NCBI GenBank assembly: GCA_965237805.1
Contig: OZ250153.1
Coordinates: forward strand, 1,152,001-1,216,000
DNA: 64,000 bases
DNA from: Gammaproteobacteria bacterium
GTDB taxonomy: Bacteria; Pseudomonadota; Gammaproteobacteria; JABABF01
Direction: 5' to 3'
Part shown: positions 1-64,000 of the stretch, piece by piece
Position numbering within the stretch: position 1 is the first letter of the stretch
Layout of the letters: every line of letters begins with the position of its first letter
The notes under the pieces: generated by a model
Database searches by the model: none
The model's input: the letters and a program-made list of their open reading frames with translations, nothing else
Told to the model about the DNA's origin: nothing
Position numbers and translations under genes: made by a program

Positions 1-121
1 GCGTGTGGATGCGCGTCTTCTAGCCGTTGCATCCACACGCCACCAACTCGGGAAAGCTCCGAGTCCCATAGTCAATATGGGAATAAAGCACTGTGCAGCT
101 GACAGCCTCACAGTGTTTTTT
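1..121 (+). other. Cluster of four adjacent hairpins ending in a T-tract (structured RNA 3' end or terminator)
   Basis: GCGTGTGGATGC(1-12)/GCATCCACACGC(29-40); ACTCGG(46-51)/CCGAGT(59-64); TCCCATA(64-70)/TATGGGA(76-82); CACTGTG(89-95)/CACAGTG(109-115) followed by TTTTTT. Confidence 0.5.
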
Positions 122-246
122 CTGTGTACTAGGCTAGTTTAGCAATCCTTGACGCCCCTGCATTTTGTGCGCCACATCTGCCACTTGTATGGTGGCAATG
201 CAATACAGGCATGACACAGCGCTTCTAGCAGCCGTGGGTGCCGAGC

Positions 247-530
247 CTAGCAGAGCGTACCCGACGGCGTATGAGGAACTTGGGCCTGCTGTTGGATGAA
301 TTCTTGCAATAAAGGCAGGCCGAAAGTGTAGCGACCGTGTCGATTTTTGAACAGCCAGCCCTGTTCGGCCAGCCTCGCTAGCATTTGGTTGATATTGCTG
401 GTGCTGAAGGGTTTGCCGAGCCCCTGCGATGCCTGTGCGATCTGCTGGATGGAGAATTCTTCCTCGTGGTGTTCCAGCTGCGCGATGATCTGCAGCAACT
501 CGCGTTGGCGGTCAGTGGCTTTTGCCCAGC
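247..530 (-). pseudogene. Orphan C-terminal winged-helix fragment of an AAA-type ATP-binding protein
   Basis: WAKATDRQRELLQIIAQL...FSTSNINQMLARLAEQGWLFKNRHGRYTFGLPLL resembles the wHTH tail of AAA ATPases. It begins right after the maeB stop with no start codon of its own. Confidence 0.55.
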
Positions 531-532
531 CC

Positions 533-1783
533 CTACTCCCCCAACGGATACCAATCCGGGTACCCCAGCCGGGCCACGCCGCTGTCCACGGCGGCTCGTG
601 CCACGGCACCAGCTATGCGGCCCAGTAGTCGTGGGTCCAAGGGCTTGGGAATGATGTAGTCCGGCCCGTATTCCAACGAGTTCACGTTGTAGGCTTGCAG
701 CACTTCTGCGGGTACCGGCTCGCGGGCCAACTCGGCCAAGGCTTGGGCGGAGGCGACTTTCATTTCCTCATTGATGCGCCGCGCTCCCACATCCAGCGCG
801 CCGCGGAAGATGAACGGGAAGCCGAGCACGTTGTTCACTTGGTTGGGGTAGTCCGAGCGGCCGGTCGCCATGATCAGATCGTCGCGCAATGCCAAGGCTG
901 TCTCCGGGGCGATTTCGGGGTCGGGGTTGGAGCAGGCAAAGATGATGGGCTTGGGAGCCATGCTCTGTAGGGCTTCGCTCGGTAGCAGGTTGGCTCCGGA
1001 CAAGCCGACGAAGACATCGGCACCCATGCAGGCATCCGCCAAGCTGCGGGCATCGGTGTCGCGGGCGAATTCCTGTTTGTAGGAGTTCATGCCCTCGCTA
1101 CGCCCTTCGTAGATCACGCCCTTGCTGTCCACCATCAGCAGCTGGTCGCGGCGCGCGCCAGCGGCGATGAAGATCTTCATGCAGGCGATGGCTGCCGCAC
1201 CGGCACCGAGGCAGACGATTTGCGCATCCTCTATGCGTTTGCCCTGGATGTCGAGCGCGTTCAACAGGCCAGCCAAGGTAACCAGCGCGGTGCCGTGTTG
1301 GTCGTCGTGGAAGATCGGGATGTCGCATTGCTCGATCAGTGCGCGCTCGATCTCAAAGCAATCCGGTGCCTTGATATCCTCCAAGTTGATGCCGCCGAAG
1401 CTGCAGGAGATGCGCCGCACGGTGTCGATAAAGGCTTGGGGGTCGGTCTCGTCGACTTCGATGTCAATGGAATCCACCGCCCCGAAGCGCTTGAACAGTA
1501 GCGATTTTCCCTCCATCACTGGCTTGCTGGCCAGTGCGCCGAGATTGCCCAGCCCCAGTATCGCCGTGCCATTGGAGATCACGGCCACCAAGTTGCCCTT
1601 GATGGTGTAGCGGTAGGCCTCGTCGGGGTTTGCGGCGATCTCGCGTACCGGCTCGGCCACGCCGGGGCTGTAGGCCAGCGCCAAGTCATGTTGGCTCTCG
1701 GCCGGGGTGGTCAGCTCCACGGAGATCTTGCCCGGTTTGGGCTTGGCATGATAGTCCAGTGCTTCTTGTTTTTTGTAACTCAT
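533..1783 (-). CDS. maeB: NAD(P)-dependent malic enzyme (short form, no PTA domain)
   Basis: AYSPGVAEP, NGTAILGLG, KPVMEGK, INLEDI, FHDDQHGT, GAGAA, TGRSDYPNQVNN motifs. Confidence 0.95.
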   Translation of the reverse strand: MSYKKQEALDYHAKPKPGKISVELTTPAESQHDLALAYSPGVAEPVREIAANPDEAYRYTIKGNLVAVISNGTAILGLGNLGALASKPVMEGKSLLFKRFGAVDSIDIEVDETDPQAFIDTVRRISCSFGGINLEDIKAPDCFEIERALIEQCDIPIFHDDQHGTALVTLAGLLNALDIQGKRIEDAQIVCLGAGAAAIACMKIFIAAGARRDQLLMVDSKGVIYEGRSEGMNSYKQEFARDTDARSLADACMGADVFVGLSGANLLPSEALQSMAPKPIIFACSNPDPEIAPETALALRDDLIMATGRSDYPNQVNNVLGFPFIFRGALDVGARRINEEMKVASAQALAELAREPVPAEVLQAYNVNSLEYGPDYIIPKPLDPRLLGRIAGAVARAAVDSGVARLGYPDWYPLGE

Positions 1784-1869
1784 TGTTCTTGTCCTACATG
1801 GGATTTGTTTGGCTAATCTGTCTTTGCTTGAGATGGGATAGCCGCACCGCGTCGTGTGCGTGTGCCCCC

Positions 1870-2709
1870 TCAGGGGGCATCAATGCCGTGGCAGTCCTTG
1901 TCTGGGCGGCGCATCAGTAGGGCGGGATGATGCAGGGACATGCGCAACCGTGCCAGCCCGTCGCCACTGCGTCCCGCTATCACCAGCCAACCGCGCAATT
2001 CTATGCAGGTGCCGCCCGGGGTATCCCACAGCCAGTGGTCGCGGAAATACACCAGCGAGGCGCTGGGTACCGGCAGATAGAGCCGTTTGCCCATCAGCAG
2101 CGCCGAGCGCCGTCGCTGGCCAAAGGTGCGCGCAACGCCCAGCACGCGGCGGAATCCGGTGTCGGCGCTGCCCAGCGAGGCCACCGGGCGTGCCGCGTAG
2201 TAGGGTTCGTCCCACACGCCACGCAGCGCTTCGCGCGCCTCGGCCTCGGCCGCCGCATATTCTTCCCAGTGTGCCGTGTTCGGCGGAATCATCGCCTGCA
2301 TCCCCAGCCCTTGGCGCAGCAGCTCCGCTGCCAGTAGCCGCCCGTCGGGGTGGCGCGCATGGGCCAGCAGGCGACCGTAGCGGTCTCGCCGCTCGCTGCC
2401 GCTCTGTAACAGCACCCGGTAGCGGGGATTGTCCGTCCCGATCAGGGTTTGCAATGCCGACCGTGCTGTCTCTGCCAGTGGTTCTGGCATGCCCCTGCGC
2501 CGACCGCGCAGGCGCAGCTCGGGGGTGTTGATGCCGATCAGCCGCAGCTTTTCGCCATTCTTGAGTCGCAGTGTGTCGCCGTCCACCACCTGCAGCACTT
2601 GCCGCCACTCGCTCTGTTGGACCCCGGGTACCGCAGCATTCGCCGCCATGGCCGCTGAGCCCAGCCACAATGCGGTGAGCAAGGCAGTCCATCTGTGGGC
2701 GCACACCAT
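1870..2709 (-). CDS. Thermonuclease (SNase-like) family secreted nuclease
   Basis: Signal peptide; VVDGDTL, RLIGINTPE, DRYGRLLA, EAEAREALRGVW motifs. Confidence 0.85.
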   Translation of the reverse strand: MVCAHRWTALLTALWLGSAAMAANAAVPGVQQSEWRQVLQVVDGDTLRLKNGEKLRLIGINTPELRLRGRRRGMPEPLAETARSALQTLIGTDNPRYRVLLQSGSERRDRYGRLLAHARHPDGRLLAAELLRQGLGMQAMIPPNTAHWEEYAAAEAEAREALRGVWDEPYYAARPVASLGSADTGFRRVLGVARTFGQRRRSALLMGKRLYLPVPSASLVYFRDHWLWDTPGGTCIELRGWLVIAGRSGDGLARLRMSLHHPALLMRRPDKDCHGIDAP

Positions 2710-2771
2710 ATTGAAGCACGATGGATGGTGACGGGGACGGCGGGCAAAGCACCCGCCAGCGGAGTACCCGC

Positions 2772-2999
2772 TCAGTCCGTCGCAGGCTCCTGCCCCGTGT
2801 CACCGAAGCGTTTTCGGAAGCGATCCACCCGACCGCCCGTATCGATGATTTTCTGCTGGCCAGTGAAAAAAGGATGGCACTTTGAGCAAACCTCAATGGA
2901 GATCTGCTTGGCGGCGAGTGTCGAGCGTGTCTGCAGCTCATTGCCGCAGCTACAACGCACGGTGATGTCCTGATAGTTGGGATGGATGCCAGCTCTCAT
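2772..2999 (-). CDS. rpmE: 50S ribosomal protein L31 (Zn-binding type)
   Basis: [30 protein letters not shown]. Confidence 0.97.
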
Positions 3000-3087
3000 A
3001 ATTTACTCCAAGCTGCCCCAATGGCATGCTGATTTCGCTTCTTGTCTCTGACTATTTTAGCAAAATTTGGCGACGGCGGGCGATACA

Positions 3088-5358
3088 ATGCCAGAGTCGC
3101 CGCCACGCACCGAGTCCTTGCCCCCTGCCTCCAAGTCTGCGCGCAAGCCGCAGCCCCCGCAAAACGGGTTTTCCGGCACTGTATTGCGAGTCGCCCTGCC
3201 GGTGCCGTTGCGGCGGCTGTTCGACTATCTGTTGCCAACGGATGCGCCGCCGGGATCGGTGTTTCCCGGTAGCCGTCTACAGTTGCCTTTCGGCCCGCGC
3301 CAACTGCTCGGTGTCGTTGTCGAGTCGGCGGCGGGTAGCGATTTACCGTCGTCTAAGCTGCGTGCGGCCACCCGTTTGCTGGATGCCGAGCCGGTCTTTG
3401 ACCCAACGCTGCTATCGCTGTGTCGGCGCGTGGCCCGCTATTACCAGTGTCCGCCCGGCATCGCATTGCACACAGCATTGCCAGCGGCGTTGCGCCGAAG
3501 TCGCGCCAAACGCGTGGTGCGCTACTGTCTGAACCACGCTGGCGTCGCTGACAGCCACCCGCGCCGAGCCGATATCTGCGCTGCGCTGGCGCGGGGGGTG
3601 GCGCTGTCGACGGCGGAGTTGGGCGCGCTCGGGATCAGCCCTGGGCGGCTGCGCACGGCGCGTCGGGCGGGGCTGATCGAGCTGGCCGCCGCCGCGCCGC
3701 TGTCGCTGCCCACCCCCGCCGTGCCGCCGATACTGGGGACGGGCGACGAGCCGCCCTTGGCGCTACGCGCCGAGCAACGCCAAGTGGTGGCGGCGGTGCG
3801 GGATGCCTTTGGCGGTTTCCGGCCCTTCCTGCTGCACGGCATCGCTGGTAGCGGCAAGACGGAGGTCTATCTGCATCTGATCGCCGAGGCTTTGGAGCGC
3901 GGCCTGCAGGTGCTGATACTGGTGCCGGAGATCGGTTTGACACCGCAGCTGCTGCGCCGTATCCGCCGTCGCTTCAAAGTGCCGATTGCGCTGTCCCATT
4001 CCGGCCTCAGCCCGCGCGAGCGGCTGGATTGCTGGGCCGCCGCGCGCAGCGATCAGGCACCAGTTGTCGTCGGCACCCGCTCGGCGGTCTTCACGCCGCT
4101 GGCGCGGCCCGGGCTGATCATTGTCGACGAGGAGCACGACCCTTCTTTCAAGCAGCACAGCGGACTGATGTATTCGGGCCGCGATGTGGCGGTGATGCGG
4201 GCGCAGCAGCAGGGGGTGCCGGTGCTGCTGGGATCGGCCACGCCCAGCTTGGAGAGCTTGCGCAACTGCCATGTCGGGCGCTATGCCCTGTTGCGTTTGG
4301 AGCAGCGCGCCAACGAGCGAGCGCCGCCCGTGCCGCAGCTGATCGACCTGAGCCAGCACCAAGAGCTGCGCGGCGGCCTGTCGCAGCCGCTGATCGAGGC
4401 GGTCGGCGATGTGCTGCATGCGGGCCGTCAAGTGCTGTTGTTCCTGAACCGGCGCGGTTATGCTCCAGCGCTGTGCTGCAAGCAATGCGGCTGGCATGCG
4501 GACTGCCCGGATTGCGATGCGCAGCTGGTGCTGCACGAGGGTCAATCGGGGTTGTGCTGCCACCACTGCGGGCGCAACGAGCCGGTTCCCGGGCGCTGTC
4601 CCAGCTGTGGCGTCGCTTCGCTGCGTCCCAGCGGCTATGGCACGCAGCGCAACGAGCGGGCGTTGCGCGGCCTATTCCCTGGCGTGCCAATCCACCGCAT
4701 CGATCGTGATGCCACTGCTGAGAGCGGTCAAGAGGAGCTGCTGGCGGCGATACCGCGCAGCGGGGCCTGCATCCTGCTCGGCACGCAGATGCTGGCCAAG
4801 GGGCATCATTTCCCGGAGGTCACGCTGGCCTGTGTGCTCGATGCTGACAGTGGCTTGTTCAACCCCAATTACCGTAGCATTGAACGCTTGGGGCAGCTGC
4901 TGGTGCAGGTGGCCGGACGCGCCGGGCGCCAGCGCCACAGCGGCAAGGTTTTGGTGCAGACCCTGCATCCGGCACACCCGTTATTCGAGACGCTGTTCCA
5001 GTTTGGCTACACGGCCTTCGCCGAGCGCCTGCTGGCCGACAGCGAGGCGCGCGGTCGCCCGCCCTCAGTGCATATGGCGCTCCTGCGCGCCGCCGCTCCC
5101 AAGGCGGAGTTGGCGCTGGACTTCCTGCGCACGGCGCGGCGCTGGGTCGAGGGCGGTGCCTGCCGCCTGCTGGGGCCCTTGCCGGCCTTGCCAGCACGCC
5201 GCGCTGGACGGCACCACTACTTTCTGTCGCTGGAGTGCCCCCGGCGCGAGCCCTTGCAGGCTGTGTTGACGGAGCTGTGCCAGCGGCTGGAGGTGCGGCG
5301 TCGCCCCGCCGGGCTACGCTGGACGGTGGATGTGGGATGTGGATATGGAGGCGGGTAG
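3088..5358 (+). CDS. priA: Primosomal protein N'
   Basis: GIAGSGKTEVY, LVPEIGLTPQ, DEEHD, Cys-rich Zn region, GTQMLAKGHHFP, QVAGRAGR. Start is uncertain and the C-terminus is atypical. Confidence 0.95.
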   Translation: MPESPPRTESLPPASKSARKPQPPQNGFSGTVLRVALPVPLRRLFDYLLPTDAPPGSVFPGSRLQLPFGPRQLLGVVVESAAGSDLPSSKLRAATRLLDAEPVFDPTLLSLCRRVARYYQCPPGIALHTALPAALRRSRAKRVVRYCLNHAGVADSHPRRADICAALARGVALSTAELGALGISPGRLRTARRAGLIELAAAAPLSLPTPAVPPILGTGDEPPLALRAEQRQVVAAVRDAFGGFRPFLLHGIAGSGKTEVYLHLIAEALERGLQVLILVPEIGLTPQLLRRIRRRFKVPIALSHSGLSPRERLDCWAAARSDQAPVVVGTRSAVFTPLARPGLIIVDEEHDPSFKQHSGLMYSGRDVAVMRAQQQGVPVLLGSATPSLESLRNCHVGRYALLRLEQRANERAPPVPQLIDLSQHQELRGGLSQPLIEAVGDVLHAGRQVLLFLNRRGYAPALCCKQCGWHADCPDCDAQLVLHEGQSGLCCHHCGRNEPVPGRCPSCGVASLRPSGYGTQRNERALRGLFPGVPIHRIDRDATAESGQEELLAAIPRSGACILLGTQMLAKGHHFPEVTLACVLDADSGLFNPNYRSIERLGQLLVQVAGRAGRQRHSGKVLVQTLHPAHPLFETLFQFGYTAFAERLLADSEARGRPPSVHMALLRAAAPKAELALDFLRTARRWVEGGACRLLGPLPALPARRAGRHHYFLSLECPRREPLQAVLTELCQRLEVRRRPAGLRWTVDVGCGYGGG

Positions 5359-5410
5359 CGTGGAGGATATGGGCTGAGGGATGCGTGCCGACGGATTGTC
5401 CCGCGCTACT

Positions 5411-6178
5411 TCAGCGCTTCGAGAAAAACTCGTCGACGACTTGCTTGACCGCGTTGTCGACCGCTAGCGAGATCGCTTTTTTGCGTGAGCTGGCAACCGT
5501 GATGATGGAACCGTCCCGCGCACGATTGGGGATGCCCTCCTCACAGGCATCTACCATTCCGTAGCCGATAGCCTGCCCAGCGTATTTCACTGTCGCGGTC
5601 TGTACCTCAATCAGCTGCAGCTGCAGCGTTGCTGTGATTTCCACCACTTGGCAGGCCACTGTGATTCGGTAGGGGCTCAGGTCGGGGTTATAGCCGGAAT
5701 TGAGCTCATTTTGGACGTGCAGTAGGTTGATGTCGTGGTGCCAAATATGAGCCTCGTATGACACTTGGCCTGAGGCGACGTGATCAAATCCGATCAGTCT
5801 GCCCACCTGCGCCGCATTCGCCAGCTGTATATCGTTCAGGTTGCCGGTCTCGCGCCTGCCCAAGAGGCGATTCAATTTTTTGCGACCGAGCACATTGAAG
5901 AAGGGCTGGCCTGCAACTTTTTTACGGCTCATGGCACGGGTGAGCTTCGTGGCGGCGATACCGGTACCCAGCGCCCCCCGCCACTGTTTGTTGTAATGTT
6001 CCTCGAATGGAAAGATGGCGATCCGCGCCCCTTGGGGCAATGCATAGGAGACAGGTTCAGCGGGCGGCGCGGCGAGCTGCTCCGACGGCACGCCACCGCA
6101 GGCCGTCCCCAGCAGCGTCGCGAGGGTGATGGCCAGGAAAAGTAGCACCGGGGAGCGGGAGTTTTGCTTGGCGGGCAT
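5411..6178 (-). CDS. Predicted lipoprotein, CsgG/HfaB/LpoB-like fold
   Basis: Signal peptide with lipobox LGTA-C; RIAIFPF...AAQVGRLIGFDHVASGQV pattern. Confidence 0.6.
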   Translation of the reverse strand: MPAKQNSRSPVLLFLAITLATLLGTACGGVPSEQLAAPPAEPVSYALPQGARIAIFPFEEHYNKQWRGALGTGIAATKLTRAMSRKKVAGQPFFNVLGRKKLNRLLGRRETGNLNDIQLANAAQVGRLIGFDHVASGQVSYEAHIWHHDINLLHVQNELNSGYNPDLSPYRITVACQVVEITATLQLQLIEVQTATVKYAGQAIGYGMVDACEEGIPNRARDGSIITVASSRKKAISLAVDNAVKQVVDEFFSKR

Positions 6179-6492
6179 TTGCTGATGGTGGGGCTGACGG
6201 TGGCGCGTTGGCTTGTTTGTTGCTGCCCCGTACTATAGCGGCATACAGGAGTGGCATCACAGGCGCGCGGTCATCGATCTTCCCCTGTTGGTATCGAGTG
6301 CCCGCGGTGGCGGGTGGCAATCAATTTGTCTTCGACGCAGCTGTAGCTCCGGGCAGCTGTTGCCTGGGGGGCTCGATGATTGCCGCGCAGCTCTCGGTGT
6401 CCGAGGTGCAGGAGCGAGACCATGCTTTCCTCCCTGCTAAAATCTCTCTACTTCGCCTCCCGTGCGCTTTTGTTGGCCGCGTTTCCCCCGCT

Positions 6493-8250
6493 ATGAAACA
6501 AGCCATCGTCGAGTTGCTCAAGGCCGGGATGCGGCAGTTGCAGGCCGCCGGGCAATTGCCCGCCAGCGCCGAGCTCCCCACCCCGCGCGTCGAACGCCCG
6601 CGCGCGGCGGTGGGGGGCGATTACGCCAGCAACGCCGCCTTTTTGCTCGCCCCCTTGCTCGGTGCCAAGCCGCGTGAGGCCGCCGAGCAGCTCTGTGGTG
6701 TCTTGCAGCTGCCGCCGGAGATCCAGCGGGTCGAGGTGGCGGGCGCGGGCTTTCTCAACTTTTTCTCCAGCGAGGCGGCGGAGTTCGCCGTGCTGCGCGA
6801 GGTGCTGGATGCCGGTGCGGACTATGGCTGCGCCGCACGCAATGGCCGTAGTGCACTGGTGGAGTTTGTCTCGGCCAATCCCACCGGGCCGCTCCATGTG
6901 GGACATGGCCGCGGGGCGGCCTACGGTGCCAGCCTCGCCAACATGCTTGCGGCGGCTGGCTATGAGGTCAGCTGTGAATACTATGTCAACGATGCTGGCC
7001 GTCAAGCGGATTTGCTGGGGCTCAGCGGTTGGCTGCGCTATCTGCAGCTGCGCGGCGTGGCGCTGGACTTTCCCGACGGCGCCTATCGCGGCGACTATCT
7101 GCAAGCACATGCCGAGGCGCTGGCTGACAAGTGGGGCGATGAGTTGTGTGTTGCAGCCGATTCCCTACCAGCTCGTGGTGTTGCGGCGGGGGCGGAGCCA
7201 GAGAGCGACGATGCCTATCTGGACCGGCTGATCGTCGCCGCTCGCGAGGCGCTGGGGGCGGCTTTCGATGATGCCCGCGATTTTCTGCTGGAGCGGGTGC
7301 GCAGCGGCATCCAAGCCGAGCTCGAGGCCTGTGGCGTGTACTACGACCGCTGGTTTTCCGAGCGCGAGCTGCTCGCAGAGGGTGCTGTGGAGCGCGCTGT
7401 GGAGCGCCTGCGCGAGGCCGGTGCAGTCGAGCAGCGCGAGGGTGCGCTGTGGTTCCTGGCCAGCCGTCACGGCGACGACAAGGATCGGGTGCTGCGCCGC
7501 AGCGATGGGCGTTTTACCTATTACGCCGCCGACATCGCCTACCACTTGAATAAATTCGAGCGTGGCTTCGATTTGGCGGTCAATGTCTGGGGTGCAGATC
7601 ACCACGGCTATATCGCGCGTCTGCGCGCCGCACTGGAGCAGCTGGGCATTGAGCGAGCGCGGCTCGATATCCACTTGGTGCAGTTTGTCGCGTTGTGTCG
7701 TGGTGGCGAGCGGGTGCAGATGTCCACTCGCAGCGGCGAATTCGATAGCTTAGAGCAGCTGCGCGAGGAGGTCGGCCGCGATGCGACGCGTTTCTTCTAT
7801 GTCATGCGCCGCGCCGACCAGGCGGCCAACTTCGATTTGGAGTTGGCCTGCTCCAACAGCCGCGACAACCCGGTCTACTACATCCAATACGCCCACGCTC
7901 GGGTGTGCAGCCTCGACCGCGAGCTGGCCAAGCGCGAGCTGAGCCACGACCGCCAAGGTGGTCTGGCTGCCGTCGCCCTCTTGGTAGAAGAGGAGGAAAA
8001 AGCCTTGGCGCAGCGCGTGGCCGAATATCCGGAGCGGCTGGCGCGGGCGGCGGCACAGGCTCAGCCGCACGAGTTGGCCAACTATCTGCGCGAATTGGCG
8101 AGTCTATTTCACGCCTACTATCACCGCTGTCCGCTACTGGTCGACGATGCCGCCCTGCGCGATGCCCGTCTGTGTCTGGCCTATGCGGTGCGCCAGGTAC
8201 TCGCCAATGGTTGCGCCTTGCTCGGCGTGACGGCTCCGGAGCAGCTGTGA
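6493..8250 (+). CDS. argS: Arginine--tRNA ligase
   Basis: VEFVSANPTGPLHVGHGR, YYVNDAGRQ, WGADHHGY, MSTRSG, YYIQYAHAR. ATG at 6493 chosen over the longer ORF. Confidence 0.96.
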   Translation: MKQAIVELLKAGMRQLQAAGQLPASAELPTPRVERPRAAVGGDYASNAAFLLAPLLGAKPREAAEQLCGVLQLPPEIQRVEVAGAGFLNFFSSEAAEFAVLREVLDAGADYGCAARNGRSALVEFVSANPTGPLHVGHGRGAAYGASLANMLAAAGYEVSCEYYVNDAGRQADLLGLSGWLRYLQLRGVALDFPDGAYRGDYLQAHAEALADKWGDELCVAADSLPARGVAAGAEPESDDAYLDRLIVAAREALGAAFDDARDFLLERVRSGIQAELEACGVYYDRWFSERELLAEGAVERAVERLREAGAVEQREGALWFLASRHGDDKDRVLRRSDGRFTYYAADIAYHLNKFERGFDLAVNVWGADHHGYIARLRAALEQLGIERARLDIHLVQFVALCRGGERVQMSTRSGEFDSLEQLREEVGRDATRFFYVMRRADQAANFDLELACSNSRDNPVYYIQYAHARVCSLDRELAKRELSHDRQGGLAAVALLVEEEEKALAQRVAEYPERLARAAAQAQPHELANYLRELASLFHAYYHRCPLLVDDAALRDARLCLAYAVRQVLANGCALLGVTAPEQL

Positions 8251-8810
8251 TGGTCAGCTCGAGTCAAAGTTCCGTGCGCCGTAGCCAGCGCCGCGTCGAG
8301 TCCCAAAAATCTATCCAGTGGGGGATGCTGGGGGCCGGTTTTGCCGCCGGGCTGATCGTCGGTGCCGTGTTGGCCTCGGTTTTGCGCCGTCCGCCGCCCG
8401 AGCTGCCGCCGCCCGAGCCCATCGCTGCCGCACCGCCCGTCGCTGTGTTGCAGTTCCACAAGCTGTTGCGCGAGACCGAGGTGACAGTGCCCACCGATCA
8501 AATCACCCCGTGGCAGTCGCGCGACCGCTCCGAACGTCTGTTGCAGGTGGGGGCTTTCCGCAGCTGGCACGAGGCAGAGCTGCTGCGCAGCAGGTTGTTC
8601 TCGCAACGGCTCAAGCCTTTTATCGACTCGGTGCAGAGCGATACCGGCACTTGGCATCGCGTCCAGCTCGGCCCCTTTGATACACTGCTACTGTTGCGCA
8701 CCACGCAGGATAAACTGATCGCACTCGAGTTGGACTCCATCGTCGTCTTGCGCGTGGCGGAGAGGACCGATGCGGGCACCGTCGAGGCCCCCTTAAAATC
8801 AACGCCATGA
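8250..8810 (+). CDS. SPOR-domain cell division protein (FtsN-like)
   Basis: TM segment, Pro-rich linker, LLQVGAFRS...[13 protein letters not shown] motif; ATG overlaps the argS stop; conserved argS-SPOR-hslV synteny. Confidence 0.85.
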
Positions 8811-9361
8811 ACTCACTCCACGGTACCACTATCGTCTCGGTGCGCCGGAGCGGTCGCGTCGCGGTCGCCAGCGATGGCCAGGTGACACTCGGCAGCTCGG
8901 TGGTCAAGGGCAATGCCGACAAAGTGCGCCGCCTGTACAACAACACGGTGTTGGTCGGCTTTGCTGGCGGTGTTGCCGACGCGATGACGCTGACCGAACT
9001 GTTCGAGGCCGAGTTGGAAAAGTACCGCGGCCATTTGGTGCGTGCCGCGGTGGAATTGGCCAAGACCTGGCGCACCGAGCGGGCGCTGCGCCGCCTCGAG
9101 GCGCTGTTGGCGGTGGCCGACATCAAGACTTCGCTACTGATCAGCGGCACCGGCGAGGTCATCGAGCCGACGGATGGCATCCTCGCCATCGGCTCCGGCA
9201 GCGATCCGGCGTTGGCGGCTGCCCGCGCCCTGTTTGCGCACACTGAGCTGGCTGCCCGCGAGGTGGCGGTGGCGGCCTTGGCGGTGGCCGCCGAGATCTG
9301 CATCTATACCAATACGCACCTCTGCGTCGAGGAGCTGGGGCATGACGGCGATGACAGCTAA
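8807..9361 (+). CDS. hslV: ATP-dependent protease peptidase subunit HslV
   Basis: G|[38 protein letters not shown]. Confidence 0.96.
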
Positions 9362-10724
9362 GTTGGCGGCGGCAGAGCGCGAGGCTCGCGACTTGACGCC
9401 GCGCGAGATTGTCGTTGCTCTGGACAAGCACATCATCGGCCAAGTTGCCGCCAAGCGCGCCGTTGCCATCGCCCTGCGCAACCGCTGGCGCTCCCGCCAG
9501 CTGTCCGACGAGCTGCGCGCTGAGATCACGCCCAAAAATATTCTGATGGTCGGCCCTACCGGGGTGGGCAAAACGGAGATCTCGAGGCGCTTGTCGAAAT
9601 TGACCGGAGCGCCGTTCATCAAGGTCGAGGCGACCAAGTTCACCGAGGTCGGCTATGTCGGCCGGGATGTGGAATCCATCATCCGAGATTTGGCCGAGGC
9701 GGCTTTCAAGATGCTGCGTGAGCAGGCGATGGGGCAGCTGCGCGAGCGCGCCAAAGGCGAAGCCGAGGATCGCATCGTCACAGCGCTGCTCGGCGGCAGC
9801 AGCAATGCCGCGCAGCCGGATAACCAGGACCGGCGTCTGGCGTTGTTGCAGCAGTTGCGGCGCGGCGATTTGGACGACAAAGAGATCAAGGTCAATGTGC
9901 GCAAAGGGCCGGTAAACATCGACATCGCGATGCAGCCCGGCATGGAGCGCCAGGGCGTGGAGGAGGCCACGCAGCAGATTCAGAATATGCTGTCGAATTT
10001 TGCTGGCAAGAACACCCAGGAGCAGCGCCGCATGAAAGTGCGCGACGGCATCAAGCTGATCGAAGAGGAAGAGGCCGCGCGCATGATGGACAAAGACGGC
10101 CTGCGTCAGCGCACCGTCGAGCTGGTGCAGACCCAAGGCATTGTCTTCATCGACGAGATCGACAAAGTGACACACCGCTCTGGCTACGACGGTGGCAATA
10201 TGCAGGTCTCGCGTGAGGGGGTGCAGCGCGATCTGTTGCCGCTGATCGAGGGCTCCACGGTCAAGACCAGCCACGGCATGATCCACACCGACCATATCTT
10301 GTTCATCGCCTCCGGCGCTTTTCACCTGAGCAAGCCCTCGGACTTGATTCCAGAATTGCAGGGGCGCCTGCCCATTCGGGTGGAGATGCAGCCCTTGGGT
10401 GTCGAGGAATTCGAGCGCATCTTGGTCGAGCCGGATTACTCGCTGACCGAGCAGTACCAAGCCCTGCTCGCCACTGAAGGGCTGCAGCTGCGCTTCACTA
10501 CAGATGGCATCAAACAGCTGGCGGTCGCCGCCTCGGAGCTGAACGAGCGCATCGAAAATATCGGTGCCCGCCGCCTGCATACGATCATGGAGAAATTGCT
10601 TGAGGATGCCTCTTTCTCGGCGGCGGAATCGGAGGGGGGTGAGCTGGTGGTCGACGCCGCCTATGTCGATGGGCAACTCGGTGAATTGACCGAGGAGCAG
10701 GAATTGCGCCGCTTCATTCTCTGA
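9351..10724 (+). CDS. hslU: ATP-dependent protease ATPase subunit HslU
   Basis: [54 protein letters not shown]. Confidence 0.96.
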
Positions 10725-10732
10725 TCGGGACC

Positions 10733-11488
10733 ATGGACGACGAGGGACGAGTCGCTTTCGGCTATCGCCGCGTGGCGCCGGATGAAAAGACACGGCTGGT
10801 CGACGGTGTGTTCAGCTCCGTCGCCAGTCGCTACGACTTGATGAACGACCTGATGTCGGGCGGCTTGCACCGGCTGTGGAAGCGTTGTGCGGTCGAGTTG
10901 AGCGCTGTGCGCGCTGGCCAGAGGGTGCTTGATTTGGCGGGTGGCAGCGGTGATATGACGGCGTTGCTGGCACCGAAGGTGGCAGCTGGGGGGCGCATCG
11001 TGCTGGCTGACATCAACCGCGACATGCTCGTGCGCGGTCGTGATCGCTTGGCGGATCGGGGGCTTGTCTCCGGCATTGATTTCGCACGCGTCAACGCCGA
11101 GCAGCTGCCCTTTGCCGATCACAGCTTCGATCTGGTCTGCATCGCTTTCGGTCTGCGCAATGTCTCCAACCAGAACACCGCGTTGGCCGAGATGCGGCGG
11201 GTGCTGCGCGTCGGCGGGCGGGCGGTGATTTTGGAGTTCTCCCAACTGGCGGTGCCGTCGAAGTGGCTCGGACGGCTTTACGACGCCTACTCGATGCGGG
11301 TGCTGCCAGCGCTCGGCAAGCTGGTTGTTGGCGATAGCGACAGCTACCGCTATCTGGCGGAATCGATCCGCACCCATCCCGGCCAACAGCAGCTGTTGGA
11401 GATGATGCGCGAGGTGGGTTTCGCTGACTGCGATTACCACAATCTCAGCGCTGGCATCGTCGCCATCCACCGTGGCTTCCGCATATGA
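10733..11488 (+). CDS. ubiE: Ubiquinone/menaquinone C-methyltransferase
   Basis: VFSSVASRYDLMNDLMSGGLHRLWK, LDLAGGSGD, FGLRNV, YLAESI. Confidence 0.96.
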   Translation: MDDEGRVAFGYRRVAPDEKTRLVDGVFSSVASRYDLMNDLMSGGLHRLWKRCAVELSAVRAGQRVLDLAGGSGDMTALLAPKVAAGGRIVLADINRDMLVRGRDRLADRGLVSGIDFARVNAEQLPFADHSFDLVCIAFGLRNVSNQNTALAEMRRVLRVGGRAVILEFSQLAVPSKWLGRLYDAYSMRVLPALGKLVVGDSDSYRYLAESIRTHPGQQQLLEMMREVGFADCDYHNLSAGIVAIHRGFRI

Positions 11489-12108
11489 GCGGTGCATCTT
11501 GGGTGCGGGGTGCGCATGGTGGTTCGCGCCGTGTGTTGGAAGTCACCATCAATGGCTTGCTGCGGCGACACCCGCCGGCCAGCGCTGGCCTCGCGGCGCT
11601 GGAGGGGCGGAGATTTTTGCTCTCATCAACCGAGCCGTCGGTGCAGCTGGTCTGCCGCATTGCCGGAGCCCAGCTCTGTTTGTTGTCGCCCGAGGCGGGG
11701 GAGGCTACGGAGTACTGTGCCGAGCTGAGCGGCGCGGGCGCGGCTTGGCGTCAGCTGTGGGAGGCGGCGGATTGGCGGGCGGCACTGGCGGATGGCGTGC
11801 TGGAGCTGCGTGGTGACACGGTGGCGGCGGGCGATTTGCTGGCGGCGTTGCAGAGCCTGAGGGAGATCGACTGGGAGCGGCCACTGGCGGAGCTGTGTGG
11901 CGATGTGGCCGCCCACCGCGTGGGTCGAGGTGCGCGCTGGTTGGCCCGCTCGCAGGCACAGGTCGGGCGCTCGCTGCGGCGTCAGCTGCGTGAATTTCTC
12001 GACGAGGAGACCACTGCCGAGCCATTGCGCAAGGGGGCGGCGGTGTTTTTCGATGCGGTGGGTCGAGGCGCTCGGCGCATAGCCGATGCCTTGGCGGCGC
12101 GCCGCTAG
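11485..12108 (+). CDS. ubiJ: Ubiquinone biosynthesis accessory factor (SCP2 domain)
   Basis: Lies between ubiE and ubiB; LELRGD, IDWERPLAELCGDVAAH, EFLDEE motifs. Confidence 0.8.
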   Translation: MSGASWVRGAHGGSRRVLEVTINGLLRRHPPASAGLAALEGRRFLLSSTEPSVQLVCRIAGAQLCLLSPEAGEATEYCAELSGAGAAWRQLWEAADWRAALADGVLELRGDTVAAGDLLAALQSLREIDWERPLAELCGDVAAHRVGRGARWLARSQAQVGRSLRRQLREFLDEETTAEPLRKGAAVFFDAVGRGARRIADALAARR

Positions 12109-13634
12109 TGCGCTCACTGTGGCGCGTCATCCATATCGCGGCGCGGCATCGTGCCGATACCATGCTCGTGCGCTGCCCACTGGTGCTGCGTGTGATCCTG
12201 CTGCTGTCGCCGCTGTCTTGGCGGGCGAATACGGCTCCGCGCGCCGAGCGCCTGCGCCACATGTTGGAGGATATCGGCCCGATCGGCGTTAAATTCGGCC
12301 AGGCGATCTCGACGCGCCGCGATCTGCTGCCTCCCGACATCGCCGATGCGCTGGCCGAGCTACAAGATCGTGCGGCACCTTTCCCGGACGACCAAGCGCA
12401 TGCACTGATGACCGCTGCGTTGGGCGATGCGCCGGAGCAGGTTTTTGCCCAGATCGATGCCGAGCCGATGGCTTCGGCCTCGGTGGCGCAGATTTACGGT
12501 GCCCGCCTGCACAGCGGTGAGGCGGTGGTCGTCAAGTTGTTGCGCCCCGGAGTGGAGCGCATGGTGGAACGAGACTTGGGCCTGCTCGCTACGGCCGCGC
12601 GCTGGCTCGAGCGGCTGGTGCCAGCCAGCCAGCGGCTGCGGCCGATAGAGGTTGTCGAGCGCTATCGCACGGCGGTTCGGCGCGAGATGAATCTGCTGAT
12701 CGAGGCGGCCAACAGCTCACAGCTGCGCCGCAACTTCGCCGACTCGCCCTTGCTCTATGTGCCCGCTGTGCACTGGCAGCTATCGAGCCGCTCGCTGCTG
12801 GTCATGGAGCGCATCGACGGCGTGCCGATTGACGATATCGACGAGCTGCGCCAGCGCGGCGTCGATTTGGCGCTGCTCGCCAAGCGCGGCGTGGAGATCT
12901 TCTTCACCCAAGTGTTTGACCACAATTTCTTCCACGCCGATATGCATCCTGGCAATATCTATGTCGATTCCAGCGATCCCGACGATCCGCGCTACTTTGC
13001 CTTGGATTGCGCGGTGATGGGGTCGCTCAGCGCGAGCGATCGCTACTATCTGGCGCGCAATATGTTGGCGGTATTCGAGCAGGACTACCGGATGGTGGCG
13101 GAGCTGCATGTGGAGTGTGGCTGGGTGTCGCCGGACACGGAGCTGCACGCGCTTGAGGATGCCGTGCGTGTTGCCTGCGAGCCGATCTTCGCCCGTCCGC
13201 TGGGCGAGATCGAATTTGGCTTGCTACTGGCGAGTTTGTTTGAGACGGCACGCGCTTTCGACATGGAGGTGCAACCCTCGTTGGTGCTGTTGCAGAAGAC
13301 GCTGCTGCAGGTGGAAGGTCTGGGGCGCCAGCTCTATCCCGAGCTCGATTTCTGGACCATCGGGCGACCGCTGTTGCGGCGCTGGATGGCCCGCCGCTTG
13401 GCACCGAAGACGCTCTATCGGGGGTTGCGTCGCCGCCTGCCGGGCTTGGTCGAGCAGGCCGCTCAGATCGGTGACAGGCTGCTGTTGGCAGTCGATGGCG
13501 AGACCGCCGACCGCCGCGAGGCGCAGCGGCTGCGTCGGTCGCTGCGACGTTTGCGGCGGCGCTTCGCCTGGGTGGTGCTGCTGTGGTTGGCGAGTGCCGC
13601 CGCCGCGTGGTGGTATTGGCAGCAAATCGGCTGA
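12108..13634 (+). CDS. ubiB: Ubiquinone biosynthesis regulatory kinase
   Basis: KFGQAISTRRD, ASASVAQ, VVVKLLRP, FFHADMHPGN, LLQKTLL. Confidence 0.95.
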   Translation: MRSLWRVIHIAARHRADTMLVRCPLVLRVILLLSPLSWRANTAPRAERLRHMLEDIGPIGVKFGQAISTRRDLLPPDIADALAELQDRAAPFPDDQAHALMTAALGDAPEQVFAQIDAEPMASASVAQIYGARLHSGEAVVVKLLRPGVERMVERDLGLLATAARWLERLVPASQRLRPIEVVERYRTAVRREMNLLIEAANSSQLRRNFADSPLLYVPAVHWQLSSRSLLVMERIDGVPIDDIDELRQRGVDLALLAKRGVEIFFTQVFDHNFFHADMHPGNIYVDSSDPDDPRYFALDCAVMGSLSASDRYYLARNMLAVFEQDYRMVAELHVECGWVSPDTELHALEDAVRVACEPIFARPLGEIEFGLLLASLFETARAFDMEVQPSLVLLQKTLLQVEGLGRQLYPELDFWTIGRPLLRRWMARRLAPKTLYRGLRRRLPGLVEQAAQIGDRLLLAVDGETADRREAQRLRRSLRRLRRRFAWVVLLWLASAAAAWWYWQQIG

Positions 13635-13664
13635 GCTGTGCGATAATGACCGCCCGCCCCTCTC

Positions 13665-14099
13665 GTGCCCGCCATTGTGGAGCCCCTGTCTGAGGATGCG
13701 CGCCGAGCCCTGCGCTGGGACGGTGACGGTTTGGTGCCGGCAATTGTCCAAGATCGGCGTAGCGGTCGTGTGTTGATGCTCGCTTGGATGAATGCCGAGG
13801 CGCTCGACGAGAGCCTGAGCAGTGGTCGCGCCGTGTTCTGGTCGCGTTCGCGGCAGAGCCTGTGGCGCAAGGGCGAGTCTTCCGGTTGTTACCAAGAACT
13901 GCACGAGCTGCGCCTCGACTGCGATGGCGACGCGCTGTTGCTCAGCGTCGATGCGCGTCACGGCGTCGCCTGCCACACCGGTCGTGCCAGCTGCTTTTTC
14001 CGCTGCTACGATGGTGGCCAGTGGAACACGGTCGATCCGGTGCTGATTGATGCCGAGGAGTTATATCCGGATCGTGGGGGAGCGCTTGAAGATGGCTGA
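13665..14099 (+). CDS. hisI: Phosphoribosyl-AMP cyclohydrolase
   Basis: GLVPAIVQD, FWSRSRQSLWRKGESSG, DCDGD, ACHTGRASCF. Confidence 0.95.
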   Translation: MPAIVEPLSEDARRALRWDGDGLVPAIVQDRRSGRVLMLAWMNAEALDESLSSGRAVFWSRSRQSLWRKGESSGCYQELHELRLDCDGDALLLSVDARHGVACHTGRASCFFRCYDGGQWNTVDPVLIDAEELYPDRGGALEDG

Positions 14100-14472
14100 G
14101 GATATCCTGCAACGCTTGGATCAGCTACTGGCGGAGCGCCGTCGTAGCGGCGATCCGGGCAGCTCCTATACGGCTCGCCTGTACAATGAGGGCTTGGATG
14201 CGATCCTGCGCAAGATCGGCGAGGAGAGCGTGGAGGTGGTGTTGGCGGCCAAATTGGTGGAGGCCGCCGAAGCGGGAACCGCCGCGGGGGGGGCAGACCG
14301 GACGGGTGGCGATGAGCTGTCGCGCGCCGAGTTGCGCGCCGAGGTGGCCGACCTCTGGTTCCACTGTTTGGTCATGTTGGCGTATATGGGTGAAGATAGC
14401 ACTGGGGTGCTGGAGCTGCTGGAGCGGCGGCGTTCCGGCGCTACGGCGACCGTGCCGCCTGCTAAGGGCTAG
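14092..14472 (+). CDS. hisE: Phosphoribosyl-ATP diphosphatase
   Basis: SSYTARLY, KIGEESVE, EVADLWFH. Confidence 0.93.
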   Translation: MAEDILQRLDQLLAERRRSGDPGSSYTARLYNEGLDAILRKIGEESVEVVLAAKLVEAAEAGTAAGGADRTGGDELSRAELRAEVADLWFHCLVMLAYMGEDSTGVLELLERRRSGATATVPPAKG

Positions 14473-14496
14473 TGAAGATCGCAGAGAGGAAGCGCT

Positions 14497-14715
14497 ATGG
14501 GAAATATCGGCATCTGGCAACTGCTACTGGTCTTGGCCATCGTCCTACTGCTGTTCGGCTCACGCCGGCTGCGCGGTCTCGGCGGTGATCTTGGCAAGTC
14601 GATTCGCGGTTTTCGCGAGGGGTTGCGCGGCGACGCTGAGGGCAGTGCAATGTCTGAGGACAGCGATGTCGCGCAGCGCGAGGCGGACGAGAAGCGTGAG
14701 GCGGGCGGCGACTGA
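14497..14715 (+). CDS. tatA: Twin-arginine translocase TatA
   Basis: IGIWQLLLVLAIVLLLFGSRRLRGLGGDLGKSIRGF. Confidence 0.95.
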   Translation: MGNIGIWQLLLVLAIVLLLFGSRRLRGLGGDLGKSIRGFREGLRGDAEGSAMSEDSDVAQREADEKREAGGD

Positions 14716-14747
14716 GTGCCCGCCGTAGCGCCGCCGGAGAAGGCGCT

Positions 14748-15083
14748 GTGTTTGATATCGGTCTAAGCGAGCTATTATTGCTCGGCACCATCGCACTGAT
14801 CGTGATACGTCCCGAGCAGTTGCCCGGTGTTGCCCGTGCGCTGGCGCGCCTCATTGGGCGGGCTCAGCGCGGCTTCAATGCGGCGTTGCGCGGGGCGGAG
14901 CGGGAGCTCGGCATCGAGGAGGTGCGCCGCGAACTGCGCAACGAGGCCATCGTCCAAGACATCGACGGTGCCGAGGCCGAGATGCGCAAGTTGCAGGCCG
15001 AATTGCGTGCTGAACTGCGTCCGGGAACCGAGCCGCGCCCGGTGATAGAGCCAGACGATGCCGCCAGTGACGGATCGCACTGA
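14748..15083 (+). CDS. tatB: Twin-arginine translocase TatB
   Basis: MFDIGLSELLL...PEQLP. Confidence 0.93.
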   Translation: MFDIGLSELLLLGTIALIVIRPEQLPGVARALARLIGRAQRGFNAALRGAERELGIEEVRRELRNEAIVQDIDGAEAEMRKLQAELRAELRPGTEPRPVIEPDDAASDGSH

Positions 15084-15090
15084 CACCGCT

Positions 15091-15843
15091 ATGCCAGCGC
15101 CGGACGAAGATAGGCCGCAGCCGCTGTCGGAACACTTCCGCGAGCTGCGCACACGGTTTTTGCGTTGCGCTATCGCGGTGCTGTTGGCTTTCCTCGCCCT
15201 GCTGCCCTTTGCCCGGCAGCTGTATGAGTTGCTGTCGGTGCCGCTCACGCGCCTGCTGCCGCCCGGCAACTCGATCATCGCCATTGAGGTCGCTGCGCCG
15301 CTGATGATCCCGCTTAAGCTGGCGCTGAGCGGGGCGGTCTTCGTGGCCGCACCCTATCTGCTCTATCAGCTGTGGGTTTTCACCGCGCCGGGCCTCTACC
15401 GACATGAGAAAACTTTTGCGCGCGCGTTGCTCGCCTGTAGCGTCGTCCTGTTCTACGCCGGGGCAGTGTTCTGCTACGCGGTGGTCTTGCCACTGGTGTT
15501 TGGATTTTTCACCGGCATCATCCCAGACAGCGTGGCGATGATGACCGATATGCGGCATTACTATGATTTCGTCTTGCGGCTGTTCCTGCTCTTCGGGCTC
15601 GCCTTCGAGGTGCCCGTCGCCGTGTTGTTGTTGATCAAGGCTGGGATCGCCGATGTCGCTGCACTGCGGCGCTCACGACCCTATATCATCGTCGGCGCTT
15701 TCGCCCTATCGATGCTGGTCACCCCGCCGGATGTGCTCTCACAGATCTTGTTGGCGGTGCCGGTCTGGCTGCTGTATGAGATTGGCCTGCTGTTGGGCGC
15801 GCGCCTGTCGCCGCCCGCCTTAGGTCAAGTGGTGGATGAATGA
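15091..15843 (+). CDS. tatC: Twin-arginine translocase TatC
   Basis: PLSEHFRELRTR, PGLYRHEK, FEVP, TPPDVLSQ, LYE. Confidence 0.95.
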   Translation: MPAPDEDRPQPLSEHFRELRTRFLRCAIAVLLAFLALLPFARQLYELLSVPLTRLLPPGNSIIAIEVAAPLMIPLKLALSGAVFVAAPYLLYQLWVFTAPGLYRHEKTFARALLACSVVLFYAGAVFCYAVVLPLVFGFFTGIIPDSVAMMTDMRHYYDFVLRLFLLFGLAFEVPVAVLLLIKAGIADVAALRRSRPYIIVGAFALSMLVTPPDVLSQILLAVPVWLLYEIGLLLGARLSPPALGQVVDE

Positions 15844-15876
15844 CATGCCGCCCCCGGTGTCGGGTGACCAGCTGCC

Positions 15877-16464
15877 CTAGCACAGTGCTTGTGGCGACGA
15901 CTGGGTGCAGTTGTCATCGATGGGAAAGCGGGCTGGAATATGCTGGCTTGCGAGCGGATGGTAATGGCCACGATCTAGGAAGTAAGACAACCATTCGCCG
16001 AAGATACCGTCCAGTTTCCACTTTTCCTCAGCTGATAAGCACTCCTCTTCCACCCTTTGCCCGCCCTTGCCCTCGTGCCCGCCGTAGCGCACCACCTCGA
16101 CGCTCTTCAAGTCGTGGTAAATGTGTAGCGCCAACGACAGTGGCGGTGGCGGTGCCGCACTGTCGGCATCGCGTATCAGGGCGCATCGGTAGCTCTCGGT
16201 ATAAGGGCCTTTCGGTAGCGGTGCCAAACTCAGGTGCAGTCTCAGCTCCACGCTGCCCCGGTATTGGGCCGCCAGTGAAAAACGACGGCGGCCAGCACCG
16301 CCCGCTTCCAACAAGCGTTGCAGACGCAGGTAATTGAGATCCCTGAGCGCGAGCTGCTGCGCCAAGCTGCGGTGTCGGCGGAGGCGATTGATACCATGCC
16401 ATCTCCTGCACTGTTCGGGGTCGCGGTGCTGTGTGCAGTGTGGAGCGGGAGCGTGTTCGTGCAT
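15877..16464 (-). CDS. DUF1249 (YqiB-like) protein
   Basis: NYLRLQRLL, PYT, IYHDLKSVEV, EEKWKLDGIFGEWLSY; divergent from tolC, as yqiB typically is. Start uncertain. Confidence 0.7.
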   Translation of the reverse strand: MHEHAPAPHCTQHRDPEQCRRWHGINRLRRHRSLAQQLALRDLNYLRLQRLLEAGGAGRRRFSLAAQYRGSVELRLHLSLAPLPKGPYTESYRCALIRDADSAAPPPPLSLALHIYHDLKSVEVVRYGGHEGKGGQRVEEECLSAEEKWKLDGIFGEWLSYFLDRGHYHPLASQHIPARFPIDDNCTQSSPQALC

Positions 16465-16552
16465 GGCTTAATATTGTGGCGGTGTGGATGGCGGAGCGCA
16501 TTGCCAGCGGCTACGCGCCCGCTCCCCATGGCCATAATATAATGCCAATCAC

Positions 16553-17974
16553 ATGTCTTGGTTCCGCTTGATGCCCCCAATGCCAGCGCTGGCATCAGAT
16601 TTAACTTTTTCGCTGTATGCGGTGTCCCGTCGCGCCGTGTTTTTGTGCGCCGTCGCGCTGTGGCTCGGTGCGGCCTGTGCGACGGCGCGGGCGAGCGAAT
16701 CGCTGGCAGAGATTTACAACTTGGCGGTGGAGCAGGATCCGATATTGCGCGCTAGCGTAGCCGATACCCGCGCACAACAAGCGGCCATCGGCGAATCGCG
16801 TGCCCGCCTGTTGCCGCAGCTGGCGTTGCAGTTCACTTATAGCGACATAGACCAAGGCGGGACGTTCAACGGCGTGCCGGTTGCTCATTTCAACGATCTC
16901 GAAAACTGGGACTATCGAGCGGTGCTACAGCAGTCGCTGTTGTCGCTGCCCAACTGGTACGAGTGGGCGGCGAGTCGCGCCACCGGGCGGCGTGCGGAGA
17001 TGAGCTTGCGTGCGGCGCGGGAAAGCCTGATCCAGCGCGTTGCCGATGCCTATTTCGGGGTTTTGCGCGCCAGCGATAATTTGGCCTCAGCTCGGGTCGA
17101 GGCCAAGACTCTGCGCGAGCAGTCCGCCAAGATCAACCGCCGCTTCGCTGCTGGCTTGGTGTTGGCGACTGAGGTATTGGAGGCGCGCGCCGCAGCCGAT
17201 TTAGCCGATGTCAACCACTTGGTGAACGAAGACAACTTGGCGACTGCGCGGGAGTCGCTACACGTGATCACCGGGCGCGAGCACACACAGCTGTGGCCTC
17301 TGCGGGAAGACTTCCCCGCTTTGGGACCGCAGCCGGACACGCTGACCCCTTGGCTCGAATGGGCGCTACGGGACAATGCAGATTTGCTCGCCGCCAAGCA
17401 TGCGCTGAGAGCCGCCCGCCGCCAGCTGGGCGCTGCTCGTAGTCGATTGGTTCCCACGCTGGTGGGCTCTGTGCAATACGGTTTCAACGAACGCAATGGC
17501 CTCGCCCAGACGCTGGCCATCGACCAGCGCTACGACGGTTACACAGTGGCTGTGGAGGCGACTGTTCCGCTCTACCGAGGGGGAGAATATTGGGCTCGGA
17601 AAAGGCGTGTGCGCGAACAGTCATTGCAGGCCCGTGCCAACTTGGACAGCCAGCGGCGGGAGGTCGCCCGCCAGCTCCGGGCACAGTTTGCCTCGGCGGG
17701 CATCTTGGAGCGTCAAGTGAAGGCGCGGCAGCGTTCCTTGGTGTCGGCGCGACAAGCCTTGAAGTCAGTGCGGCACGGCTATGAGACCGGTACCCGCGAC
17801 CTGATCGATGTGCTGGATCGAGAGACTACGCTCCATGCAGCTCAGCGCAACTATTCCGATGCGCGCTACGATTTGATCCTGAGCCTGTTGCAGCTCAAAG
17901 CCTTGGCTGGGCAGCTCCAAGACAAGGATTTAGTGCAGCTGAACGACTGGTTGATGCCACCCAACAAGCGCTAG
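16553..17974 (+). CDS. tolC: TolC-family outer membrane efflux protein
   Basis: Signal peptide then ESLAEIYNLAVEQDP, RARLLPQL, PLYRGG, GYETGTRDLIDVLD, ARYDLIL. Confidence 0.9.
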   Translation: MSWFRLMPPMPALASDLTFSLYAVSRRAVFLCAVALWLGAACATARASESLAEIYNLAVEQDPILRASVADTRAQQAAIGESRARLLPQLALQFTYSDIDQGGTFNGVPVAHFNDLENWDYRAVLQQSLLSLPNWYEWAASRATGRRAEMSLRAARESLIQRVADAYFGVLRASDNLASARVEAKTLREQSAKINRRFAAGLVLATEVLEARAAADLADVNHLVNEDNLATARESLHVITGREHTQLWPLREDFPALGPQPDTLTPWLEWALRDNADLLAAKHALRAARRQLGAARSRLVPTLVGSVQYGFNERNGLAQTLAIDQRYDGYTVAVEATVPLYRGGEYWARKRRVREQSLQARANLDSQRREVARQLRAQFASAGILERQVKARQRSLVSARQALKSVRHGYETGTRDLIDVLDRETTLHAAQRNYSDARYDLILSLLQLKALAGQLQDKDLVQLNDWLMPPNKR

Positions 17975-17984
17975 CGCCCGCGCC

Positions 17985-19244
17985 TCAGAGGGTCTCCAGC
18001 AGCTGCTCCAGCTGTGCGGCCACCGCATCGCGTTGCTCGCACACCATTTTCCGTGCCGCCGTGCCCGCCTGTTGCCGCCGCTGTGGGTCGCTCAGAAAGT
18101 TGCGCACCAAGCGGGCTAAGGCGGCGCCGTCGCTGGCCAGCGTCAATGCGCCGACACCGCGCAGCTGCTCGGCGATGTCATGGCAATTGAACAGCTGCTC
18201 GCCGCTCAGCACAGGGACGCCCCAGACGGCGGCCTCCAGCATGTTGTGGCCGCCGACTGGCACCAAGCTGCCGCCGATGAAGGCGAGGTCAGCCGCCCCG
18301 AACATGGTGGACAATTCGCCGATGGTGTCGACCAGCAACACTTGGCTGTCCGCACTCGGGGGCCCTTCGCTGTGGCGTTGCCAGCGCAGGCCGCGTTGAT
18401 GGCACAGCGCAGCGACATCGGCGCAGCGTTCCGGATGGCGCGGTGCAAGCACCAACAGTGTGTCTGCCAAGTCGCCTTCCAAGCCGAGCTGGCTGTCCAG
18501 TACCGCACTGTCCTCGCCGTTGTGGGTGCTGGCCGCAATCCAGACCAAACGTCGACCCTGTGTCCAAGCGGTACGCCATTCCCGTGCCCTGCGCTGCGCC
18601 GCCGCGTCCGGCTCCAACGCGGCTTTCAGGTTGCCACCGAGCTGCAGGCGCTCTGCTGGCAGCCCCAGTGCCACAAAGCGCTCGCCGTCTGCTTGGCTCT
18701 GAGCGCTGACGCCGGACAGTTCGGCGAACATCTCGCGCAGCGCTGGCAAGCGGGAGTAGCGAGTCGCCGAGCGCGGTGACAGACGGGCGTTGGCGAGGAA
18801 TACCTGCAACCCGGCGCGTCGGCAGCAATGCACCAGATTCGGCCACAGTTCGGTCTCCATCAACACCAGCGCAGCCGGACGTGCGCGGCGCAGGAAGGCG
18901 TTTAGGCACAATGGCAGGTCATAGGGCAGCTGCGCCAGCTGGACGCTGTCGCCGAACAGATCTTGTGCCAAGCGATAGCCGGTGGGTGTGATCGTGGTCA
19001 GGATCACAGCTCGCTCTGGGCGGTGCTCGCGCAGTGCCGCGATCAGCGCCCGTGCGGCCTGTACCTCGCCGACGGACACAGCATGCACCCAGAGGCCTCC
19101 CGCCATCGGGCGGTGCGGGAATAGGCCATGCCGCTCTGCCAAGCGTTGTCTGTAGCCAGCATCGCGACGGCTTTTCCACAGTAGCCGTGCGATGAACAGT
19201 GGCCAAGCCAGTGTCAGGCCAGTGGTGTACAGGGAGCGCCACAT
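17985..19244 (-). CDS. waaA: Kdo transferase
   Basis: WVHAVSVGE, ETELWPN, NARLS, AASTHNGE, APRHPER, GGSLVPVGGHNMLE. Confidence 0.95.
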   Translation of the reverse strand: MWRSLYTTGLTLAWPLFIARLLWKSRRDAGYRQRLAERHGLFPHRPMAGGLWVHAVSVGEVQAARALIAALREHRPERAVILTTITPTGYRLAQDLFGDSVQLAQLPYDLPLCLNAFLRRARPAALVLMETELWPNLVHCCRRAGLQVFLANARLSPRSATRYSRLPALREMFAELSGVSAQSQADGERFVALGLPAERLQLGGNLKAALEPDAAAQRRAREWRTAWTQGRRLVWIAASTHNGEDSAVLDSQLGLEGDLADTLLVLAPRHPERCADVAALCHQRGLRWQRHSEGPPSADSQVLLVDTIGELSTMFGAADLAFIGGSLVPVGGHNMLEAAVWGVPVLSGEQLFNCHDIAEQLRGVGALTLASDGAALARLVRNFLSDPQRRQQAGTAARKMVCEQRDAVAAQLEQLLETL

Positions 19245-19327
19245 AGAATACGATTGTCAAAGAGCTATGGCTAAAATTGTAGGGGGTTGGCCGATGGCCG
19301 CCACCGCTTGGGCAGGAGAGCGAGCTG

Positions 19328-19942
19328 ATGCAATTTGATATCGTGCCACAGACGGTCAAGGGTTTTCTCGACCCGGTCGAGGGCGAGGCGCTGTACCGTG
19401 CCGCAAAAACGGCCTGCCGCTTGCGCAAATGCTGCCTCGAGGTGGGCAGTTACTGTGGCAAATCGACTGTTTACTTGGGCACGGCTTGCCGCGAGCGCGG
19501 TGCGGTGCTGTTTGCCGTCGACCACCACCGCGGCTCAGCAGAGCACCAGTTGCACGAGGAGTACCACGATCCGGCGCTGTACGATGCCGGGGCGGGGGTG
19601 ATGGACAGCTGGCCGGAATTTCGTCGCACCCTGTGCGCCGCCGGGCTGGAGGACACGGTGGTGCCAATTGTCGCTGTCTCCGAATTGGCGGCGCGTCACT
19701 GGAACACCGAGCTGGCGATGGTTTTTATCGATGGTGGTCACAGCCTCGAGGCGGCCCTCGCCGACTACCGTGGCTGGGCGCGGCATATCGTGCCCGGCGG
19801 CACGCTGGCCATCCACGATGTTTTTGAGCGCCCCCAAGACGGTGGCCGGGCACCGTTCGAGATTCGGGAGCTGGCGCTGGCCTCGGGTCTGTTCAGGCCC
19901 GTGCGGCAGCTGAAGTCGCTGGCTTTATTGCGCCGTGTCTAG
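19328..19942 (+). CDS. Class I SAM methyltransferase (Methyltransf_24-like)
   Basis: LEVGSYCGKST, VDHHRGS, FIDGGHS, LAIHD. Confidence 0.85.
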   Translation: MQFDIVPQTVKGFLDPVEGEALYRAAKTACRLRKCCLEVGSYCGKSTVYLGTACRERGAVLFAVDHHRGSAEHQLHEEYHDPALYDAGAGVMDSWPEFRRTLCAAGLEDTVVPIVAVSELAARHWNTELAMVFIDGGHSLEAALADYRGWARHIVPGGTLAIHDVFERPQDGGRAPFEIRELALASGLFRPVRQLKSLALLRRV

Positions 19943-21003
19943 GGGAGCTCGACTGCCAGTTGGGTGATCGGTTGTTGCGCTGTTGTCAGTACGGTGGCTG
20001 CCATCGATTCATCGCGCAGCGCCATCCCCGCCAACACCACTGCCGCTGCCGTCCACGTGGTGCGCTCCGCTGGCCACGGGATTTCCATGGCGAATTGGCG
20101 ACCGGTCCAGTACGAGCTATCCGGCAGCTTCCATTGGTGCAGCTTGTGGTACAGGCGGCCCGCACGCTTGGTCCAGCCGACGGTGATCAAGGCCATGACC
20201 AGCTCGCTGGACTCGGCCACCGCCACCCATGGTTGATCGGTGACGCAGCGGCACCCCAGCCCTGCCACGACGAACTCGTCCCAGCGCTGCAGTAGCTGCT
20301 TGCGGCCCGCCGTACGGGACAGTGCACCCGACAGCACGGGATAGAACCAATCCATGGCGAAGCGCCGCCGGTCGGTGCCGTCGCTGTCAAAATCGGTCGG
20401 CGCGTCGCATTGCAAGGCGCTACCTAGGCGACGTTTTGCATCCAGCCAGTCGTCGTGTGTCTCGCCGACGGTGGTCGCCAAGCACAGCGCGCACTCCAAA
20501 CTTTTGTGTACCGAGCTGCACACAGCGCGTAACGCGATAGGTAGCACCTTGCCGCTGGCACCGACACACCACGGCACCGTGCCATCCGTCATTTGCAGCG
20601 CGACCACATGATTGATGGAGGCGCACACCACCGGCCACATTTGGCTCAGGAAGAGCTCATCGCTGGTGGCGAGATAGTGTTGCCACACGCCGGTGGCCAC
20701 ATAGGCGGAGAAATGGCTTTCACTCCACGCGCCGTGCGCCTTGGTGTTGGCGGGATAGGAACTCCACCAAGCGCCGTTTGGCAACTGTTCAGCGCGTAGC
20801 CAGTCATAGGCTCGCCCGGCCGCTCGCTCGTGGCCGCACAGGCTGAGCGCCATCGCTGCTTCGGTGTGGTTCCACGGATCGGTGTAGTGGCCCGGGAACC
20901 ATGGAATGGCACCGTCGGCGCGTTGGCACGAAGCGATGTAGCTCGCCGTCTTGCGCAAGCTGTCCAGCGGTGGCTGGGGGACCGGGCGGGACGCTGGCGG
21001 CAC
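19939..21003 (-). CDS. Prenyltransferase/squalene-cyclase-fold (alpha/alpha barrel) protein
   Basis: QW-like repeats QRADGAIPW, QLPNGAWW, QMTDGTVPW; DPWNHTEAAMAL; FAMDWFYPVL. Confidence 0.75.
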   Translation of the reverse strand: MPPASRPVPQPPLDSLRKTASYIASCQRADGAIPWFPGHYTDPWNHTEAAMALSLCGHERAAGRAYDWLRAEQLPNGAWWSSYPANTKAHGAWSESHFSAYVATGVWQHYLATSDELFLSQMWPVVCASINHVVALQMTDGTVPWCVGASGKVLPIALRAVCSSVHKSLECALCLATTVGETHDDWLDAKRRLGSALQCDAPTDFDSDGTDRRRFAMDWFYPVLSGALSRTAGRKQLLQRWDEFVVAGLGCRCVTDQPWVAVAESSELVMALITVGWTKRAGRLYHKLHQWKLPDSSYWTGRQFAMEIPWPAERTTWTAAAVVLAGMALRDESMAATVLTTAQQPITQLAVELP

Positions 21004-21006
21004 GGT

Positions 21007-21735
21007 TTAGCGATCTGTTTGGCGGAGGAAGTACAGCACGACACTTTTGCCGCACAGCGGGTTGAGCAAGCGTTCGGCGAGTCGCGTGATGCGCGGGCGG
21101 CTCAATAGATCCCACTCTAGAAAACGGCGATACAGCGCCACCGCTCGCGATTGCTCGCGCTTTTGCCACAACAGGCATTGCAACCACCAGTACGGGCTGT
21201 GCAACGCGTGTGCCCAGTGTTGGCGATAGCACTGGAAGCCGATTCGCTCGAGTTCGCCGCGCAGCTCGCGGGCGTTGAAAATGCGCACATGGCCGCCGGG
21301 CTCGTTGCGGTAGTCTTCGCTCAGCTGCCAGCAGAGCCACTCTGGCCAAGCACGCGGCACGCTGACGCACAACAGGCCGCCGGGTTGCAACACGCGATGG
21401 AGCTCGCGTAGCGCTTGCGGGTAGTCGTGCAGGTGCTCCAGCACCTCCGCGCAGATCACATGGCTACAGATGCCGTCTGGCAGCGGTAGGCGCAGAGCAT
21501 CGCCGCGGCAGCTCAGCACGGTGCTACGTGCCGCAGCGGGGTGGGGGCCCGACACTTCCCGCCAGCGCTTTGCTGTCGTCTGGGCATTGTCGTGGCTGAA
21601 ATCCAAGGCAATGGTGCGCAGACCAGGCCTGAGCGCGGCGGCGGCAATGGCGTGGCGACCTTCGCCGCATCCGACATCTAGTAGCAGCTGGCCAGCACCC
21701 GGTGAGAAATGGGCGAAATCCACGGTTTCCATCAC
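21007..21735 (-). CDS. Class I SAM methyltransferase
   Basis: LDVGCGEGRH, GDALRLP, EVLEH, LQPGG, GGHVRIF, HALHSPYWWL. Confidence 0.85.
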   Translation of the reverse strand: MMETVDFAHFSPGAGQLLLDVGCGEGRHAIAAAALRPGLRTIALDFSHDNAQTTAKRWREVSGPHPAAARSTVLSCRGDALRLPLPDGICSHVICAEVLEHLHDYPQALRELHRVLQPGGLLCVSVPRAWPEWLCWQLSEDYRNEPGGHVRIFNARELRGELERIGFQCYRQHWAHALHSPYWWLQCLLWQKREQSRAVALYRRFLEWDLLSRPRITRLAERLLNPLCGKSVVLYFLRQTDR

Positions 21736-21753
21736 GGTATTCGGCGCGGGGTG

Positions 21754-23667
21754 TTAATGGGAGTCGGCGGGAACAGACGCGGTGTTAATCGCCGTGTCGA
21801 TATCGCCGTCGCGCTCTTTTTTTTGCCCGGCCTTGACCAGAGATTGGAAGGCGGTGGATTGCGCCATCAATTCATCGTAGCTACCTTGAGCTTGTAGCCG
21901 GCCGTCTTCGATGAAATACAGAATATCGCTGTCTATGATTGTGCTGAGCCGGTGTGCGACCATGAGCAGGGTTTTGCCTTTGAACACCCGCTTGATGCAC
22001 GCCATGATGTCGACTTCAGTTTCATAATCCAGCGAGCTGGTAGCTTCGTCAAAAATGAGGATTTCTGGAGCTGCATACAGCGCCCGTGCGATCACCAAGC
22101 GCTGTTGCTGGCCGCCGCTGAGTTGGATGCCATCTTCGCCAACCAATGTGTCTATGTGGTCAGGCAGGGTCTCGATGAAATCTTTTAACTGCACCATTTC
22201 CAAGCAGTGCCAGATGCGCTGGTTAGCCTCATCTCCCCGTTCCCGACCCAACAAAATATTATCGGCTATGCTACCGTCAGTGAAACGGGAGCTTTGTGAT
22301 ACATAGCCGATGATGTTGTACCACTGGAGCACATTGTCTTGTGTCAGTTCTTGGCCATCCACGCTGAGCTGTCCGGATGAGGGGCGAATGAAGCCCAGCG
22401 CCAATTTCAATAAGGTGCTTTTCCCTCCACCCGAAGGACCACAGAAACCGATGTGTTGGCCCCGCACAAAAGATACAGACAGTTGGGATAGGGCGGGCTC
22501 GCCCACTCCCGGATAACAATAGCTCACATCGGAAAAGTCGATAGAGGATGCAAATGGAAATCGCCGGCCTTCGTGTGGATACGCGGTGTGTTGTAGGCTG
22601 GTGACCAGATCGTTGTTGATGACATCAAAATTGGCCAAGCCTTCAATGATAAATAGGTAGGAATCAAAAAATGTGACGACGTATGGTTTCAAGCGATAGA
22701 GAACCAACGCGAATACCGCCATGGGAACCAGTAGATCTTGGCTTGGCCAGAAATAAGCGAAGCTTGTCATCACCGCGATCAGTGTGCCATAAATTGATAA
22801 TTCCAAGGCGGTAGGGAACAGCTCTCCGATGATCAAGAGTTTAATCCTTCCTTGTTCGGTTGTGGAATTGAGTTCATCCACCTGCCCACTGATTGCACGT
22901 TTCCTCCCGACCAAGGTAAAGTCTTCGTGCAAGCGCATCGATTCTATCAATGCCGTGTTAATTGCGCCTTCTTTTCGCACGAGCTCTTGATTGATCTGCG
23001 AGGTAACGCGTCGCGAGTACTTGATGACTAAAAACAACAATGTGAAAATGAGGATCGAGCTGGTGATGGCGAATATGGGGTTGATCCACAGCAAGCCGCC
23101 GATGCTTAGCGCGAACAAAATGCAACTGGTGTTCAGCCTGATAATAGTCTGCATGATGCCCTGGATCGCGCTACCGAGCCGGGCCCTGATGTTATGAACC
23201 AGCGTGGCGCTGTTCTTAGTGGCATGAAACTCATAGCTTTCATCTAAATAATAGTCAAACATTTTTCTAAAAAAACTCAGCCGAACCGTCATGTTCAATT
23301 TGGCGATTGCAATGGAGACCAAAAGTGTGCAGATAGCGCTGGATACTAATAGCAGTAATGAGCCGATGCCTAAGAATAGTAGGATTTCGTGGTATTGCTC
23401 CACACCAACAAAATCAAATAATGTGCCGAGTATTTTATTCTTGCCGACATCTCGGTTGATTACCGCCATCATGAATGGCACGACAGAGAGTGTCGACAGT
23501 ATGCCGAAAGCAGCCGCGACTATCATCAACAGCTGCAACGCTAGGATGCTGTGCTTGATCGGGCGGTCCAGCAAATAATAGATGGAGCGCAACCGCTGTA
23601 TGGTATGAAATAGTTGCGGGGCACCACGGCGCAGCAATTTTGAGGCCAGACGCAATAAAGCGGTCAT
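21754..23667 (-). CDS. ABC exporter, fused permease/ATPase (PglK/MsbA-like)
   Basis: N-terminal TM helices; GPSGGGKST, LSGGQQQRL, ILIFDEATSSLD, AHR; ATGA overlap with the GT4 stop; AT-richer than its neighbours. Confidence 0.9.
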   Translation of the reverse strand: MTALLRLASKLLRRGAPQLFHTIQRLRSIYYLLDRPIKHSILALQLLMIVAAAFGILSTLSVVPFMMAVINRDVGKNKILGTLFDFVGVEQYHEILLFLGIGSLLLLVSSAICTLLVSIAIAKLNMTVRLSFFRKMFDYYLDESYEFHATKNSATLVHNIRARLGSAIQGIMQTIIRLNTSCILFALSIGGLLWINPIFAITSSILIFTLLFLVIKYSRRVTSQINQELVRKEGAINTALIESMRLHEDFTLVGRKRAISGQVDELNSTTEQGRIKLLIIGELFPTALELSIYGTLIAVMTSFAYFWPSQDLLVPMAVFALVLYRLKPYVVTFFDSYLFIIEGLANFDVINNDLVTSLQHTAYPHEGRRFPFASSIDFSDVSYCYPGVGEPALSQLSVSFVRGQHIGFCGPSGGGKSTLLKLALGFIRPSSGQLSVDGQELTQDNVLQWYNIIGYVSQSSRFTDGSIADNILLGRERGDEANQRIWHCLEMVQLKDFIETLPDHIDTLVGEDGIQLSGGQQQRLVIARALYAAPEILIFDEATSSLDYETEVDIMACIKRVFKGKTLLMVAHRLSTIIDSDILYFIEDGRLQAQGSYDELMAQSTAFQSLVKAGQKKERDGDIDTAINTASVPADSH

Positions 23668-25022
23668 TCGATTGCCGGCTCTGCCGAGCTGATCGCACCA
23701 CTGGAATCCGTTTTGGGGGATGTGCCGTCGCTCTTGACAGCGCGGGTGGACAGCATATTGCGGTAGCAGCATTCCAGTGCGCGCACGGTTTGCGCCCATG
23801 TGAAGTGACGTTGTATGCGTTCGTGGCCAATTTTCCCCATATGGTGCCGCCGGGCGGGTGCTGCCAGTAATTCGGTGATAGCTCGAGCCAGCGCAGCACT
23901 GTCTGCGGGTGGGACTAACAGCGCTGTGTTGCCAGTCACTTCGGGTAAGGCACCGATGTTCGAGCAGACCACCGGCGTGGCGCAGGCCATGGCCTCGCCC
24001 GCCGGGAAGCCAAAACCTTCGTACAACGATGGCACGATGGCCATCGTGGCGCTGGCATAGTGGCGCGCCACTTGCTTTGCCGTCTGTTGACTGAATAGCT
24101 TGACATGGTTTTCCAAGCGCAATTCGCGCAACAATCGCGCTGCTGGGCCATCGCCGCGGAAACGACCGATAACCCGTAATTGCAGTTGTGGGAAAGATGG
24201 CACCAAGAGAGCCAGTGCGCGCAGGAGATAACTCAGGCCTTTGAGCGGTTGATCGGCGGAGGCCACCGTCAACAATCGCATTGGATGGCGCTCGACTTGA
24301 GGCTGTGGGAAGTAGTTCGTCGTATCGATACCGTTACGAGCCAGCGTGATGCGCTCTTCGGGAATATCGAAGTCTCGTGCCACATCGCGCCGTGCGCTGT
24401 GCGACACCGAGACGATGGTGTCGAGTTGTTGCGCCACCTGTTTTTGCATCGTGAGAAAGCTGTACCAGCGCTTGATCAGCAGCCGGTGCTTATAGTCTTG
24501 CGCCTCGCTGAGCGCGATTTCCAAGTCGCGTGTGATCGGATGGTGGATGGTGGCCAGCACCGGGTAGCCGCTACGCTGCAACCGCAACAGCCCCCAGCCC
24601 AAGCTCTGGTTGTCGTGGATGACATCGTAGTGGTGCCCGCAACGCGGCAACCAGTGGGCGACGCGTTGGCAAAAAGTGTAGGGTTCGGCGAAGCCGCCGC
24701 TCAATTTTGAGCACCACTCAACAATGTTGTTCCAGTCCCGCAGATGGTGTGCACGTAGCGAGCCGAGGCCGCGCTCGTACAGATTCATGCCAGGCATTCG
24801 AATCAGGCGCACACCGTCGTCTAGTTCTGGGTAGGGCTCGCCAGCGACGACATCGACTTTGTGCCCTGTCGCCACCAGCGCACGGCTCAGGTGGCGCAAA
24901 TAAATGCCTTGGCCGCCGACTCGCGGCGCGGCGCGGTAGCCGAGTAAGCAGATGCGTAGCGGGCGTATTAGCGGTGACGCAGTTGGCGAGCTGCTCGCCA
25001 GCTGATTAGTAGGGGCTTGCAT
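23664..25022 (-). CDS. Glycosyltransferase family 4
   Basis: GGQGIY, HDNQSLG, TIHHP, NGID, KG, PSLYEGFGFPAGEAMACATP. Confidence 0.9.
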   Translation of the reverse strand: MQAPTNQLASSSPTASPLIRPLRICLLGYRAAPRVGGQGIYLRHLSRALVATGHKVDVVAGEPYPELDDGVRLIRMPGMNLYERGLGSLRAHHLRDWNNIVEWCSKLSGGFAEPYTFCQRVAHWLPRCGHHYDVIHDNQSLGWGLLRLQRSGYPVLATIHHPITRDLEIALSEAQDYKHRLLIKRWYSFLTMQKQVAQQLDTIVSVSHSARRDVARDFDIPEERITLARNGIDTTNYFPQPQVERHPMRLLTVASADQPLKGLSYLLRALALLVPSFPQLQLRVIGRFRGDGPAARLLRELRLENHVKLFSQQTAKQVARHYASATMAIVPSLYEGFGFPAGEAMACATPVVCSNIGALPEVTGNTALLVPPADSAALARAITELLAAPARRHHMGKIGHERIQRHFTWAQTVRALECCYRNMLSTRAVKSDGTSPKTDSSGAISSAEPAIE

Positions 25023-25111
25023 CCCGGATTTTGAGGGCGAACAGCCGCGCTGGATCGGGTGTTCAACCCTGAGCTAATGCACGCCACTATGATTGATTGG
25101 AACCTGATAGT

Positions 25112-25633
25112 TTAAACGTTTGTAGCCTTAGGGGCAAGCCGTAACATACCGATGATGCCGCACAGCGCACAAGCGGCAAAAGCCAGCAGTGACCACGCCG
25201 GAATGCTGAGCCCTCCAAAGCGCCACTGCACTTCGGCGCAACTGCCGTCGCCAGCTAACAACAGCGGCAGTATATCTCGCAAGGGTAGCACTTCGAGCAT
25301 GTAGTTCAAACCCGGGGCACAGGGGGGTACTTCTGTCGGTGGCAGATTTTGCAGCCACAGCTGGCGGGCGGCGCTCGCCGCGCCGATGGTTGCGCTGAGC
25401 GTCAAGCCAGCTGCCCACAAGCGCTCGCCGAGGCTGTCTGGCCGTTGCCAAGCCGCGCCAGCGGCGGCGGCCATGACCAGTAGGAACAGGACGCGCTGCA
25501 CGATGCACAACGGGCAGGGTTCGAGCCCGAGCTGGTGTTCCAAATAGAGGCCAAAGGCCAACAGCAGCACACAGGCCACGGTCACCGCTTGATAGCAGCG
25601 TTGTCGCGTCAGCAGGCTAAGGGTCGGACTCAT
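25112..25633 (-). CDS. dsbB: Disulfide bond formation protein B
   Basis: LEPCPLCIVQR, RQLWLQ, second Cys pair (PPC...GSC), WRFGGLSIP. Confidence 0.92.
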   Translation of the reverse strand: MSPTLSLLTRQRCYQAVTVACVLLLAFGLYLEHQLGLEPCPLCIVQRVLFLLVMAAAAGAAWQRPDSLGERLWAAGLTLSATIGAASAARQLWLQNLPPTEVPPCAPGLNYMLEVLPLRDILPLLLAGDGSCAEVQWRFGGLSIPAWSLLAFAACALCGIIGMLRLAPKATNV

Positions 25634-27222
25634 CGTGACTGGCTCAGATCGAGCTGGCGATATTGCTCGAAATACTGCTGGAGATAGGCCTCCAAGCCGC
25701 CAGCGAAGGGAGTGCTTTCTAAATGCCGCAGCTGTTTCTTGGAATCCTGTGCCAGCGCATGGTAACGTCGTCGCAGTTGCGGTGTCAGCGCCGCTGCCAA
25801 CGTGTGGCACCAGTGCGCGGAGCGCCCCGCGATCAATGTGACGAAATTCGTGCCTGCCTCTTCCATGTCGCGCAGCAAAAGGGCCGCCGGGGTATGCTCT
25901 GGTGCTTCCAATTTGCGCCGCTGCTGCGCGCAGCTATGTTGGTGTGCATCGCCGCCGTGGGCGGTGTCGAGCTGGCGGGCGCACAACTCAATGTCGTCGA
26001 GTATGCGCAGCCCCCAATCACGCAAGCTCACCCGGCGCGTGCCGTCTTCGAGCGACAGCCCGCGGCGACGCCCGCCGCGAGCCGTGCGCTCCAAATTGCG
26101 TTGGTCGCGGCGCATGCTGTGCCGACTGCCATCCGCCGCTAGGCAATAGAGCAGAAAGCTGCTGAGAAAGCGCATCTGGGGGCCGTCTACTCCCAATGGG
26201 GATCCCGGGTCGAGGTCAAGGCAGCGCAGCTCTAAATATTCCACACCACCCTGCGCCAATGCGCACAGCGGCGGCGTGCCCTGTGAGGCGGCGCACTTGG
26301 GCCGCGCCGAGCCATAGTACTCATTTTCCACTTGTAGCAGACTCGCGCTGAGCTGTTGTGGTTTGCCGGATGCAGTGCGATCGATCGCCGCATAAGCGGG
26401 AAAGGGGTCGATGATGGCGTGCCGCAAGCTGTTGACATAGCTATCCAGCCGGTCCATGCGCGCCAGCAGATGGCGGTGCTGGGCAGTGCTGTAATAACCG
26501 GCGCGGCTGAGCCGTAGCGAAGTGGCCCCCGGCGTGCCGTAGTCGTCGTGAGCTAAGCGGCGCAGACCGATCCCTCGCTGTCGCGGGAAGCTCGGCGGCA
26601 TCACTGGCGAGGCGCCGAACAGGTACGCCAGCAGCCAACTCCAGCGATGGCAATTGCGCAGGATGTGGAACCATGCATCATCGCGCAGCTCGCGCAATGG
26701 GCAGTGTTCACCGAGTAGGGCGTGGTAGCGCTGCCAGAAGTTGTCCGGTAGCGAGAAATTGAAGTGTAGCCCAGCGATGATCTGCCGACGGCAACCGTAG
26801 CGATGACTCAGTCCGGCGCGGTATAGCGTTTTCATCTGTGCCGAAGCCGAAGTGCCGTAGTGAGCCAGTGCGATATCGCGCTCGTCGTTGGGACAGTGGG
26901 GCATACTGGCCGCCCACAGTGCCTCGCCCGGTGCCAACGCATCGCAGCTGACGGCGAACATATCCCGCAACTGCTTCAGCGCGGCCTCGGGCGAGCGATG
27001 TGGCTCGGTAACCAGTTCCAGCAGGGCTTCGGAGAAATCGGTGGTGATGCGCGGGTGCGTGAGCGGTGCGCCGAGCATCTCGGGGTGCGGTGTTTTGGCT
27101 GGCAGGCTCTCCGCATCGACGCGCAAGGCCTCGCGTTCCAAACCGAAGCGGATGCCGTGCAGGGAGGCATTCAATTGTGGGTCGGCGAGCAGCTCGAGAT
27201 AGCGGCGCAGACGGTTGGACAT
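25630..27222 (-). CDS. gshA: Glutamate--cysteine ligase
   Basis: GLEREALRV, ITTDFSEALLE, GLHFNFS, YLFGASP, LQVENEYY, GVEYLELRCLD. Confidence 0.93.
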   Translation of the reverse strand: MSNRLRRYLELLADPQLNASLHGIRFGLEREALRVDAESLPAKTPHPEMLGAPLTHPRITTDFSEALLELVTEPHRSPEAALKQLRDMFAVSCDALAPGEALWAASMPHCPNDERDIALAHYGTSASAQMKTLYRAGLSHRYGCRRQIIAGLHFNFSLPDNFWQRYHALLGEHCPLRELRDDAWFHILRNCHRWSWLLAYLFGASPVMPPSFPRQRGIGLRRLAHDDYGTPGATSLRLSRAGYYSTAQHRHLLARMDRLDSYVNSLRHAIIDPFPAYAAIDRTASGKPQQLSASLLQVENEYYGSARPKCAASQGTPPLCALAQGGVEYLELRCLDLDPGSPLGVDGPQMRFLSSFLLYCLAADGSRHSMRRDQRNLERTARGGRRRGLSLEDGTRRVSLRDWGLRILDDIELCARQLDTAHGGDAHQHSCAQQRRKLEAPEHTPAALLLRDMEEAGTNFVTLIAGRSAHWCHTLAAALTPQLRRRYHALAQDSKKQLRHLESTPFAGGLEAYLQQYFEQYRQLDLSQSR

Positions 27223-27322
27223 AGACAGCCCCGGCACCCTTAATGCGCTTTGACCCCGACCATTTGGCCGGTGCCAGTATAGTAGCATCATCACCCTCGA
27301 CCAAACTGAACCGGTACTGCAT

Positions 27323-27838
27323 ATGTCTACTACTCCCGTTGCGCTTCCCGAGCCCGAGAACGCCCTGTCCCTACCACAGACGCCATTGGATGCAGGCCAC
27401 CTGAACTCAGAGGATCTGCCGTGGGTGGAACAGGCCCCAGGCATTGAGATGAAGGTATTGCGTGTCTCCGATGACTTTGGCACTTGGGTGGTCATGAACC
27501 GCTTCCAGCCGGGAACCGTCTTGCCAGCACATCGCCACAGTGGCGGCGTCACCGCCTATACCCTGTCGGGGCGCTGGGGGTACCATGAACACGATTTCAT
27601 TGCCACGGCTGGCTCTGTGGTACGCGAGCCCGCCTGCTCAACCCACACCCTGATGGTGCCTGCGGACAGCGATGAGCCCGCTGTGGTCTTCTTCGTGATC
27701 GAAGGCAGCTTGACTCATATCGGCGACGATGGTCAGCTGTGGGGGGTGTCGGATGCCCAGACCGAGTTGGCACGTTACCGCGAGATGGTTGCCGACCAGT
27801 GTGGTACGCCGCTCGCTGACGACGCCATCTTGCGGTAG
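27323..27838 (+). CDS. Cupin, 2,4'-dihydroxyacetophenone dioxygenase/ChrR-like family
   Basis: PAHRHSGGVTAYTLSGRWGYHEH...EPACSTHTL. Confidence 0.8.
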   Translation: MSTTPVALPEPENALSLPQTPLDAGHLNSEDLPWVEQAPGIEMKVLRVSDDFGTWVVMNRFQPGTVLPAHRHSGGVTAYTLSGRWGYHEHDFIATAGSVVREPACSTHTLMVPADSDEPAVVFFVIEGSLTHIGDDGQLWGVSDAQTELARYREMVADQCGTPLADDAILR

Positions 27839-27864
27839 CCGCCCGCGACTTTAGAGCGCGAGTC

Positions 27865-29097
27865 ATGAGTGCCACCGCCGCCGTTTTGGCGTCTATCGAT
27901 GTCTACGATCCCGACCGCTATGTCGAGGCTCCGCCCTACGAGGATTTTCGCTATCTGCGTCAGCATGCTCCGGTGTACCGCCACCCCCACCCCGACGGTG
28001 GTTTTTTCTGGGCGGTGACGCGTCACGCCGAGGTGAGTGCGATATCGCGCGATCACAAGACCTATTCCTCCCAACGTGGCTTCGTGATGGTCGATAACCT
28101 AGAGCCGGAGCTGCTAGCGGAGACGCAGAATCAGCTACTGGGCATGGATCCGCCGCAGCACGGGCCGGTGCGCCGCTCGGTGCTGCGCCATTTCACTACG
28201 CGCATGGTGGAGGGGATGACACCGCGCATCAATGAGATCGTCAAAGACTTGGTGGCGCGGGCGGTGGATCGCGGAGAGGTCGAATTCATCGAAGAGATCG
28301 TCGCGCAGTTGCCGACGCAGGTGATCTGTGAATTGATGGGCATTCCGTCTGAGCACCACGATCAGATCCGCCGCTGGGCCGATATGCAGACCTCATCGGA
28401 CGATCCCGATATCGTCCCGAGTCCGGAGGCCTCGCGAGAGGCATCGCATGCGATGGGGGCACTGGGCTACCAGCTGGCCATAGACAACCAGCAGCGGTGC
28501 GGTGATGAGGAGGGAGGGGGCTTGATGTCCCTGCTGTTGTCTACCGAGCTGGATGGCAAGCCGGTAGATCCGATGCAATTCGCTTCTCTGTTCATCCAGA
28601 TCACGACTGCGGGTAATGAGACCACCCGCAACCTGATCGCCAATGGTCTGCTGGAGCTGATGGCACGTCCTGAGCTCTACCGCGAGCTGGAGGCGGCACC
28701 TGAGCTGCTACCCGGTGCGGTCGAAGAGATGTTGCGCTTCACCTGTCCGCTACATTATTTCCGCCGCACGACGACGCGTCCGGTCACACTCTGCGGCGAG
28801 CGGATCAAGGCGGATGACCGGGTGGTGTTGTTCTATATCTCGGCCAACCGCGACGAGACCGTATTCGACGATCCAGAACGTTTCGACATCCGCCGCCACC
28901 CCAATCCCCAATTGGCTTTCGGCCACGGTCCGCATATGTGCCTCGGCGCTTGGTTGGCGCGGCTTGAGACCCAACTATTTTTCGCCGAGTGGTTTAGGCG
29001 CGTGGGCTCGGTGGAGCTGAGCGATACCCCGCGTCGCGTCCGCTCCAATCTGATCAACGGCATCAAATATATGCCGTTGCGCATCGTGGCTCGCTGA
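27865..29097 (+). CDS. Cytochrome P450 (CYP125/124/142-like)
   Basis: MDPPQH, AGNETTRN, EEMLR, SANRDE, FGHGPHMCLG. Confidence 0.93.
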   Translation: MSATAAVLASIDVYDPDRYVEAPPYEDFRYLRQHAPVYRHPHPDGGFFWAVTRHAEVSAISRDHKTYSSQRGFVMVDNLEPELLAETQNQLLGMDPPQHGPVRRSVLRHFTTRMVEGMTPRINEIVKDLVARAVDRGEVEFIEEIVAQLPTQVICELMGIPSEHHDQIRRWADMQTSSDDPDIVPSPEASREASHAMGALGYQLAIDNQQRCGDEEGGGLMSLLLSTELDGKPVDPMQFASLFIQITTAGNETTRNLIANGLLELMARPELYRELEAAPELLPGAVEEMLRFTCPLHYFRRTTTRPVTLCGERIKADDRVVLFYISANRDETVFDDPERFDIRRHPNPQLAFGHGPHMCLGAWLARLETQLFFAEWFRRVGSVELSDTPRRVRSNLINGIKYMPLRIVAR

Positions 29098-29120
29098 GCG
29101 CCTCAACGGGGCGGTCACAG

Positions 29121-30611
29121 CTACAAATCGCCTGCGCCGCTGTCGAAGGCTTTGGCATAGCGGGCGGCGGCCTCGTCATCCTCCTCTTCGACCACTTCAG
29201 CAAAGCGCATGTGCCGGCCGTCGAATTGCAACATGCAGTGGCCGGTGGGGCCGTTTCGCTGCTTGGCGACAATCATCTCGATCTTCCGCTGCCCCGGTGC
29301 TTCGCCGCTCTCCTTGGCTTTATCCCGGTGTAGGATGATGACCACATCGGCATCCTGTTCGATGGCACCCGAGTCGCGCAAGTCAGACAGCTCCGGGCGG
29401 CGCTCGGCAAATTCTAGACCGCGGCTCAGCTGGGAGAGTACCAGCATCGGGCAATGGAATTCCTTGGCCAACGCTTTCAGACTGCGGGTGATGCCAGCCA
29501 ACTCCAGCGTGCGGTTCAGTAGCCGCCCGTCCTTGGGCCCTTCCATCAATTGCAGATAGTCGATGACGACCAGTGCTAGCTTCCCGGTGCGGCGCTCCAA
29601 CCGACGCATGTGGCGGCGCACATCGCTGATCCGCAGCGTCGAGCTGGGATTGATAAACAGCTGGGTCTTTTGTATTTGACCGGCAGCTTGTGAGATGCGC
29701 TCCCATTGCTCTTGCTGCCAGCGGCCAGCGCGCAATAGGCTGGCCGAGATGTTGGCCCAGTCGGCGATGAGGCGGGTCATCAGCGCGCTACCCGACATCT
29801 CAAGGCTGAATACCAGCACCGGTTGCTCGGCACTTTCGCGGATCACCTGACGCACGATGTTCATCGCCAGCGCTGTTTTGCCGGTGGATGGCCGCGCGGC
29901 GAGAATCACCAAATCCTCTTCCTGCAGGCCGTTGGTGATCCGATTCAGCCATGCAAAACCGGTGCCCAAGCCGCTCAGCTGACCGCCGCGCTCGAACAGA
30001 GCCTCCAAACGGTTCAGCATTTCATCGGTCACTACCCGAGCGGGCTCCGGGCCTTGCCTGCCACCAGCGCTGTCGCTGAGAGCGAACAACGCGCTTTCGG
30101 CCTCCTCCAGCAGCTCCATACCGGCGGCACCTCTCGGCTCCTTAGCACGGGCGGTGATTTGTTGCCCGGTGCGCAGCAGTGCGCGGCGCAGTGCGCAGTC
30201 GCGCACCAGCTGGGCGTAGCTGAGTATATTGGCCGCGCTCGGCGTGTTGGCGGCCAGCGTCTGGAGGTATGGGATGCCGCCGATCTGCTCGAGCTCTCCC
30301 TTGCTCTCCAAGACTTGCGCCAACACCACGGGATCTAGCGGTTGGCCCGTGGCATCCATGTGCAATGCGGCCGCGTACAGCAGGCGGTGCCCGGGCTTGT
30401 AGAAATCCGTTGTTGTCAGCAGCCCGTTGACTTCTTCCCATGCTTCATCCGCCTCTGGTCCGACCAGTAGCAGGCCGCCGAGTACGGCTTGCTCGGCGGC
30501 GATGTCGTAGGGCGGATCAACGGTATCGTTTGTGCCAGTGGTCGGGATTTGCATCGTCCCGTCCCCGTCTGCGAGGGGTTCCTCGGCCAGTGGTCGCGAA
30601 TCTGGCTGCAC
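29121..30611 (-). CDS. dnaB: Replicative DNA helicase (no intein)
   Basis: AEQAVLG, AARPSTGKT, FSLEM, IDYLQLM, LSQLSR, DLRDSGAIEQDAD, KQRNGP. Confidence 0.95.
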   Translation of the reverse strand: MQPDSRPLAEEPLADGDGTMQIPTTGTNDTVDPPYDIAAEQAVLGGLLLVGPEADEAWEEVNGLLTTTDFYKPGHRLLYAAALHMDATGQPLDPVVLAQVLESKGELEQIGGIPYLQTLAANTPSAANILSYAQLVRDCALRRALLRTGQQITARAKEPRGAAGMELLEEAESALFALSDSAGGRQGPEPARVVTDEMLNRLEALFERGGQLSGLGTGFAWLNRITNGLQEEDLVILAARPSTGKTALAMNIVRQVIRESAEQPVLVFSLEMSGSALMTRLIADWANISASLLRAGRWQQEQWERISQAAGQIQKTQLFINPSSTLRISDVRRHMRRLERRTGKLALVVIDYLQLMEGPKDGRLLNRTLELAGITRSLKALAKEFHCPMLVLSQLSRGLEFAERRPELSDLRDSGAIEQDADVVIILHRDKAKESGEAPGQRKIEMIVAKQRNGPTGHCMLQFDGRHMRFAEVVEEEDDEAAARYAKAFDSGAGDL

Positions 30612-30644
30612 GGCGTTGTCCTATCGTAGCTGCTGCCAGCGTCC

Positions 30645-31094
30645 TCAGGCGGGCAATACGGCCAATTTCAACTCGACAGGCTCTTCTCCCGCGATGCGCA
30701 GGTGAATTTCGTGCTCGCCGAGCTCGCGTATCGGCCCATCGGCCAATTCCACCTGCGTTTCCTGCGCTGTCACCCCAACATCGGCCAGCGCGGCGATCAC
30801 TTCAGTCGGGCCGACCGAGCCGTAGAGCTTGCGCTCCTCGTTGACCTTGACCTCCACGGTGAGGGTTTCGACAGCCTCCAACTGTTGCAGCAATGCTTGG
30901 GCGGCCGCGTGCCGTTCCGCTTCGCGTTGCTCCAATTGGCCACGCTGGGCCTCGACTTGAGCGCGGTTCTCCTCGGTTTCTGGCACCGCTTTGCCCTGTG
31001 GGAACAAGTAGTTCCGTGCGTAGCCCGGGCGCACTTCGGCGGTGTCGCCCAAATTGCCAAGTTTTTGTATTCTGTCCAGTAAGATGACGCGCAT
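30645..31094 (-). CDS. rplI: 50S ribosomal protein L9
   Basis: MRVILLD, GYARNYLFPQGKA, KLYGSV. Confidence 0.96.
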   Translation of the reverse strand: MRVILLDRIQKLGNLGDTAEVRPGYARNYLFPQGKAVPETEENRAQVEAQRGQLEQREAERHAAAQALLQQLEAVETLTVEVKVNEERKLYGSVGPTEVIAALADVGVTAQETQVELADGPIRELGEHEIHLRIAGEEPVELKLAVLPA

Positions 31095-31112
31095 GATCTG
31101 GCCTCGCAATCG

Positions 31113-32054
31113 CTATATTTCTGAATCTGGGGAGTGGTTATCCGACTGGTCGGTTGGGGGTGTCTCGTCGTTCTGCCGAGCTTGCGCCAAGCGTTGGCGG
31201 AAGTTGAAAACACCGTCCAGCGCTAACAGCGTGATTGCCACCACCGGCACCACTACCATTATTCCATAGTGTACGCCCAACCAAGCGCCGCTCAGCCGCC
31301 CGGCGGCCACAGCGCCGTGTCCCAGTGCCGCGCTGGCGAACAGCAGGGTCGGCAGCGACAGGCTGAACCACTCGCGCCAGCCCTGTTGTGCAGCAGCCAA
31401 CCACAAAAGGCATAGCGGCAACAACAGCCATGGCGGTAGCCGCAGGTTGCGGAATTCCTTGCCAAAGCCGCCGGGATTGAATAACAGCGCCTGCCAGTAA
31501 CGTGCCAGTACCAGGCAGAACAGAGCGAGCAATCCAGCGGATGCAGCGAGCAGTGCCGCCAGCAGCGGCGCTTCTAGAGTAGGGGGCAGCTGCTCGATGC
31601 CGGACTCCTGCCACAGTTCGCGCACCAGCGCCGAGAGGCGCATGGCTTCCATCGACAGCGCTTCCGGGCTGAGGCGGAGCAACAGCAGCTGCGCCAACGA
31701 CACCAGCAACAGTTGGGTGATCAGCACCACATTCCAAGACCGACCGCCATGGAGTAGCGCGGCGCACAACAGCGCCAGCGCGATGGGCCATTCCCACGGC
31801 ATCAGCGGCTGTCCACCGCCGAAGCCGATGGAGCCAGGCATGCGACCGCTCAGTGTGGCGTCCAGCAACCAAGTCAAGGCCACCGCAAGACCGAAGGGCA
31901 GAGCGAGTGCGGGGCGACCACGATTTAAGTAGGCGAGCAGTAGTAGGGCAGTGCCCAAGACCAGCGCCGCCGGGACATGCAAAAACAGTAAGGCGGCGGC
32001 GATCAGTGCCGTGCGCAGCGGCCTTGCGTGCAACCATTCCAGCAGGGTGTGCAT
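31113..32054 (-). CDS. Membrane protein (DUF2232/YybS-like) between rpsR and rplI
   Basis: Multiple TM segments; ARYWQALLFNPGGFGKEF motif; conserved position. Confidence 0.8.
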   Translation of the reverse strand: MHTLLEWLHARPLRTALIAAALLFLHVPAALVLGTALLLLAYLNRGRPALALPFGLAVALTWLLDATLSGRMPGSIGFGGGQPLMPWEWPIALALLCAALLHGGRSWNVVLITQLLLVSLAQLLLLRLSPEALSMEAMRLSALVRELWQESGIEQLPPTLEAPLLAALLAASAGLLALFCLVLARYWQALLFNPGGFGKEFRNLRLPPWLLLPLCLLWLAAAQQGWREWFSLSLPTLLFASAALGHGAVAAGRLSGAWLGVHYGIMVVVPVVAITLLALDGVFNFRQRLAQARQNDETPPTDQSDNHSPDSEI

Positions 32055-32078
32055 CTGCTGGTGCCTATGCCAAACCGC

Positions 32079-32321
32079 TCAGAGGCGGTGGTGATCCGTA
32101 TAGGGCAGCAGGGCGAGGAAACGCGCCCGCTTGATGGCCACCGCCAGCTGTCGCTGGTAGCGGGCGCGGGTGCCAGTGACCCGGCTCGGCATGATGGAGG
32201 CGATTTCGCTGATGAAGTCGCGCAACACGTCTATGTCTTTGTAATCGATTTCCTTGACACCTTCGGCGGTGAAGCGGCATTTGCGCCGGACGCGGAAGCG
32301 ACGTTGTGGGGCTTTGCTCAT
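32079..32321 (-). CDS. rpsR: 30S ribosomal protein S18
   Basis: [35 protein letters not shown]. Confidence 0.96.
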
Positions 32322-32980
32322 GACTGTGCCTCCTCGGTCACTTCGTCCGCATTTTCAGGCTGGTCATCGGACGGCGCTTCTGCGGGAGCTGCCTGCTCCT
32401 CGTCGTTGCCGGTCGCCGCGTCGTCATTTTTCGCCGGGGTGTCGCCTGCCTCGGCCACTTCGTCCGCATTTTCAGGCTGGTCATCGGACGGCGCTTCTGC
32501 GGGAGCTGCCTGTTCCTCGTCGTTGCCAGTCGCCGCGTCGTCATTTTTCGCCGGGGTGTCGCCTGTGTCGGCTGCCTCGGCCTCGTCGCTCTGTGCGGCG
32601 CGGAGCGCCTGTTGCTGTGCCCAGCGTTGTGCTCGGGTCGCCTCGCGGTCATCGTCGAGGCGTTTTTTGCGCATGAGCACCGATTCCCCCGTCTCCGCCT
32701 CATCGCGTCGCAGCACCAGATGGCGCAACACGGCGTCGTTGTAGCGGAAGATGCGCTCCAATTCGTTCAGTGTGTCCCGCCCGGCTTCAATATTCATCAG
32801 CACATAGTGAGCCTTGCCAAGTTTGCCGATTTGATACGCCAGCGGGCGGCGTCCCCAGTCTTCGAGGCGGTGCAATATGCCGCCATCTTTGCCAACCAGT
32901 TCCTTGTAGCGCTCGATCATGGCGGGCACCTGTTCGCTTTGGTCCGGATGGACCATGAATACGATTTCGTAATGTCTCAA
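32318..32980 (-). CDS. rpsF: 30S ribosomal protein S6 with long duplicated acidic tail
   Basis: TTG start then [35 protein letters not shown]. Confidence 0.95.
32332..32565. repeat. Tandem direct repeat, 2 x 117 bp, in the rpsF 3' region
   Basis: CTTCGTCCGCATTTTCAGGC... starts at 32341 and 32458; encodes the 39-aa unit [36 protein letters not shown](A/T)E. Confidence 0.95.
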
Positions 32981-32983
32981 AGT

Positions 32984-33030
32984 TTGCCCCGTGGATCTTG
33001 CCCCAGTGCTCGGCACTTAGAGCGAGGAAT
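32984..33030 (-). promoter_or_regulatory. Putative S6:S18 ribosomal leader
   Basis: Minus strand reads TTCCTC-GCTCTAAGTGC-CGA-GCACTGGGGC-AAGAT-CCA-CGGGG just upstream of rpsF; TATAAT at 33062-33067. Confidence 0.5.
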
Positions 33031-33117
33031 CGATGGCCTCAGAAATTTTTGCCGGATGCGAATTATAGTCGCATCCCAGCGCGGTCGGCAAGCCGGGCGG
33101 TGGTAGCGGTGGCATAT

Positions 33118-34281
33118 TCAGTCTCTGGCGGCACCGCGCTTGAAGGGCAACAGCTCCGCTGCGGCTTCGCGGTATTGGCCGACATGCTCCGCTTCGTGGG
33201 CGACGAAATCTGCCACGGCGCGGTGGAAAGCGGCGTCGGCCATCCAGTGACAGGAGCTGGTTTCCACTGGCAGAAAGCCGCGGGTGATCTTGTGCTCGCC
33301 CTGCACGCCCGGATCGAAGCGCTCCAGTCCCTCCCGCAGGCAATAGTCGATGCCTTGGTAGTAGCAGGTCTCGAAATGCAGATGATTCACTGCTCGTAGC
33401 GTACCCCAATAGCGCCCGTAGAGCGCCTTCCCGCCGCGCAGGCACAAGGCCACTGCGATGGCCTCGCCACTCTGCTTGGCGATGAACATCACCAGTGCTT
33501 CGGGCATCGACTGCGCCAAGCCAGCGAAAAATTCCGGTGACAAATAGCCGCCGTGCCCGCTGTGGCGGGCGTAGGTCTGTTGGTAGCAACGATAGAACAA
33601 CGCCCAGTCTGCGCTGCCGATCTCATGGCCGACGCGCGTCTCATGGTCGACACCCTGCTCGCGCACCAGTCGCCGCTCGCGGCGCAGGGTCTTGCGCCGG
33701 CGCGAGGTGCAGCTGGTCAAGTAGTCGTCGAAGTCACGCCAGCCCTCGTTGCGCCAGTGGAAATTGCAAGCGCTGCGGTGCAACATACCTTGGGCTGACA
33801 GCAGGGCGTGGCTGTCTGCGTCGGGGAACAGCACATGCCAAGAGGATATGCCGCGCCGTTGCGCCAGCTCGCGCACGGCATTGCACAGCGCGGCAGCCAC
33901 CGGGGTGGCCTCCACTGCCGGATCAATGGCCAAGCGCGGGCCGGTCACTGGGGTGTACGGAATCGCACTCAGCAGCTTCGGGTAGTAGCGCCTGCCGCTG
34001 CGCTGCCAAGCGTCAGCCCACAGATGGTCAAATACGAATTCGCCGTATGGATGGCTTTTGAGGTATAGCGGCATCAACCCCAGCAGGGTGCCGTCACGCC
34101 GACACAGTGCGTGGTGGGGTTCCCAGCCGCTGTCGGCGGTGGTCGCGCCACTGTGCTCCATGGCAAGCAGGAACTCGTGCCACAACAGGGGGTAGTCACG
34201 ACCAGCCAGCGCATTCCACTCCGCCGCATCCACCTCGGCTATTGAATGGCAGAAGCTCACTGCCATCGCGGCGGGGCTCAT
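33118..34281 (-). CDS. FemAB-like GNAT protein (DUF482)
   Basis: PLYLKSHPYGEFVFDH, YYPKLLSAIPYTPVTG, LYGRYWG, LHFETCYYQG, QGEHK. Confidence 0.9.
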   Translation of the reverse strand: MSPAAMAVSFCHSIAEVDAAEWNALAGRDYPLLWHEFLLAMEHSGATTADSGWEPHHALCRRDGTLLGLMPLYLKSHPYGEFVFDHLWADAWQRSGRRYYPKLLSAIPYTPVTGPRLAIDPAVEATPVAAALCNAVRELAQRRGISSWHVLFPDADSHALLSAQGMLHRSACNFHWRNEGWRDFDDYLTSCTSRRRKTLRRERRLVREQGVDHETRVGHEIGSADWALFYRCYQQTYARHSGHGGYLSPEFFAGLAQSMPEALVMFIAKQSGEAIAVALCLRGGKALYGRYWGTLRAVNHLHFETCYYQGIDYCLREGLERFDPGVQGEHKITRGFLPVETSSCHWMADAAFHRAVADFVAHEAEHVGQYREAAAELLPFKRGAARD

Positions 34282-35141
34282 GCCATTGCGGTGGCGAGGC
34301 CAGCAAAGACAGCGGCTCCGACCCAGTTGTTGTTGCGAAAGGCGCGGAAACAGCCCTCCCGTTCGCGCCGTCGCGCGAGCCACTGCTGATAGCCGAACAG
34401 CGCCGCTGCCACCGCGATGGCGGCGACATAGGCGACTCCCAGCCCGGCATCGCTCCCGAGCCGCCACAACAGCGCCAGCGCACCCAGCTGTAGTAGTGCC
34501 GTGCACAGCAGATCGGCGCGCCCGAACCACAGCGCCGTCGAACCGATGCCCAGTATGCGATCGTCCTCGCGGTCCACCATGGCATAGAAAGTGTCGTAGC
34601 TGACCACCCACAGCAACACCGCCGCGTACAGCCCCCAAGCCTGTGGTGGTGGCGGCGCGTTGTGCACAGCGGTGTAGGCCATCGGCACAGCCCAGCCGAA
34701 GGCAAGGCCCAACACCAGCTGCGGGGCCTTGAGCCAGCGTTTGGTGAATGGGTAGAGTGCTGCCAGCGCGGCACCGACCACTGCCAGCGCCATGGTCAGG
34801 GGGTTGGTCAGAGCCACCAAGGCGGCGGCTGCCAGCGCCAGCACCAGCGCCGCCACCAAGGCCTCGTGCGGTTGCAGAGCACCGGTGGGTAGCGGACGGT
34901 GTGCGGTGCGCGCCACCAGGCCGTCGATATTGCGGTCGGCGTAGTCGTTGATGGCGCAGCCAGCGGCGCGCATCAGCCATGCACCGGCGATAAAAATGGC
35001 CAGTAGCTGCCCCGACGGCCGCCCCTCGCTTGCCAGCCACAGCGCCCACAGTGTCGGCCACAGCAGCAATAGGAAGCCGATCGGATTCTCGCCGCGTAGC
35101 AGCTGCCAGTACGCCGTGATGCGGCTGGTTGCGGCGCTCAC
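34278..35141 (-). CDS. ubiA: 4-hydroxybenzoate octaprenyltransferase
   Basis: PIGFLLLLWP, GCAINDYADRNID, RPL, YDTFYAMVDREDD. Confidence 0.95.
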   Translation of the reverse strand: MSAATSRITAYWQLLRGENPIGFLLLLWPTLWALWLASEGRPSGQLLAIFIAGAWLMRAAGCAINDYADRNIDGLVARTAHRPLPTGALQPHEALVAALVLALAAAALVALTNPLTMALAVVGAALAALYPFTKRWLKAPQLVLGLAFGWAVPMAYTAVHNAPPPPQAWGLYAAVLLWVVSYDTFYAMVDREDDRILGIGSTALWFGRADLLCTALLQLGALALLWRLGSDAGLGVAYVAAIAVAAALFGYQQWLARRREREGCFRAFRNNNWVGAAVFAGLATAMA

Positions 35142-35767
35142 ATCGTGTTACTGCTGCGCTCGAGCCAGCGTTGGAAGATCGGCATGAAGACCTCGCTGAG
35201 CAGCATCGATTGGCCGTCGAGCAGAAATAGGGAGCGCCGCCCCCAGACACTTTGGGCGCAAGGCAGACCGCTGGACAGGGGCGGTGCGTCGCCACCGAGC
35301 TGTGCCACTTGGAAAGCGCTACGCGCAATGCGTGGGCGCTGTGAGAGCGCTGTTCCCAAGGGGCGCTCGCCGAGAGCTCCGAACCAACGGAAGGGGCCGC
35401 GCAGGGCGCGCCGCAGGGCAACGGTGCGGGCCAGCATCCACAGCTCGGAACCACACAGCAGCTGCACTTCGCGCACCAATGCGGGCTGCGGCTGACGCAG
35501 CCCCAGCGCCCGGGCCTCGGTGCGGCTCAGCGGCATCCAAGCGCAGCGCGTTACGCGCACCCGCATCGGCAGGCCGCTGGCCTCCTGCATCAGGCGACTG
35601 GTAGAGCGGCGGTCGAACAGCCAGCGGGCGACCTGCGGCGGCAGCTGATGGCGGCGGCGCACGCCGTCGCGCCAGCGTGGCTGGCCGGGAATGGGCTTGG
35701 GCGGTGGCAGGCTGCGTGCCGCAACGCGCGGCGCACGGCGGCGGCTGGAAATGATGCGACGGTACAC
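35138..35767 (-). CDS. ubiC: Chorismate pyruvate-lyase
   Basis: REVQL, ARTV, LGERPLG, WGRRSLF, LLSEVFMP; directly upstream of ubiA. Confidence 0.85.
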   Translation of the reverse strand: MYRRIISSRRRAPRVAARSLPPPKPIPGQPRWRDGVRRRHQLPPQVARWLFDRRSTSRLMQEASGLPMRVRVTRCAWMPLSRTEARALGLRQPQPALVREVQLLCGSELWMLARTVALRRALRGPFRWFGALGERPLGTALSQRPRIARSAFQVAQLGGDAPPLSSGLPCAQSVWGRRSLFLLDGQSMLLSEVFMPIFQRWLERSSNTM

Positions 35768-35977
35768 AGCAGAAATTATAGAGGGCGGTGGTGGCAGGGG
35801 CGTGCAGACCTGCGTGGCGAGTGCTGGCTGCGGCTTATAATGGCGCTACTGGTGTCTCGACGCACACAAAGCGTAGCGCCCTGGCGGCGCTTTAGGCAGG
35901 GGCGGGCGGCAACGATGCGCGCTATGTCCGCACGTTGCCACCCCCCACAAGCGATCGTGCCATAGTGGATAGAGCAG

Positions 35978-37156
35978 ATGAGCGATCACGACCCCATTCT
36001 TGTCATCGGTACCGGCCTCGCCGGTTGGAACTTCGCCAAGGAGTTCCGCAAACACGACCAAGAGACGCCGCTGACCCTGCTCAGCGAAGATGACGGACGC
36101 TTCTATTCCAAGCCGATGTTGTCCACCGGCTATACCCGCGAGCAGACCCCGGAGGATTTGGTGATGGCCGAGCCAGCCGAAGTGTCTGAGCAGCTGAAGT
36201 TGCAGGTGTTGGCCCCCGAGCGCGTCCTCAGTATCGACACCGCTGCACGCAGCCTACAGGCCGAGCGGGCTGGCAGCCTGTCGTGGAGCAGCTTGGTGCT
36301 GGCGCAGGGCGGCGAGGTCATCACGCCGCCGCTGGAGATCGAGGAAGCCGCGGTCGGGCGGGTGTTTTCGGTCAACAGCCGGGTCGACTATGTGCGCTTC
36401 CGCGAGGCTTTGGAGAGCAGCGGGGCGCGCAAACTGCTGATCATCGGTGCCGGCCTGATCGGCACCGAATTTACCAACGACCTGATCAACGGCGGCTACG
36501 AGGCCGAGGCGGTGGATCCACTGGGCTGGACCCTGCCCACGCTGTTGCCGGAGCAATGCGGCAAGACCGTGCAGGCGGCGCTGGAGCGGCTCGGTGCGCG
36601 CTTCCATTTCGGCACGGTGGTGGATCGCATCACCGTCGGTGCGGGCGGTGCGGGGGTGGTCGGCCATCTCGCCAATGGCGAACAGGTGGCCGCCGACCTA
36701 GTGGTGTCGGCTGTCGGTGTGCGCCCCCGGGTGGGATTGGCCCGCGAGGCTGGCTTGGAGGTGCATCGGGGCATCGTCGTCGACCGCCAGTTGCGCAGTA
36801 GCGCCGAGTATGTCTACGCCCTCGGCGATTGCGCCGAGGTGGCTGGCCATGTGCTGGTCTATGTGTTGCCGTTGATGGCCTGTGCCCGCTCGCTGGGCAA
36901 GACGCTGGCCGGTGAGCCCACCGATGTCATTTATCCGCCGATGCCGGTGATGATCAAGGTGCCAGCCTGTCCGGTGATTGTCTCGCCGCCGCCGCAGGAC
37001 GTGGATGGGGAATGGAGCATCGAGCAGGACGGCGACGACACGGTCGCCAGGTTCAGCGATGCCGACGGTCAGCTGCGCGGCTTCACCCTGACCGGGGCCG
37101 CCGGTGTCAAGCAGAAGATGCGCCTGCAGAAAGAGCTGCCGCCGATACTGGCCTGA
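35978..37156 (+). CDS. rubB: Rubredoxin-NAD(+) reductase-like FAD oxidoreductase
   Basis: VIGTGLAG, YSKPMLS, IGAGLIGTEF, YALGDCAE, VLPLM; divergent from ubiC, as in Pseudomonas. Confidence 0.8.
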   Translation: MSDHDPILVIGTGLAGWNFAKEFRKHDQETPLTLLSEDDGRFYSKPMLSTGYTREQTPEDLVMAEPAEVSEQLKLQVLAPERVLSIDTAARSLQAERAGSLSWSSLVLAQGGEVITPPLEIEEAAVGRVFSVNSRVDYVRFREALESSGARKLLIIGAGLIGTEFTNDLINGGYEAEAVDPLGWTLPTLLPEQCGKTVQAALERLGARFHFGTVVDRITVGAGGAGVVGHLANGEQVAADLVVSAVGVRPRVGLAREAGLEVHRGIVVDRQLRSSAEYVYALGDCAEVAGHVLVYVLPLMACARSLGKTLAGEPTDVIYPPMPVMIKVPACPVIVSPPPQDVDGEWSIEQDGDDTVARFSDADGQLRGFTLTGAAGVKQKMRLQKELPPILA

Positions 37157-37302
37157 ACTCTGCTGGCTCCAGCCGAGCCGCGCTGAGGATGCCTCCAAGC
37201 GCGGGCGCTATGCTTACAATAAGAGCTAGGCGTTGCGGTTTGCATGGCATGACGCGCTTGCGCTGAGCGCCAGCATCCGGTAGCGATCACGGGAGCTCAG
37301 TC

Positions 37303-38667
37303 ATGGCACCAACACTTTCTCTTTGGCGGCAGCTAGCCGAGCGGCTTGGCTCGATCTTTATGTATCCGGCACCCCTGTGGCGCAGGTGGCAGGCATTGGC
37401 CTTGCACTGGCAGATCCTCATCGCCGTGTGCTTGGCCGTGCTGGCGGGGCTCGGCACAGCGTCGGACTCTTCGTGGTTGGGGGTTTACTCCTTCATCGGC
37501 ACCTTGTTCCTGAACGCATTGAAGATGGTGGTGGTGCCGCTGGTCAGCGCCTCCATCATCTGCGGCGTCTCGCGCCTCGGTGGCCGCGATCTCGGTCGCT
37601 TGGGCGGCAAGACCTTGGTGTTCTACTTGGCGACCGGGCTGCTGGCCGTCACGGTAGGCTTGACGGTGATCAACATCGTGCGCCCCGGCTTCATCGACGG
37701 CGCACCGGCCGGGGCGGTGCTGGGAGCCCATGTTGATTCCGCGCAGATCGAGAGCAGCTTGGAGAAAGTCGCCGGCCGCGGCTTGGGCGACTTGGTCGGT
37801 GTCTTCTTGCGCATGGTGCCGACCAATGTGGTGGGGGCGGCTGCTGGCGGGCAGATGCTGGCGCTGATCTTCTTCAGCCTACTGTTCGGATTCTTCCTGT
37901 CGCGCACCGAGAGTTCGGGTGGCGAGACCATGCGCCGCTTCTGGGAGGGATTGCTCGAGGTGATGATGAGCATCACTTGGTGGGTGATGCGTTTCGCCCC
38001 GCTGGGGGTATTCGGTTTGGTGGCGAAGACCGTCACCATCACCGGCTTCGGGGCGTTTGCCTCATTGCTGTGGTTTTTCCTCGGCGTGCTACTGGCGCTG
38101 GCGCTCCACGCCTTCGTCACCCAGCCGTTGATTTTGCATTGGTTCGGCGGTTTTAGCTGGATGCAGGTGCGGCGACACTACCGCGCCGTGTTTCCGGCGC
38201 TGTTGACGGCGTTTTCCACCGCCTCGTCCTCGGCCACACTGCCGGTGACATTGAATTCCGTGCGCCGTCGCGCCGGGGTTTCCGAGCGCACCTCCAGTTT
38301 CATCGTGCCGCTGGGCTCGACGGTGAACATGGACGGCACCGCGCTCTACGAGTGTGCGGCGGTGCTATTCATCGCGCAGGCCTACGGTGTGGATTTATCG
38401 CTGGGCGGGCAGATCATCATCGTGCTGACAGCCTTGCTGACCTCGATCGGCGTGGCGGGCATCCCCTCGGCCAGCTTGGTCGCCATCACGGTGATCCTCA
38501 CGGTCTTGGGTTTACCGCTGGAGGGCATCGGCCTGCTGTTGGTGACCGACCGGGTATTGGACATGTTGCGCACAGCGGTGAATGTCTTCGGCGACACCTG
38601 TGGGGCGGTGGTCATCGCCCGCCTCGAAGGCGAAGAGGGGGTGTTGGAACGGGAGCCGGAGGATTAG
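37303..38667 (+). CDS. Dicarboxylate/amino acid:cation symporter (GltP/DctA family)
   Basis: LKMVVVPLV, FSTASSSATLP, NMDGTALYE, GVAGIPSAS, DRVLDMLRTAVNV. Confidence 0.92.
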   Translation: MAPTLSLWRQLAERLGSIFMYPAPLWRRWQALALHWQILIAVCLAVLAGLGTASDSSWLGVYSFIGTLFLNALKMVVVPLVSASIICGVSRLGGRDLGRLGGKTLVFYLATGLLAVTVGLTVINIVRPGFIDGAPAGAVLGAHVDSAQIESSLEKVAGRGLGDLVGVFLRMVPTNVVGAAAGGQMLALIFFSLLFGFFLSRTESSGGETMRRFWEGLLEVMMSITWWVMRFAPLGVFGLVAKTVTITGFGAFASLLWFFLGVLLALALHAFVTQPLILHWFGGFSWMQVRRHYRAVFPALLTAFSTASSSATLPVTLNSVRRRAGVSERTSSFIVPLGSTVNMDGTALYECAAVLFIAQAYGVDLSLGGQIIIVLTALLTSIGVAGIPSASLVAITVILTVLGLPLEGIGLLLVTDRVLDMLRTAVNVFGDTCGAVVIARLEGEEGVLEREPED

Positions 38668-38736
38668 GAGGTGGTTGGGGGAGGGGTTTAAGAATCATTT
38701 TTGATAGATGTGTCATCACGCAAAAATGGAATAGAT

Positions 38737-39504
38737 ATGGCATCTGAGTTGACTTGGGATAAAGCCATACGAAAAATGCTTGGCGATTCCCCGCGGCCGC
38801 TTCATTCTACCGAGATTGCGGAGCTGATTCAATTGGCAGGGCTTCGTGCCAACTATGGAGCAACACCCAGCGCCACGGTGGCGGCAAGAATTTATACATC
38901 GATTAAAAATAATAGGGAAAAATCCCCGTATATTCAAGTTTCCAAAGGCATATTTAGCCTGCGGGAGCATAGTGTCAGTCAGCCAGTGCAGGAGGCAAGT
39001 GCTGCGGTTCAAGACGAGGGGGTGCAAATTCCCATGGTGTCTTCTTTCGGCATATATTGGAAACAGGATGGTGTGGATTGGTCCAAGAGCTCACCACAGT
39101 TATTGGGTGTACAAGGACTAGGTGCAAAACCTGTTAATTTCTGTGAACAAGTCGGTATCTATATGCTATATGATGTCAGGGAAGTGATTTATGTTGGTCG
39201 CGCTGAAGATTCTATTGGAAAAAGGTTGTACGCACATACCAGAGACCGTCTCTCTGCCAGATGGGACAGATTTTCTTGGTTTGGCATGAAGCCCGTTTCT
39301 GAAGGAGGTAAGCTTGGGAAAACCCCAACTAAATACGCCGCGAAAAACTGTATCCCGACTCTTGAGGCGCTCCTCATCGAGGCCCTCGAACCTCGGCAAA
39401 ACAGAAAAAGAGGTGATGATTTTTCTGCGTTTGAATATTTGCAGAAACTAGATCCTGTTATTGAAAAGAAGAGAGTCCAGAGATTTATCGCTGACAAACT
39501 TTAG
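38737..39504 (+). CDS. HARE-HTH + GIY-YIG nuclease domain protein
   Basis: N-terminal TW..AI..ML...PLH..EI...GATP.ATV.A.IY..I; C-terminal GIYMLY...IYVG...RL..H and EALLIE...P..N; AT-richer than flanks. Confidence 0.8.
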   Translation: MASELTWDKAIRKMLGDSPRPLHSTEIAELIQLAGLRANYGATPSATVAARIYTSIKNNREKSPYIQVSKGIFSLREHSVSQPVQEASAAVQDEGVQIPMVSSFGIYWKQDGVDWSKSSPQLLGVQGLGAKPVNFCEQVGIYMLYDVREVIYVGRAEDSIGKRLYAHTRDRLSARWDRFSWFGMKPVSEGGKLGKTPTKYAAKNCIPTLEALLIEALEPRQNRKRGDDFSAFEYLQKLDPVIEKKRVQRFIADKL

Positions 39505-39611
39505 TGCATGAGAAATCTGAGCGAGCCGGGTAATCTCCTGGGCTTTATCTTGGGCGTTGATCGGGCTGTACTCAATATCCTTTTCGACTTATGGGGTTCG
39601 CTCCAGAGAGC

Positions 39612-39881
39612 TTATCCCTTAAAGAGCTCGGAATGTGAGCCAGTGCGCGCCAAGTGTAGCTTGTCTTTTTCAATACGATAAATCACGAGCCAGTCTGGCG
39701 CGAGATGCCCCCGGTAATTCGCCCAATTTCCCTGTAGCCGGTGGTCGCGATAGCGTGCGGGCAACGGCCTTTTCTGCTGAATCAACAACTCCAGAAACAC
39801 TCTGAGCTGATTTGGACCATGGTTGCGTGAGTGGGCTTTTTTCACGTCGCGCTTAAACTGCGCGGATCGTGCGATCTGCAT
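39612..39881 (-). CDS. YafQ-family (RelE-like) toxin
   Basis: QFKRD.K, LP.RYRDH.L.GNW, H..PDWL.IY, RTGSHSELF. Confidence 0.9.
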   Translation of the reverse strand: MQIARSAQFKRDVKKAHSRNHGPNQLRVFLELLIQQKRPLPARYRDHRLQGNWANYRGHLAPDWLVIYRIEKDKLHLARTGSHSELFKG

Positions 39882-39885
39882 GATC

Positions 39886-40095
39886 TCAGATGCCTAGGTC
39901 GCGGAACATCTCCTCGGCGTTATCGAACTGCTCAGCTTTTCCCGCATCCAGCTCTTTCATGGCTTTAATCGTGGTGGGGTTGGGTGTTGGTGCGGTGTCT
40001 GGCAACCACTTTGCGCCCGCTACCGTAGCCCGCAGTTTTTGCGCTTTGGCTTTGCTCTCAACCTGCTGATGCACCCCTGCCTCTGTACTCATCAC
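39886..40095 (-). CDS. DinJ/RelB-family antitoxin, internally shortened
   Basis: C-terminal PNPTTIKAMKELDAGK..F....EMFRDLGI; 4 bp upstream of the toxin. Confidence 0.7.
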   Translation of the reverse strand: MMSTEAGVHQQVESKAKAQKLRATVAGAKWLPDTAPTPNPTTIKAMKELDAGKAEQFDNAEEMFRDLGI

Positions 40096-40161
40096 ATCTG
40101 CTCCTGTATCTGGGAGCTAAATATAGTTGTCAACACCTACCATGTCAAATAAAAGCCCCCC

Positions 40162-42264
40162 TCAAACCGCCCCATACCTTGCCTTCTCCCCTAGCCACCT
40201 GCGCACCAGCGGGGCCACGCTCTCGGGGTGCTCGCGCATCAGCTGCGCGGCGTAGCGGCGCACTTCCGGCTGTAGATCGAGGTCGCGGCGCAGCTCGGCG
40301 ATGCGAAATTGCATGATGCCGGTCTGGCGGGTGCCGAGCACTTCGCCCGGTCCGCGTAGCTCCAGATCGCGCTCGGCGATGACGAAGCCGTCGTGGTGGT
40401 CGCGTATCGCCTCCAGCCGTGTGCGTGCGTTCGCCGATAGCGGCGAGCCGTAGAGCAAGACGCAGTGGCTCTGCTCGGCACCGCGCCCGATGCGCCCGCG
40501 CAACTGATGCAGCTGCGATAGGCCGAGTCGCTCGGGGTTTTCGATCACCATCAGGCTGGCGCTGGGCACATCGACGCCGACTTCCACCACGGTCGTCGCC
40601 ACCAGCAGTGCTGTCTCCCCGGCGCGGAAGGCGCGCATCACCGCCGCTTTTTCGCGCACGCCGTGGCGGCCGTGCACCAAGCCGATCTGCAATTCTGGCA
40701 GCGCTTTGCGCAGCCGTGCGGCGGTCTCCTCGGCCGCTTGGCATTGCAGGTTCTCGGATTCTTCCACCAAGGTGCAGATCCAGTAGGCTTGGCGTCCTGC
40801 GGCGCAGGCGGCGCGCACTCGGCTCATCACCGCATCGCGGCGGCTCTCGCCGATCAATACGGTGCCCACCGGTTGGCGACCCGGCGGCAGCTCGTCGATC
40901 ACCGAGCAATCCAAATCGCTGTAGGCGCTCATCGTCAAGGTGCGCGGGATCGGTGTCGCGGTCATGATCAGCTGGTGTGGCGCCGCGTCGCTGCCCTTGT
41001 CACTCAGCGTCAGGCGCTGGTGGACGCCGAAGCGGTGCTGCTCGTCGATGACGACCAAGCCGAGCTGCGCGAAACGCACATCCTCCTGCAACAGCGCGTG
41101 GGTGCCGACGGCCAGCACGGCGTCGCCGGTCGCCAGCTCGGACAGCAGTTTTTTGCGCCGCTGGCCGCGAGCGCGGCGGGTCAGGCTGATGACGCGCAGC
41201 TGCAATGCACCCAGCCAGCGCTCAAATGACAGCAAGTGCTGCTCGGCCAAGATTTCGGTCGGTGCCATGATGGCGACTTGGCAGCCAGCGGCGATTGCCT
41301 GCACCGCCGCCAGTGCCGCCACCGCGGTTTTTCCGGAACCGACATCGCCCTGTAGCAGGCGTAGCATCGGCACAGCGCGCGACAGGTCGCCTGCGATTTC
41401 GGTCGCCACCCGCTCTTGCGCCGCTGTCAACTCGAAGCCGAATTCGTCGCGTAGGGCGGTCTGCAGCGCGGGCGCTGGCGGCAGTGCTGGCGCGGTGCGG
41501 CTGCGCACGGCGCGGCGCACTTGCAATAGGCTCAGCCGGTGCGCGAGCAGTTCCTCAAAGGCGAGCCGCCGCTGGCAGGGGTGACGCCCAGCTTCCAACT
41601 CCGTCAGCGGTGCGTCGGGCGGTGGGGCGTGTAGGTAGCGCAGCGCAGCGGCCAAATCGCTGCCGCTGCCGCCCAGCTGTGGCGGTGTCGGCAGCCAGTC
41701 CGATAGCCCGCCTGCGGCCAACTCTCGCAGCGCGGCGGCGGTGGCGCGGCGCAGGGCGTATTGGTTGAGGCCGGCGGTGGATGGGTAGACCGGGCTCAGG
41801 CATTGCTCGGCCTCCGGCTCGCCGACGCGCAGCACATGCACTTCCGGATGAGACATCTCGAGGCGGCGGCCCTGGCTGCGCAGCTCGCCGAAGCAGCGCA
41901 CCCGGGCACCGGGCTGCAGCAGGCGGCGCAGCCACGGCTGGTGGTTGAAGAAACGCAGCCGGAGTATCCCGCTGTCGTCGGCCACCTCGCAGCTCAAGCT
42001 GCGGCGTCCTCGGTAGACTTCGTCGCAGCGCAGCACCTGTCCGACGATCACCGCCTTGCCCGCTGCTGTCAGCTCGGCGATGGGGCTGATGCGGGTGCGG
42101 TCCTCATAGCGCATCGGCAGGTGGAACAGCAGATCTTGAACTGTGTCGATGCCCAAGTTCTCGGTCAGCAGGCGGGCTGTCTGCGGATCCATCTTGGGCA
42201 GGGCCGCGACGGAGAGCTGCTCCAAGGGGAGGTTCACGGGGGTGGATCTTGGCGCTGGCGACAT
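40162..42264 (-). CDS. recG: ATP-dependent DNA helicase RecG
   Basis: LLQGDVGSGKT, APTEILAEQH, IDEQHRFGV, MTATPIPRT, QLHQLRGRIGRG, RGPGE. Confidence 0.97.
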   Translation of the reverse strand: MSPAPRSTPVNLPLEQLSVAALPKMDPQTARLLTENLGIDTVQDLLFHLPMRYEDRTRISPIAELTAAGKAVIVGQVLRCDEVYRGRRSLSCEVADDSGILRLRFFNHQPWLRRLLQPGARVRCFGELRSQGRRLEMSHPEVHVLRVGEPEAEQCLSPVYPSTAGLNQYALRRATAAALRELAAGGLSDWLPTPPQLGGSGSDLAAALRYLHAPPPDAPLTELEAGRHPCQRRLAFEELLAHRLSLLQVRRAVRSRTAPALPPAPALQTALRDEFGFELTAAQERVATEIAGDLSRAVPMLRLLQGDVGSGKTAVAALAAVQAIAAGCQVAIMAPTEILAEQHLLSFERWLGALQLRVISLTRRARGQRRKKLLSELATGDAVLAVGTHALLQEDVRFAQLGLVVIDEQHRFGVHQRLTLSDKGSDAAPHQLIMTATPIPRTLTMSAYSDLDCSVIDELPPGRQPVGTVLIGESRRDAVMSRVRAACAAGRQAYWICTLVEESENLQCQAAEETAARLRKALPELQIGLVHGRHGVREKAAVMRAFRAGETALLVATTVVEVGVDVPSASLMVIENPERLGLSQLHQLRGRIGRGAEQSHCVLLYGSPLSANARTRLEAIRDHHDGFVIAERDLELRGPGEVLGTRQTGIMQFRIAELRRDLDLQPEVRRYAAQLMREHPESVAPLVRRWLGEKARYGAV

Positions 42265-42362
42265 GCGGCTATTCTAATTTGTCGCCGGTCGCTCGCAGGC
42301 CGCTGTCGCGGTGTCCTTGTACACTGCCATCCACAACACGGGGCAGCTGGCGGGAGACAGCG

Positions 42363-43214
42363 ATGGCCAATGTTTTGATCGCCGGTTGTGGGGATGTCGG
42401 CAGCCGCGCAGGGCAGCGCTTGGCGGCGGTCGGTCACCGCCTGTGGGGGCTGCGCCGACGGGCGCTGGCGCTGCCCGCGCCGCTGCAGACGCTGGCGGCG
42501 GATCTCGCCGACCCCCGCGCGCTGCAGCGCGCCTTGGATGGCTTGAATTTCGACTATGTGCTCTACAGTGCCGCCGCAGATGAGTTCAGTGAGAGTGCCT
42601 ATCGGCGCATCTATGTGGACGGCCTGCGGCAGCTGCTGGCGGCCTTGGAGCAGCCCCCTCGCCTGTTGTTGTTCTGCTCCAGCACCAGTGTCTACCACCA
42701 AGCCGACGGTGAGTGGGTGGCTGAGGACAGTGTCACCGAGCCGTCCGGCTTCTCCGGTCGCTGCATGCTCGAGGGCGAGGCGCTGCTCGACGGGCGGGCG
42801 GCCTCGGTGCTGCGCCTGTCGGGCATTTACGGGCCGGGGCGCACGGGCCTGCTGCAGCGGGTGCGCGGTGGCGCGCCCTGCCCGCGCCAACCGCCGTTGT
42901 ACAGCAACCGCATCCACAGCGAGGACGCGGCCGGTGCCATCGCCCACCTCGTGGCGCGTGCCGAGGCGGGCACAGCAGCTCCCGCCCGGCTGCTCCTGAG
43001 CGACAGCGAGCCAGCACCGCTGCGCGAGGTGGTGGATTGGCTGGCAGGGGAGCTGGGTGTGGCACCGCCTCCCGACAGCGGCGATGCCGACGCGTCTTCA
43101 TCGCGCCCACGCGGCAGCAAGCGCTGCCGCAACACCGCATTGCTTGCCACTGGCTACCAGCTGCGCTATCCCAGCTTCAGGGAGGGCTATGGGGAGTTGA
43201 TCAGCGGACGCTAG
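42363..43214 (+). CDS. Atypical SDR / NAD-dependent epimerase (YeeZ-like)
   Basis: IAGCGDVG, SSTSVY, RLSGIYGPGR, NRIHSED, YPSFREG. Confidence 0.85.
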   Translation: MANVLIAGCGDVGSRAGQRLAAVGHRLWGLRRRALALPAPLQTLAADLADPRALQRALDGLNFDYVLYSAAADEFSESAYRRIYVDGLRQLLAALEQPPRLLLFCSSTSVYHQADGEWVAEDSVTEPSGFSGRCMLEGEALLDGRAASVLRLSGIYGPGRTGLLQRVRGGAPCPRQPPLYSNRIHSEDAAGAIAHLVARAEAGTAAPARLLLSDSEPAPLREVVDWLAGELGVAPPPDSGDADASSSRPRGSKRCRNTALLATGYQLRYPSFREGYGELISGR

Positions 43215-43231
43215 CGCCGCGCCAGACAGCC

Positions 43232-43624
43232 TCAGCCCTCGTCCAACACCAGCACGGCTTCCACTTCGATGGCCGCGCCCTTGGGCAGGGCGGCGACGCC
43301 GACGCAGGCGCGCGCTGGGTAGGGCTCGCTGAAATACTCAGCCATCAGCTCGTTGACACGGGCAAAATCGCCCAGATCTGTCAGCGAGATGTTCAGTTTG
43401 ACGGCGTTGTCCAAGCCGCCCCCAGCTGCCTCGGCGACGGCTTGCAAGTTGTCGAAGACGCGCCGGGTCTGCGCCGCGATGTCACCTTCGACCAATGTCA
43501 TCGTCTGTGGATCCAAGGGAATCTGTCCCGACAGATAGACGGTGTCGCCGCAACGCACCGCCTGCGAATAAGGGCCGATCGCCTGCGGTGCCCGCGGGTT
43601 GTGAATGATGGTGCGCCCGCTCAT
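43232..43624 (-). CDS. ridA: RidA-family enamine deaminase
   Basis: [36 protein letters not shown]. Confidence 0.92.
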
Positions 43625-43670
43625 CTCGCCCACTCATCGCGGTGGCGTTGCGCTGTTGCCAGTGCGGCTG

Positions 43671-45902
43671 TCACTGGTTGGCCTGCCGGTGTACTTGGCT
43701 GACATGCGACATGCGGTGGATGCCGCGCATGATGCTGGCCAAGTGCACGCGGTCGCGCACGCCAACCGTCAGCAAGATGCGCGCCGAGCCAGCTTCTTGA
43801 TCTTCGATGTTGATGCCCTCGATGTCGCTTTCGCACTCCTGCACACGGCTCGCCAACTGCGCTAGGGCACCGCGTCCGTTCTTCATCGCCACCGCCAGCC
43901 TAGCGCTGAACTCGCCGTCCACTTCTTCGGCCCATTGCAGGGGCACCAGCTCCGCCGCCTCGGTGCCGCCAGCGGACAGATTGTGGCAGCCCTGTGCGTG
44001 TACCACCAGCCCGCGTCCGGCACTCAACTGGCCGATGATCTGGTCGCCGGGCACCGGCCCGCAACAGCCGCCGAACTGGACCACCAAGCCCTCACTACCG
44101 TGGATGCTCAGCGGCTGGTGGCGCGATCGGATGCCGAAGTAGCGCGGCAGGTCCCACCAGCTCCGGTCGCTGCCCACATCCGAGGCATGCACCAAGCGGT
44201 GTGCGACGAGCAGTACCGGTAGATCACCGAAACCGATCTCAGCCAGCTGTTGCTCGAAATCCCCCGGCTCGGCTGGGCGGCTTTTGCCACCTGTGCCATC
44301 GTTTCCCGTCGCATCGCGCAACAGTTGCGCGGCTTTGTCCTCACCGCCCAGCGCCGCCAGCGAGGTGCCCAAGCTGATCAAGCGGTTTTCCAGCAGCTGG
44401 CGGCCGAGGGAGATTGCATCCTCGCGTTGCCGCCGCCTGAGCGATTGGCGGATGCGCGCACGCGCCTTGGGAGTGACCACCCAAGCGAGCCATTCCGGTG
44501 ATGGGCGGATCTTGGAGTCGGTCAGGATTTCGACTGTTTGGCCACTGCTCAGCGGTGTCGAGCGTGTGCTGATGCGGCGGTTTACCTTGCAACCAGCGCA
44601 GTGGTCGCCGATATTCGAGTGGATGGCATAGGCGAAATCCAATGGTGTGGCCCCGCATGGTAGCGAGCGAATGGCTCCCTTGGGGGTGATGACGAAGATC
44701 TCGTCCGAATAGAGGTCGGCGCGCAGTTGTTCGAGGAACTCTAGCGAGTCGCCAGCTTGTCGTTGCATCTCCAACAGGCCGCGCACCCACCGGCGCAAGC
44801 GCTGCTGGTCGGCGACCCCGCCCGTCTGGCTGTCGCTACCTTTGTACAGCCAGTGTGCGGCGATGCCGTGGTTTGCCATCTCCTCCATCTCGTGGGTGCG
44901 GATCTGCACTTCCACTCGCACTTGTTGGCGCCCGAACAGAGCGGTGTGCAAGGATTGGTAGCCATTGGGCTTGGGAATGGCGATGTAGTCGTCGAAGCTG
45001 CTGGGCACCGGTTTGTAGAGGCTGTGCACCACGCCCAGCGCGTGGTAGCAAGAGCGCACGTCGTTGACGATGATGCGAAAGCCGAACACATCCATCAGGT
45101 CGGCAAAGGAAGTGCCTCGGCGCACTTTGTCGTAGATTGCGTAGATGCTTTTTTCTCGGCCGTAGACGCGTGCCTCGATGCTCTCTTCCTGCAGACGCTG
45201 TTCGATCTCCCCTTTGATGTCGGCGATCAGCTCGCGATGTCCGCCGCGTGCCCGCTCCACCACCGAGCTGATGAGCCTTGCCCGCATGGGGTAGAGCGCG
45301 CTGAAGGCGCGTTCCTCCAGCTCGACACGCATCTTGTCCATGCCCAGCCGCGCGGCGATTGGGGCGTAGAAGCTCAATGTTTCGCGGGCGATGCGCCGCT
45401 GGCGTGGGCGCGGCAACACGCCGATGGTGCGGATGTTGTGGAGGCGGTCAACCAGTTTCAGTAGGATGACGCGGATATCCCGCGCCATCGCCAGCATCAT
45501 TTTCTGGAAGTTGTCGGCCTGTTGTTCATCGCGGGTTCGGTCTTCGATTTGGTCCAGCTTAGTGACCCCATCGACCAGCATGGCCACGGCATCGCCAAAG
45601 AGTTGCCGCAGCGTTGCTGGCTCGACGCTGCAATCTTCCTGTACATCGTGGAGCAGGCCAGCGGCGATGCACTCGGCATCCATGCGCATATCACCCAGAA
45701 TGCCAGCGACCGCCAGCGGGTGCATGATGAAAGGCTCGCCGCTATCGCGCTGTTGTCCGTCATGGGCTTGTGCCGCATAGCGGGCGGCTCGTGCCACCAA
45801 TTGCGCTTGCGTCGGCGACAGGTAGTCTTGAAGTGCCGCGCTGAGCTGGTCGATCGCCGCGCCCACCGCATCTGCGGGGGCGTTGCCGACCTGCGGCGTC
45901 AA
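43671..45902 (-). CDS. spoT: Bifunctional (p)ppGpp synthetase/hydrolase
   Basis: H.GQ.R.SGEPF..HP, LLHD, DRLHN, PKPNGYQSLHT, TGS and ACT domains; downstream of rpoZ. Start approximate (TTG). Confidence 0.93.
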   Translation of the reverse strand: MTPQVGNAPADAVGAAIDQLSAALQDYLSPTQAQLVARAARYAAQAHDGQQRDSGEPFIMHPLAVAGILGDMRMDAECIAAGLLHDVQEDCSVEPATLRQLFGDAVAMLVDGVTKLDQIEDRTRDEQQADNFQKMMLAMARDIRVILLKLVDRLHNIRTIGVLPRPRQRRIARETLSFYAPIAARLGMDKMRVELEERAFSALYPMRARLISSVVERARGGHRELIADIKGEIEQRLQEESIEARVYGREKSIYAIYDKVRRGTSFADLMDVFGFRIIVNDVRSCYHALGVVHSLYKPVPSSFDDYIAIPKPNGYQSLHTALFGRQQVRVEVQIRTHEMEEMANHGIAAHWLYKGSDSQTGGVADQQRLRRWVRGLLEMQRQAGDSLEFLEQLRADLYSDEIFVITPKGAIRSLPCGATPLDFAYAIHSNIGDHCAGCKVNRRISTRSTPLSSGQTVEILTDSKIRPSPEWLAWVVTPKARARIRQSLRRRQREDAISLGRQLLENRLISLGTSLAALGGEDKAAQLLRDATGNDGTGGKSRPAEPGDFEQQLAEIGFGDLPVLLVAHRLVHASDVGSDRSWWDLPRYFGIRSRHQPLSIHGSEGLVVQFGGCCGPVPGDQIIGQLSAGRGLVVHAQGCHNLSAGGTEAAELVPLQWAEEVDGEFSARLAVAMKNGRGALAQLASRVQECESDIEGINIEDQEAGSARILLTVGVRDRVHLASIMRGIHRMSHVSQVHRQANQ

Positions 45903-45921
45903 AGGGAGGAGACAGTCAGGC

Positions 45922-46374
45922 TCAGTCGCCAGCTGGGGTGCTTTCGCTTTTTGTCTGGCCCGCTTCGGCACTGTCTGAAGCCTCGTCATCGGTGTCATTT
46001 GCCACGCTGTCGACGGCATCTGCGACGCTGCTGTCTGGTGTAGCATCGCTCAGCGCTTCTGCTGTGTCCGCTTCGACCTCGTCCTCTTCATCGTCAAAAC
46101 CGATCGGGGTGACGGGCGGCTGCTCTTTCAAGCCGCTGAATTGGCTCAGCAGGTCTTGACCGAAGTCGAAGTGTTCTTCGACGCTGTCGGTGGTCACCTG
46201 CCCGGCTTCCACTTCTCGCAGGGCAATCACTGTCGGCTTGTCGTCTTCGACGGCGACGAAGGAATCGCCGCCCCGTACCAATTGCCGAGCCCGTTTTGTC
46301 GCTGTCAGCACCAAGTCGAAAGCATTGCCCATGCCCGGTTGCCGCAGGCATCTTTCTACCGTAATTCGTGCCAT
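45922..46374 (-). CDS. rpoZ: RNA polymerase omega subunit with long acidic tail
   Basis: [34 protein letters not shown]. Confidence 0.95.
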
Positions 46375-46455
46375 TATCAGATCTCAGCTGCGTTAGCTTG
46401 CGGTGGTCTCAGGGTCGGTAATTATAGCACCACCGCCTATCTCGACCTTTCGCAC

Positions 46456-47097
46456 TTAGCTGGCATCGGCTTCCCACAGCTGCTGTAGCAGTGCGTCGTG
46501 GCGGGCTTCTTGGCAGCGGCGCAGCAGTGCACCGCCGCTCAGTGCGCGGCGCAGGTCCGCCAGCGCCTGCTCGAAGTACTCGTTGATGATCAGGTAGTCG
46601 GCGCTGCGGGCGTGGCGCATATCCGCCACGGCGCTCGCCAAGCGGCGGTGGCGCAGCTCGGGCGCTTCGCTGCCGCGCCCGTCGAGGCGTGTGCCCAGCG
46701 CGCCGAGGCTGGGCGGCAAGATGAAGACCCACACCCCTTGGGGCATTGCCTCGCGCACCTGCAGAGCACCTTGCCAATCGATTTCCAGCAACACATCGCG
46801 CTCGTCCGCCAAGGTCTGCTCGACCCATTGGCGAGAGCTGCCGTACTGATGGCCGAAGACCTCGGCGTGCTCAAGGAACTCCCCCGCTGCCACCATATCG
46901 GCGAAGTGTGGCGGGTCGATGAAGTGGTACTCGACCCCTTCGGTCTCGCCATCACGTTTCGGGCGCGTGGTGTAGGACACCGACACGGCGATGCGGTCTT
47001 GGTCACGTGCCAGCGCCGCCACCAAGCTGGATTTGCCGACGCCAGAGGGGCCGGAGATCGTATACAGGGCGTTGCGTGTTGTGGGGGTGGGGGGCAC
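46456..47097 (-). CDS. gmk: Guanylate kinase
   Basis: SGPSGVGKSS, SYTTRPKR, EHAEVFG, EIDWQGA, PPS. Confidence 0.95.
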   Translation of the reverse strand: MPPTPTTRNALYTISGPSGVGKSSLVAALARDQDRIAVSVSYTTRPKRDGETEGVEYHFIDPPHFADMVAAGEFLEHAEVFGHQYGSSRQWVEQTLADERDVLLEIDWQGALQVREAMPQGVWVFILPPSLGALGTRLDGRGSEAPELRHRRLASAVADMRHARSADYLIINEYFEQALADLRRALSGGALLRRCQEARHDALLQQLWEADAS

Positions 47098-47202
47098 GGC
47101 GGAGTCACAGCCGATGGGTGTTGGCGGTTATTCTAGTGTTTGGCGGTGTACGGTGTGGATCGCTTGTGCCGTCGGTGTGCAGGCTGTGGCAGGAGGTGGA
47201 CG

Positions 47203-47823
47203 ATGTCGGCTGGTGAGCGCTCTGGGAAAGCGTGGCGGGATGCTTTCCTGCACCTTGCGCTGGAGCGCGAAGCGTTGCGGCGCGGTGATTTCACGCTGAA
47301 GTCTGGCCGCCGTAGCGATTTCTTCTTCGATATGGGGCGGCTGTGTCGCGGTGGTGACCTGGCGCTACTCGGTCGCGCCTTTGCCGCCGAGCTGCTGGCG
47401 ATGGAAAGCACCGGTCATGTGAAGGTGGACATACTGTTCGGCCCGGCCTACAAGGGCATCCCATTGGTGGCGGCGACCGCGCAGGCTCTGGCCGTCGAGC
47501 ACGGTCGCGATTTGGCGTGGGCTTATGACCGCAAGCAAGAAAAGGATCACGGTGAGGGCGGGAGCTTGGTCGGCGCTGCCTTGCACGGCCGCCGCGTGGC
47601 GATCATCGACGATGTGTTGACGGCGGGCACCGCCGCCCGTGCTATGGCGGGGCGGCTACGAGATGCCGGTGCCGAAGTGGTGCTATTACTGGTGGCGGTG
47701 GATCGTGAGGAGCCGGGGCCGGGTGGCGGCCTAGCAGCTACAGAACTGGTGGCCGAGGGTTGGGTCGGCGCGGTCGGGCATATCGCCCGCCGCTCGGATT
47801 TTGAGAGCCTCAGCAATTCCTGA
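47203..47823 (+). CDS. pyrE: Orotate phosphoribosyltransferase
   Basis: FTLKSGR, FGPAYKGIP, RKQEKDHGEGG, IIDDVLTAGT; AGGAGG RBS. Confidence 0.95.
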   Translation: MSAGERSGKAWRDAFLHLALEREALRRGDFTLKSGRRSDFFFDMGRLCRGGDLALLGRAFAAELLAMESTGHVKVDILFGPAYKGIPLVAATAQALAVEHGRDLAWAYDRKQEKDHGEGGSLVGAALHGRRVAIIDDVLTAGTAARAMAGRLRDAGAEVVLLLVAVDREEPGPGGGLAATELVAEGWVGAVGHIARRSDFESLSNS

Positions 47824-47914
47824 AGGATCCCAGCGCGCTGACTTGTGCGTGCGATTTAGCAGCGACTTGCCAAACGTTGTCCGCGGTGCTCTATAGCCTG
47901 CTTCGCACCACTCC

Positions 47915-48820
47915 CTAGCCCAACTCCTCCGCCTCGACCAGTGTGCCGATACCGTGGTCGGTGAAGATCTCGATCAACGTCGCGTGCGTTGCGCGCGCAT
48001 CGATGATGTGGGCGCGCGGCACGCCGTTGGCGGTGGCTGCCAGAGCGCTCTCCAGCTTGGGCAGCATGCCGCCCGCCACTGCCCCGGCGGCGATCAGCTC
48101 ACGGGCGCGAGCCGATGTCACCGCCGCCAGCAGCGCGCCGTCAGCGTCCCGCACGCCCTCGACATCGGTCAGCAGGATCAGCTTGACGGCCTCCAAGGCG
48201 CTGGCGAGCTGGGCGGCCGCGGTGTCGGCGTTGATATTGAAGAGGCCGCCAGTCGGATCGTCGGCATCCACGCCAAGCGGGGCGATGACCGGAATCTGAT
48301 CAGCGCTCAGCGCTGTGGTGATGGCGTCCGTCGCCACCGAGCGCAGACGCCCGACCCGCCCCAATTCTTCCCGCCCCAGCGATTCGGCTCGTAGCGGGCT
48401 CTCGCTACCGCCGCACCAAGGGCAGGGGGAGGCCCCGGCCTCGGTGAGGGCTGCGACCACCTGCCGATTGACCTCGCCCAAGGCCTCGGCCACAGTTGCC
48501 ATCACTGCGGGTGTCGTCACCCGCAGACCGTCGATGAAGCGGCTCTCTATCCCGCGCTCGCGCAACAGGGCACCGATGTTCTTGCCGCCTCCGTGCACGA
48601 CGACGGGCTGCGCACCGACGGCCTGCAACAGCGCGATGTCGGCGCTGAAACGTCGCAGCAAGCCCTTGCCAGCCAAGGTGCTACCACCCAGTTTGATCAC
48701 CAGCGGTCGGTCGATCAACGGGCGCAGATAGGGCAGGGCTTCATGCAGCACCTCGGCGATGCGGATGCCGCTGTCGCGAGCCTCGTGTCGAGACTGGGCA
48801 GCTGGTTTTTTCTGCTGCAT
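47915..48820 (-). CDS. argB: Acetylglutamate kinase
   Basis: EALPY, IKLGG, VHGGG, GLRVT, NINAD, GGMLPK, EIFTDHGIGT. Confidence 0.95.
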   Translation of the reverse strand: MQQKKPAAQSRHEARDSGIRIAEVLHEALPYLRPLIDRPLVIKLGGSTLAGKGLLRRFSADIALLQAVGAQPVVVHGGGKNIGALLRERGIESRFIDGLRVTTPAVMATVAEALGEVNRQVVAALTEAGASPCPWCGGSESPLRAESLGREELGRVGRLRSVATDAITTALSADQIPVIAPLGVDADDPTGGLFNINADTAAAQLASALEAVKLILLTDVEGVRDADGALLAAVTSARARELIAAGAVAGGMLPKLESALAATANGVPRAHIIDARATHATLIEIFTDHGIGTLVEAEELG

Positions 48821-48949
48821 CACAGTGCCTTGAGCGGTGGGGCATCGCGGTTGACCATTGTATAGGCTACGTCGCGCACCGCTTGATATGGTCGCTGTTG
48901 TGGTAGTATCCACGATGGTTTTTTGCTAGGTGTTTAAGAGCCTTCTGAT

Positions 48950-50671
48950 ATGTCCTACGATCACGAATACGACATCGTCGTCATCGGTAGCGGTAATGGT
49001 GCGCTGACGGCGGCCATCTGCGCTGCCAAGGCGGGTGCACGAACTTTGGTCATCGAAAAGAGCGACCAGTACGGCGGCACCAGCGCCACTTCGGGCGGCG
49101 GTGTTTGGATTCCCAACAACCGCTATGCGGTGGCTGCTGGTGCCGACGATTCGCCCGCGGAGGCCACCACCTATATCCGCCATGTGGCGCGTGAGGAGGT
49201 GCGCGACGAGTTGATTGATGTCTATGTGCGCGAGGGGCCGCGCATGATCGACTATATGCACGAGAACACCGACTGGGTGCGCTACCTGAATTTGGTGCAC
49301 TACCCAGACTACTTCCCCGCCGACCCCGGTGGACGCTCCGGTAACCGCTCGATGGAGCCGGAGCCGCTGGACGGCCTGTTGTTGGGCAAGGATCTGTGGC
49401 AGCTGCGCGAGCAGCATCCGCAGACGCGCCTTCCCGGTGGCATCAATTTCACTCAGGTGGAGGGGCAGGTGTTGCTCGGTGGTTTGCCGGGCTGGAAGCT
49501 GATGATGGCCAAGAGCATCTGGGCTTATTTGTCTGATCTGCGCATGCGAGTGCGCTCTTTACGCGACCGTCGTTTGACCATGGGAAACGCCGGCATCGCA
49601 CGTCTGCGCTTGGCGATGCGCGATCTCGACATCCCGCTGTGGCTCAACTGTTCACTGAGCGAGTTGATCGTCGACGACAGTGGGCGCGTCAGTGGCATCG
49701 TGGCCGAGAAGCAGGGTGAAGGCACGCTGCGCATCGGCACCGCCAAGGGGGTCATCCTCGCTGCCGGTGGCTTTGAGCGCAATGCCGAGCTGCGTGAGAA
49801 ATATTTGCCTGCGCCCACCAACACCCAGTGGAGCGCCGCCAATATGCACAACACAGGCGATGCCATTGTCGCCGCACAGCAGCTCGGTGCCGCCACCTCG
49901 CAGATGGACTGGGGCTGGTGGACAACTACCTGTGTCATCCCCGGTCGCGAGAAGGCGCAGCTGATGATGATCGAGAAATCCATGCCCGGCAATTACACCG
50001 TGAACCAGAAAGGCGAGCGCTTCAGCAATGAGTCGCAGAACTATGTCAGCTTTGTCGAAGACCTTTTCCGGGAGTACAACCAGGGCAATCCCTGTGTGCC
50101 CTGCTACATGATCTTCGATGCCGATTTCCGCAGCGAGCGTCCTTGCGGGCCGGTACCCCAAGGCAAGCTATTCCCAGATTTCATGGTGCCCCGTAGCTGG
50201 TGGGACAAATCTTTTTTCAGCAAGGCGCACACCTTGGAGGCGTTGGCGCGCAAGATCGGCATCGATCCGGTCGGTCTGTTGGAGACCCAGAACAAGGTGA
50301 ATGGCTATGCCGAAGAGGGCGTGGACCTGGACTTTCACCGTGGCGAGGACGACTACGACCGCTACTACGGTGATCCCCGCTTCAAGAATCCTTGCCTCGG
50401 CCCGTTGCGCCGACCGCCTTTCTATGCGATGGCGATGTATCCCGGCGAGATGGGCACCGCTGGCGGTTTGGTCATCGACCCGCATGGTCGGGTGTTGCGC
50501 GACGATGAGAACGAGACGCCCATCCCCGGCCTCTACGCCACTGGCAATTGCACCGCTGCGCTGTTGCCGCGCTATCCGGGCCCCGGCTCGACGCTGGGGC
50601 CGGCGATGGTCTTCGGTTACTTGGCGGCGCGGCACGCTATGGGCGTGACCGAAGCCGTGGCAGCCGCCTGA
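48950..50671 (+). CDS. kstD: 3-ketosteroid-Delta1-dehydrogenase-like FAD-binding protein
   Basis: GSGNGA, GGTSATSGGGVWIP, YPDY, F.NES.NY, D.DF.RG...YD.YYGD, YPGPGSTLG. Confidence 0.75.
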   Translation: MSYDHEYDIVVIGSGNGALTAAICAAKAGARTLVIEKSDQYGGTSATSGGGVWIPNNRYAVAAGADDSPAEATTYIRHVAREEVRDELIDVYVREGPRMIDYMHENTDWVRYLNLVHYPDYFPADPGGRSGNRSMEPEPLDGLLLGKDLWQLREQHPQTRLPGGINFTQVEGQVLLGGLPGWKLMMAKSIWAYLSDLRMRVRSLRDRRLTMGNAGIARLRLAMRDLDIPLWLNCSLSELIVDDSGRVSGIVAEKQGEGTLRIGTAKGVILAAGGFERNAELREKYLPAPTNTQWSAANMHNTGDAIVAAQQLGAATSQMDWGWWTTTCVIPGREKAQLMMIEKSMPGNYTVNQKGERFSNESQNYVSFVEDLFREYNQGNPCVPCYMIFDADFRSERPCGPVPQGKLFPDFMVPRSWWDKSFFSKAHTLEALARKIGIDPVGLLETQNKVNGYAEEGVDLDFHRGEDDYDRYYGDPRFKNPCLGPLRRPPFYAMAMYPGEMGTAGGLVIDPHGRVLRDDENETPIPGLYATGNCTAALLPRYPGPGSTLGPAMVFGYLAARHAMGVTEAVAAA

Positions 50672-50681
50672 TGGCCGTGCG

Positions 50682-51470
50682 GTGACACCACAGCCCCCCA
50701 AACCGGCGGCGCGCCTCGAGAGGCGCCGTGCGCTGGTTACCGGCGGTGGCCAGGGCGTGGGGCGGGGCATCGCGCTGGCGTTGGCGGCGGCTGGGGCGCA
50801 CTTGGTGGTTGCCGGGCGCACCGAGAGCAAGCTGGTCAATTGCTGTGAGGAGATCGCCGAGCGCGGCTATCACCAAGCCATCCCGCTAGTCTGCGATGTC
50901 GGCGACGGCGAGCAGGTGCAGGCCTGCGTGGCCAACACGCTGGCGGCGTTGGGCGGTTTGGACATCTTGGTCAACAACGCCCACAGCGTGCCGCTGGGGC
51001 GTCTGTTGGAGGTGGATGACAAGCTGTGGGACATCGGCATGGGCACAGGCCCGCTGGCGACTTTCCGTTTCATGAAAGCGGCCTATCCGGCACTGTGCGA
51101 GAGCGAGCACGCCGCCATTATCAATCTCGGCTCCTCCTCGGCGCTGCGTTGGGACACCGCCACCTACGGTGTCTACGCCGCCACCAAGGAGGCCGTGCGC
51201 GCGCTGACCCGCGCCGCCGCCAACGAGTGGGGATCAGATGGCATCCGCGCCAATTGTGTGTTGCCGATTGCGATGTCGCCGGGCATGGAGTGGTGGTGCG
51301 CGAACAATCCCGAGGAATCCAAGGCTTTCCTTGCCACAGTGCCGCTGGGCCGCGTCGGCGACTGTGAGACCGATATCGGCCACGCGGTGGCTTTTTTGTG
51401 TAGCGACGACGCCCGCTACATCACCGGCCAATCGCTGCTGCTGGACGGCGGACAGGCGAGGTTGGGGTGA
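50682..51470 (+). CDS. Short-chain dehydrogenase/reductase
   Basis: TGGGQGVG, ILVNNA, YAATK, YITGQ. Confidence 0.9.
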   Translation: MTPQPPKPAARLERRRALVTGGGQGVGRGIALALAAAGAHLVVAGRTESKLVNCCEEIAERGYHQAIPLVCDVGDGEQVQACVANTLAALGGLDILVNNAHSVPLGRLLEVDDKLWDIGMGTGPLATFRFMKAAYPALCESEHAAIINLGSSSALRWDTATYGVYAATKEAVRALTRAAANEWGSDGIRANCVLPIAMSPGMEWWCANNPEESKAFLATVPLGRVGDCETDIGHAVAFLCSDDARYITGQSLLLDGGQARLG

Positions 51471-51513
51471 GGGTTGGGGCAATATGCGCCAGCGGCAACA
51501 ACGCGTCGCCTCC

Positions 51514-52569
51514 TTAGGCTGATCCGTAGCGCTTCCTCCAATAGCGCATCAAGCGGTTTAGTAGCCGAATTGGTAGTGTTTTAATTGGTACTATTCCAAG
51601 ATGTACCCACCACCACTTCAGTATCATCATGCGTCCCGCCCATGTTTGGGTGATCGGTGGGGGGGTGCCCCGGTCTATGCGCTCCACGATTTGATCTATG
51701 CGCTCTAATATCGCTTCAGGAGAATGCTCATAAGAAAACAATTTGGAGTCTGGCAATACGGCTGGCTGTTCAGTGTATTGGCGGTAGAGTTCAGGGTTGC
51801 CCTCCACCTCCATGACATGGTCAATCACGGCATCCAGATCGTCGTAGTCATGGCAGTTGATAAAGCGTGCCGGGTTGAAATACTCGCTGATTCGCGTGCT
51901 GCCGTAGTAAATTGGGATACTGCCGGCCATCAATGCTTGCGGCAATTTTTCCGCCATGAAAAAAGGAGCACTTATGGTTTCAAAACATATGCTGAATCGG
52001 TAGTGTTTTAAAAATTCCATTTTGTTATTAAAATCAGGACAATTGGGATCATCTGGTGATGGCATATTGTTCAGTACTTGGCCGGGAGAATCGACATGTT
52101 TTCGCGCCGTCAGCGCACGGAAAAAATTGGCGCGCAATTCGGCTGTGCTAACCCCCTGATTTCTATGAAAGAAATTGCAGAAGCGGTCTTTGGGATGAGC
52201 AGTCAATTCATCGCAATAACTAGACTCTCCGCGCAACCATGCCGGAAAAGGCTCGTCCCACACATATTTCCAGTAGTGGAGGTGTGTAGCATCCGTAGGC
52301 TCGGGGCTAACAGCATAGTCACATAAAAACCCGCGGTTGCGATACCACAGCGGATGTTCAACTCCTAACCAACACTTGATGCAATCGTAGCGCGAATGCT
52401 TCCGTCCCCAGCTATCTGAACAAAACAGCAGTTCAGGTTCTTGGCTATGCTCCAAGTCGTATTTCGTGCTGAGGACATCAAAAAATCCCTTATGTAATAC
52501 CGCTGGCGCATCTTTGGCTTCGTGAGGCCAGAAGTCTGTCAAGGCAATTTTCAGTTTTCGTTTCGTCAT
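51514..52569 (-). CDS. GT10 alpha-1,3-fucosyltransferase-like protein, copy 1
   Basis: FCNF...R..FF..L...K.VDSPG...NN...K.EF.K.YRFSICFE......EKL..A..AG.IPIY.G...FNP..FIN. Confidence 0.88.
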   Translation of the reverse strand: MTKRKLKIALTDFWPHEAKDAPAVLHKGFFDVLSTKYDLEHSQEPELLFCSDSWGRKHSRYDCIKCWLGVEHPLWYRNRGFLCDYAVSPEPTDATHLHYWKYVWDEPFPAWLRGESSYCDELTAHPKDRFCNFFHRNQGVSTAELRANFFRALTARKHVDSPGQVLNNMPSPDDPNCPDFNNKMEFLKHYRFSICFETISAPFFMAEKLPQALMAGSIPIYYGSTRISEYFNPARFINCHDYDDLDAVIDHVMEVEGNPELYRQYTEQPAVLPDSKLFSYEHSPEAILERIDQIVERIDRGTPPPITQTWAGRMMILKWWWVHLGIVPIKTLPIRLLNRLMRYWRKRYGSA

Positions 52570-52756
52570 GATATTAGCGATCTTTTTGCCACAGCATTGG
52601 ATGGTTTTGGCAATGATCAGATCTGAGGGGGTTCAATCTCCTGATCCACCCCCACTGGATTTGCACTCTTTGCACTCGTGGCTGAGTACTTGCCAGTATA
52701 CTCAATTAGTGTGATGTTGACAGCAGGATGATTGCTGCTCGCAACGCGTCGCCTCC

Positions 52757-53818
52757 TTAGGCTGATCCGTAGCGCTTCCTCCAATAGCGCATAAAGCGGT
52801 TTAGTAGCCGCATTGGTAGTGTTCTAATTGGTTTTCTTCTAAGATATCCCCACCACCACCTCAGTATCATCATGCGTCCCGCCCATGTTTGGGTGATCGG
52901 TGGGGGGGTACCCCGGTCTATGCGCTCTACGATTTGATCTATGCGCTCTAATATCGCTTCAGGAGAATGCTCATAAGAAAACAATTTGGAATCTGGCAAT
53001 ACGGCTGGCTGTTCAGTGTATTGGCGGTAGAGTTCAGGGTTATCCTCCACCTCCATGACATGGTCAATCACGGCATCTAGATCGTCGTAGTCATGGCAGT
53101 TGATAAAGCGTGCCGGGTTGAAATATTCACTGATTCTCGTACTGCCGTAGTAAATTGGGATACTGCCGACCATCAATGCTTGCGGCAATTTTTCTCCCGT
53201 GTAAAAAGGAGCGCTTATGGTATCAAAACATATGCTGAATCGGTAGTGCTTTATAAATTCCATTTTGTTCTTCCAATGGAAACAATTATGATAATCTAGT
53301 GGTGGCATATTGTTTAGTAATCTGCCGGGAGAATCGACATGTTTTCGCGCCGTCAGCGCACGGAAAAAATTGGCGCGTAATTTGGCTGTGGTAACCCCCG
53401 GCATTTTCTGACAGAAATTGCAGAAGCGGTCTTTGGGATGAGCAGTCAATTCATCGCAATAACTAGACTCCCCGCGCAACCATGCCGGGAAAGGCTCGTC
53501 CCACACATGTTTCCAGTAGTGGAGGTGTGTAGCATCCGTAGGCTCGGGGCTAAAAGCATAGTCACATAAAAAGCCGTGATTTCGGTAAACACCCGGGGAT
53601 TCCCATCCCAACCAACACTTGATGCAATTGTAGTGCTGGTGTTCCATGAGGTATACGGAGTGATCTGAACAAAACAGCAGTTCAGGTTCTTGGCTGCGCT
53701 CCAAGTCGTATTTCGTGCTGAGGACATCAAAAAATCCCTTATGTAATACCGCTGGCGCATCTTGGGCTTCGTGAGGCCAGAAGTCTGTCAAGGCAATTTT
53801 GAGTTTTCTTTTGGCCAT
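52757..53818 (-). CDS. GT10 alpha-1,3-fucosyltransferase-like protein, copy 2
   Basis: Same motifs as copy 1; FDTISAPFYTGEK variant. Confidence 0.88.
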   Translation of the reverse strand: MAKRKLKIALTDFWPHEAQDAPAVLHKGFFDVLSTKYDLERSQEPELLFCSDHSVYLMEHQHYNCIKCWLGWESPGVYRNHGFLCDYAFSPEPTDATHLHYWKHVWDEPFPAWLRGESSYCDELTAHPKDRFCNFCQKMPGVTTAKLRANFFRALTARKHVDSPGRLLNNMPPLDYHNCFHWKNKMEFIKHYRFSICFDTISAPFYTGEKLPQALMVGSIPIYYGSTRISEYFNPARFINCHDYDDLDAVIDHVMEVEDNPELYRQYTEQPAVLPDSKLFSYEHSPEAILERIDQIVERIDRGTPPPITQTWAGRMMILRWWWGYLRRKPIRTLPMRLLNRFMRYWRKRYGSA

Positions 53819-54012
53819 GATATTGGGGATCTTTTCGCCACAGCATTGGGCGGTTTTGGCAATGATCAGATCTGAGGGGGTTCAATCTCCTGATCTACTC
53901 CCACTGGATTTGCACTCTTTGCACTCGTGGCTGAACGCCTGCCAGTGTACTACAATTAGAGTGACGTTGATCAGCAGGATGATCGCTGCCCGCAATGTGT
54001 CACCCCTTAGGC

Positions 54013-55056
54013 TTAGCAGTAGTGCTTCCTCCAATAGCGCATACAGCGGCTTGGTAGTGTTCTAATTGGTTCTCTTCTAAGATATCCCCACCACCACTTC
54101 AGTATCATCATGCGTCCCGCCCATGTTTGGGTGATCGGTGGGGGGGTGCCCCGGTCTATGCGCTCTACGATTTGATCTATGCGATCTAATATCGCTTCAG
54201 GAGAATGCTCATAAGAAAACAATTTGGAATCTGGCAATACGGCTGGCTGTTCAGTGTATTGGCGGTAGAGTTCAGGGTTATCCTCCACCTCCATGACATG
54301 GTCAATCACGGCATCTAGATCGTCGTAGTCATGGCAGTTGATAAAGCGTGCCGGGTTGAAATACTCGCTGATTCGCGTACTGCCGTAGTAAATTGGGATA
54401 CTGCCGACCATCAATGCTTGCGGCAATTTTTCTCCCGTGTAAAAAGGAGCGCTTATGGTATCAAAACATATGCTGAATCGGTAGTGCTTTATAAATTCCA
54501 TTTTGTTCTTCCAATTGACAGAATTATAATTATCTAGTGGTGGCATATTGTTTAGTAATCTGCCGGGAGAATCGACATGTTTTCGCGCCGTCAGCGCACG
54601 GAAAAAATTGGCGCGTAATTTGGCTGTGCTAACCCCCGGCATTTTCTGACAGAAATTGCAGAAGCGGTCTTTGGGATGAGCAGTCAATTCATCGCAATAA
54701 CTAGACTCCCCGCGCAACCATGCCGGGAAAGGCTCGTCCCACACAAATTTCCAGTAGTGGAGGTGTGTAGCATCAGTAGGCTCGGGGCTAACAGCATAGT
54801 CACATAAATATCCGTGATTTCGGTAAACACCCGGAGATTCACAGCCCAACCAACACTTAATGCAATTGTATCTCTTGTGATCCATTTGGTACACGGAGCT
54901 ATCTGAACAAAACAGTAGTTCTGGTTCTTGGCTATGCTCCAAGTCGTATTTCGTGCTGAGGACATCAAAAAATCCCTTGTGGAATACCGCCGGCGCATCT
55001 TGGGCTTCGTGATGCCAGAAGTCTGTCAAGGCAATTTTCAGTTTTCGTTTCGTCAT
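54013..55056 (-). CDS. GT10 alpha-1,3-fucosyltransferase-like protein, copy 3
   Basis: Same motifs as copy 1; FDTISAPFYTGEK variant. Confidence 0.88.
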   Translation of the reverse strand: MTKRKLKIALTDFWHHEAQDAPAVFHKGFFDVLSTKYDLEHSQEPELLFCSDSSVYQMDHKRYNCIKCWLGCESPGVYRNHGYLCDYAVSPEPTDATHLHYWKFVWDEPFPAWLRGESSYCDELTAHPKDRFCNFCQKMPGVSTAKLRANFFRALTARKHVDSPGRLLNNMPPLDNYNSVNWKNKMEFIKHYRFSICFDTISAPFYTGEKLPQALMVGSIPIYYGSTRISEYFNPARFINCHDYDDLDAVIDHVMEVEDNPELYRQYTEQPAVLPDSKLFSYEHSPEAILDRIDQIVERIDRGTPPPITQTWAGRMMILKWWWGYLRREPIRTLPSRCMRYWRKHYC

Positions 55057-55249
55057 GATATTAGCGATCTTTTCGACACAGCATTGGGCGGTTTTGGCAA
55101 TGATCTAATCTGAGGGAGCTCAGTCCCCCGACCCGCCCTCACTGGATTTTCACTTTTTGCATTCGTGGCTGAGTCCTTGCCAGTATACCCAATGAGTGTG
55201 ATGTTGACCAGCAGGATGATTGCTGCTCGCAACGTGTCACCCCTTAGGC

Positions 55250-56284
55250 TTAGCAGTAGCGATTTCTCCAATAGTGTATACAGCGCTTTAGTAGCCGAAT
55301 TGGTAGTGTTTTAAAATATCCCCACCACCACTTCAGTATCATCATGCGTCCCGCCCATGTTTGGGTGATCGGTGGGGGGATGCCCCGGTCTATGCGCTCT
55401 ACGATTTGATCTATGCGCTCTAATATCGCTTCAGGAGAATGCTCATAAGAAAACAATTTAGAGTCTGGCAATACGGCTGGCTGTTCAGTGTATTGGCGGT
55501 AGAGTTCAGGGTTGCCCTCCACCTCCATGACATGGTCAATCACGGCATCTAGATCGTCGTAGTCATGGCAGTTGATAATGCGTGCCGGGTTGAAATATTC
55601 ACTGATTTGCGTACAGCCGTAGTAAATTGGGATACTGCCGGCCATCAATGCTTGCGGCAATTTTTCTGCTATGAAAAAAGGAGCGCTTATGGTTTCAAAA
55701 CATATGCTGAATCGGTAGTGCTTTAAAAATTCCATTTTGTTATTCAAATCGGGACAATTGGGATCATCTGGTGATGGCATATTGTTTAGTATTTTGCCGG
55801 GAGAATCGACATGTTTTCGCGCCGTCAGCGTGCGGAAAAAATTAGCGCGCAGTTTGGGTGTGTAATATCCCACGCTGGACTGAAAGAAATTGCAGAAGCG
55901 GTCTTTGGGATGAGCAGTCAATTCATCGCAATAACTAGACTCTCCGCGCAACCATGCCGGGAAAGGCTCGTCCCACACATATCTCCAGTAGTGGAGGTGT
56001 GTAGCATCAGTAGGCTCGGGGCTAAAAGCATAGTCACATAAAAATCCGTAGTTGCGATACGACAGCGGGGGTTCAGCTCCCAACCAACACTTGATGCAAT
56101 CGTAGCGCCAATGCTTCCGGCGAATGGCATCTGAACAAAATAGCAGTTCAGGTTCTTGGCTATGCTCCAAGTCATATTTCGTGCTGAGGACATCAAAAAA
56201 TCCCTTGTGTAATACCACTGGCGCATCTTTGGCTTCGTGAGGCCAGAAGTCTGTCAAGGCAATTTTGAGTTTTCTTTTAGCCAT
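55250..56284 (-). CDS. GT10 alpha-1,3-fucosyltransferase-like protein, copy 4
   Basis: Same motifs as copy 1; FETISAPFFIAEK variant. Confidence 0.88.
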   Translation of the reverse strand: MAKRKLKIALTDFWPHEAKDAPVVLHKGFFDVLSTKYDLEHSQEPELLFCSDAIRRKHWRYDCIKCWLGAEPPLSYRNYGFLCDYAFSPEPTDATHLHYWRYVWDEPFPAWLRGESSYCDELTAHPKDRFCNFFQSSVGYYTPKLRANFFRTLTARKHVDSPGKILNNMPSPDDPNCPDLNNKMEFLKHYRFSICFETISAPFFIAEKLPQALMAGSIPIYYGCTQISEYFNPARIINCHDYDDLDAVIDHVMEVEGNPELYRQYTEQPAVLPDSKLFSYEHSPEAILERIDQIVERIDRGIPPPITQTWAGRMMILKWWWGYFKTLPIRLLKRCIHYWRNRYC

Positions 56285-56472
56285 GATATTGGTGATCTTT
56301 TCGCCACAGCATTGGGCGGTTTTGGCAATGATCAGATCTGAGGGGGTTCAATCTCCAGATCTGTCCCCACTGGATTTGCACTCTTTGCACTCGTGGCGAG
56401 TACTTGCCAGTGTACTGCTATTGGTGTGATGTTGACCAGTAGGATGATTGCTGCTCGCAACGTGTCGCCTCC

Positions 56473-57534
56473 TTAGGCTGATCCGTAGCGCTTCCTCCAA
56501 TAGCGCATACAGCGGTTTAGTAGCCGAATTGGTAGTTTTCTAATTGGTTTAAAATATCCCCACCACCACTTCAGTATCATCATGCGTCCCGCCCATGTTT
56601 GGGTGATCGGTGGGGGGGTGCCCCGGTCTATGCGCTCTACGATTTGGTCTATGCGCTCTAATATCGCTTCAGGAGAATGCTCATAAGAAAACAATTTAGA
56701 GTCTGGCAATACGGCTGGCTGTTCAGTGTATTGGCGGTAGAGTTCAGGGTTATCCTCCACCTCCATGACATGGTCAATCACGGCATCTAGATCGTCGTAG
56801 TCATGGCAGTTGATAATGCGTGCCGGGTTGAAATATTGACTGATTTGCGTACAGCCGTAGTAAATTGGGATACTGCCGACCATCAATGCTTGCGGCAATT
56901 TTTCTGCCATGAAAAAAGGAGCGCTTATGGTTTCAAAACATATGCTGAATCGGTAGTGCTTTATAAATTCCATTTTGTTCTTCCAATCAGGACAATTGGG
57001 GTCATCTGGTGATGGCATATTGTTCAGTATTCTGCCGGGCGAATCGACATGTTTTCGCGCTGTCAGCGCACGGAAAAAATTGGCGCGCAATTTGGCTGTG
57101 GTAGACCCCGGATGTCCCTGAAAGAAATTGCAGAAACGGTCTTTGGGATGAGCAGTCAATTCATCGCAATAACTAGACTCCCCGCGCAACCATGCCGGGA
57201 AAGGCTCGTCCCATACATATTTCCAGTAGTGGTAGTGGAGGTGTGTGGCATCCGTAGGCTCGGGGCTAAAAGCATAGTCACATAAAAATCCGTAGTTGAG
57301 ATACGACAGCGGGGGTTCAACTCCCAACCAACACTTGATGCAATTGTAGCTCTGGTGTTCCATGAGTATTACGGAGTGATCTGAACAAAACAGCAGTTCA
57401 GGTTCTTGGCTATGTTCCAAGTCGTATTTTGTGCTAAGGACATCAAAAAATCCCTTATGTAATGCTATCGGCGCATCTTTGGCTTTGTGAGGCCAGAAGT
57501 CTGTCAAGGCAATTTTGAGTTTTCGTTTCGTCAT
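56473..57534 (-). CDS. GT10 alpha-1,3-fucosyltransferase-like protein, copy 5
   Basis: Same motifs as copy 1; FETISAPFFMAEK variant. Confidence 0.88.
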   Translation of the reverse strand: MTKRKLKIALTDFWPHKAKDAPIALHKGFFDVLSTKYDLEHSQEPELLFCSDHSVILMEHQSYNCIKCWLGVEPPLSYLNYGFLCDYAFSPEPTDATHLHYHYWKYVWDEPFPAWLRGESSYCDELTAHPKDRFCNFFQGHPGSTTAKLRANFFRALTARKHVDSPGRILNNMPSPDDPNCPDWKNKMEFIKHYRFSICFETISAPFFMAEKLPQALMVGSIPIYYGCTQISQYFNPARIINCHDYDDLDAVIDHVMEVEDNPELYRQYTEQPAVLPDSKLFSYEHSPEAILERIDQIVERIDRGTPPPITQTWAGRMMILKWWWGYFKPIRKLPIRLLNRCMRYWRKRYGSA

Positions 57535-57581
57535 GATATTGGTGATCTTTTCGCCACAGCATTGGGCGGTTTTGGCAACGA

Positions 57582-57995
57582 TCAGATCTGAGGGGGTTCA
57601 ATCTCCTGATCTACCCCCACTGGATTTGCACTCTTTGCACTCTTTGCACTCGTGGCGAGTACTTGCCAGTGTACTGCTATTGGTGTGATGTTGCTCAGCA
57701 GGATGATCGCTGCCCGCCACAGGCTCTGCATCGCGTTGCGGCTTTCCAGCTCCAGCGCGACGCGGTAGCTTTGCTCGCGTACGGCGGTAACTTCTTCTTC
57801 AGACATGGCGGCCAGTGCTGCATTGGATTGCTCACCGTAAACTGCTCTGCAGGCGGTGTTGCTCTGATGGCGCTCGTATTGGTAGTCTGGCAAAGAGTCT
57901 ATTCCGGCACGCTCAGCTGGACAAAGTCGTACAGCACAACGCCCAGCGTGATTGACAGGGCGATGACGGCCACAAAACATACTGCTAGTGCATCA
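57582..57995 (-). pseudogene. Frameshifted small two-TM hypothetical membrane protein
   Basis: One frame reads ALAVCFVAVIALSITLGVVLYDFVQLSVPE-stop. A second frame continues LPDYQYERHQSN...EEEVTAVREQSY...QSLWRAAIILL...HWQVLA. The break is near 57900. Confidence 0.55.
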
Positions 57996-58189
57996 ATGCC
58001 TACGGGGAGCGTTCCATGGCGATGCCTCTATATGGCCTGACGATAGACTTTAGTACGATCTTTTCTGCTGCAGCTGTCATCTGGTTGACCAAGAGCTGGT
58101 GGTGACCATGCGGCGTACTATATGCGGGTGATGTGGGGGCAAGTTGGTCATCTTGAGATGCGGTGCTGCGTTGGTGTCGGAAGCTGCGC

Positions 58190-58828
58190 ATGAGTGGTGT
58201 GCGAGAGCTCGTATTGGCCAGCGGCAACGCTGGCAAGCTGCGTGAGCTGGGTGCTCTGCTCGAACCGTTGGGTTGGCAGCTGGTGCCCCAAGCGGAGCTC
58301 GGGGTGGCACTTGTCGAGGAGACGGGCGTTGATTTCGAAGCCAATGCGCTCATCAAGGCGCGTCACGCGGCGTGTGTCACCGGCCTGCCTGCGCTGGCCG
58401 ACGATTCTGGTCTGGAGGTGGCGGCATTGGATGGTGCGCCGGGGGTGCGTTCGGCGCGCTATGCTGGTGGGTGCGCAGATGCTGCGGCCAATAACCGCAA
58501 ATTGTTGGCTGCGCTAGATGGCCTGCCACCAGCGCGGCGCGGGGCCTGTTTCCGCTGTGCCATCGCCTTGGTGCGCAGCGCCGACGATGCCCAGCCCCTG
58601 CTCGCCCAAGGGCGCTGGGACGGTCGCATCCTAGAGCGGCCACAGGGTGGGGGTGGCTTTGGCTATGATCCGCTGTTCGCGCCCGTCGGTGAGCTGTGCA
58701 GTGCCGCCGAGCTACCCTTTGAGCAAAAACAGCGGCGCAGCCATCGCGGCCAAGCACTGCGTGCGCTGTTGGCGCAGCTCCGCGCCGAGTACGGTGGGCG
58801 CGCCGAGGTGGCGGGTCTCGACACATGA
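58190..58828 (+). CDS. rdgB: dITP/XTP pyrophosphatase
   Basis: LASGNAGKLRE, EETG, NALIKA, ADDSGL, GFGYDPLF, SHRGQA. Confidence 0.95.
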   Translation: MSGVRELVLASGNAGKLRELGALLEPLGWQLVPQAELGVALVEETGVDFEANALIKARHAACVTGLPALADDSGLEVAALDGAPGVRSARYAGGCADAAANNRKLLAALDGLPPARRGACFRCAIALVRSADDAQPLLAQGRWDGRILERPQGGGGFGYDPLFAPVGELCSAAELPFEQKQRRSHRGQALRALLAQLRAEYGGRAEVAGLDT

Positions 58829-59988
58829 GCGCCACGCTGTTTCCGGCACCACAGCCCATAGCGCCGCCGCCGCTGTCCTTGTATGTCCATATTCCTTGGT
58901 GTGAATCCAAATGTCCGTACTGTGATTTCAACTCCCACACCATGGGCGGTGCGCTACCGGAGGACGACTATGTGGCGGCACTGCTCGCCGACCTAGAGGA
59001 GCAATTGCCCCGTGTGGCCGGGCGTTCACTGTGCTCGGTATTCATCGGTGGCGGTACGCCGAGTCTTTTCTCCGCCCACGCCATTGGTGCCCTGCTTGAG
59101 GGCATTGCACGGTGCCTGCCTTTCGCGCCGGAGTTGGAAATTACGCTGGAGGCCAATCCGGCCAGTGCCGAACAGCGGCGCTTCGCCGACTTCCGCGCAG
59201 CTGGTGTCAACCGCTTGTCCTTAGGTATTCAGAGCTTGGACGATACCGCGCTGGCGGCGTTGGGACGACGCCACGATGCCGCGCAGGCACGTGCGGCGGT
59301 GGCTGCCGCCAGTGCGGCCGGTTTCCAGCGGCTGAACTTGGATCTGATGCACGGCCTGCCGGGCCAGTCAGCCAGCGCTGCCCTCGATTCGCTACGCGAG
59401 GCGTTGGCGATGGCGACCGAGCACCTCTCTTGGTACCAGTTGACGCTGGAGCCCGGCACACCATTCCATCGCCGCCCGCCACCGCTACCCGGTGACGATG
59501 AGATCGCCGCTGTGCAAGAGCGGGGGGAGGCGCTGTTGGTTGCTGCCGGTTTGCTGCGCTACGAGATATCCGCTTTTGCCAGACCCGGTGGCGAAGCGCG
59601 CCATAATCTCAATTATTGGCACTTCGGTGACTACCTCGGTATCGGTGCTGGCGCACACGGCAAGCATTCTGACAGCGGCTTTGTGCGCCGTAGCGAAAGG
59701 CCGCCCCGCCCCGCCGATTATCTGCGCCGCCAAGCGGGTCGCGAGTGGGTGCCGCCCGCCGCCGAGTTGCCGCTGGAATACCTGATGAATGCACTGCGTC
59801 TGAGCGGCGGTGTACCCGCCGCTCAGTTCGCCGAGCGCACTGGCCTGCCCGTGGCCTGCATCGCCTCGTCGCTAGCTCAAGCGCGCGACGATGGCCTACT
59901 CGACCCAGACCCACAGCGCTTGGCTCCCACCGCCTTCGGCCAGAGCCATCTCAACGAGCTGTTGAGTCGCTTCCTACCGCTAGAATAG
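58825..59988 (+). CDS. hemW: Radical SAM heme chaperone HemW
   Basis: [44 protein letters not shown]. Confidence 0.93.
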
Positions 59989-59995
59989 ACAAATT

Positions 59996-60069
59996 GCGCC
60001 CGTAGCTCAGTTGGATAGAGTGTCGGCCTCCGAAGCCGAAGGTCACAGGTTCGAATCCTGTCGGGCGCG
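59996..60069 (+). tRNA. argX: tRNA-Arg(CCG); CCA not encoded
   Basis: Acceptor GCGCCCG/CGGGCGC+G; D arm GCTC-AGTTGGATA-GAGT; anticodon arm TCGGC-CT CCG AA-GCCGA; T arm ACAGG-TTCGAAT-CCTGT. Confidence 0.93.
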
Positions 60070-60572
60070 TTGGGAGTAGGGAGCGCAGCTCAGTTGGATA
60101 GAGTGTCGGCCTCCGCAGCCGAAGGTCACAGCTTCGAATCCTGTCGGGCGCGTTGGGAGTAGAGAGCGCAGCATCAGTTGGATAGAGTGTCGGCCCCCGC
60201 AGCCGAAGGTCCCAGCTTCGAATCCTGTCGGGCGCGTTGGGAGTAGGGAGCGCAGCATCAGTTGGATAGAGTGTCGGCCTCCGCAGCCGAAGGTCCCAGC
60301 TTCGAATCCTGTCGGGCGCGTTGGGAGTAGAGAGCGCAGCATCAGTTGGATAGAGTGTCGGCCTCCGCAGCCGAAGGTCCCAGCTTCGAATCCTGTCGGG
60401 CGCGTTGGGAGTAGAGAGCGCAGCATCAGTTGGATAGAGTGTTGGCCTCCGCAGCCGAAGGTCCCAGCTTCGAATCCTGTCGGGCGCGTTGGGAGTAGGG
60501 AGCGCAGCATCAGTTGGATAGAGTGTCGGCCTCCGCAGCCGAAGGTCGCAGCTTCGAATCCTGTCGGGCGCG
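60070..60572 (+). repeat. Six tandem degenerate tRNA-Arg-derived units (83 bp, then 5 x 84 bp)
   Basis: Units start TTGGGAGTAG at 60070, 60153, 60237, 60321, 60405 and 60489 and end CCTGTCGGGCGCG. Confidence 0.95.
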
Positions 60573-60605
60573 TTGGATCGACTAAGCGCAGCTGACAGTA
60601 GGGTC

Positions 60606-61493
60606 TCAGGGGTGCGTCAGTGCTTGGAAGTCCCCGATCATGTGTTTGAGGCCAACCATCAACGGGGTTTGTGCACGCCAATCGAGCAGTTCCAGTGCGC
60701 GCGATGGGTCGCCGTAGAAGTGCGAAGCATCGAAGCTGCGTTGTGGGGCCTCGACGGCCTTTGCCTTGGAATTGGTCAACTCGATTGCCATATCGGCCAA
60801 GTATCCCAGTGTGGTCGGTACGCCGGTCACCAGCTGGATGGGCGGTGGCAGATCGCCACCATCAAGCAAGTCGACCAGCGTGATCAAGCCTTGTGTCACA
60901 TCGTCGATATACACGAAGTCGAAAGTATGGCCTGCACCCTCGATCTGCAAGTTTGCGCCCTGCAATGCTGCGCACACAAAAGCTGGTACCACGCGGTCAG
61001 GGTGATCCGCCACGCTGCCGTAGACATTGGACAGCCGAATCACTGCCGTGCGCAGGCCAGCTGCGCACGCTTCTTGCGCCAAGTGTTCGCCAGCCACTTT
61101 GCTGTGGCCGTAGACATTGATGGGCCGCAAAGGCGTATCCTCGGTGACGGGCATCTTGTCGGGCTGTCCGTAGACTTCTCGGCTACTCGCGATAATCGCC
61201 CAAGAGCAACTGGTCGCCGCCTGCGCCGCCTGCAGCACATTGCGGGTGCCTTCGACATTAGTCGTGTGGCACTCTTCAGGTCGTTGTTCGCCCCATACCA
61301 CCCTTGAGACCGCACCCAAATGCACCACGCCACGGCAAGCTGCGATGGCGTCTGCCACCGCCGCACGATCGCATATATCATCGCCCTCGCTGAGATCAAA
61401 GGCGCGCACTTCCACGTTGCGCTTGCCCAGCTGCTGGCTCAGCGCGGCGCCGATCAGCCCCCTTGCGCCGGTGATGAGAATCGGGTTACTCAA
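60606..61493 (-). CDS. NAD-dependent nucleotide-sugar epimerase/dehydratase
   Basis: [40 protein letters not shown]. Confidence 0.88.
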
Positions 61494-61571
61494 AGTGCAG
61501 AGGCCTTGCGCGTACTCGCGCCGTCCATGCGATGCAATTAATCATATCCAAGGAGTTGCTCTGGGGTTTGT

Positions 61572-62768
61572 TCAGAGGCCAAGCGCAACAGCCGACGCGC
61601 TTGCTGCGGCTTCCAGCGCCACTACGCCGGGCAGCTCGCGACCCTCGGCGAATTGCAGAAAAGCGCCGCCGCCAGTAGAGCGATAGGATAGCTGCTCGGC
61701 AATGCCGTACAGCTCGATGGCCGCGAGGGTGTCGCCGCCGCCAGCCAGTGTGAAGCCAGCGCAGTCGGCTGCAGCGCACGCCAGCGCACGGGTGCCAGCG
61801 CTGAAAGCTGGTTTTTCAAACAGTCCCAGCGGGCCATTCCAGATCAAGGTGCCAGCCGTGCCCACCTCGGCTGCCACCTGCGCTGTGCTACTTGCCCCGA
61901 AATCGTAGATGGCCTCTTGGGGTCTGAGCTCGGTGACCTGGCAGCAGCGCGTCTGGGGTGCGTCCTGGCCCTCAGCTACCACCACATCCTTTGGCAGTAG
62001 CAGCTTGTCGCCGAGTGTCCCCGCCAGTGCTTGTGCTTCGTTCACGCAGTCTGGTTCAAACAGCGAGCTGCCGATTTCGTGGCCAGCAGCGGCGAGGAAA
62101 GTGTTGGCGATACCGCCACCGACGATCAGCCGATCCACTTTGGTGGCCAGTCGCCGTAATACCTTCAGCTTGGTCGAGATTTTGGCACCGCCGATCACTG
62201 CCACTATTGGCTTTGCCGGTGCGCTAAAAGCGCGCTCCAAGGCGACCAGCTCGGCCCTCAACAGCGGCCCAGCACAGGCCGCTAGGGCGTGTCCTGCGAT
62301 ACCGCAGGTCGAAGCGTGGGCACGGTGGGCAGTGGCGAAAGCATCCATGACGAAGATGTCCCCCAGCGCCGCGAGGCGGCGTGCCAGCGTTGGATTGTTG
62401 TCGGTTTCCCCGGCCAAGAAGCGCACATTTTCTAACAGGGCGACGCTTCCCGGCGTACAGTGCCATGCGGCCATCTCTGCATGCGGCACCAGTGGCACCT
62501 CCCGTCCCAGCATTTGTCCCAGCCAGCTGGCCACTGGGGCGAGGCTGAAAGCGGCGTTATCCGCTGCCGATGCCTGAGGTCGCGGGCGTCCCAAATGCGA
62601 CATCAACAGCGCGCCTGCACCACCGGCCAAGGCCGTGCGCACCGTTGGCAAAGCTGCCTCGAGGCGCGTTGCGGAGCCTATCGTCCCGTCGCTGTTCAGC
62701 GGCACATTGAAATCCATACGGATCACCAAGCATTTGCCAGCTGTCGGCACTTCGCTCAGATGGAGCAC
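61572..62768 (-). CDS. pgk: Phosphoglycerate kinase
   Basis: RMDFNVP, SHLGRP, LLENVRF, DAFATAHRAHAS, GGAKISTK, WNGPLG, STGGGAFL. Confidence 0.96.
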   Translation of the reverse strand: MLHLSEVPTAGKCLVIRMDFNVPLNSDGTIGSATRLEAALPTVRTALAGGAGALLMSHLGRPRPQASAADNAAFSLAPVASWLGQMLGREVPLVPHAEMAAWHCTPGSVALLENVRFLAGETDNNPTLARRLAALGDIFVMDAFATAHRAHASTCGIAGHALAACAGPLLRAELVALERAFSAPAKPIVAVIGGAKISTKLKVLRRLATKVDRLIVGGGIANTFLAAAGHEIGSSLFEPDCVNEAQALAGTLGDKLLLPKDVVVAEGQDAPQTRCCQVTELRPQEAIYDFGASSTAQVAAEVGTAGTLIWNGPLGLFEKPAFSAGTRALACAAADCAGFTLAGGGDTLAAIELYGIAEQLSYRSTGGGAFLQFAEGRELPGVVALEAAASASAVALGL

Positions 62769-62777
62769 GGTGCGTCG

Positions 62778-63824
62778 CTATGCTGATTTATCGGCGGCGG
62801 TCATGACGCGAGCCAATTCCAGTACGCGGTTGGCGTAGCTCCACTCACTATCGAACCACAGTAGCAGTTTCAGCAGGGTGCCGCCGATCACTTGGGTCTG
62901 GGTCGCATCGACGATGGCGGAATGGATGCGGTGGCAGAAGTCGATGGAGACCAGTGGCTCCTCACTGTAATCCAAGCTGCCGGACAGCGCCCCACTGGCC
63001 GCTGTTGCCAGCAGCTGGTTGGCAGCTGCGACATCGGTGTCACGGGCCAGCTGCAAGACCATGTCCATGGCCGATGCGTACAGCATGGGCAAGCGCATGG
63101 CGGTGGCGACGAAGCGCCCGGCCAGCCGTGGCAACACGCGACCGATGCCCTGTGCCAGACCGGTGTACACCGGTGCCAGTGAGCTGCTGGCGCGATTCTT
63201 GCGCAGCTCTTGCCCATCGCGATAGGCATCGAGTACAGCCTGGTCGTTCATCGCCGCGTGCAAGGTGGTGATCAGACCGTGCTCCACGCCCAGCGCCCGG
63301 TCGATCACATCGATCACCGGTGCCACCGCATGGGTGGTGCAGGAGGCGCAGGACACGATGTCGCCAGCAGTCGCCAGCGCCTCGCTGTTGACGCCGAGGA
63401 CGATGGCGGGTAGCTCCGCCACGCCGGGTTGGGACAGCAACAGTCGTTGGCTACCTGCTGTCAGATGACCGCCCAGTATTTCGCGCCCTGCGGCTTGGCC
63501 GCTGCACTCAAGCACCAGCTCGACTTCCAATTCAGCCCACGGCAAGTGCTCTGCCTGCCGCTCGCGGCACAGTTGCACGATGTCGCCATCGATGCACAGG
63601 TGGTTTGGGTCGTCGACTGCCACGGTGGTGTCAAAGCGCCCGTGGACGGAGTCGTGGCGCGTCAACTGCGCCATCGCTGCCGCCGTCGCCGCCGGAGCCG
63701 GTTCGTTGATGGCCACCACTTGCAATGCTTCACGGTGGCCTTGCTCGTAGAGCGCACGCAACACGCAACGCCCGATGCGCCCGTAGCCGCTGATGGCGAT
63801 GCGGGCAGCTGGGTGGGCGCTCAC
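62778..63824 (-). CDS. epd: Erythrose-4-phosphate dehydrogenase (GAPDH family)
   Basis: GYGRIGR, ASCTT, TTLHAAMNDQ.VLDAY, WFDSEWSYANR; tkt-epd-pgk synteny. Confidence 0.85.
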   Translation of the reverse strand: MSAHPAARIAISGYGRIGRCVLRALYEQGHREALQVVAINEPAPAATAAAMAQLTRHDSVHGRFDTTVAVDDPNHLCIDGDIVQLCRERQAEHLPWAELEVELVLECSGQAAGREILGGHLTAGSQRLLLSQPGVAELPAIVLGVNSEALATAGDIVSCASCTTHAVAPVIDVIDRALGVEHGLITTLHAAMNDQAVLDAYRDGQELRKNRASSSLAPVYTGLAQGIGRVLPRLAGRFVATAMRLPMLYASAMDMVLQLARDTDVAAANQLLATAASGALSGSLDYSEEPLVSIDFCHRIHSAIVDATQTQVIGGTLLKLLLWFDSEWSYANRVLELARVMTAADKSA

Positions 63825-63899
63825 GGCTGTCGTAGCAGAATCTGCTCTGCGGTCGTGCCTGCCGGCGATTGACTACTCACGCGGCCCCGGCATCCAGTA

Positions 63900-64000
63900 C
63901 TAAGCCGCCAGCAGCTGGCGCAATTGGGCGGTGACCGCCTTGACGCTGAAGCCGAAATGCTCCAGTACCTCCGCCCCGGGGCCAGAGGCACCAAAGCGGT
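63900..64000 (-). CDS. tkt: Transketolase C-terminus (partial, runs off the window)
   Basis: RFGASGPGAEVLEHFGFSVKAV...-stop, upstream of epd. Confidence 0.8.
   Translation of the reverse strand, partial: RFGASGPGAEVLEHFGFSVKAVTAQLRQLLAA

Follow-up and report, generated by a model that had tools for sequence, protein, structure and literature searches.

Six tandem copies of tRNA-Arg(CCG), predicted not to fold as tRNAs, downstream of the intact gene in a bacterial chromosome

The tRNA-Arg(CCG) gene and the array behind it

The window, by which we mean the whole 64-kb stretch of DNA that was analysed, contains a single tRNA gene according to ARAGORN. This gene, tRNA-Arg(CCG), was called by the program at 59995-60070 and is flanked by a hemW-like gene and by a convergent gene for an epimerase (Table 1). 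The surrounding genes are housekeeping genes, and five tandem GT10 paralogues are located 2.5 kb upstream. As the original prediction had stated, the tRNA is canonical and begins 7 nt after the stop of hemW, on which the Pfam match, the list of open reading frames and the Rfam coordinates agree. All 21 of its 21 cloverleaf pairs are intact; the cloverleaf (-29.2 kcal/mol) lies within 1.3 kcal/mol of the minimum free energy (MFE) structure (-30.5 kcal/mol), and the fold is better than that of shuffled sequence (z -2.35). Only one copy of the gene was found in the genome by ARAGORN, making it the sole decoder of CGG codons. The hexamer TAGAAT in front of it is a possible promoter element: it was not called by a consensus promoter scan, and the congener carries the motif CTAGAATAG likewise 9 nt before the tRNA (locus positions 1981-1986, tRNA at 1996). 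A scan of the window detected no terminator-like site between the tRNA and the array, and no internal promoter was found within the units by the consensus scan. In the Rfam scan of 59500-61200, tRNA was the sole family above threshold.

Downstream of the intact tRNA, six units of 83-84 bp follow each other head to tail (60083-60585) and are terminated by an 8-nt vestige, GCGCAGCT, at 60586-60593 (60585-60593 when taken as the motif AGCGCAGCT). Tandem Repeats Finder (TRF) reported the region as a single array at 60007-60576, with a period of 84, 6.8 copies, 97% matches and a score of 1063. In the register adopted here, the tRNA and its spacer occupy 59996-60082 and the units start at 60083, 60166, 60250, 60334, 60418 and 60502, giving unit lengths of 83, 84, 84, 84, 84 and 84 nt. 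The six units and the vestige near 60585 that had been noticed originally are thus confirmed.

Every unit is a copy of tRNA positions 9-73, that is 65 of the 74 positions of the tRNA. The alignment reproduced most of the changes that had been listed before: A37C and G53C in 6/6 units, an extra A in the D stem of units 2-6, and an anticodon stem which is paired at 5/5 positions in all six units, the C28U change of unit 5 giving a U.G pair. Two further changes had been overlooked. Position 49 is changed from A to C in units 2-5, breaking the pair 49-65 and leaving 3/5 pairs of the T stem, and from A to G in unit 6, resulting in a wobble; U33C is private to unit 2. Residues A20, C35 and G36, which are relevant to recognition by ArgRS, were retained in the units. 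As for the reported replacement of the 5' acceptor strand together with U8>C, the same sequence can equally be described as a 4-nt gap (positions 5-8). Rfam aligns unit 1 in this way, with GCGC still pairable with positions 69-72.

The description of the array as homogeneous holds for its interior, where units 3 and 4 share one sequence; the array thus has five distinct unit sequences. It does not hold for the last spacer, TTGGATCGACTAA, which differs from the other six (TTGGGAGTAGRGA) at 7/13 positions. Unit 1 is the one nearest to the tRNA in sequence, the inner units are homogenised and the edge units are odd. The motifs AGTAGGG and AGCGCAGCT are present once each in the terminal flank and recur in reverse order in every internal junction. 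An antisense open frame running through the array was rejected as a real gene. It matched no Pfam family, reaches past the two ends of the array by no more than 40 and 53 nt, and had no relatives of 116-371 aa among 8000 scored candidates from a collection of 5.8 billion protein clusters.

Table 1. Features of the tRNA-Arg(CCG) locus (coordinates within the window)
Feature	Position	Strand	Evidence or remark
hemW-like radical-SAM gene, 387 aa	58825..59988	+	Pfam Radical_SAM 4.3e-22, HemN_C 3.1e-09
TAGAAT, -10-like hexamer	59981..59986	+	ends 9 nt 5' of tRNA
Intact tRNA-Arg(CCG)	59996..60069	+	Rfam 73.2 bits, ARAGORN; CCA not encoded
First 13-nt spacer TTGGGAGTAGGGA	60070..60082	+	same type after units 1-5, G/A at one position
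Unit 1, 83 nt: GCGC + tRNA positions 9-73, A37C, G53C; least altered copy	60083..60165	+	alignment, Rfam
Units 2-5, 4 x 84 nt: extra A in D stem, A37C, A49C, G53C	60166..60501	+	alignment
Unit 6 body: extra A, A37C, A49G, G53C	60502..60572	+	alignment, Rfam
Probable ancestral 3' flank of tRNA, 33 nt	60573..60605	+	odd spacer TTGGATCGACTAA, vestige AGCGCAGCT, AGTAGGG 60597-60603
Convergent NAD-dependent epimerase/dehydratase gene, 295 aa	60606..61493	-	Pfam Epimerase 1.8e-42
Antisense open frame through array, 212 aa	60043..60681	-	judged spurious

Status of the units as tRNAs

We examined whether the units could still be regarded as tRNA genes. None of the six was called as a tRNA by ARAGORN. 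In Rfam, where the gathering threshold of the tRNA family (RF00005) is 29 bits, unit 1 scored above the cut-off (35.5 bits) and unit 6 below it (21.2 bits), while units 2-5 gave no match at E<=10 in the region or at E<=1 genome-wide. The original prediction had proposed such a check, with one real tRNA accompanied by pseudogene calls as the expected outcome; ARAGORN indeed recognised one real tRNA and, of the units, Rfam passed unit 1 alone. A dead unit scoring over the Rfam threshold calls for some caution in annotation.

Predicted folding pointed in the same direction. The cloverleaf of unit 1 reached -16.3 kcal/mol against an MFE of -23.1 kcal/mol, and those of units 2-5 only -9.1 to -11.2 against -21.8 to -22.6 kcal/mol; across the units, the cloverleaf lay 6.8-12.7 kcal/mol above the MFE. 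The folds of the units were no better than those of shuffled sequences (z -0.14 to +0.23), and the entire array folded worse than 20/20 shuffles. In a canonical tRNA, the acceptor, D and T stems comprise 7, 4 and 5 bp, respectively, position 8 is U and the T stem includes the pair G53-C61. In the units, at most 4/7 acceptor pairs can form, U8 is absent in 6/6, the D stem is bulged in 5/6, G53-C61 is lost in 6/6 (C.C) and the pair 49-65 is lost in 4/6. From this, the units fail as functional tRNA genes and are predicted not to fold as tRNAs.

Occurrence in relatives and duplications elsewhere in the genome

The only congener available, a single distant species, was used for comparison of the locus. 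Its syntenic region harbours a hemW-like gene, tRNA-Arg(CCG) differing at 1 nt, a 37-nt spacer and the convergent epimerase gene, whose product shares 59% amino-acid identity with that of the window; the array is absent. While the congener has 37 nt between the two genes, the window keeps 33 nt after the array, which therefore resembles a 503-nt insertion. Absence of the array from relatives had been named beforehand as a sign of neutral expansion, and the congener presents exactly this situation. Its array-free locus provides no more than a loose date for the array and no information on function within the species itself.

The wider set of relatives gave the same picture. When the tRNA-Arg(CCG) loci of the closest relatives (G001-G004) were scanned with TRF, 4/4 were free of repeats derived from the tRNA. 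In a DNA search of 41 genomes, matches of the unit region beyond the size of a tRNA were obtained solely in the genome itself (G000), leaving 40 relatives without an array. Four of them (G009, G010, G036 and G039) gave matches reaching about 35 nt past a tRNA; the two that were inspected (L020, L023) represent genuine adjacent genes, tRNA-Arg(UCU) with tRNA-His directly behind it. Exact-pattern scans, which miss diverged arrays and may leave out records near the genome itself, gave 0 matches in 185,579 species representatives (two scans) and, for the junction, 0 matches in viral contigs. In metagenome contigs, an exact-pattern scan matched three loci and no arrays: in two of them, the sequence behind tRNA-Arg(CCG) is unrelated, and the third (L035) contains a lone att-like 3' fragment starting in the anticodon stem. 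Literature searches brought up no report of bacterial arrays in which an adjacent tRNA is repeated in disabled form.

The genome is prone to duplication, with 146 rows in the genome-wide TRF output; the five GT10 paralogues in tandem are a further instance. A search of its other tRNA genes, suggested together with the original prediction, revealed three further partial duplications: tRNA-Thr(UGU) is accompanied by a 144-bp x2 duplication, the tRNA-Phe gene contains an internal duplication of 35 nt, and a 21-nt copy of the 3' end is present at tRNA-Leu(CAG). Partial copies are thus present at 4/41 tRNA genes, and the three that were checked (Arg, Phe and Thr) have no counterpart in the congener. 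This hints at a duplication process linked to tRNAs, and in this lineage the tRNA genes may form hotspots for duplication by template switch; if so, they would show how genes for tRNA-derived small RNAs arise in bacteria. Two causes of the many duplications were considered and rejected. As for loss of repair, MutS, MutL and RNase HI are all present without internal stops. As for conflicts between replication and transcription, replication starts near 1.085 Mb and terminates near 0.215 Mb according to GC skew, and 3/4 of the tRNA genes with duplications are oriented head-on to replication compared with 17/41 tRNA genes overall; the parent tRNA-Arg(CCG) itself is co-directional and no clear signal emerged.

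Origin of the array and comparison with known systems

We consider the array a young, lineage-specific and neutral minisatellite of non-functional tRNA-Arg(CCG) copies, dead on arrival, lacking a dedicated function and probably read through from the tRNA (probability about 0.7). According to the model, a template switch or microhomology-mediated duplication would have copied tRNA positions 9-73 together with a 4-nt trailer. The junction would have been pieced together from AGTAGGG and AGCGCAGCT, two short motifs in the 33 nt that originally flanked the tRNA on its 3' side, with an AGCT microhomology to tRNA positions 9-12, so that the 5' acceptor strand and U8 would have been missing from the first copy onward. 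This copy would then have acquired A37C and G53C, and a sub-lineage would have gained the A in the D stem and the change at position 49. Unequal crossover between unit bodies could subsequently have multiplied the internal unit with its spacer to six copies, while the outermost spacer and the vestige would have remained single. The gradient along the array, with unit 1 closest to the tRNA, homogenised inner units and odd edges, is what unequal crossover gives. As the tRNA is not followed by a terminator-like site, read-through from the tRNA promoter probably extends transcription into the array, and the RNAs of the array, predicted not to be tRNA-folded, would be ordinary substrates of RNA turnover. 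Decay is supported by the observation that each change relative to the tRNA breaks something and that none compensates the stems.

Several observations call for caution. The internal and terminal spacers differ at 7/13 positions, which a plain one-step duplication does not explain, and the support for a template switch is a shared 7-mer that has a chance probability of about 0.03. Apart from the tRNA body, no shared k-mer of at least 6 was found that would point to the origin of the spacer; the 5' leader of the tRNA was tried as a source (GAATAGACA against GAGTAGRGA) and rejected, the 7/9 matches being within chance. Five kinds of change all fall at functionally critical positions; instead of drift, this could reflect selection for disabling. 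The variation between units, namely 2 private substitutions in the bodies plus position 49, is too little to test constraint either way.

The original prediction had offered, besides neutral expansion, roles of the array RNAs as decoys, sponges or sources of fragments. The congener favours the former, and the latter found no support; the same applies to a small regulatory RNA. In its general form, such an explanation assumes that tRNA-derived RNAs or anticodon hairpins are released from a transcript shared with the tRNA and act as decoys that divert nucleases directed at tRNA-Arg, sequester ArgRS or modification enzymes as sponges, or serve as a regulator similar to RttR. Co-transcription is plausible, as read-through is likely without a terminator-like site in between; moreover, the anticodon stem is paired in 6/6 units and A20, C35 and G36 were kept. 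Precedents exist as well: in the E. coli tyrT operon, the distal repeats are part of the tRNA transcript and RttR RNA derives from one of the units (PMC3318445, citing Bosl and Kersten 1991; bioRxiv 10.1101/2024.07.17.603846), and a non-translational role is reported for a pseudo-tRNA of Bacillus cereus (PMC3399842). However, a decoy should retain an identical anticodon loop and fold stably, whereas the loop is altered in all units (A37C in 6/6, U33C in 1/6), no stable or tRNA-like fold is predicted (z about 0) and the stem-breaking changes are uncompensated. Conservation would also be expected of a decoy, or else linkage to a gene for a nuclease, a toxin or defence. The array is conserved neither in the congener nor in any relative searched, Pfam detected no such gene in the 17 ORFs with a length of 180 aa or more at 43.7-63.8 kb, and no bacterial array of this kind was found described in the literature searched. 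We therefore regard a functional RNA as unlikely. A more specific version, in which read-through from the sole tRNA-Arg(CCG) promoter would supply abundant anticodon-arm RNAs titrating a factor that binds tRNA-Arg, be it an anticodon nuclease, ArgRS or an enzyme of tRNA modification, as a newborn RttR-like RNA, seems decidedly unlikely.

A role in cis is very unlikely. The array might buffer the strongly transcribed tRNA against the convergent epimerase gene, or provide extra processing or pause sites that aid 3' maturation or termination of the tRNA. It does lengthen the gap between the convergent units from 33 to 536 nt, compared with only 37 nt in the congener, and no terminator-like site was found in this gap by the scan of the window. 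On the other hand, the congener copes with 37 nt, the units carry no structural signal, and selection is not indicated, as a buffer could be made of any sequence.

That the array is an artefact of assembly, or that its copy number is wrong, we hold to be highly improbable. Contigs produced by another assembler from two runs of one sample carry the junction of the tRNA and unit 1 (60012-60116) with 0 differences, and also unit-internal, unit-specific stretches and the junction of the last unit with the flank (60549-61200); the contigs of two further runs contained nothing of the locus. Furthermore, five of the six units differ from one another, excluding a collapse to one or two units if the variants are real. 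In favour of an artefact, no contig spans the array, those of both runs break inside it, the two runs may be the assembly's own data, and the same assembly contains a sole tRNA-Phe gene of implausible appearance. As no contig spans the array, the copy number of six is that of the assembly.

Finally, scars of repeated site-specific integration and excision (att duplications) can practically be dismissed: tRNA-Arg(CCG) serves as an att site elsewhere, as indicated by the lone 3' fragment of L035, yet the units copy 65/74 tRNA positions at a distance of 13 nt with no element in between, no integrase is found among the neighbours and no viral contig matched.

A neutral minisatellite is of little importance on its own. 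Nevertheless, the locus demonstrates that dead copies of nearly full length can arise in tandem from a tRNA gene in bacteria. As these copies are probably transcribed with their parent, the only decoder of CGG codons, the locus would provide a natural test of a cell facing a six-fold excess of a defective tRNA-like transcript.

Several known systems resemble the array in part. Like bacterial minisatellites, it consists of head-to-tail units (83-84 bp, 97% identity) with more divergent edges, in a host rich in tandem arrays; unlike in the usual minisatellite, the repeated unit was copied from a neighbouring gene for an essential RNA. A VNTR is defined by variation of copy number between strains, and the stretch was recovered from two runs of a single sample only. 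In tRNA pseudogenes of animal mitochondria, formed by tandem duplication and random loss, an extra copy likewise decays beside a working gene. These are found in an organelle and usually in one or two copies, whereas the present array comprises six homogenised copies in a bacterial chromosome, truncated at birth. Duplications of att sites also place a partial direct copy of the tRNA downstream of the gene. Such copies are single, usually represent 3' parts (as in L035) and are separated from the gene by an integrase-encoding element, in contrast to six near-complete copies with 13-nt spacers among housekeeping genes. With the prokaryotic tRNA array unit, the array shares a high local density of tRNA-like sequence; as defined in PMC4758250, such a unit contains at least 20 tRNA genes of varied isotypes at a density of at least 2 per kb, compared with 1 tRNA gene in the 64-kb window and six dead copies here. 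The distal repeats of tyrT-tyrV in E. coli K-12 (178 bp x 3.1 copies, 95% identity) extend over rttR and tpr and include the final 19 nt of tyrV. The present array differs from them by having no tpr-like ORF with relatives, by its absence from the congener, and by its content of tRNA-derived sequence, which amounts to about 65 of 83-84 nt as opposed to 19/178 nt in E. coli. In both cases, however, tandem repeats abut the 3' end of a tRNA and include its 3' sequence, and the array described here resembles starting material for the evolution of an RttR-type RNA.

Anatomy of the tRNA-Arg(CCG) locus

The window (G000:C1:1152001-1216000, G000 being its genome and C1 its contig) belongs to a genome of 1.73 Mb in one contig with 61.6% G+C. 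Its tRNA-Arg(CCG) is the single gene of this kind among 41 tRNA genes and the sole ARAGORN tRNA call in the 64-kb window. TRF reported one array at the locus (60007-60576; period 84, 6.8 copies, 97% matches, score 1063). Together with ARAGORN, Rfam and a manual register, this bore out the original prediction of a canonical tRNA followed by six head-to-tail units of 83-84 bp and a vestige.

Features of the locus, its congener counterpart (G001) and duplications elsewhere. Unit changes are relative to the intact tRNA, in tRNA numbering; each unit is a body of 70 or 71 nt plus a 13-nt spacer; G53C gives C.C at 53-61; the extra A lies between positions 11 and 12.
Feature	Coordinates	Description
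GT10 paralogues	51514-57534	minus strand; five consecutive, ~350 aa, GT10 fucosyltransferase C-terminal domain, 81-91% aa identity
hemW-like radical-SAM gene	58825-59988	Pfam Radical_SAM and HemN_C; stop 7 nt before tRNA
tRNA-Arg(CCG), intact	59996-60069	Rfam 73.2 bits
First spacer		13 nt, TTGGGAGTAGGGA, directly 3' of tRNA-Arg(CCG)
Unit 1	from 60083	A37C, G53C
Unit 2	from 60166	A37C, G53C, extra A, A49C, U33C
Unit 3	from 60250	A37C, G53C, extra A, A49C
Unit 4	from 60334	A37C, G53C, extra A, A49C
Unit 5	from 60418	A37C, G53C, extra A, A49C, C28U (giving U.G)
Unit 6	from 60502	A37C, G53C, extra A, A49G
Vestige	60586-60593	GCGCAGCT; past last unit, 12 further bases to the convergent gene's stop codon
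NAD-dependent epimerase gene	60606-61493	minus strand, convergent
Congener hemW-like ORF	637-1899
Congener tRNA-Arg(CCG)	1996-2069	one base different
Congener epimerase gene	2107-2994	convergent; protein 59% identical
tRNA-Leu(CAG) copy (L039)	G000:C1:417518-417538	exact 21-nt match to the gene's 3' end, 88 nt past it
tRNA-Phe(GAA) locus (L037 245-355)	G000:C1:446144-446254	sole such gene; its 5' half is repeated (36 nt) directly upstream
tRNA-Thr(UGU) duplication (L038)	G000:C1:1370583-1370876	144 bp x 2.0, tandem, 98% identity; begins inside the gene
Tandem array	G000:C1:1598132-1618917	282 bp x 74 copies, 20.8 kb
Tandem array	G000:C1:1669957-1670379	26 bp x 16.3; period not a multiple of three
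Two tandem arrays	G000:C1:1695563-1700027	126 bp; 15.4 and 12 copies
Weak tRNA-model match	G000:C1:1712244-1712351	25.7 bits (below cut-off); unusual length of 108 nt

Every unit body consists of GCGC followed by tRNA positions 9-73. This start can be read as a replaced 5' acceptor strand, as originally proposed, or equally as a 4-nt gap at positions 5-8, which allows four possible pairs to 69-72 and is how Rfam aligns unit 1. The changes at positions 37 and 53 and the extra A had been described correctly, while those at position 49, U33C and the odd last spacer had been missed. Units 3 and 4 are identical in sequence. The variable spacer base is G, A, G, A, A and G after the tRNA and units 1-5, respectively; the spacer after unit 6 (TTGGATCGACTAA) is of equal length, with 7 of its 13 positions unlike the other spacers.

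Contigs that a second assembler produced from one sample (two runs, possibly the assembly's own data) carry several pieces of the array: the tRNA-to-unit-1 junction (60012-60116, 0 differences), unit-specific stretches (60090-60139, 60213-60256 and 60479-60531) and the junction of unit 6 with the flank (60549-61200). None of these contigs spans the array, and the copy number of six is the assembly's figure. With five different sequences among the units, a true array of one or two copies is unlikely.

Distribution in relatives and duplications elsewhere in the genome

When G000 and 40 relatives (41 genomes) were searched at the DNA level, matches to the unit region were found in G000 alone; the other genomes yielded only tRNA-sized matches or pieces of hemW and the epimerase. 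In four relatives, matches extended ~35 nt beyond a tRNA, and the two of these inspected contained tRNA-Arg(UCU) followed by tRNA-His. The locus of the congener is syntenic, and no repeat was found there. As 33 nt separate the end of unit 6 from the epimerase stop, against a 37-nt spacer in the congener, the array can be regarded as an insertion of 503 nt (60070-60572) in an arrangement that is conserved in other respects. In the family's two other genera and the nearest other family, TRF detected no repeat of tRNA origin around tRNA-Arg(CCG); G003, another close relative, has an unrelated 20-nt repeat in two copies on the 5' side of this tRNA. On that side, ~97 nt lie between the hemW-like stop and the tRNA in the congener (locus L004, 1880-1995), a stretch missing from the window (59960-59995), where the hemW-like ORF runs on and its stop overlaps a conserved CTAGAATAG motif just 5' of the tRNA.

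Exact-pattern scans of one genome per species (185,579 species) gave no match for either of two patterns, namely this tRNA's 3' end followed by its D arm within 5-30 nt, and the unit-specific mutated body. The array junction had no exact-pattern match in viral contigs, a metagenome pattern scan returned three loci and no array, and a near-length search of a large protein collection found no relatives of the antisense open frame across the array; as exact-pattern or near-length searches of collections that may lack records near the genome of the window, all of these read as "not found", not as "absent". One metagenome contig (L035, 1470-1522) carries a lone tRNA-Arg(CCG) 3' fragment that begins in the anticodon stem; no complete tRNA was called, and the fragment resembles a classic att site that an integrative element has left behind.

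Genome-wide, TRF gave 146 rows, among which the tRNA-Arg array ranked ninth by score. Most of the 24 merged arrays scoring at least 150 lie inside long open frames and 19 have periods divisible by three, so these are probably coding repeats; the sole open frame of the tRNA-Arg array is antisense and reaches just 40 and 53 nt outside it. Screening of the other tRNA genes, as had been suggested, revealed partial copies at three (Thr, Leu and Phe). The tRNA-Thr(UGU) duplication repeats the last 50 nt of the gene, the partial copy scoring 33.1 bits on the tRNA model, and the tRNA-Leu(CAG) copy is either att-like or a small duplication. The only tRNA-Phe(GAA) gene looks damaged: the acceptor strand is perfect in the 36-nt copy (GCCCAGG), the full body's own 5' strand (GGCCTG) pairs improperly, Rfam aligns the body with a gapped acceptor (47.4 bits), and the T stem contains a U.C mismatch that is U.G in the congener and another genus. 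The locus could be genuinely odd or could reflect an assembly error confined to this spot. In the congener, tRNA-Phe and tRNA-Thr(UGU) are each single and intact at the corresponding loci, and the duplications are absent. The five GT10 paralogues, located 2.5 kb upstream of hemW, are the product of gene amplification in tandem. Judging by these arrays and duplications, tandem duplications are frequent in this genome, and the non-coding ones seem to involve tRNA genes disproportionately often. MutS, MutL and RNase HI are present, and gene orientation relative to replication gave no clear signal for the tRNA-linked duplications.

Origin, folding and fate of the units

We consider the array to be a young, species-specific and probably neutral minisatellite, whose tRNA copies were dead on arrival (probability about 0.7). 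This favours the neutral option of the original prediction, no array having been found in the congener or the other relatives searched. The terminal 33 nt, comparable in length to the congener's 37 nt, would represent the ancestral 3' flank of the tRNA. The sequence at all internal junctions is TTGG-G-AGTAGGG-AGCGCAGCT, followed by the tRNA body; AGTAGGG (60597-60603) and AGCGCAGCT (60585-60593) each occur once in the terminal flank, in reverse order, and AGCT is common to the junction motif and tRNA positions 9-12. The first copy might have arisen by microhomology-mediated duplication with template switching, presumably of the FoSTeS/MMBIR type, its junction being patched from nearby flank motifs. 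Unequal crossover between unit bodies would then have multiplied the internal spacer, leaving the last spacer single. Unit 1 nearest the tRNA, homogenised inner units and a unit 6 odd at position 49 fit this three-step origin, which is modestly supported, since the chance probability of the 7-mer shared by junction and flank is ~0.03 (shuffling). The 5' acceptor strand and U8 would have been missing since birth and the later changes would represent decay; alternatively, these may have been selected so that a defective tRNA would not interfere, selection for disabling and drift not being separable here.

Per-unit calling recovered the one real tRNA expected. ARAGORN called none of the six units, and only unit 1 passed the Rfam tRNA model (35.5 bits, threshold 29), unit 6 reaching 21.2 bits and units 2-5 giving no match. 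The tRNA folds into a cloverleaf (-30.5 kcal/mol, z = -2.35, 4/200 shuffles equally good). The five distinct unit bodies adopt non-cloverleaf shapes (-21.8 to -24.1 kcal/mol) with z between -0.14 and +0.23, 75-110 of 200 shuffles being equally good. A forced cloverleaf lies 1.3 kcal/mol above the MFE for the tRNA (-29.2 vs -30.5) and 6.8-12.7 kcal/mol above it for the units (-16.3 to -9.1 vs -23.1 to -21.8). Folding the whole region as one 621-nt transcript gives -224.1 kcal/mol, worse than 20/20 shuffles (mean -248.4, z = +3.98).

A functional array, acting as a decoy, a sponge or a source of small RNAs or tRNA fragments as also proposed originally, is unlikely in our estimate. The 5-bp anticodon stem, described originally as paired in every unit, is indeed retained in all units, the change in unit 5 giving U.G, and is the only element so consistently retained. 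However, the unit bodies vary by just two private substitutions and the position-49 difference, so little that constraint and youth are not separable. In window and congener alike, the tRNA is preceded, at a distance of 9 nt, by a TAGAAT hexamer, a candidate -10 element, although a consensus scan called no promoter at that site. Terminator-like sites were found neither 3' of the tRNA nor 3' of the array, nor promoter-like sites inside the units; judged from the sequence, the lack of a terminator makes read-through into the array likely. RNase P and the CCA-adding enzyme need the acceptor/T-arm stack, and polyadenylation-dependent decay clears defective tRNA precursors, so that RNAs of the units would be expected to be unstable.

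Comparison with known repeat systems

The array differs from a tRNA array unit as defined in PMC4758250, and lacks the anatomy required of an integrase att duplication. In a literature search that covered few subscription journals, no array formed from disabled copies of a neighbouring tRNA turned up for bacteria. Among described systems, the E. coli tyrT-tyrV operon comes closest; its repeats, which we re-measured as 178 bp x 3.1 with 95% identity, overlap the final 19 nt of tyrV and cover the annotated rttR and tpr. One repeat unit reportedly yields the RttR RNA (PMC3318445), to which a role in processing of the tyrT transcript, and perhaps also in the stringent response, has been ascribed (bioRxiv 10.1101/2024.07.17.603846). 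Both repeats share the position at a tRNA and tRNA-derived content, whereas in the array ~65 of 83-84 nt are tRNA-derived, with neither a related ORF nor conservation. By its structure, the array falls within the definition of a minisatellite.
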